From Diadema antillarum (lineage: Eukaryota), in contig NW_027271682.1 in assembly GCF_040938485.1 (NCBI RefSeq), positions 930,001-994,000 on the forward strand: a DNA stretch of 64,000 bases, written 5' to 3'. A program made the translations under genes and the position numbers. The notes under the pieces were generated by a model, which ran no database searches, was not told where the DNA came from, and was given only the letters and a program-made list of their open reading frames with translations. Positions 1 to 64,000 of this stretch are shown here, piece by piece; the first letter of the stretch is position 1, and each line of letters begins with the position of its first letter.

Positions 1-324
1 TTCGCTATTGTTGTAAGTCCAATCACTGCATTTCTCTGTCGCATTGCTCACGGAGTAGTTGGTAAACAGCTCACAACTGGAGTACACCGGAGTATCCTCC
101 TCACCCCCATCCCCGAGAGAGTCGGGTTCGACCGGGTAGAGTTCCCATGGCTCCCCGTCGAGGTCGTCGCTCGAGCAGCGGTGGTCCGGCACCGCCCCCA
201 AGAAGCTGATGGCGAGCATGTGCCATGACTGCGTCCACTGGCCGACGAGGCAAATGAGCACGTACACGATCGACTGGTAGCAACCGAAGTCGCCAAGAAG
301 TTGCAACGCCTCGTCCAGCTCCAT
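1..324 (-). CDS. SLC22-family organic cation/anion transporter (Orct-like), first coding exon, truncated by window edge
   Basis: Manual translation from the minus-strand ATG at 324 is open to position 1: MELDEALQLLGDFGCYQSIVYVLICLVGQWTQSWHMLAISFLGAVPDHRCSS...YSSCELF.NYS.SNATEKCSDWTYNNSE. This matches the SLC22 N-terminal pattern (xDxxLxxLGxFGxYQ, TM1, PxHxC, Cys- and N-glycan-rich extracellular loop). It is absent from the ORF track because it has no stop in the window. Confidence 0.88.
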   Translation of the reverse strand, partial: MELDEALQLLGDFGCYQSIVYVLICLVGQWTQSWHMLAISFLGAVPDHRCSSDDLDGEPWELYPVEPDSLGDGGEEDTPVYSSCELFTNYSVSNATEKCSDWTYNNSE

Positions 325-1427
325 GACATACTACGATTTCGAACACATATCGCTGCAATTAACACACTACTACTACACTGCAGGCAGGTGTACAGTATAG
401 TTATGTTGACAAGCAAGACAAGACAGAATGGACTGTGTACACAAGTGGTACACAGATTTATTACATGTACATGTACTATCAAACTAACTATTCTTATCAT
501 AATTGTGTGTGAGGCCAGCACACCGCGAACGTACACACGTATACTAGTAAACACTGTACTCTGCTCAAACACTACTGGGCAAAGTCCTGAAGACTGTCAG
601 AAGAAATTTCGGTCTCTCACCTGCTCTCTCCTTCTGTCTCTCTCCTTCTCCCTGTCACGTAAATTCACGTGAACCATTTCTTAACCAGGTCAGTTAAAGA
701 AAGGTTCCACCTCCATGACATCACGGTTGTGTCATAATGATCAAAGTTCCTTCGACGTTCAATTATTATTTGTTCTATATATACGCGATTATCAATTCAA
801 TTCAATTCAATTCAATTCATTTATTTTTCATTCTTCTTTTTTCAACAAAACATAACGCATAATATATTTGGAATTACATCATAAACATAAACATTCGACT
901 TTGTGAAAGATAAATGATACAAATAAACAAAAGAATGCATACTGGCAAAAAAGTACAAAGTTATGCTTCAATTGAGGAAAAAGAAAGAACTGAGAGGTCC
1001 ACTAAAAAGCAAGCTTGTATGTTGTGAACCACTCAAAAATGAACAAACTTATGAATTACTTATATACAAATACTTATCACAGTTATAATTTACGACAGAA
1101 CGGAACAAGAGAGGAGAAATACAAAAGACATGACAACACTTGACAAAAAAGACGGAAAGAATGGGGAGAGAGAAAGGAAAAGAAAAAAAAGAGAAAGAGA
1201 ATAAGAGAATGAGAGAATGCCTATACGCTGAACTAGGGAAATGGAACAGGGGGTGATTGAGAATGTGCTTCAGAGGGCTGGTACTGCACGCAGCTGTGCA
1301 GGGATTTAATGGCTATTGCATAATAATCCATGCAATCCATTACGTAATAATGAAGTCAGTAAACGAAAGATTGGTGGATGGATGATGAACCCTGAGGTTG
1401 ATGAGATCTAACTAAGGACGAAATATA

Positions 1428-4400
1428 TCAAAGAGGATTTAACAGAAATGATTTCAACTTGCGCTTAAAAGAATGCAAAGAAGGGGAATTTTTTATTTCA
1501 CAGCTTAATGAATTCCAAAATCTAGGACCGGTGTATATAAATGTACTCTGAGCTAATAAAGTTCTCAGGAGGGGCAAATGAAACTCATTAGATTGTCTAG
1601 TTGGATAATTATGAAAAAACTGATTCCGTGGAAACATTGAATTGAAAATACTGGGAAGTGCATTTGCATTGTAATTAAACATAAACTGACCAAGTTGAAA
1701 AAAATACAAATCTTTGATTTTCAAAATCTTATATTTAGTAAACAATGGCTCTGAATGGGAACGTGGCGGGACGCCGCATATGATACGAAGTACCTTTTTC
1801 TGCAGTAATAGTAATTTATCTAATAAAGTTTGATGGGCACTACCCCATGCTAGGAGTCCGTAATTAAGATACGGTAAAATCAGAGAAAAATACAAGGTCA
1901 ACAAAGAGGACATTGGAATATAAGACTTGAGTCTATTTATGATACCAATATTACGTGAAATGATTGTACTAATGTTAATAATGTGCGGTCTCCATGAAAG
2001 TTTATCATCCACTGTGATACCAAGGAATTTTATATGAGATACACGTTCTAACAGAGTGTCATCAAAAATGATATTTGTGCGCAAAGCTTCTACAGAATTG
2101 CTAAAAAGCATATACTTAGTTTTCTTGAGATTAAGTGATAATTTATTAGCTCTTATCCACTGAGTAACTTTTTTCAGTTCAGAATTAACAATGCTTACGA
2201 GAGTATCTGGATTTCGGTGAGAAAAGAAAACATTGGAATCATCAGCAAAAAGTATAAATGAGAGTATATCAGATGATCTACAAAAGTCATTAATATAAAT
2301 AATAAAAAGTAATGGTCCTAATAAGCTACCCTGTGGGACGCCACATTTGATAAATTCTAAATTTGAGTCATTCTCGTTCAGAGATACATATTGTTTTCGA
2401 TTTTGTAGGTAACTCCTGAACCACTCCAAGGCCTTCCCCCGTATTCCATAATGAGACAATTTATATAATAAAATGTCATGATTTATCGTATCGAAGGCCT
2501 TGGAGAAGTCCAGGAAGATACCAATAAGATGAGAATGATTATCAATAGTATGCGCGGCGTGGTCAATAAATTTCAAAAGGGCATGAATGGTACTGTGTTT
2601 CTGACGAAACCCAAATTGAGAATTTGTAAAAACATTATGAAAATTAAGAAAATTAATTGTTCTTACAAACACCAATTTTTCCAAAATTTTAGATAAGGAT
2701 GAAAGCAAAGAAATGGGTCTATAATTACTTACATCAAATTCATCTCCTTTTTTAAATAAAGGAAAAACCTTAGCTATTTTCATAATTTCAGGAAAAACAC
2801 CACTTAGTATAGATTTATTGAAAATATATGAAAGTGGGTCAGCAATTGATGATATAATTCCCTTTAAAATGAAATTACTTATATCATCATAACCGGCACT
2901 TCGTTTATTATTCATTGCAGTAACAATATCTATTATTTCATATTTGGTAGTTGGAACAAAAAAAATTGAACTAGAATTAGGCTGACCTAAGAATGTAGAA
3001 AAATGCATATTTGACTGTGGTACTTTTTCTGCCAGATTTTCCCCAATCATTGAAAAATAAGAATTAAAAATATTAACTATATCATTAGGATCTTCAACAA
3101 TTTTATTATCATATTTTAACTTTGTAATATTTAATTTCTTTTTTGATATATTCATAGCCTGCTTCAATATCTTCCATGTATTCTTTATATCATGTTTATA
3201 TTTCTCTAACTGAATCATATAATATTTCCTCTTTTCCAACCGTATAATCTTCGTTAAGATATTTCTATACGAAGTGTATTTATTTTTTGACTTCTCAGTT
3301 TTTTTCATTTTGAATTTATAATATAACCTATTTTTCCTATTTATTGAACGCAGAACAGATTTTGAAATCCATGGAAGTTTAGGAGACGTTTTATAATTAA
3401 CTAACTTATCTTTTATTTTAGGAATATATTCATCTAAATATTTATTCATAATCCCTGAAAAATTTTCAAATGATGCATTTACGTCATCATTATCATAAAC
3501 ACTAGACCAGTCAGCCCTATCTAAGCAAGCACCAAGGCTAGCCAAATTTTCCGGTGAAGCTCTACGTCTAAATGAAGAAAATTGAAACTTATTAACCAAA
3601 TGTTTAAGATCAAAACATGTTATAATAGGGAAATGATCAGTTATATCAGATAAAATTATAGCAGAATTTAAAATCTGCACAGAATTAGAAAAAATATTAT
3701 CAAGGAGGGTTGCGGAGTGATTTGTAACACGAGTTGGCTTCGAAATTAGTGGCAAGAAGGAGGCTGACAAAAACATTTCAAGAAATTCTTGAGATGTGAT
3801 ATCATCATTCCTAATCAAATCAATATTAAAATCACCCATTATAAAAATGCTTTTATTGATAAACAAAGGACTTTTTAATAAATTTGTCATACAATTTAAA
3901 AAATCCTTGGAACTAGAACTTGGGGGTCTATAAACAATACCAATTATAATATTCTTACTTTGCGGAATACAAATTTCCACAAACAAAGTCTCTACAATTT
4001 CATTCATTACATTTAATTCATCACAAACACTAAATTCAAATTTTTCAGATAAATAAAAAGCGACTCCACCACCCGTCCTGTTTACTCTGTTGTTAACAAT
4101 AAACTCATAACCATTTAACGCATACGGCAAATTAACGTCAAATGATAACCATGTTTCAGTTAAACCTATTACTGAAATTTGTTGTTTATTTTGATTATCT
4201 AATAATATCTGCAACTCATCAAAATGTTTATTAATACTCCTTATATTTAAATGTAACATAGAAAATATGCTTTGTGAAAAACTTTTTGTATAATCTTTAA
4301 ACTGGTCAACAGTTACATATTTAGAAGAAATTTGAGGGGAGTCATATTCAAAATCAAAATCATTATATATATCTTTTGAAGATGAGTTTACATTATTAAC

Positions 4401-4541
4401 AATAAGATCGTCAAAAAAAGCAGACGATTGTGACTTATTCCGACTTAATTCCGAAGGGGAACGTCTAAACAGATCAAAGAGTTCATCATCATCTAGGGAA
4501 TCAAATGCTACATTAAGTCGATTAGCCATAAAAAGAGGCAT
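1428..4541 (-). CDS. LINE ORF2: AP-endonuclease + reverse transcriptase (1037 aa, uninterrupted)
   Basis: APE motifs HLNIRS, GLTETWL, GDFNIDL, LLDNIF, TDHFPI. RT motifs YRPISLL, QFGFR, FLDFSKAFDTI, GVPQGSLLGPLLF, LFADD, KFLG. The C-terminus has the CR1/L2-like HNYPTR...GPRFWNSL. Confidence 0.96.
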   Translation of the reverse strand: MPLFMANRLNVAFDSLDDDELFDLFRRSPSELSRNKSQSSAFFDDLIVNNVNSSSKDIYNDFDFEYDSPQISSKYVTVDQFKDYTKSFSQSIFSMLHLNIRSINKHFDELQILLDNQNKQQISVIGLTETWLSFDVNLPYALNGYEFIVNNRVNRTGGGVAFYLSEKFEFSVCDELNVMNEIVETLFVEICIPQSKNIIIGIVYRPPSSSSKDFLNCMTNLLKSPLFINKSIFIMGDFNIDLIRNDDITSQEFLEMFLSASFLPLISKPTRVTNHSATLLDNIFSNSVQILNSAIILSDITDHFPIITCFDLKHLVNKFQFSSFRRRASPENLASLGACLDRADWSSVYDNDDVNASFENFSGIMNKYLDEYIPKIKDKLVNYKTSPKLPWISKSVLRSINRKNRLYYKFKMKKTEKSKNKYTSYRNILTKIIRLEKRKYYMIQLEKYKHDIKNTWKILKQAMNISKKKLNITKLKYDNKIVEDPNDIVNIFNSYFSMIGENLAEKVPQSNMHFSTFLGQPNSSSIFFVPTTKYEIIDIVTAMNNKRSAGYDDISNFILKGIISSIADPLSYIFNKSILSGVFPEIMKIAKVFPLFKKGDEFDVSNYRPISLLSSLSKILEKLVFVRTINFLNFHNVFTNSQFGFRQKHSTIHALLKFIDHAAHTIDNHSHLIGIFLDFSKAFDTINHDILLYKLSHYGIRGKALEWFRSYLQNRKQYVSLNENDSNLEFIKCGVPQGSLLGPLLFIIYINDFCRSSDILSFILFADDSNVFFSHRNPDTLVSIVNSELKKVTQWIRANKLSLNLKKTKYMLFSNSVEALRTNIIFDDTLLERVSHIKFLGITVDDKLSWRPHIINISTIISRNIGIINRLKSYIPMSSLLTLYFSLILPYLNYGLLAWGSAHQTLLDKLLLLQKKVLRIICGVPPRSHSEPLFTKYKILKIKDLYFFQLGQFMFNYNANALPSIFNSMFPRNQFFHNYPTRQSNEFHLPLLRTLLAQSTFIYTGPRFWNSLSCEIKNSPSLHSFKRKLKSFLLNPL

Positions 4542-6035
4542 AACGTATATGAAGGCATGTCAACTGACGAGTTAGCAAAGGAATGAAATTTTTTGGCACA
4601 AAAGATGCACGGACAATTCCGGGTTCACGGATAGTACAGCGAGTAGGCAAATTCACGAAAACATAGACTTTAGGCAACATAATCAAAGCACATAGAATAC
4701 ATAAACAACACAGGAAGAAAGCGTACACACAAATAGTCAAAGCCTGTAAAAGAACTTTGACAGAACCAGTGCAAAGCTTTTAAACGGCCATGGAGATAAA
4801 GATAGCTCCCGAATTTGGAAAAATCATTCGTTATTTATAGGAAATAATTATTGATTTATAGAATGAAAATATAAAAAATGGATAATAAATGCGTGTTAAC
4901 ATTAAAATAAAAATGAAAATAAAACCCCTTTCATATCTTGGATCATTATGTAATATCATAATATTATCAAGGCCCGGAAGTTTCACATTCATTTTACATT
5001 ATACACAAGGGGCATAACTAATCAGACTAAAATAATATGCTGACATTACAAATGTCGGACAACTGCTGAAATGAGTGAACAATATAATAATACTGACAGC
5101 CCTCGCAGGGGCAGACGGGGCAATAGCTGTATGTGAACTAGATGCCATGCTTACAAAAGGTGACAACGAAATACTGAAAACTTTCGCATGGGCAACAGCT
5201 GTATGAGAACTGAATACCTTACTTACAAAAGGGAAGGAAACAAAAACAACAACAACAACAGCTCACTCCAAAATCTCAGGGAAAGCGCTGTTCATATATT
5301 TGGATGCATGAATAAACCGGTCCTAATATTCAGAAAAGAATGTACTGTATGTCCCACCTCCGCTCCCGATTCAACCCTCCCGGAGTTTTTAAACGCACTG
5401 TTTGCATGTGTAATTTGTATTGTTTGACAAGGTGGGTGAAACGATGGAAATTATAGGCGTTCATGCATAAAAAGAGTAAAAAGAAATGAAACAACAAAGT
5501 GTTTGTTGAGAAGGGTGAAGAGGACGGAGATGGGATAGACAAATATTTCATAGGCATGTGTTAAAAAAAATACGGCATGTGAAATACTAGACTGTTTAAA
5601 CACATGCATATGCAATTCAGTTTTTACAAGGTGGGTGAACTTGCGAGGAATTGAGGCAGACAAACGACCTTCTCGGTCAAGTTTTACCCGGCATTGGCTT
5701 ACAAAAGGTACGAAACATGTGCGAAACAATTCACGCGTCCTGTTACATAACAGGTATATATAGAAAAAATGTGAAAACAGTTCACGCGCAATGTTACATA
5801 ACAGGGAAGGTATACAGGACGGATCCAAAGGCAGATTGAAATTATAGCTGATCTGGCTAAGTGGTTGAGGTGACTGCCCTCGATTAGGTGGGGGGGGGGT
5901 GTAAGGGATGAATAAGGAGAACATACACGTAATGACCCTCTGGTCGTATTCTAACTTGGGTTGAAACGAATGTATAATGATTGGAGAAAAAAAAAACATG
6001 GGCATTGTGAAAACGGATACAACTGAAGACATTAA

Positions 6036-6309
6036 GAGTATTGGGAAAACGACAATTAGAATCCAATTGGGGGTACACATGTATACATACATAAAATAAA
6101 TGCGTCTTATAGTGTGTGAATACCAGTGGGGGAGTGGAACAGGTTTCAAAACACACCTTGACCTTCAAGACATTATGAGTATTGGGAAAAAGACAATTAG
6201 AATCCAATTGGGGGTACACATGTATACATACATAAAGTAAATGCGTCTTATAGTGTGTAAATACCAATGGGAGAGTGGAACAGGTTTCAAAACACACCTT
6301 GACCTTCAA
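6036..6309. repeat. Tandem duplication (~141 bp x2) in the LINE inter-ORF spacer
   Basis: gagtattgggaaaa...acacaccttgaccttcaa occurs at ~6036 and ~6177 with few substitutions. Confidence 0.85.
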
Positions 6310-7306
6310 TGGAGGGGTATGGACCCTTAAAAACTGTACAAAGAATGCGTGTTATTTGGATTCCATAGCGTCTTATAATGCAAGAGTATGTTAAACACAT
6401 TATGAGTATAAGGCAAACGAAACAATCTAAGGAAAACACACAAGTGGATATCAATGGAGAGTGTATGAACGAGTTCTATGCACTCTGTATGCAATTGGAA
6501 TAAAAAGAATCATGTGGGAAATTGAATTACTGTAAATTGCCCAAGTGCCTTCAGTATCCTTCTTCAAGGGAGATACACAACAGAAATGTATACATACAAA
6601 TCGTAGATTTAGCTGGACGCATAGCAGACATCGGTTTTGATAGCATGAAAATAAATCGTTAACATAACACAAAATTTAGTTACTCATGGGCAGATTAAAA
6701 AAAGAGAAGATAACATACACTACTCAGTATTTTTTTTTTTGCATGGGGTAATTATAAATTTGAGCATGATGATTTCAGACAAAAACATGCGATATTGGAG
6801 GAATGTGGAGGACATGCTATGTATCGCGTCAGTGACTTTAGTGACAGTTTTGGAGTGAGGCTTACAACAGCAATGTATTGAATTCACAATTCAGTTGATC
6901 TCGTAACAGACAATAACATGATTGTAAGATGAGTCACTGTATACAAAAGGTGGTGTTTATTATAATTTACTGTATAGTTCAACAATAAATCACAATATTA
7001 TTTAGGGGTAATTTGCTATATAATTTACCATTTAATTTGGGGGGAATTAGGGGTAAGCCACATGGCGACTGGTTTGAAGTGAAAATATAAGAACGGATAA
7101 TTAAGACAGAGATTCAGAACCACCAATTACTTCGGCAGGAAAATAAAAGCAACAAACATCTACAGTTGCATGCAGTACTTATTGTACTGTTTAAAGTATG
7201 AGATAGAGAAAAAATATGAATGGAGCGAAAATAACATCAATTCACATTAGAGACAGACTGTAATATCCAAGAGAAAAACAAATTGGAATGATACTAATCT
7301 CACATG

Positions 7307-8437
7307 TTATTCCTTCCAGTCAGTCCAACGGTCGGCGTTCCCTCCATTTCGTGCACTTTTCCTGGTTTGGAGGATGACTTTGGTTCCAACTACCTTTATC
7401 CTGGTCGATAGGTCATTGTTTTTTCTGATGTTGTATGCCGTTGCTGCCAGTCTCCCTCTCTCGCGCTTCATCTTTGGCGGAAGATCAGTACGGATGGAGA
7501 CTCGACTGAAGGGATTCGGGGCTGGAGACGCGTCACTACCAGGAGGAGGGGGTTGCTGGCCTTGGTCACGGCGATGGCGGGGGCGATGCTCGTAGGCGTT
7601 CAAGAGCCGGTCTCTATCCGTCATGCGTGCGAATCTTATGATGAGAGCCGGTGGCTGGCGTCCAGAGTCATGGGGTCCACGATTAGCTGGGGGCAAGCGA
7701 TGAGCATTGATGATGGGTATCGACGAGGCCTCCGTTGTGGAGATGTTCAGGAAGTTGGTAAGTACTTCAGTGACAACTTCATGAATGTTTTCGTTCTGTT
7801 TAGGTGGTACGCCATAGACAAGGAGATTTTGCTTCCTGTCATGTATTTCGCTCAGGGTAAGTTTTTCATTCAATTCCTCGATTTTGTTGTCGATATAGCT
7901 ACGCAGCTGAGGAAGGGTATCCCTCTCCACTGTGCACAGCCGATCAGAAGCATCAGTTAGTCCCGTTTCCAGGTCAGAAACCGTCTTTTTCGTGCATGCA
8001 AGGTCAGTCTTGAGCGAAGCTATTTCGTTCACTACAGAGTCAAGTTTCGTGTTTACCTGACTCGTGAAGGAGCGAAACATGTCCTTAATTTCCCTCATGA
8101 ATGAGAGGAGTTCAGGAGGCGCGGCTGCTGTAGGGACCGGCTGGTCGCTGGACTCAAACAGGGACGCATTGCTAGTTGTAGACGTAGCTGAAGTGTTGGC
8201 GGGCGAGGCTCCGCCCATGGTGCTGCTCGTGGCGCCACAAGTAGATCCGCTGGTCTGCATAGCTCCCTGTGTGCTTGAATTTCGAGTAACACAACCACTG
8301 AGATTTGACGGTTCCTTTCTCGTATTTGATGACGGTTGCTTAGGTTTTCCACTTGTCTGAGAGCGGAAATTATAATCCCTTCTCCTTACATCCATAATGT
8401 GAAGAAATATGATCCAAATACGGCGTATTTCCACCAA
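7307..8437 (-). CDS. LINE ORF1 protein, L1-type (coiled coil + RRM + CTD)
   Basis: A Ser/Thr-rich N-terminus and heptad-like region (LDSVVNEIASLKTDLACTKKTVSDLETGL) are followed by DRKQNLLVYGVP, AHRL, PPALIIRF and SIRTDLP...RERGRL. These are typical of L1/Transposase_22-like ORF1p. The true start is probably MDVRRRDY. Confidence 0.85.
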   Translation of the reverse strand: MVEIRRIWIIFLHIMDVRRRDYNFRSQTSGKPKQPSSNTRKEPSNLSGCVTRNSSTQGAMQTSGSTCGATSSTMGGASPANTSATSTTSNASLFESSDQPVPTAAAPPELLSFMREIKDMFRSFTSQVNTKLDSVVNEIASLKTDLACTKKTVSDLETGLTDASDRLCTVERDTLPQLRSYIDNKIEELNEKLTLSEIHDRKQNLLVYGVPPKQNENIHEVVTEVLTNFLNISTTEASSIPIINAHRLPPANRGPHDSGRQPPALIIRFARMTDRDRLLNAYEHRPRHRRDQGQQPPPPGSDASPAPNPFSRVSIRTDLPPKMKRERGRLAATAYNIRKNNDLSTRIKVVGTKVILQTRKSARNGGNADRWTDWKE

Positions 8438-10700
8438 AATTGGGAATATAAACGGGAGCTCTCTACAAAAGCGTTGCCGCTACTCCGACATCACGTGGCT
8501 ATCAATCAATCATATACAGCGTTTGAATATCCATTGATGTTATTAAAGCTTAACATTCTTAATCGTAACATTATGTTATCATCCCGTGTATACCTTGAAT
8601 GTTTCAACTTCCAACTCATACCAAACTTTTTTTCTCTCTCTCACGTTCGAATTATGGATGAAGTAAACTAAAGCAGACAGACAGAGCACGGACGTCTAAC
8701 CTTGATGTGATCATAGGCGATAATTATTATATAATTTGTTTTGTAACACGTTAACACATTAGTTACCTTTCTTACTGCAGAAATATAAGAATACATCAGA
8801 CAACTTTGAGGAAATTTGGAAAAGCAGCGTTGAATTGCAAGAGTTTAGATTAACTGTTTTTTTTCTATCTATAATATTACATACATGCAACTTTTCGTGT
8901 TAAAGCATTAAGAATATTCTACAAAAGTTATACTTTATAAAAAGTGCACATTTTTAATGGTGTGTTATTTCCCTGCTTTCCGAAAGCAAAGTCAGGTGCT
9001 ATTTCATTAGAATCTATTGCGGCTCTATAAGTTTCCTTTATTTGATTGTTGGTCTAACCTGCGAATTATAATTGTTATGTCTTCTTTTCCAATAAAGGCG
9101 GCACATGGATTTAACCAAACTTTGACGATTTGTAACTGTTGAACGAGTTTCCCGATTTCCCTAAAACTTCACTGAATGCATGGCATCCAGCTTTGGAGTA
9201 AATTCTCGTTATCAGGCTTATGGAAAGAAATATCATACTCTAATAGCGCCTTGAACAGCGACCATTATGATGCGCTGTGAGTTGTAGTTGAACCTGAAAT
9301 ACCTCTGCATCGAACACCATATTGGTCCCAGTATTTGTATTCAATATCAGCAAGGTCAAAGGGCGTAAGAGGTCAAAAGGTTTGAAATTCCAGTCGTAGA
9401 GAGAGAGAGAGAGCGGGAGAAATATAATTATGGATCCCTGAGCGTATATTTAGGTATATACTGCACAAAATTGGGCTGTAAACATTGAAAGATGTATATG
9501 ATGGGGTATTTACGATGGATATACAATAACCAACAGCTCTTTCATGCGACATCTTAAGCAAGTGGTTTGTTTGTTTGTTTGTTTGTTTGTCTTTAAATCT
9601 ATCAGTATCTGATTTGTGCGTTTAGCATGTCTGTCAGACAAAATGCGGTTATAAGGGCGAGCTCGCCTAAAACTCCTCTGTCAAATTCTTGTCAGTGTTT
9701 TGCATTTTTGAAAGCGATAACATCACAACGTGTCGTTATGGAAAGAAAGTGAGATTTTAAAGGGCATTAATATCGTGCCCATAGTGTGTATAGCCTAGCT
9801 ACTGCTACTCGCATAAGAACTGTGATTAAAGCTATATTCTGCGATACTGTAATGGAAAAAGAAAATTACATGAACTTTGTTCCATTTCTTAGAATGCAAG
9901 CAATGACTTATGAGGGCATGCATTCTATGTTATGATGGTTTTGAGCTCTCACGCTTTGACGATATTGTTATACGTTGATCAAGTTGAGCACTTCTTTTTT
10001 TTTTCTTATACACGTATCGGTAAATTAATCATGGCTGAATTGAATATGAGTGACGAACGTAAATAAGCTTTCGAAGTTAGGTAAAGAGCATTGTCATTTT
10101 ACGGAGAATTTGGGTGGGTTTTTGTTAAACTAAATTCAGCCAATATTGTGTAATGCATTTCCATGTTATTTTTTTTTTCGTCGCGCCCTCTAATAACAAA
10201 TTTAATATTCTACCACTGCTATCACCTGTAGTACTATACCTTCTTCCGTAAATCACATTTTTAATTGTACGATTGATGCAAATTTTATGGTTAATTTTTG
10301 TCAGACGGCACTTCGTATGTTTCATAGCTTCACTCTGGTGTATTATACTCTTCTAGTAATAATGGGATGACGATCTTATAACATGACACTTCTTTACACT
10401 TTTCATGATTCTGATACCGGCCTTTCCTATACCACTATACATGTACGTTACTACCCGCAGCGCTGAGATACTGTTACTATATGCTGCTCCCACTCTATAC
10501 TAGTCTACAATCACTATAGTTACAGAAAATGTAAATGTCTACAGGCTATATAATGGATTCTTATAATGAAATACTATTTGAGAATGTTTTCTCATTATAT
10601 GACATCATATATTCTATCCTCAGCCACTCGAGTAATTCCCGCTGTCAAGAAGTTTTTGAAGGACGGTGGTAATGAAGTCATCGACTTTGCATATCAGAAT

Positions 10701-10990
10701 CAGGGGCGGATCCAGGAATTCCGTAAAGGAGAGGTGCCTTTACAAAATTAAGGGGGGATAAGGGGGGATTTTGTTCACCTCCATTCGACTGTTTCATCAT
10801 CTTTTCTATCCCCTGCAACGATCACCTCTTCATTGCCATGAAGCCTGCTCAAGTTTTGCTCCACATCTGCCACTTCCTCGTTTGCGGATACTAGATCCAC
10901 ACACACACTATTTTTTAAATCTATATTTCTCTCGTAATTAAAAAAAAAAAATGAGGGGCGCCCGATGCGCCCCCTCTGGATCCTCCACTG
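10701..10990. mobile_element. MITE with caggggcggatccag / ctggatcctccactg TIRs
   Basis: 15-bp imperfect TIRs, with an agaat direct repeat immediately on both sides (10696-10700, 10991-10995). It contains an inverted copy of 11451-11573. Confidence 0.75.
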
Positions 10991-11284
10991 AGAATGACAT
11001 CCCAAGTAAGGATATGTCGGACGAAAACATCAGCAACATTGATGGAATTAGAGATCCTTAAAGGCATTCGAGAAACTTTAAGAGTACTAGAGTATCAGGG
11101 TGAGACCACTGAGGGAGAAGTTGCTGAAACAAAGGTGGAATGTGGGAGGAAAAAACAAGATAGACCACTGTTGACGAAGGGGAAAACGGCTGGGGATAGT
11201 GTGGTAGACAAAGAGGAGAAGTCTGAGATAACAACCGCGATAGAGGACGAGGCTGAGCAGTGGACTGAGGATGCTGCACTGCAT

Positions 11285-11315
<31 letters not shown>

Positions 11316-11916
11316 AGGAGGAGGAGGAGGATGAGGAGGAGGAGGAGGAGGAGGAGGATCTATATTCAATTGGATTTTCGCCCTGGGGAAGAAAGACGAG
11401 TTGGAGAAATGCACATCCCATTGTATATAAAGGCAGCATTGCAAGGGATGTAGTATCCGCAAACGAGGAAGTGGCAGATGTGGAGCAGAACTTGAGCAGG
11501 CTTCATGGCAATGAAGAGGTGATCGTTGCAGGGGATAGAAAAGATGATGAAACAGTAGAATGGAGGTGAATAAAAACACTTCGCGTGCAGTGTGAAAGGG
11601 AACATGTGTTAAAAATGAAGAAACAAATCAGTTTTCCAGAAGATGCAAATGGGGGGGGGGGGGGATGTATACCTCTGAAAACCCGGAGATGGCTGCGGCA
11701 CCTATTACCGGAGAAGACGACACAAGCGTGCACCCGCGCGGTGTCTGAAATAAAGACTATTAGACAGGATAGACAGATAGATGGGAAGGATGGGGAGGAT
11801 AACAAAATGGACTCGGCAGCGAAAGAGTGCAAATAGGATGAGGAAGAGGAAGCAGAGATTAAAAAGCTGGTGGAGTGCGAAGAAAAATATGGGCAGGAGC
11901 CTCTGGAGGACATTAA

Positions 11917-12474
11917 AGGACAAGTTCACCTTCATAAACATAAGGATTGAGAGAATGCAACAATATTAGTAGAACACATCAGTGAAAGTTTGAGGAAAAT
12001 TGGACAATCGATGCAAAAGTTATGAATTTTTAAAATTTTTGTGTTGGAACCGCTGGATGAGGAGACTACTACAGCTTGTGAGTCATATGCGTACAACAGT
12101 ATAAAGAAAATGTAAAAGAAAATTCAACATATTTTCACTTTTTTCGCATAATAAAAGAGCTCTTGACTTGCCTCTTTCTAAAGGCAGGGGGAATAATATT
12201 GCCCATAACATTTGTCGGTAACGAGTCAGGGGAATGTGTACTTTTTTCAAAAGATGGAATTTTGTGAAATTCTCTTTATATTGTCCTTATATTGTTGTAC
12301 GCAAGTTATTCATACACTGCAGTAGTCTTCTCATCCAGCGGTTGCTGCACAAAAATTTTACAAATTCATAACTTTTGAACGGATTGTCTGATTTTCCTCA
12401 AACTTTCAATGATGTGTTCTACTAATATTGCTACATTCTCTCAATCCTTATGTTTATAAAGGTGAACTTGTCCT
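11917..12474. mobile_element. Kolobok-type MITE with long TIRs, TTAA target
   Basis: ttaa|aggacaagttcacct...aggtgaacttgtcct|ttaa. The inverted arms are ~110 bp, and the AG/CT termini with TTAA flanks are typical of Kolobok. Confidence 0.85.
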
Positions 12475-12854
12475 TTAAGGTATAAATAACCCTTGTGGAC
12501 AATGATGGACTTGCCGATTTCAACGTGGCAGCTTCCAACAGAGGATAAACTCGGAGAGTTTGTGTAGCCGGTGGAGACTGTTGAGAGGATTATAATAGAA
12601 ATGATACCTACACTTGTACTACATAATTGGCAGTAGCCCCTCTCCCTCCACCCTCTCATCCTATAGGCCTATGTAATGATTAAGTGCATCAACAAAAATG
12701 TAGGCCTTATTCCCTCATCTCACCTCCTCCTATTCAACCCTACCAATCCCCCCTCCCATGTAGTTCATCGCAATATCAATCTTATTTTCAAATCAAATAA
12801 AAGAACGTCTGTTCCGTTTTTCATTTACCCGGTGTGTTCCTCATACCTGCTCGT

Positions 12855-14110
12855 CGAATTGAATTGAATTGAATTTATTTCATTTCATTTACATTTACAT
12901 TGCATATATTGCATTGATGTTTACATATTGACACATAATACTACAGTAATACAGAGACTCCAACCCCAAACACCTTCTGATCTGGAGATTCTCCCGCCTG
13001 AAACCCCTAGCAAACGGGAGACCCAAGTTTATGTGTGCGAAGGGCGAAGTTCCTGGGGTTATAGATGCTCTCTGGTGCTATCTAAGGCGTATTTTTGCAA
13101 CATACGATAACAATAAGTAAGAAATCCTTTCCAACGGGAGACATTGAGCCAGGGCGGGAGAAATTAAATCTCAAACGGGAGAACGGGAGATTTTGCAAAA
13201 ATGGGTTTTCGGTGGGAGATCTCCCGTCGAAAACGGGAGAGTTGGAGTCTCTGGTAATATATCAGCATGAATTAACAGAATATAGGGTACTTATACAAAC
13301 GGAAATTGAAAAAGCATAGCTTGTAAAATTTGTAGGTCACCATGACGAGTAATGCTCATAATCATGTACAGAGTAAATGAGAATATAACATATATACAGA
13401 CTCCTGAAACATATTTACATAACTTGTACATATTACATCTTAAAGGTATGGTAAACATGAATGAGAAAGAGAGGGAGAGAACGAGAGAAATATGAGGTAA
13501 TAAAGTGAGAACCAAAGGGGGGGGGGAGGGGGCCGGAGAAAAAGAAAGAAAGAAAGAGAACAAATAAACAGTGGAATTAAAATGAATAGGAATTCCACAT
13601 GAATAATATAACATGTAAACATTTATGTAAGATTACTTTATAGGGTAAAAATGTCCAGATATCTGGTATAGGATTATAAAAACTAGTTACATCGTAACAT
13701 TATTTACTCAGAAGACTTAGTTTCAATTTGTATTTGAATGTTTTGAGGCTTGTGGTTTGTTGAAGAGAATAATATAGGCTATTGAAGAATTCAAATATTT
13801 TGGTCCAGCGAAAGCAAGTGTATTGTGTTTAAAGTTCGTTCTAATGGATGGCAGGTGGTAAGAAGAAGACTGCCGAGTGTAGTAATTGTGCACTTGTTCA
13901 TTCATAACAAAAAGTGACGAAATAACCTGTGGAAATTCAGAATCCTTCGAGCTGTACATAATGGATCCTAGATTCATAAGATATATTTCCTGTACTTTTA
14001 GAAATCTATTTTCATAGAAGAGTTCATTAGTGTGAGAACGTGATACGTTGCACCAGAAATAATTCTCACTCCCCGTTTTTGGAGTAATAATAATTATTGA
14101 CACAGAATTC
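12855..14110 (-). mobile_element. 5'-truncated CR1/L2-group LINE 3' fragment
   Basis: The 13723-14154 frame (HTNELFYENRFLKVQEIY...HNYYTRQSSSYHLP...AGPKYLNS) is homologous to the ORF2 C-terminus at 1428-1800. An AATAAA + (TTCAA)n tail lies at ~12855-12885. Confidence 0.8.
12952..13253. mobile_element. MITE nested in LINE 3' UTR
   Basis: TIRs cagagactccaac / gttggagtctctg, flanked on both sides by gtaata, with multiple subterminal cgggaga/ctcccg motifs. Confidence 0.8.
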
Positions 14111-14323
14111 AAGCCAACATCGCTCACTAGAGCAGGATGAAGTGTTTGCAGCATCCTGTTTGGATTACAACACGTGGATGGCAGCAGCTGCTTTCAAGCT
14201 TCCCGCCTCCTCTTACAAAGCTTTCGATGCATGTGTTCCTGATTTGTGCTCTACACTCTGTCTCGATCTCAGCGGCTAACTGGCTATGGGCGCAACAAAA
14301 GGTGAAAGGTCAGCTTGCAAAAG

Positions 14324-17300
14324 ATGGCTCCGATTCGAACGAAATTTGCCGAAGGTTAGTGTAACTTGTTTTCTTCTTTGTGTGCCATATTCTAATTAAC
14401 TCATGTTTTGGTAGGAATTTTGTGTTTCAGCATTTCGTCTATATCGTCACAATATATTTTTAGAACGAGAAAGATGTCTCTGACAATGTTTTGTGAGCCT
14501 GATTTTCGTCCTATGCCCTTTTTCGCTTGTGCCCAGGTTTATTGTGGTCCCACATGGTTAAATCGATGTTGTAGATTTGTTTCCCAAGACTAGTGGTGTC
14601 AGTCGCGTCGCATGCGGTATCTACGACCCAGTCGCAGAACGTTCGGCAGTCTTCTTGTATCTTGTCATAATACAGGGCTCGACACTAACGGTGGCCCGGT
14701 GGCCCGGGGCCACAAAAACGCACGTCGGGCCACCAAAAAAGGTCGGATGTTTGCCTTTGCCATTGCTTCGCTGGGCCACCAAAAATAGAACTTTTAAAAG
14801 TTAGTGTGGAGCCCTGCATAAATATAATAATGGCACCGCGTGCCTGATTGGTACCGTTGTTGTTGTTGTTGTTGTAGATCTTCTTCGACATCGACGATAC
14901 TGTCACTGTCTAACACTCCAATGATGAAGCGCAGGGGCCAATTTACTTTAAAACTCGAGCGCGAGCGTGAACTCAACTCACTGTCAACATTTTGCTGGGT
15001 CTAGAATTACTTTGCATGGAGCTGTTACTTGGTAGTGAATAAGTACTAATACATCACATGCCTGTACCCAGTAGTTCTTGCTGCTCATGTCAGCATGTAC
15101 GACTAGGAGTGGAGGTCTAGGATTAGTAATAGTAGGCCTACTATAGTAGGAGACAGACCCCCTGTCCGGTTGGCCCCCTGGCCTCCCCCTTCTTTATAGT
15201 GTTGTTGGACAGTAACACAGAAGAAGAAGAAACAAATCACAATAAAAGGGAAAAACACCAGATAAGAGCAGGGTATCCTTAAAATCTGGAACATAGTCAT
15301 AGATCTACAGTGTCTTGAGTATGTTACAGAAGAGTTGGAACTTTTTCTTTGTGTTTTTGCTTGCATTTTATTTCATGGTCATTATGTGTGTGGTTGATTC
15401 ATTCTTGAGTCGAGTGCAATTTTTTGTTTCTCTCTCTCTCTTTCTCTCTCTCCTTTTGCACAGGTGAACGAGTTCTCTGTTTCCATGGCCCTCTGCTCTA
15501 CGAAGCAAAGGTCTGTGTCACATCTAACTTTTAAGCCTTTTTTTGTAGGCATTGCAGTCAATTCTTTTTTACATAGTTTTTTGTTCTTTTTTTTTTTTGC
15601 TTTTATATTTTTATACAGTATATAAAAGACAAATCAAGGTGAGGGATACAATCAATTGAACTCTGTTAAATATCAGTGAGAATGCTTAATTTCATTCATA
15701 GTATTATTGTAGCCAAACATGACAAAATACACATTTGCCTTACATGTAGTACTGATGCATAAACAAACTATAGACTACAACTGTATTATTTCTAGAAGTG
15801 TAACTCTGCATGACATCCATAGATGCTGGACTTAATGTATCTAGTATGGAAGAGAATAGATGGCGTCCACTTCAACTGTATGTTATAAAATTGTGACGTG
15901 AATGTTTGTCCCTGCAATGTTCTCAACTGTTTCCCATCATTGTCTCCCTTGTGTAGTGTGTAAAGTCAGAGGTGAAGGACAAGACAATCCGCTACTTCAT
16001 ACACTACAATGGCTGGAATAAAAAGTAAGTACAGTATGATTACACTGTTGGGACTTTTCCATCAACCACACACAGAGACTTCATAAGGGTTGAACAGAGA
16101 AGTTACAGTATGATCTACACTTGCAGTTTCAGAAATGACCTCACAGTCTTTCTTATACTCTTGGATTTATGGCACCAGATATTTCTAGTGTATTTTTCTA
16201 GAGAAAAACAAAAGTATGCTAACCAAGTTTACCACCATTCAGATGAACAAATATTTATTATGTGTAACTCATGAATAGAACAAATTTACTTTCACCACAC
16301 AACTTATGTACACAATATTGAGCAAAAAGTCAAAACAGATACTTATTGAGCAGAAGCAACGATAACACATATACTGTAGGAGTCATTTATGGTATACCAC
16401 ATAAATGTTGAGAAGTTGCATAATTTAAAAGGGAAAATTTTAAGTTAAAAAGAATAAGAATTCAAACACCTGACTGTGTCTGTTTCTGTTATGTGCTTTG
16501 ATAATGTGTTACAAGCTGAAACAGTATTTTAGAAGCATCTCATTACACAACTAGAAAAGCACTAAAAAACTGCAGACCTCTTGTGGAGCTCATTCCCCTC
16601 ATTTTAATGGTGAAAATGGCCCTATTTCCTAATGGCAAAGAATCCTTTCTAGTGAGTCTACCTTAGCTTCGTGCTGCACCAAGAGCACATGCGAAGTGTG
16701 TGAATGTGCACCTCAAATATGTGCAGCTTGTATTACCTTGGTAGCCCTTTCTGCCAATGATAAAGGATCCTTCAAAATATTAAAAGAGAAAATCCTGGGT
16801 CCAGATGGTGATCCAAATCATCGGTTCCTTGTGTCCGTATGAACTTTCCCTGTAAATTTCATTCAAATCTGTTTTAAACTTTTTGAGTTATTTTATAACA
16901 AACAGACAAACCAATGACAGCAAGAACATAACCTCCTTGGTTGAGGCAACAACGTAGATAGTAAGTATGATAAAGTAATATTTATTTGAGGGAGGAATTG
17001 GCTGTCAAACTCAATATCACCTTTCACTTTTGTTCAATGTACTCTTCAGCTGGGATGAGTGGGTACCAGAGAGCAGGGCTCTAAAGTTCAACGAAGCCAA
17101 TCTACAAAAACAGAAGGAGCTGTTTGCTGCACAGAAAGTGTAAGTAACAGGAAAAGTCTTATGAAATTAAAAACTATAATGCACCACACCTCTCACTAGA
17201 CAGTGCAGGTCTTTTAACACCCATATGTGATATATCTTTCTTTTTAGATTTGAAAGAGAAGTGTAATCATTTTATTTTTCAACTACCATGGTAAAAGATT

Positions 17301-20300
17301 GATGTGCCCTATACAGTCAATTTTAGAAGTCCACAAAATCTGTACGTAAGATGTGTTCAGGGAATGATTCTCCTGGTATCGCATCGCAATTTGCTATGCA
17401 TTTTTACACCACTGCTACACAAACTAACTTTTGTATCCAGTTTTCTTCCATAGAAGTGTACAGGATACCATGTGAAATATTGTTCATCAGCTGAAATTGC
17501 TAATCAAATTTGAGTTCGAAAATTATTCTCTGGTGTTGATTAATGTAGGTGTTCAGCTTATTACAACAACACTCCACCCCATTGGTAAAATGTCCTTTGT
17601 TATTTGTTCACACTGTGAATCACTGTGAAGAGATTATAATTACTGTGTCAAAGACACTGCAAAGATAAGTTGTAAGAATGTGACCCGCTACAACAGAAGA
17701 ATCCGAAAGTCAGGGGAGGACAATGTTTTGAAAATGGCATGATATTATTATCGTACTCTTCTACTTTAATTTCATATAGAGCACAACTCATAAAAGTACT
17801 CGGTTGCGGAGATATCGATGATTTTATCAGCGCATGTCAAGTGTTTGAGGAAATCAGAGTTTCGAGAAAAACGCCTTCAAAGTTGTCCTTCCGACGCTAT
17901 CATGGTCATGGGGAGGCGAGACAGTTTTCACCGCTTGACAATAGAAGGCACAGTCCTAGCGACCTCCGCCGTGTTCAGTCAAGCTTAGCGCCAGGACCAA
18001 TCGGTAATCAGGATGTCACGCACTGACCAATAAGATCACTCCCTCGTTGCTAGGGGCGGAGTATAGCTGCGGCGCTAAGTCAAACTCTTCGGACACGTTT
18101 CTCTTACATTGAAAGTCGGAAAATCATGGCCCAGAAAAATGCTAATTTCTTGCCTTTCCTTTGATCATTTAGCTTCAAAATTTCGGCAGATGATGGACAA
18201 AACATTAGACTACAAAATTATGCCAAAAACAGAAATCCGATTGTTTTGACCAATTTTGATGATGTGACTTCAAACTCGATTTTCTCGGCTCGGCCAACAG
18301 CGACTTTAGGATCCTTTTGTTGTAGCAGGTCACAAATGCATGTCTACTACACACAAAGATTGACATTCTTGATGTATCTAGTGGGTTTAATGCGTATCAG
18401 GGCAATTACCCCCCCCCCCCCCCCCCCCCCCCCGGCTGAATACTAGTTTAGGTTCATGATTAGGTGTAGGATTAGGGCCAGGGGAAGGGCCTGCGGTAAT
18501 TGCCCAGGGGGTAATTGCCCAGGGGGTAATTGCCCTAGACCCTAGGATATGCCTAAGGCCATCATTTTTGGCTGCTGCTCTCAGTTCTTTTAGTGTTTGT
18601 TGTTGTTGTTTTTAATCGATGTGAACAGGAAACAGAAGAAGGCCCGCAACCAGAAGAAGCCAGACAAAGAGTCCAAGACTCCAGCAGCAGCAGAAAAGGC
18701 TTCCAAGAGAACCAAAGCTACAGAATCAGGTGAGCTATCTGGGTTTGAATACTAGTGGTTAAAACACAGAATAGAAGGAAAACAGAATACTTTGGTTGAA
18801 GTTGCTACCATCAGACTGACAAAAGGAAATTTGACAATAGAGTTGGATTTGGGGGTGATGTATACATATATGCACCCCCTCCCCATCTTTCTGAAGAAGC
18901 CATTTGACTCTTGCTATATCCTCCCCCCACCCCCCCCCCCCCCCCCATTTCAAAAAAAAAAAAAAAAAAAGTACCAGATATCAATACAATAAACTCTTGA
19001 AAGATCAGTGGAGTCTCCACAGTTGGCATTTGTTGATATGTTGGAAAGACTTTATTTTGTTTTTTTTTTAATGTATGTATTTATTTGTTTATCTACGGAG
19101 TTAGTTTTTAGTTAGTTATTCATTTATTCATTCATTTATGCATTTATTTATCTATTTATATGTTATTCATTCATTCATTAATTCATTCATTTATTCAGTA
19201 TTCTTTTCCCAGGGTAGCCCCATCAGTGGTACATACAGCTGTATACTGTTATTCTTTGGAGTACTGCAACAAAATAACAATTAATTCAAGATACACAGAG
19301 GAACAAATCAAGGACATTTAGTTAGTACATAATAATGCACAAACCAAGGTGATGCTGTGTGTAAATAGTGTAAGAAAGTCTTTGTTAAGAGTGATAGAAA
19401 AATATATTACAGTATTACTAAAAAGAGGGTGATACCTGGAACAATATATTGATATTGAGTTGACCCATTTCTGCTCTAAGAATAGTATGTATGCTCTTCA
19501 TATGAATGTTTGAAAGGAAGTGGCATTTTGGACATCTCGGTGGGGAGCAGATTCCAAGGACATGTAGCATAGTGTGAGAATGATTTTTTTTTTTTCATGC
19601 TTCAGTTCTAGCTTTTGGAACTATAAGATCATTGTTCTCTTTGAAGAGATAATCACAATAAATCACTACCAAGAACAACCAATCCTCATTTTTTCCACAG
19701 CATCCACCCCTTCCTCAGCCGCTGCCTCCCCTCAACCAGTCCCTGAGGAGCCTCCCCCAGCACCTGTCACCCCAGCCCCTGCCCCAGCAGCTGATACTCA
19801 GAGGAAGAAGAGGTCTAGGCCTGATGCCACAGTAGAGAGCGTGAGTGGAATTGTTTCAGGTCTTGTGTTCACCAATGTCAATCCTTTAGTCCTTACAGTG
19901 TACCTTGCAAGTCATTTCATTGCCTTTCAGTGTAGAATACCCTCATTCAAATATACAGTATATTAGTGTGGCAGTTCTACACATAAGCCTGCATGATGTA
20001 AATAATGACTACAGTGTAATCCCTATTTGGAGGGACAGTTTTATTACACCTATACTAATCAACAAACTGATCACAATGTCAGAGAGAAAGTATTCAGGGT
20101 TAAAGGAAAAGTCATCATGATGTGTCAACATGTGGTTTGCATATAAGCAAGAAACACTGCTTGTGAAAAAGATGCATTATGCGTTGTCTCGCTGTGATAT
20201 TCTAAGTAAGTTTTGTCGTTTTTTTACATAGTGAAATTCATTTTGCTCTTCTATGTTTGCTTCATACATTATCTTTCTTCAGTCTGGTTATACCTTCTTA

Positions 20301-23300
20301 CGGTGATAGCAGCAGCATGACAAACCATTAAACAGACAAACGATGGAGCGACCAAAAGTAAATGACTCCCATAGCATGTGTATATTAAAGCATAGCCATA
20401 TTGCTACATTCTCAAGGTTGTACATTTGGCACCATGCCAGCTCTTCAGATTGGCTTCTGGTCCATTTACCCCACTGATGATGCTATTAACCCAAAGCTCT
20501 CTTTCTGGTCTTCTAAATCAGGAGGAATCATTCTTGAACAAAGTAGAAGTGAAAGTGAAAATTCCCGAGGAGCTGAAACCGATACTGGTTGATGACTGGG
20601 ATGCCATTACTCGACAGAAAATGGTGAGTTGCAAAGTTTATGATATAAGTTTACCAATCATCAACACATAAAAAGAGTGTAGGCATATCATTGAAGCAGC
20701 AATCCCCTTTTTAACAGTGTTTCAGTCACTCTAACCATTTGCACAAGGCAGACAGGTTGCAAAGAGTTGCCTTCTTGCCTCCCTTGTTTTTCAGATGATT
20801 CACTATGAATATAGATGAAAAGAGAAAGAAATATTCATTAGTGTTATGAAAAAAGGATATAAAAGTCTCTCCTATTTGGGAGTCATGCTATTTTCTCCTG
20901 TTGATATGTTTCGTAGCAAGCTGACTAAACCTTATTTTGGGGAGTGAAAGCTGACAGCACTTGCCATAATCATAAATGACCCTGTCATAGTGTGGTGATG
21001 GCATGCAGGAAAAAAAAAAGTTACTTTCTGCATAATAACTTTCGCTTTGGATTCGTGATTAGAGGTAAATTATTCTAATTATAAGAGGTTATTATTGGAC
21101 CAGTCTGCATATTGATTAGCATTAGCAAAGCATTTATAATTTATGTCGATGACATCTTTATCATCTGCTTGTTTGGGTCTCATTTTCCATCTTGTGTATA
21201 TTCTTTTGACTTTGATCTGTGATACACATTGCTTTATGCTGAGAGCCAAAAGGACTCTAATCCTGTGCAGTTTTTGTGATCATTACAATCTTTTTTTGCT
21301 TCACACTAATTACTGAGTGGTTGCATAGTGATACAGTCAGTAAGTAATTTTTCAGTACCGGGGTGGGGGGGGGGGGGGGGGGGGGGGGGTGGGGGGGGGA
21401 TGGATTCCGCCGGGCCCCGCGAGATCTCAGCCATCGGTGGTGCGATCGCGATGAAATTTCGCATGCGTGAGACCCAGGTCATAATCTACAAGATTGTGTC
21501 ATAAGATTTTTTTAAACTATCAATTTCTAATTTTAATTAATTAATTATGCAAATTAAGCTCAAGGTCATATTTTAGCCTAATTAAAAGCATTGAGAGGCT
21601 AGTTTTTGATCTGTAAATCTGTGTACATCACAAAAACTTCCAAAACTCATTTCAATTCTTATGTATTTTATTGTTTTCAGAATTTCTTTTATATTTCTTT
21701 GTTTTTCAACTTTTGTTTTTATTTCTTTTTTTTCATTGGAAATTGTCACTGACCACTTTTCTACCATAATTAGCACAAAATTAATCAATGAAAGTGATTA
21801 ATTGTAAAAATATCAGGTTTTTATGACTTTCATGACAGAGCACTGTTTTCCATAGGAAATGTATACAAAATCACAAAATTGTGCCCGTTTTGGGGCAACA
21901 TTCCGTTACAAAAGTGAGCATGGCTTTGCAAAAGTATGTGCGGACGTTGCAAATTTGGTCTCAAAGTTGCGCGAGACTTGAACAAACAAAGTCAAGAAGC
22001 CTCACGACGAGGCCTTCTCGCATTACAGAATTTTAGCGCGAAACGTCGAGGGGGGGCGGATTCCGCCACCCCCCCCCCCCAGCCCTTTTAGGGTTAAGAT
22101 TCTCATGACTTTCTTGCTTTTGTCTATAGGTTTTAAAAGCCATAAGTTATACTGTTATATATCTCTGGTTCATTTATGCTGATTATTGCTTGTACAGTTG
22201 GTCCACCTGCCAGCCAGGACCACAGTAGACCAGATCTTGGAGGACTATGTGAAGCAAAAGAAGAACAAGAAGGACATGACTCCTGCCAAGTAAGCATTAA
22301 CATTCTAATGACTCAGTCACAAATACCATTAAGAACTGCTACGAACGCAGTAGGAATGATTTTTAGACAACTTCCTAAGATCTTAAGAAGGCCGTACAAA
22401 ACCAGCGTTTGTAGACCGTTCATAAGTTCATAGCGTGGTCGATGGTCTTGTCCAAGATTTTTTGTAAAACTTCGTATGAAACCCTCTCTTCGTGAGGCGG
22501 CCGTACGAACTCCAGAATTCATACAAACAATGACAATTGTTTGAACGCATCGTTTGTACGAACCTTTGTGACCATAGCTTTAAACATTTCAACCTATAGA
22601 TATGAGAATGCTGTGGTCACACCCTTACTTTGTTATTACACGTTTTTACTCAAATTTCCATTTTGTATGACGGCTTAGCCAATGAATTTAATGATTACAA
22701 GTGGAACATTGAGTTGTACTTGAGCAATACTGTGGAATACTTTTTGAGTGCAGATCATGGAATACTTCTTGAATGCAGATCATGGAATACTTCTCAAATA
22801 CAGATCATTGAATACTTCTCGAATGCAAATCATGGAATATATCTCAAGTGCAGATTTTGAGTTGTATGATCCCTTCCTTGGTAAACTACTAGTGTTATAA
22901 GGGATTTAGATTGTGATGCTTATGTCAAGGAGAAGCATAGTATGGTCTCAGCAATTGGAAAATTCCTCTGTTGTGTCTCATCTGTGCAAACCAGAATTAT
23001 GCTCAGTATCTAAGCAGGTGAAACAATCTCATGGTCATTATTGAAACAACCTTGCCTGATAAAGCACCGGAGAGGAAACTGAGGGACTATGAATGTAACA
23101 TGTAAGACTCCTTCAGCATAACATTTTAGTACAGTAAAAGTGGGAACTTTTGCACCATTGATATTTCATGTTTGGCCAACATCAATTACGGGTAACTTCA
23201 ATTCAGTTTTGCTGATGAGACTGCAAAGTTTTAAGCTTTAAGGAAATAATATGTGTGTTCTTGTATTTGTTGTACTGTAAAAGTGGATATTTTCACGCGA

Positions 23301-36774: not shown

Positions 36775-39628
36775 AGAGTGGTGTCCTGTACCTGATGTCA
36801 GTGAAAGTGATGTTGTGTTCACAGTCTCCCTGATGACAGTAGAGATAGGGGTAGCCCAGCCTGACCTTCAGGTCATTGAAGGTCACCTCAGACATCCTGG
36901 CGCTGGTCACCTCACCCTTGATCAGGTCACTCTTGCCCTGCCGCAGCCACTCTCGCACTGGACTGGCATGGGGAGACCAGCAAAGAGAGTGTGAGAGCAG
37001 ATGTGCTTTGATGCCTCTTCGGAAGTACAGGCATGAATTATTATACTCAGTTGACTGCTTCTTTCAATGAACTGGTCAAGGAATTTTGTTACCACATAAT
37101 AATAACAAAAAGAAAATAGTACTATTACTGCTGCTACTATTTATTGTAGGAATACTGATAATGAATTACAATGATGTTGATGATAATGACCAAATCAATA
37201 CTACAATTACCATGAACATCGTCATGATAATAATAATAATCAGGACACGTTAATCACTGAGTGATGTAATGTATTTAAAGGATGTAGAATAGTTGGGGGA
37301 ATGTCATAAAACAAAAAGCTGGGGATTTCACAGACACTCACGCACTAATATCTCTAGCAGCAGGATCTCTCATGTCATTGTAGAAAACATTCTCGATGAA
37401 GAAGTACGAGGACTTGAACAGGTCCTGGGCTCTGATGTCGGTGACCGCATCAGGATTCCCACTGCATTCTCCTTCGATGTAAACCATGTCTAGGGGACAG
37501 ATTAGATTGTCCTTGAGGGCAGTAAGGGGCTGATCTGCATAGACTAGCAACTCACAATCATGCTTCACCTTTCGAAGTAACAAATAAAGAGAGAATCAGG
37601 TATAGTGGGGTCAATTGGTAGGCAGTCACAAAATAGCAAAGTAGAGAGCAATACACCATCATACATGCTCCTGAATTCGCAACAAGTCTTTGCTTTACAG
37701 ATATCTTTGAGTCGCAAAAACAAGGAGGTTAGAAGTTGTAGTGACAAAGTTAATGATACAAAGTACACTGAATTTGTTTTTCAGCATTTTTTTCTTTAAA
37801 AAAAAAGATGAAAGTTTTAACAAAGGCCCCATTTACAATTGAAATCACAGCTGACACTAGTGTTGAATATACAAAATAAATATTGATACAAATAACATTA
37901 TGGTTAATGTATAATCTGTGCCTGTGCCATGTAGAAAGTTAAAGACCTGTCAGCATTGGGAGACTGTGTGATGGAAAGTTGGCTCAATTTAATCAATCTC
38001 CATTCGCTGCCCGCCAGGGTACATTTGAAAAACGCAACTAGCACAGGCCTGATAGAACAGATTTGCTTGTCAGCGAATGTGCACCAATGTGTACGCTCAT
38101 TAGTAGTGTTTGCAGCGCTGAATGTTTGAAATTCTTCAGCTGCCTGTGCTATGTATAAAGCAGCACATAATTTGAATGGTTGTCGGATGGTTATCGGCCA
38201 TTCGACGCCACTCGACCAACCGGTTTGAACCGGTTCAAGACAGCACGCCCCCCGCCACGGCAGGGAACAATAGCAGCACCGCGCCTGGTGATTGGCCATT
38301 GACAGTGGCCAACCACAATGCAGGAGCACCTCGACCAATAGCAGGCCAGCGGCACCGGCCAATGGCAGTCCAGCTCACGCCTCAGTAGACCCGGACAATA
38401 GTGCGCGCCCAGTCGCCCCGGGCCACCTTCACGGCTATATAAACCGCACGCAGCAAAGTCTATGTTCATTGCCTGACGAAGACTAGCAGTTCGCAGTCGA
38501 AACGTCGCAACCTCTCAACATTTGCACATCGTGAGACAACTGATTACTTTCTTCATTCAGCACATAATTTGTTAAGGAGATTCACAAATATGATGCATCA
38601 CGCATTACCCCGGGGTACCACGTTGTGTAGCGCCACCTAACGTCCACTCGAGGACAGCCGCAGGGAAATGCATGCACTGTGTGTGCGTGTACATAGTCGT
38701 TTCCATGCCACTGCATGTTATACTATGCATGCATGGTACGCTGTGCTAGCAATAGCGTGTGCTTCAGTGCAGTGCAGTGTAGTGCAGTGCAGTGGCTAGC
38801 GCGTGCTAGCTCCAGCACCAAAATAATTTCCTACTTTTTGGCACCCAGGGTACAACCATTAAAAAAAATAATAATAATTCAACAAAATGGCTGATTTTTA
38901 TTTGGTACCCCGGGATACCATATATGTCATCACATGTCCACATCATGCCAACCTTCGCAATACAGTGTCCCCATGCTATACCAAGTGTTTAAATGAGTTT
39001 ATCTGCGCGAGTCTGTGGCACTTGTCACCACTCAGCAGTTCTTACCATATGAGAGGCGTGCTGGACTTTCCTGCTGACCGTTACTGATACTGTGAGAAGG
39101 GTGACTGGCCTGTTCAGCGGCTTTGCCGTGGTTGGCTCGTCGTCATAGTAGTACTGGACATGGCATGTGAATAGACGGACAGACTTGCTTTATCATTACA
39201 TGGGTTTAAGAACGTATACAAGAATGAGAAGCACTGTAATGAGTCACATGTGATCTCTCTATTATTTCACTAATGCATAGGAGTGTAAAAAGTGTGAAGC
39301 AAAATAAATGTAACTGCACTACGCAATATCCCTGTGGAAAATTACTGAATGCTTTGAAAAGAAAAAATATGATCAAGGCTACTACTAAAACGCTGAATAA
39401 TCGGTGCTTACGGTATATACACCGAAGAAGGGCAATTTGTCAATTTGTAAGCTGTGATAAAAAACTTGACACAAGAATTCATTAATTACGGTACATATGA
39501 ATATTGTCAGTTGTGTTCTGCCACAACTGGTCTGATAAGATAAGTGCTTGAAATAAGCTATGCCTGTCATTATATTAAAGGGCAATGATGTAGCCCAGTG
39601 ATTTCACTCAGGCACTGTCACACACGCG

Positions 39629-39673
<45 letters not shown>

Positions 39674-41762
39674 TTGGTCAAGGGGAATCTGGGTACTTAC
39701 GTGAGACCATTTACATCGCAAGGGAATTCCACACTGACCGTACTGTCTATAGTTTTCTGCTCTCCTCCTGCAATGCACATTTAAATGTTGAGTACAGAAT
39801 TATATGAGAACAAACCCTCAACAGGTTACATTCACAGATTTTTGCAGCACAGCATGAATTCTGCTGAGATGCATTGTTGATTTTCTCATAATCAAAGTTG
39901 TGTTTGTCTGTTGGCAGGCTTTCTCACCACTTTGGTGATAGGACTTGGGGAGAAATGTGTTACATTATTAATCATCGAAAAGCTTTAAATACAGTGTACA
40001 TAGAGAATCTGAAGATCCATACTAGGTGAAAAAAGAGATCAACATCAAAATACTTCATTACATGTTTGTGATGAAAACAATATTTTTGCAAACTCATTAA
40101 ATAAATTCTATTCATGACTGATACCACCTTTCCATATGTAGAACTCTCCCCCCCCCCCCCCCCAAAAAAAAGAGTTCTACAAAAACTGCCAAACAGAAAC
40201 AGAGACAACTTTCCATGCATGTTATGATCCCAAACTTGCAAATAATTATCTAGAAGAATTGCTCTTTCAGAAAATATTGACACATTCATTTTTTTTTTTA
40301 GTCCTCATGTTCAATTGGGTCTTTCGACTTTTTGTTGGTTTGGTAATGCATGGTCACATTTAACTTTTTGGAAGTAGTCCACAATCACATACACTGTGGG
40401 GAACAATACCTCTGGTATAAAGAACTATGTATTAGGAATATAAAGTTTTGAGTATTATATCCACACAACACTGCACCTGACTGATTCTAGCTGCTCACAG
40501 CCGTCTGGTACCTTGCCATTGACGATGGCGACATGTTTGGCAGTCGGCACACAGGTTGTCATTTCAGAGTGTAATGTGTCTACACTGTAGAAAAAGAAAT
40601 ACAGAGAGGGGGTGCGTGGGGTAGATACACAGAGAGATCAACAAAATATTCGCTAATAGTAACATAGCCATGATGATATGATGTATAGAAGATGACTGTC
40701 ATGAGAAAAAGCACACATGCAATGTTTAATCTTAAGAGTCTGAAAATTTTAGGGGGAATGCTAGATAAATTCTGTATACTCCTGACAACAAAAGTCATCA
40801 TCTCTGAAAACATAAAGATCAATTAATGTGACTAAGTCAATTTATATAGATACAATTGTTGAAAAAGCAGCAACTACATATCAGTCCTTTGAAGATTTAA
40901 CTGAAAATGAAAAATCACAGTAGATATACATTGTATATTTCACGAATGAGAGTACATTGCTTGGTTCCACTCTGCCGTTTCTGTAATCTCTGTGAACAAG
41001 AGTTTGACTAGCATGCCCAGTCAGACCAGCCTCATCAACAGCAGCTCTCCCGTCCCTAACAATCACAATATGCTGGACACAACCTGCAATATACACATTG
41101 TACTCAGCCCAACTGCATAGAGAACCGCTACATGTTACAGCATGTTCCAAAGAACTAGACGCATCTGGAATACTCTCCCACACTCCACCATAGCTTCAAC
41201 TTCTGTCTACAGCTAGATTTCAGGGAACAATGTTACCTGTCATTTGAGACATATTGCCTACCCAAACACTGAAGTTGCTTTTAAAAGAGGGACACGCATG
41301 CACCACCTAGGGCCTACATACTGCACCTAGCACACTATAGAATGTACAAACTGTAAAAGTGGATATCTTTGCGCCAGAGATTTTCTTCAACATTTAAAAG
41401 GTTTAAGTAAATATCTTTGTGAAGGGAAGTTTCATGACACAAACTGTTAAAAACAGATATTAAATAGAGGTCTACAGATATACATTCTTGTTTTTTAAAA
41501 CTCAAGTTCATAATGAAGAAAATACCTGCACACTTTGCGTAACTCTTCTGCTAAGACAGAAGAGACTCCCAGCTCCTTCACAACATCCTCGTCAGGAAGA
41601 TCTCTCACATCAAACCTGAAGTTGGCATCGTCAAGGATGTTCCAGCTCTCCTGGAAGTCGGCCACGGCGACGAGTTTGGAACATGCGCCCTTTGTTTCGT
41701 CTTCCTGCTCATGAGACTCATCAGCTACAGCTGCACACATTCTGTCCAACTTAGCAAGATGT
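33662..41762 (-). CDS. SNAPC3: snRNA-activating protein complex subunit 3 (SNAP50), multi-exon
   Basis: Minus-strand exons 41762-41526, 40584-40512, (possibly 39943-39830), 39153-39046, 37568-37342, 36962-36792, 34579-34472, 33809-33662, with GT-AG introns and consistent phases. The protein includes [88 protein letters not shown] and WMTQED...[27 protein letters not shown] (SNAP50 C-terminal zinc finger). The middle exon boundaries are less certain. Confidence 0.93.
34149..34233. mobile_element. 85-bp piggyBac-type mini-MITE
   Basis: ttaa|cccattgaggac ... gtcctcaatggg|ttaa: perfect 12-bp TIRs with a TTAA duplication. Confidence 0.85.
35941..36272 (+). mobile_element. Second HINE-like element
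   Basis: Starts aactagaaatg...atgcctccgcc, contains tgaccc/tgacct motifs and ends aacatattgcctatggc...gtggtggaggaatta (degenerate subTIR/stem-loop). Confidence 0.5.
36305..36711. mobile_element. Kolobok-type foldback MITE
   Basis: ttaa|agataatataaagttttggtacc ... ggtaccaaaactttatattatct|ttaa, with ~160-bp inverted arms around a short spacer. Confidence 0.85.
38175..38557 (+). mobile_element. 383-bp Penelope-like pLTR / retrozyme-like insertion with 14-bp target-site duplication
   Basis: cagcacataatttg occurs at 38161-38174 and 38558-38571. The insert is GC-rich, with CCAAT boxes, TATATAAA at 38436 and a hammerhead motif. Confidence 0.8.
38469..38510 (+). ncRNA. Minimal type I hammerhead ribozyme
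   Basis: ttgc-CTGACGA-a-gact(a)gc-agttc-gc-agtc-GAAA-cg-TC-gcaa. Stem I is ttgc/gcaa, stem II is 6 bp with one bulge, and stem III is reduced to the palindrome ACGT. The core is intact and cleavage is predicted after C38506. Confidence 0.85.
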
Positions 41763-41957
41763 CTGAAAAGTAGAGACTACTGACTGTTATCAAAGTAAGA
41801 CAGAGTCAGGTAAATTTATTCAAATTTAGTCTGTAGACTGTAGGCCTACTTATTTTCTTCTCTCTCTTTTTTTTTTTGTTGCAATTTTTACGCACTTACG
41901 TACGAGTGCACCTTTACTATACAGTCACTAGAGATCTACATGAAAAGCAAATGATAT

Positions 41958-44649
41958 TGTAGCAGCTCAACTTTCTGCTTCTCTCTCCTCCACAATCTCT
42001 CTCTCTCTCCGCTCCGATCTCTCCGTCTTTCCCCACTCTCTCTCCTCCTCTCTCCGTGGGTCATTGTATCCTCCCCGCTGGTTCTCTCCAAAACAATTCC
42101 AAGGTAACCGCTTGTCAACACTGACCACTTGTTTCATTGTCTCATACCAGAGAGGTGAGTCACCTCTCTGCTGTTCTACATGTATAAATACCGACTGCTC
42201 TTTGTGTAAAAATGCAGAGTGTGTTACAATTTCATCATGAGCGACTTGCTCAGACAACTCGCCTCGGCAGGGCCTCAATAAAACCTCATCTACAATGTAC
42301 GCTCGGAGTGCTCGATGTCTTCATTTCCTATAGTGTATTCGACCTTAATTAATAAGTGAGTAGGTGTTGCTACCACTACCACAATCATCATCCATATCAC
42401 CGCTAAATTGGTGACCCCGTGTTACGAACAACGCAGCAATCATGACGGAAACGACATCAACTCCAACTCCAACCACGCCCGAGCTTGCCTCAACAATGGC
42501 TGCCGACACTACTGCCTCTCTGCACCTTGAGATGGATATTCCTCATCACCTTAGTCCATCTTCCCTTTCTCGGAGCCGATTTTCTGCATCACTGTAATCT
42601 GCTTTTCGACATGCACCACTCAACTTTGCATCAGCGGGATCGCTCCTTTTTCTCGTCACCGGCCCCTTGCCACATCACGACATGCACTCGACCAGCCCGC
42701 GGCCGGCCACTCCCTAGAGCAACTCCCCGACTCAACTGGTTCTCTAAACCATGTTACGCTTACTGCCGTGGAAATTCATTGCACCCATGACGAACTGACA
42801 TCTATTCGACGATTTCGACCCCGCCACTTACGCCGGCACTTACGCTCATCTTTTGCACGTCACAACGTAGTTGATGCGACGACATCGCCCGCCACGCCAA
42901 CAGCAATCATCTTCGAACATGCCATCGCAACGAGCAGGCTGCATGTTTTTGCCCGCCACGATGCCGCCCGGCCGCCGTCTACTTCACCCGCCGCACGCCT
43001 CGACCGTTCCTTCGGCAGGCACGCACGATCGACATCCACGACCGCCTAATCGCCGCACTGACACCAACACCTGCCAGCATCAACCCGCCTTCAACCGCAT
43101 GACGCCATTCGAATCGCTCGAACTCTCGACACGATATGATACGAATTGCTCAACAGCTGTCGCTTCGACACGATACGACACACCGCGATACGAATCGCTC
43201 AACTCTCGCAACGCCACGATACGACTCGACATCGCCGACCGTTGCCGCATCGACCGCCACGAACTCTCGATCGCCCTCTGCCTAACTTTGGCTTGACCTC
43301 GAACACATCGCGCATCGGCTTCTACCGGCACGACTCGCTGCTGCCGCTGGCCATCTCGCGCTTGTCAACTATCAACACGACATCTCCAGGCGACTCACTG
43401 TCCTGTCGAGAGACCGTTGATAGCTGACAATCTGACATCGACATCGACCATCCGCTCACCCCGACTCTCGTCCACGCCACATACGTCCTACTGACTACAG
43501 TTAGTCTTCGTCAACCGCGATAGCCGGACATTACCCGAGCACGTTATAATCGCAAGCGATAAAAAGACTCAGTCATACACAGGACATTCGTGTTGGACAC
43601 TCATTTCACTGCGTGTTTCGTGATTACTTTATCATGTCTGTCAAGTAAGCATCACCTTGCATATTTCAATTGTACTCTGATCATGCTTTAATTCTCTTAA
43701 TTTCTATGTTACCTTTCGATATGCGATAACACGGTTTATAAACACTGCCTGCAACGACACGCGTCAAACTGCCAGTGCTTATTTTTATATTGTCATTTTG
43801 AAACGAATAGCATGTAAATTGACGGAATTATTGTGTGGCCATGTCAGTACTTCATAAACATAATTACCAAATCCCATGCATTTTGATTGTACATGACGCA
43901 TACAATTCGATAAGTTCATTGCTTTGAAACGACTCAGCGTGATTGACATTTGTTCCGTTCGCATTTCTCGAACCAAGTTCACTTTGGCATTGTCATGTAT
44001 ACGATTACATAGCGCGTTTCATGCCTTACAACGGTTCACGAAATTTAACATGAACGAATGTTAGCATGTACGTTTTCCAAACCATTCTGTACATTTTGTA
44101 ATTTCCATGTGTGCTCTAGCCTCGCTGCATACTTTTACATTTTCTATCGTTCCCATCTCTCTCTTTTACCTTTCGAGACGCTCACTAGGGGGGAGCTACT
44201 GTAGCAGCTCAACTTTCTGCTTCTCTCTCCTCCACAATCTCTCTCTCTCTCCGCTCCGATCTCTCCGTCTTTCCCCACTCTCTCTCCTCCTCTCTCCGTG
44301 GGTCATTGTATCCTCCCCGCTGGTTCTCTCCAAAACAATTCCAAGGTAACCGCTTGTCAACACTGACCACTTGTTTCATTGTCTCATACCAGAGAGGTGA
44401 GTCACCTCTCTGCTGTTCTACATGTATAAATACCGACTGCTCTTTGTGTAAAAATGCAGAGTGTGTTACAATTTCATCATGAGCGACTTGCTCAGACAAC
44501 TCGCCTCGGCAGGGCCTCAATAAAACCTCATCTACAATGTACGCTCGGAGTGCTCGATGTCTTCATTTCCTATAGTGTATTCGACCTTAATTAATTAGTG
44601 AGTAGGTGTTGCTACCACTACCACAATCATCATCCATATCACCGCTAAA
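41958..44649 (+). mobile_element. Young non-autonomous Ty3/Gypsy-like LTR retrotransposon (internally deleted)
   Basis: 450-bp LTRs at 41958-42407 and 44200-44649 (one mismatch noticed by eye) and a 4-bp TSD atat (41954-57, 44650-53). The PBS tggtgaccccg (42409-42419) is complementary to the tRNA-Trp 3' end, and the PPT agggggga lies at ~44187-44194. Each LTR has TATAAATA and AATAAA. A protease-end remnant reads WIFLITLVHLPFLGADFLHHCNLLFDM. Confidence 0.93.
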
Positions 44650-44857
44650 ATATGAACACTGTAAAGTCATCCACTAATGCATTTCCATTCCAAGTAAGAC
44701 AGAGAAAAAGACGAAAAGACCAATACACATTTATAATCTTTACAATGCAATGATACCATTTATGTAGTCCCATATATGCCATTTTATGCCATCATGTTTA
44801 CTCTGTTGATAGTGTGCATGGTTTTGATCCTGCGAGGAGGTCTGAATTTACACTATA

Positions 44858-45355
44858 TCAGTTCGGGAAACCCACTCACAAGGGGGGCCCCTCCTTATAA
44901 GTAACCCGTCCCCCTTATAAGTAACCCCGTCCCCCTTATAAGTAACCCCCGGGGCACCCCTTATAAGGAGGCGACTGAGTCGTACTCAGTCGCCACGTCT
45001 GCACTCAAGCATTGCCGCGCCGCCGCGTCTGGCGACACTCACGCCAGTAATCGCTCGCATTTCAGCATTCGCATGGGTCGTTTGACATCGCATTTAAATC
45101 CATGATTTTAGATATGATGCCTCAAACCGATTTTGCTCAAATTTCGTGAGTAACTAGGAAACTTGTGAAGCTTTATGGACATAATCAAGCGAATTGCCGC
45201 AGTCCTTTCATTTTCGCGTTGCATTGCAAAAAAGCGTGGAGACTCCTTATAAGGGGTGCCCCGGGGGTTACTTATAAGGGGGACGGGGTTACTTATAAGG
45301 GGGACGGGTTACTTATAAGGAGGGGCCCCCCTTGTGAGTGGGTTTCCCGAACTGA
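44858..45355. mobile_element. Foldback element with modular TIRs
   Basis: ~115-bp near-perfect inverted arms (tcagttcgggaaacccactcac...), each with 3-4 tandem ccccttataagtaac units, flanked by TA. Confidence 0.85.
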
Positions 45356-45759
45356 TATGGACGTGGATGGATCCATTATGGATGAAAATGAACCTTTATA
45401 CTGAATAGTCGATCAAAAGACTTAAGAATCACTGAATACGCTGCCACACAGCCGAGTATCCGAGAGCAGTTCAGCAGAAAAGGGGCCTCGCACACCAACG
45501 TGCACACAGCCCTTGACTGATGAGGCATGCCGCGCTGCCGGGACTTCGGGGTAGCTAGTAGCTGATGCTGATGTCACGTCCGCCTTCGGCTGCTGCAATA
45601 TCAAAACCACAGCAAAGTAAGCATTTAAAGCAACAAGCTACTTAATATGGTAATACACACCTGATTGCTTACTTATAAATATCATCAGCAACAGCCACAA
45701 AGTTAAAGATCAGTTAAGATTCCGGTTTCTGCTAGGTAGCCATCGCCATCTAATGTTAC

Positions 45760-45788
45760 TTGCTGATCAGTGCAGTGATATTCGCCAT
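45760..45788 (-). CDS. SNAPC3: Putative SNAPC3 first coding exon (MANITALIS-K)
   Basis: ATG at 45788, 29 nt, then a gtaaca donor in phase 2, matching the phase of the 41762 acceptor. The surroundings are CpG-richer and promoter-like. An in-exon ATG (MCAAVADE) is an alternative start. Confidence 0.45.
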
Positions 45789-47627
45789 CGCCACAATATG
45801 AGCTGAACGCTTCGCAGGGATTCGCGCGCAACTCGCAAGAGCTTGATCATCGCGGAGTGAGTTGCCAATTTAAAACTGCACAGCGTTCACCACTGATTCC
45901 CAGACGTGGTCGAAGGAATGTGTAGGCCTAGCTACTAAAAGAAAAAAAAAAAAAAACTTTTAATGATTTTTTTTTCTTCATATTATGCTCCTATGCGACG
46001 TCACAAACGGATCCCTTCACAAACTATGGTAGTCTTCTCACTCAGCGAAAACAAAGAAATTTCTTGCTCATCATTCACACAAATTCACAGATTCATTTCG
46101 GATACTAGTATGAAAGTGTATAAGGCCATTTTCGTCACCCGATGTATACTTGGACTGATAGAAAGCATATCAACACTCTTTTATGTCGATACGTGAAACT
46201 TGTTATGTGTGTGTGTGTGTATTTCAATTTTCAATTCAATTCAATTCAATAGAACATTTATTTCCAGATCAATTCGTGTAACAGTAGTAACAATTCAGTA
46301 ATGACAAACTGGAGGTGACAACTCAGTAAGCACAGCTTGAAGTGAGTGCACCTTTAACATTTGAAAATGTAGTTGAATCTGATTGAAACATAGCTAAAAA
46401 GACATTTTTGTTTAAAATACACATATTTACAAGACGAAGTACAGATACACAAGAGACTAAAGCTAGGGATGCAGGAGGGAAAACAGATAGGAAGAATTGT
46501 TTTGCTATTTTTCTAGGCAATTTGACTAGTTTCCTAGTTTGGCAATGAGCTAGGCTTATTATTTATGAGGAGACTGCAGACTTAAAGTCCTGCTGTTCAG
46601 CAGTCCGCTCCATATCCGACAACTTTGATTAATCAGTATTTGACATACAAGTCGCTTATAGTATTTCAGTTCATCGTATTCGTTTAAATAGTGTCATTAG
46701 GAGAAAATATTTTACTGCAATTATACTTTTGCAGGAAATTAAAATAAACGAAAATAAATGAATCGGTGTACAAACTATTAGGCCTATAGATCCTAACTGA
46801 TTCTCACATTGTTTTACTTTACATTTGTCTCGTCGTTTTATGTGAAGTCCAGAAACCATGGCCTATTTGAACTGGATAGCCATTGGTTTTTCCCTGTACA
46901 TGAGAAACGCATAGCTATTTTACGACAAAGAAACAAGACCAGTTGAAAGTCTTGTTTTACGTGGCACTGGTCTGACTAGGGCCTACACCATGTGCACAGA
47001 TTTCTGGCTGAATACTGCACCGGACATGTCTTGCCGTTCGTAGAATGCAAACTAGTAGTAACTTATTGCCCTGAATTTCTAGCATTTACCCCCTTCTATA
47101 CAATCTCTTACAAGAAAAATATGTTTAACTAACTTTGCACCTTTAGGGATGTCATACTATGGGAGAACCCTCTACGGGTGCAACTGTGCACACTTAAAGA
47201 AAAAATCCACCCCAAAAATAGATAAACTTCAAAAGAAAGAGAAAAATATTCCCTACAGAATGATGCAAAAATGAGTAAAATCGATTGAGAAATAAGGAAG
47301 ATAATCAACATTAGGTCATTTTTGAAATTATACATATTTTAACTCCTTATATCTTATCCGATTTTAGTTATTTATGTATCATTCTGTAGGGAATGTTTTT
47401 TTTTTCTCTCTCTTTTGAAGTTTATTTTTGGGGGGTTGATTTTCTATTTAAGACCATTAAGACGATGGGAGCACCTTGAAAGGTGCTCTTATTGTGACAC
47501 TGGCAAAGGTGCAAAGTCGAACCTCTTTTTTTCTAAGAGTGCATTGCAAACTAAAAAAAATCGCGTAGACTTCTGTATGTTTTCCTACTTGCCATCTGCA
47601 CTGTGACCAAGAGGGAGCTCATTTCCG

Positions 47628-47687
47628 AGTCCCAGTTCGCACTCCTATACACAGTCATGACTGTGCTTAGGAGTGTGAACTGGGACT
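47628..47687. repeat. 60-bp loop-less imperfect palindrome
   Basis: agtcccagttcgcactcctatacacagtca|tgactgtgcttaggagtgtgaactgggact: 27 of 30 positions are Watson-Crick complementary. Confidence 0.85.
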
Positions 47688-47805
47688 GATTATTTACAAT
47701 GGAGTGAAAAGAAGGAAGAGTGAACAGAAATGTAAAACTCAATGGCTGCTGTAGGCAGCGAAAGACATGCCACTGGATGACGAAGCCTACACAAGAGACG
47801 AACTT

Positions 47806-48019
47806 NNNNNNNNNNNNNNNNNNNNNNNNNNNNNNNNNNNNNNNNNNNNNNNNNNNNNNNNNNNNNNNNNNNNNNNNNNNNNNNNNNNNNNNNNNNNNNN
47901 NNNNNNNNNNNNNNNNNNNNNNNNNNNNNNNNNNNNNNNNNNNNNNNNNNNNNNNNNNNNNNNNNNNNNNNNNNNNNNNNNNNNNNNNNNNNNNNNNNNN
48001 NNNNNNNNNNNNNNNNNNN
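47806..48019. other. Assembly gap / masked run (N)
   Basis: Run of N. Confidence 0.99.
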
Positions 48020-62431: not shown

Positions 62432-62584
62432 NNNNNNNNNNNNNNNNNNNNNNNNNNNNNNNNNNNNNNNNNNNNNNNNNNNNNNNNNNNNNNNNNNNNN
62501 NNNNNNNNNNNNNNNNNNNNNNNNNNNNNNNNNNNNNNNNNNNNNNNNNNNNNNNNNNNNNNNNNNNNNNNNNNNNNNNNNNNN
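62432..62584. other. Assembly gap / masked run (N)
   Basis: Run of N. Confidence 0.99.
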
Positions 62585-62735
62585 AGCGCTGGAAAGTGTA
62601 CACGCGTGCATATTATGTGTCATTACTCATATACATAACACATAACATACACACATATATATATGTATGTGTATGTTTATTGAAAAAGGTCTTTGACCAA
62701 AACGTCAGTCCAATTTTTTGGCTCCTGCGGTGTTT

Positions 62736-62908
62736 NNNNNNNNNNNNNNNNNNNNNNNNNNNNNNNNNNNNNNNNNNNNNNNNNNNNNNNNNNNNNNNNN
62801 NNNNNNNNNNNNNNNNNNNNNNNNNNNNNNNNNNNNNNNNNNNNNNNNNNNNNNNNNNNNNNNNNNNNNNNNNNNNNNNNNNNNNNNNNNNNNNNNNNNN
62901 NNNNNNNN
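62736..62908. other. Assembly gap / masked run (N)
   Basis: Run of N. Confidence 0.99.
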
Positions 62909-63167
62909 CATACAGACGAATAAGTGGGAAGTACTTTATTTACAGACTTGCCGTTACAACATGCAAACAAATAGCATTGCGGAGCAATCCAATCATAAGA
63001 ATCATTAAAGTAGATAGTTAACATGGAATAAAAGTAAAAAATAAGTAATTGTCAAATCTGTGCTTTCCTTCCACACAAGCGAAGGTCAATATTCAAAATA
63101 TTCTTTCGCGATCAAAAAAAAAAATGCATTTTCCCACTTAGGTGTATTTCTTTGAAAAGATACCTTG

Positions 63168-63336
63168 GAGGTGTTTCAAAAAGCTGTTCGTAAAGTTACG
63201 AAAAACTTACGAGCGACTGGTGATCAGTTCTTGTGCTGAAGTATGGAAATTCTGATAAGTATAGCACATTAGAACTGATCACCAGTCGCTCGTAAGTTGT
63301 TCGTAACTTTACGAACAGCTTTGTGAAACAACCCCC
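63168..63336. mobile_element. Harbinger-like hairpin MITE
   Basis: ~60-bp inverted arms gtttcaaaaagctgttcgtaaagttacgaa...cgagcgactggtgatcagttc / gaactgatcaccagtcgctcg...ttcgtaactttacgaacagctttgtgaaac. Confidence 0.75.
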
Positions 63337-63695
63337 TTATATTGTGTTTTTCATTTCTCAAGCTCGTTTCCTTTTATTAGCGGAATCGAAACATCGGTTT
63401 TATACGAGTCTTTACGCCGTAAAGAATTGATTATGATAAGAGCAAAGTAGATAGCATGATAGAATTAAGGCCATGTACATCGGTACATCTATTTACAAAA
63501 CATACACTCCGAAGAAAATATAAAAAATTCGTCCTTTGAGGGTCTTCTTTCACAGCTTAGACTGACCATGAATGCCTCAGAACTGAAAATCTTGCGCAAA
63601 ATATGAACGAGTGAGTACATCGATTATCATCGTCGGCTGCCCGTACAAAGTGAGGGAGCGTATTTTTTTGAATATTTATTTTGTTTTGTGTGTAT

Positions 63696-63698
63696 GTG

Positions 63699-63748
<50 letters not shown>

Positions 63749-63784
63749 TTTTTTTTTTTTTTTTTTTTTTTTGGGGGGGGGGGG
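63696..63784. repeat. (TGT)n + poly-T + poly-G simple repeat
   Basis: Directly visible; gives the spurious poly-Q/poly-K ORF at 63557-63862. Confidence 0.95.
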
Positions 63785-64000
63785 TAATTTCGAATACTTG
63801 TTTTTACTTGCATAATTTAAAGAAAAAAGAGTACATCGCGTTAGCTTTCTGATGGTGTACAAGCCGAGTTATGATCATGATGATATTTCACATTCTAGTT
63901 GATATAGTGCACGCTGGTTTTTCAAAATTTGCAATGAAAATATGGTGTAAACATATCCTAAAATTATTTTTCTTTGTTGTCGTTGGCAACTGACGTCTGT

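What the first reader, a model, noticed from the sequence alone, without database searches (positions are those of the whole stretch)
38175..38557. TSD-flanked mini-retroelement with its own promoter motifs and a minimal hammerhead ribozyme, inside a SNAPC3 intron
Seen: a 383-bp GC-rich insert bounded by an exact 14-bp direct repeat (cagcacataatttg). It has several CCAAT/ATTGG boxes, TATATAAA at 38436 and, ~30 nt downstream, an intact hammerhead core: CTGACGA, stem II, GAAA-CG-TC, closed by ttgc/gcaa. Established: Penelope-like elements carry minimal type I hammerheads in their pseudo-LTRs, and a palindromic stem III (here ACGT) supports cleavage as dimers. Small non-coding hammerhead retroelements (retrozymes) are known in some metazoans. 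Inference: this is a protein-free, self-cleaving mobile unit, either a solo pLTR or a monomeric retrozyme, and possibly an undescribed echinoderm family. It is antisense to SNAPC3, so it would not cleave the host pre-mRNA but could drive an antisense intronic transcript.
Basis: partly seen in the sequence, partly recalled or inferred. Interest (0 to 1): 0.8.

Follow-up and report, generated by a model that had tools for sequence, protein, structure and literature searches.

The report
Truncated Penelope-like retroelement copy with hammerhead
The 383-bp insert is real, but it is an ordinary dead-on-arrival tail fragment of a protein-coding Penelope-like retrotransposon, and its minimal hammerhead ribozyme motif is the kind already described for that class of element.

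Summary
An exact 14-bp direct repeat (38161-38174 and 38558-38571) flanks a GC-rich insert of 57% GC against about 39% in the flanks. The insert has three CCAAT/ATTGG boxes, TATATAAA at 38436-38443 and a hammerhead core at 38469-38510.

The insert is not a protein-free mini-retroelement or retrozyme. It is the 3'-terminal ~373 bp of an autonomous Penelope-like element (PLE), cut short at its 5' end. Another copy in the same genome carries a 616-aa reverse transcriptase/GIY-YIG endonuclease frame that runs straight into this sequence. Window 38188-38385 encodes the last 66 codons of that frame, followed by the stop codon and the 3'UTR.

Other copies show the PLE hallmarks:
- inverted 5'-truncated arms;
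- target duplications of variable length (9-13 bp);
- a 31-nt "tail" at one end only.

The hammerhead has the published traits of metazoan PLE minimal hammerheads: an extra base after A9, a G10.1-C11.1 pair, and a palindromic ACGU with no loop III. A homologous locus on contig C289 lacks the insert. The fragment lies antisense to SNAPC3 exons, probably in an intron. Catalysis and promoter activity remain untested. This is a new member of a known kind, of low interest.

The parts
38161..38174 (.). Left copy of the target-site duplication. The strict duplication is 38163-38174, GCACATAATTTG.
   Evidence: Exact 14-mer found twice in the window. Other copies end in ...CATTCA, so the CA is ambiguous.
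38175..38186 (+). 12-nt junction filler AATGGTTGTCGG, a near-duplicate of the first bases of the element fragment (ATGGTTATCGG at 38187-38197).
   Evidence: In the alignment with four other copies, homology starts at about 38186/38187.
38187..38559 (+). 5'-truncated 3' end of a Penelope-like retroelement: the end of the ORF plus the 3'UTR (the pseudo-LTR part).
   Evidence: At least 60 matches of 87-97% identity in the same genome. Colinear with the 3' end of a 616-aa RT/GIY-YIG ORF in L033.
38188..38388 (+). In-frame remnant of the last 66 codons of the RT/GIY-YIG ORF, with the stop codon TAG at 38386-38388. It lies downstream of the catalytic GIY-YIG residues.
   Evidence: tblastn: 86% identity to ORF residues 558-616, E=6e-29. 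Translation.
38291..38363 (+). ATTGG (38291) and CCAAT (38335, 38359) boxes, inside the coding tail and invariant in the five aligned copies.
38436..38443 (+). TATATAAA in the 3'UTR, intact in 15 of the 16 distinct copies that cover it. Candidate pseudo-LTR promoter; not tested.
   Evidence: About 15 truncated copies start 14-24 nt downstream of it.
38469..38510 (+). Minimal type I hammerhead motif (min-HHR) on the element's sense strand, with the predicted cut between 38506 and 38507.
   Evidence: The only descriptor hit in 64 kb, with 0 hits in 200 simulated windows. The descriptor recovered 43 hits in the fetched loci, which overlap one another, in seven sequence variants; the 25 distinct copies are aligned. 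The MFE fold recovers helices I and II. Its features match PMC4209133.
38558..38571 (.). Right copy of the target-site duplication. 38558-38559 (CA) is probably the element's last two bases.
37341..37553 (-). SNAPC3 exon nearest the insert, matching human SNAPC3 residues 203-271.
   Evidence: PF12251 hit at 37335-37553 on the minus strand. phmmer against PDB 7xur_B, E=5.9e-12.
36788..37057 (-). SNAPC3 exon (Pfam positions 38-122). A contig of run X1 supports 36792-36962.
38588..38936 (.). An unrelated high-copy repeat of about 350 bp that starts 16 bp to the right of the insert. It is not part of the element.
   Evidence: 727 first-look candidates, with the 39 other copies scored at 89-96% identity. 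Also absent from C289.

Best explanation
Window 38187-38559 is a dead-on-arrival, 5'-truncated copy of an autonomous endonuclease-encoding (EN+) Penelope-like retrotransposon.

Inferred mechanism, from the published PLE model:
- The element's GIY-YIG endonuclease nicked an AT-rich target (GCACATAATTTG) in the SNAPC3 locus.
- Its reverse transcriptase began cDNA synthesis at the proximal of two initiation sites (...CATTCA).
- It copied only about 373 nt of the RNA's 3' part and then stopped or switched template. Twelve filler bases were added at the junction.
- Staggered second-strand cleavage produced the 12-14 bp target duplication.

The fragment therefore carries passively what lies in the 3' part of the parent element: the last 66 codons of the ORF, a TATA/CCAAT region that probably serves as the pseudo-LTR promoter in tandem copies, and the PLE minimal hammerhead.

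That hammerhead has no helix III of its own. By the published model it could cleave only when paired through its palindromic ACGU with a second copy, or with help from the element's protein. A lone fragment like this one is therefore expected to be catalytically silent.

Shown here: family membership, colinearity with the ORF, the motif anatomy, the target duplication, and an insert-free homologous locus. Inferred: the integration steps, promoter use, and ribozyme activity.
For: - **Copy number.** The same genome has at least 60 matches to the 383 bp.
- **Protein-coding parent.** In L033 (C245) a 616-aa open frame runs into this sequence. It hits RVT_1 at E=2.8e-10. Its C-terminal part hits GIY-YIG at E=0.006. 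The translation shows ADKG, GVVY..C..C..YIGET and H.H, that is, the DKG and CCHH motifs. A longer but stop-interrupted copy (L041) extends the frame about 215 aa upstream without a stop.
- **Coding remnant.** Window 38188-38385 translates in frame to the last 66 residues, then a stop codon.
- **Composite copies.** Six examined composite copies (L031, L032, L033, L034/L035, L036, L037) consist of an inverted 5'-truncated arm plus a forward arm, and L014 shows the same layout. Each is flanked by its own 9-13 bp duplication, and each has a 31-nt tail at only one outer end. PMC8557442 and PMC11167929 describe these structures for PLEs.
- **Hammerhead.** It is the only descriptor hit in the window, with 0 hits in 200 simulations. 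Most family copies keep it. It has the extra base between A9 and 10.1, the G10.1-C11.1 pair and the palindromic 15.2/16.2 that PMC4209133 lists as emergent traits of PLE min-HHRs.
- **Insert-free locus.** On C289 the left flank ends at 1600197 and the sequence beyond the neighbouring repeat resumes at 1600222. That is 24 bp where the window has 765 bp. No C289 match to the insert appears.
- **Many PLE families.** The first look with the ORF gave 1663 candidates, with scored copies at 40-59% identity and open frames of 800-1100 aa.
- **Related proteins.** Atlas neighbours are animal proteins with RVT_1 and GIY-YIG.
Against: - Rfam hammerhead models do not score the motif.
- No compensatory changes could be counted.
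- The GIY-YIG Pfam match is below the curated cut-off (17.3 against 22.6 bits).
- No intact full-length copy of this family was seen. The stop-free ORF copy lacks the N-terminal ~215 aa, and the longer copies carry stops.
- The empty-site junction on C289 was inferred from coordinates, not read. Patterns built for the joined site did not match at 3 or fewer mismatches.
- C289 differs by 7-14% in the flanks, so it may be a paralogous duplicate rather than an allele.
Confidence: 0.92

Rival explanations
1. The insert is a member of a protein-free, non-autonomous hammerhead retroelement family (a retrozyme-like or mini-PLE unit) that is mobilised as such.
For: - Short copies far outnumber ORF-bearing ones.
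- A 2026 preprint argues that animal non-LTR retrozymes derive from PLE pseudo-LTRs.
Against: - No other listed copy shares the window's 5' end. The 5' ends are scattered at query positions 7, 13, 26, 83, 224, 240-259, 276-301 and 326-347, as expected from independent truncations.
- No tandem arrays of the unit were seen.
- The first half of the insert is in-frame coding sequence of the autonomous element.
- The composites all differ in arm lengths.
Confidence: 0.04
2. The fragment has been co-opted. Its TATA/CCAAT region drives an antisense transcript within the SNAPC3 locus, with or without hammerhead processing.
For: - TATATAAA and the CCAAT boxes are intact in this copy.
- About 15 family copies have 5' ends 14-24 nt downstream of the TATA box. 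This hints that the promoter works in source copies.
- A contig of the family is present in run X1, which looks like a transcriptome.
Against: - The X1 contig continues 520 nt into ORF sequence upstream of 38187, so it comes from another copy, not this locus.
- No contig joins the insert to its right flank.
- The insert is absent from the C289 homologue, so it is recent or polymorphic rather than conserved.
Confidence: 0.06
3. The insert is a solo LTR of an LTR retrotransposon. It can be read as TG...CA, with terminal inverted hexamers TGAATG...CATTCA.
For: If the boundaries are shifted to 38173-38559, the ends read TGAATG...CATTCA. Promoter-like boxes are typical of the U3 region of an LTR.
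Against: - The left TG belongs to the target duplication and to the filler, not to the family. Homology with other copies starts at 38186/38187 and continues upstream into an RT/EN ORF in them.
- The duplication would be 10 bp, not 4-6 bp.
- Other copies have inverted arms and a one-sided tail.
Confidence: 0.01

Closest known systems
Canonical C-terminal-endonuclease (EN+) Penelope-like elements, Penelope/Poseidon type (Evgen'ev and Arkhipova 2005; Craig et al. 2021, PMC8557442; Frangieh et al. 2024, PMC11167929)
   Same: [quoted passage not shown]
- Heavy 5' truncation.
- Inverted 5'-truncated partner copies.
- Target duplications of variable length at AT-rich sites.
- A 30-40 nt tail at one end only.
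- A hammerhead in the pseudo-LTR.
   Different: - The clade was not established by phylogeny. I only note that no CX2-5CxxC zinc finger is visible in the RT-EN linker, which argues against Neptune and Nematis.
- Here a TATA box with CCAAT boxes sits in the pseudo-LTR, whereas Drosophila Penelope is reported to use a TATA-less internal promoter.
- In the anole element the hammerhead overlaps the ORF start. Here it lies about 50 nt before the proximal end of the unit.
Minimal hammerheads (min-HHR) of metazoan PLEs (Cervera and de la Pena 2014, PMC4209133)
   Same: - Type I topology.
- Short helix I (4 bp).
- One unpaired base between A9 and 10.1.
- A G10.1-C11.1 pair.
- No helix III loop.
- Palindromic 15.2/16.2 (ACGU), which allows a dimeric helix III.
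- Mostly found as single motifs in truncated PLE copies.
   Different: Helix II here is 4 bp, a bulged A, then 2 bp, rather than the 7-8 bp reported for the Schistosoma families. A bulge in helix II was described for D. virilis. Activity was not tested here.
Non-LTR retrozymes of animals (Cervera and de la Pena 2020; Li et al. 2026 preprint, 10.64898/2026.07.22.740005)
   Same: Hammerhead-bearing, non-coding sequence related to the PLE pseudo-LTR.
   Different: Retrozymes are tandem repeats with a hammerhead in each unit, and they give circular RNAs. This is a single dispersed fragment that contains ORF sequence and has its own target duplication.

Membership tests
Penelope-like element (EN+, canonical) | A reverse transcriptase domain in a single ORF of the family | tested here: met
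   RVT_1 at E=2.8e-10, 40.7 bits, above the 29.6 cut-off, in L033:6872-8722. The window fragment itself holds no RT sequence.
Penelope-like element (EN+, canonical) | [quoted passage not shown] | tested here: inconclusive
   Pfam GIY-YIG at E=0.006, 17.3 bits, below the 22.6 cut-off. The motifs GVVY-x3-C-x2-C-x3-YIGET and H-x-H can be read in the translation. Atlas neighbours carry GIY-YIG.
Penelope-like element (EN+, canonical) | Pseudo-LTR architecture: partial tandem or inverted 5'-truncated copies flanking the unit | tested here: met
   An inverted arm plus a forward arm in L031, L032, L033, L036, L037, L014 and L018. Direct tandems were not seen in the loci fetched.
Penelope-like element (EN+, canonical) | A 30-40 nt tail extension at only one end of an insertion | tested here: met
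   A 31-nt tail after ...CATTCA at one outer end in nine loci, which represent about seven distinct insertions, never at both ends. The window copy uses the short end and has no tail.
Penelope-like element (EN+, canonical) | The RT groups with PLE/TERT reverse transcriptases in a phylogeny | not tested
   No reference PLE, LINE or TERT set was on hand. The large protein searches were not spent on this.
PLE minimal hammerhead (min-HHR) | Core CUGANGA ... GAAA ... UH with helices I and II in type I topology and no helix III loop | tested here: met
   The MFE fold recovers helices I and II.
PLE minimal hammerhead (min-HHR) | [quoted passage not shown] | tested here: met
   A38480; G38481 with C38498; C38503 with G38504. 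The criteria come from PMC4209133.
PLE minimal hammerhead (min-HHR) | Helices supported by covariation across families | not tested
Variation within the family is mostly in the helix II loop base 38493 (C, T or A) and in scattered single-copy decay.
PLE minimal hammerhead (min-HHR) | Self-cleavage as a dimer or with help from the element's protein | not testable with these tools
   Needs an in vitro transcription and cleavage assay.
Rfam hammerhead families (type I, type III, HH9, HH10, type II) | A covariance-model score at or above the gathering threshold | tested here: not met
   No hit at the gathering threshold over the whole window, nor at E<=10 over 38100-38650. These models expect a closed helix III.
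Non-LTR retrozyme | Tandem repeats of a short non-coding unit, each with a hammerhead | tested here: not met
   The window holds a single copy. The genome matches are dispersed or inverted pairs, not head-to-tail arrays. The fragment contains ORF sequence.

The most novel reading that the evidence does not exclude
In this PLE family the C-terminal coding tail doubles as a CCAAT/TATA promoter, and source RNAs start about 20 nt after the TATA box and near the hammerhead. Two pile-ups of copy 5' ends suggest this, one at window-equivalent 38450-38460 and one at 38513-38521. The second lies 10 nt downstream of the predicted cut and begins at an AACGTT palindrome. Those pile-ups would then be genomic footprints of promoter use and of ribozyme-processed or template-switched RNAs in vivo. 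Solo fragments such as this one could seed antisense transcripts in host introns.
Probability: 0.12. Interest if true: 0.45.

Novelty: new member of a known kind. Interest (0 to 1): 0.2.

Why it matters
Mostly as annotation. The result shows that a striking-looking "promoter plus ribozyme" cassette in a host intron is a routine by-product of Penelope-like element activity. Thousands of such lone minimal hammerheads in animal genomes have already been attributed to truncated PLEs. It also documents that this genome holds many PLE families with long open frames, and one family whose copies display the two-site "tail" signature very cleanly. That family could serve as comparative material for the still poorly understood PLE integration mechanism.

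Tried and rejected
- **Rfam scans** gave no hammerhead. I rejected this as evidence against the motif, because these models require a helix III.
- **Solo-LTR reading (TG...CA).** Rejected by the alignment with ORF-bearing copies.
- **Histone-like or host promoter capture.** I considered this because of the CCAAT/TATA/CATTG layout. I rejected it because the boxes lie in PLE coding sequence and 3'UTR.
- **16-kb interval on C54.** It lies between two arms that share a duplication. I looked there for a giant element and found only short ORFs. It is probably a composite with later insertions, and I did not pursue it.
- **Empty-site patterns.** Patterns of 39 and 30 nt at 3 or fewer mismatches found no C289 junction. 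The insert-free state rests on match coordinates only.
- **Cross-family hammerhead test.** I did not try another tool for it.
- **RNA evidence.** Only one run, held as contigs, carries any part of the stretch. It shows a family contig from another copy, with no starts, ends or strand.
- **Candidate N-terminal SNAPC3 exon at 41495-41749.** It gave no SNAPC3 match in PDB sequences, so intron status is probable but not proven.
Full report
**1. Observation**

The sequence is as described.
- CAGCACATAATTTG occurs exactly twice in the 64 kb, at 38161-38174 and 38558-38571. About 0.08 matches are expected by chance.
- The 383 bp between the two copies is 56.7% GC, against 38.8% and 42.5% in the flanking kilobases.
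- CCAAT is at 38335 and 38359, ATTGG at 38291, and TATATAAA at 38436-38443.
- The hammerhead elements are in place:
  - TTGC 38469-38472
  - CTGACGA 38473-38479
  - an unpaired A at 38480
  - GACT 38481-38484 pairing with AGTC 38495-38498, with an inner GC/GC pair after a bulged A
  - GAAA 38499-38502
  - C, G, T, C at 38503-38506
  - GCAA 38507-38510

I wrote a descriptor for this minimal form: CUGANGA, 0-1 extra base, helix II of at least 4 bp, GAAA, a palindromic dinucleotide, U, H, and helix I of at least 4 bp. It finds this one site on both strands of the window. It finds none in 200 first-order Markov simulations of the window.

Rfam reports no hammerhead at the gathering threshold or at E<=10 on 38100-38650. 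I take this as uninformative, because the Rfam hammerhead models include a closed helix III, which this motif lacks.

**2. What it is**

*Copies in the genome.* The window's own genome (1.75 Gb; the window is C794:930001-994000) holds at least 60 matches to the 383 bp at 87-97% identity. Nearly all reach the 3' end of the query. Their 5' ends are scattered, which is the pattern of 5'-truncated retrotransposon copies.

*Ends and flanks of other copies.*
- Every copy ends in ...CTTTCTTCATTCA.
- Copies usually come as an inverted 5'-truncated arm next to a forward arm.
- Each such composite is flanked by its own direct repeat of 9-13 bp, for example AAAGAGACA in L032, TGATTAGATAATA in L033 and ATGATGATGTT in L037.
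- One outer end of each composite, and only one, carries 31 extra bases (TTCTTCACCACGATGAACCTCTTCCAATCCA) after ...CATTCA.

*The protein-coding parent.* In L033 (C245) the 2.1-kb composite contains an open frame of 616 aa.
- It hits Pfam RVT_1 at E=2.8e-10.
- Its C-terminal third hits GIY-YIG weakly, at E=0.006, below the curated cut-off.
- The translation shows ILPADKG (the DKG motif), GVVYKIPCSTCDKVYIGET and ERMHEH (GIY...YIG with CCHH).
- This frame runs into the repeat. Its last 59 residues align to window 38188-38385 at 86% identity (66 aligned positions, E=6e-29), and the stop codon follows at 38386-38388.

*Longer copies.* A longer copy (L041, with a twin in L038) extends the frame about 215 residues further upstream without a stop (about 260 back to the end of the preceding repeat sequence) and includes an LSKGPNF motif. 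It carries stop codons further down.

*Other PLE families.* The genome also holds many more distant relatives at 40-59% identity, with open frames of 800-1100 aa. The first look gave 1663 candidates. Atlas neighbours of the ORF are animal proteins with RVT_1 and, in one cluster, GIY-YIG.

*The 5' junction.* The alignment of the window with four other copies shows that homology starts at 38186/38187. In the other copies it continues upstream into the ORF. In the window it is preceded by 12 bases (AATGGTTGTCGG) that nearly repeat the next 11, and then by the left copy of the duplication.

*Conclusion.* The insert is therefore the 3'-terminal ~373 bp of an EN+ Penelope-like element, truncated at its 5' end. 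It holds 66 codons of coding tail (past the endonuclease catalytic residues) and a 171-nt 3'UTR. The CCAAT and ATTGG boxes lie inside the coding tail. The TATA box and the hammerhead lie in the 3'UTR, on the element's sense strand.

**3. Agreement with published PLE biology**

Craig et al. 2021 (PMC8557442) describe the following for PLEs:
- heavy 5' truncation;
- partial tandems that form pseudo-LTRs;
- an inverted 5'-truncated copy adjacent at the 5' end;
- a 30-40 bp tail often present at only one end;
- hammerheads in the pseudo-LTRs of canonical clades.

Frangieh et al. 2024 (PMC11167929) show that a purified PLE protein cuts AT-rich DNA and starts reverse transcription at two adjacent internal sites of the RNA. 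The tail is the stretch between the two sites. The short end and the long end seen here, 31 nt apart, fit that signature. So do the AT-rich duplicated targets.

Cervera and de la Pena 2014 (PMC4209133) defined the minimal hammerhead of metazoan PLEs as a motif without helix III or loop 3 that can form a dimeric helix III. [quoted passage not shown] They add that most such motifs occur singly and are probably truncated PLEs. The window motif has all three traits: A38480, G38481 with C38498, and C38503 with G38504.

Within the family, the motif's main polymorphism is the helix II loop base 38493 (C here, T or A elsewhere). The other changes are scattered single-copy decay. The MFE fold of 38462-38516 recovers helices I and II.

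No covariation test was possible.

**4. Context**

*SNAPC3.* SNAPC3-domain exons (PF12251) lie on the minus strand at 33686-33811, 36788-37057 and 37335-37553. The last of these matches human SNAPC3 residues 203-271 at E=5.9e-12. About 200 N-terminal residues should therefore be encoded further to the right. The insert, 600 bp to the right of that exon and on the opposite strand, is then antisense and probably intronic.

I could not identify the upstream exons. A candidate at 41495-41749 gave no SNAPC3 match.

*Neighbouring repeats.* The surroundings are rich in repeats. Window 37940-38160 matches many loci at 72-83% identity. Window 38588-38936 is a separate high-copy repeat.

*Insert-free homologous locus.* A second SNAPC3 locus on C289 is 86-93% identical in the flanks. 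There the left flank, including one copy of the duplicated site, ends at 1600197. The sequence to the right of the neighbouring repeat resumes at 1600222. That leaves 24 bp where the window has 765 bp, and one search lists no C289 match to the insert. Both insertions are therefore absent from that homologue.

I did not see the junction letters, and the reconstructed empty-site patterns did not match at 3 or fewer mismatches. Whether C289 is the other haplotype or a duplicate is open. The assembly has several such near-identical locus pairs.

**5. RNA**

Only one public run holds any part of the stretch. It is kept as contigs, and its RNA label is a guess.
- A 950-nt contig touches only 36792-36962, which suggests a spliced SNAPC3 mRNA and so a transcriptome.
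- A 924-nt contig covers 38187-38558 with 8 differences. It continues 520 nt upstream into ORF sequence and 32 nt downstream, which is about the tail's length (31 nt). That contig comes from another copy of the family.

This says nothing about transcription, start sites or cleavage at this locus.

**6. Mechanism**

- *Shown:* family membership, colinearity with the ORF, the target duplication, the motif anatomy, and an insert-free homologue.
- *Inferred from the literature cited above:*
  - target-primed reverse transcription from the proximal initiation site, with early termination;
  - promoter function of the TATA/CCAAT region in tandem source copies;
  - a hammerhead that needs a second copy or the element's protein to cleave, so that a lone fragment is expected to be inactive.

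**7. Verdict**

The idea of a protein-free, self-contained mobile unit or retrozyme is not supported. "Echinoderm" was not tested.

This is a new copy of a known kind of element with a known kind of ribozyme motif, so interest is low.

The most novel reading still open concerns the pile-ups of copy 5' ends, one just after the TATA box and one 10 nt past the predicted cut. These may be in vivo footprints of promoter use and RNA processing. I give that about 12%.

Noticed in passing
Family copies listed; window equivalents 38450-38460 and 38513-38521: The 5' ends of truncated copies pile up at two places. About 15 fall at query 276-286, which is 14-24 nt after the start of TATATAAA. About 24 fall at query 339-347. 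The second pile-up begins at the palindrome AACGTT (AACATT in the window), 10 nt downstream of the predicted hammerhead cut. Some of these matches are haplotig duplicates, so the number of independent events is lower.
   Followed up: partly
G000 C1479:296811-296886, C300:1083698-1083773, C456:2159164-2159239, C76:3868331-3868406 and others: Several loci hold tiny 76-bp inverted pairs of the element's last 41 nt, with the two arms overlapping by the 6-nt palindrome AACGTT. They could be snap-back or template-switch products, or a miniature amplified palindrome. The letters could not be fetched.
   Followed up: no
window 38175-38197: The 12 bases at the 5' junction (AATGGTTGTCGG) nearly duplicate the first 11 bases of the element fragment (ATGGTTATCGG). 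This looks like a junction micro-duplication from template slippage or switching at the end of reverse transcription.
   Followed up: partly
window 38588-38936: An unrelated repeat of about 350 bp with hundreds of copies at 89-96% identity (727 first-look candidates) starts 16 bp to the right of the insert. It is also missing from the C289 homologue.
   Followed up: partly
window 37940-38160: The left flank of the insert matches many loci at 72-83% identity. It is an older dispersed repeat, so the PLE fragment landed next to or inside older repeat sequence.
   Followed up: no
G000 locus pairs C245/C48, C54/C762, C351/C1659, C794/C289: Pairs of contigs carry the same PLE insertions, or the same SNAPC3 locus, with matching internal spacing. 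The C245 and C48 ORFs are 100% identical. The assembly seems to contain uncollapsed haplotigs or recent large duplications, which inflates copy counts.
   Followed up: no
L034/L035, G000 C54:3057167-3073194: An inverted arm and a tailed forward arm 16 kb apart share a matching flank duplication (AGTGCCTACA). The interval holds a stop-interrupted copy of the ORF and no other ORF above 215 aa. It may be one old composite insertion later filled by other sequence.
   Followed up: partly
window 41936-42278 and 44196-44520: Two identical minus-strand ORF pairs (103 aa and 55-61 aa, with the same translations) lie about 2.2 kb apart. This points to a local duplication or two copies of another repeat.
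   Followed up: no
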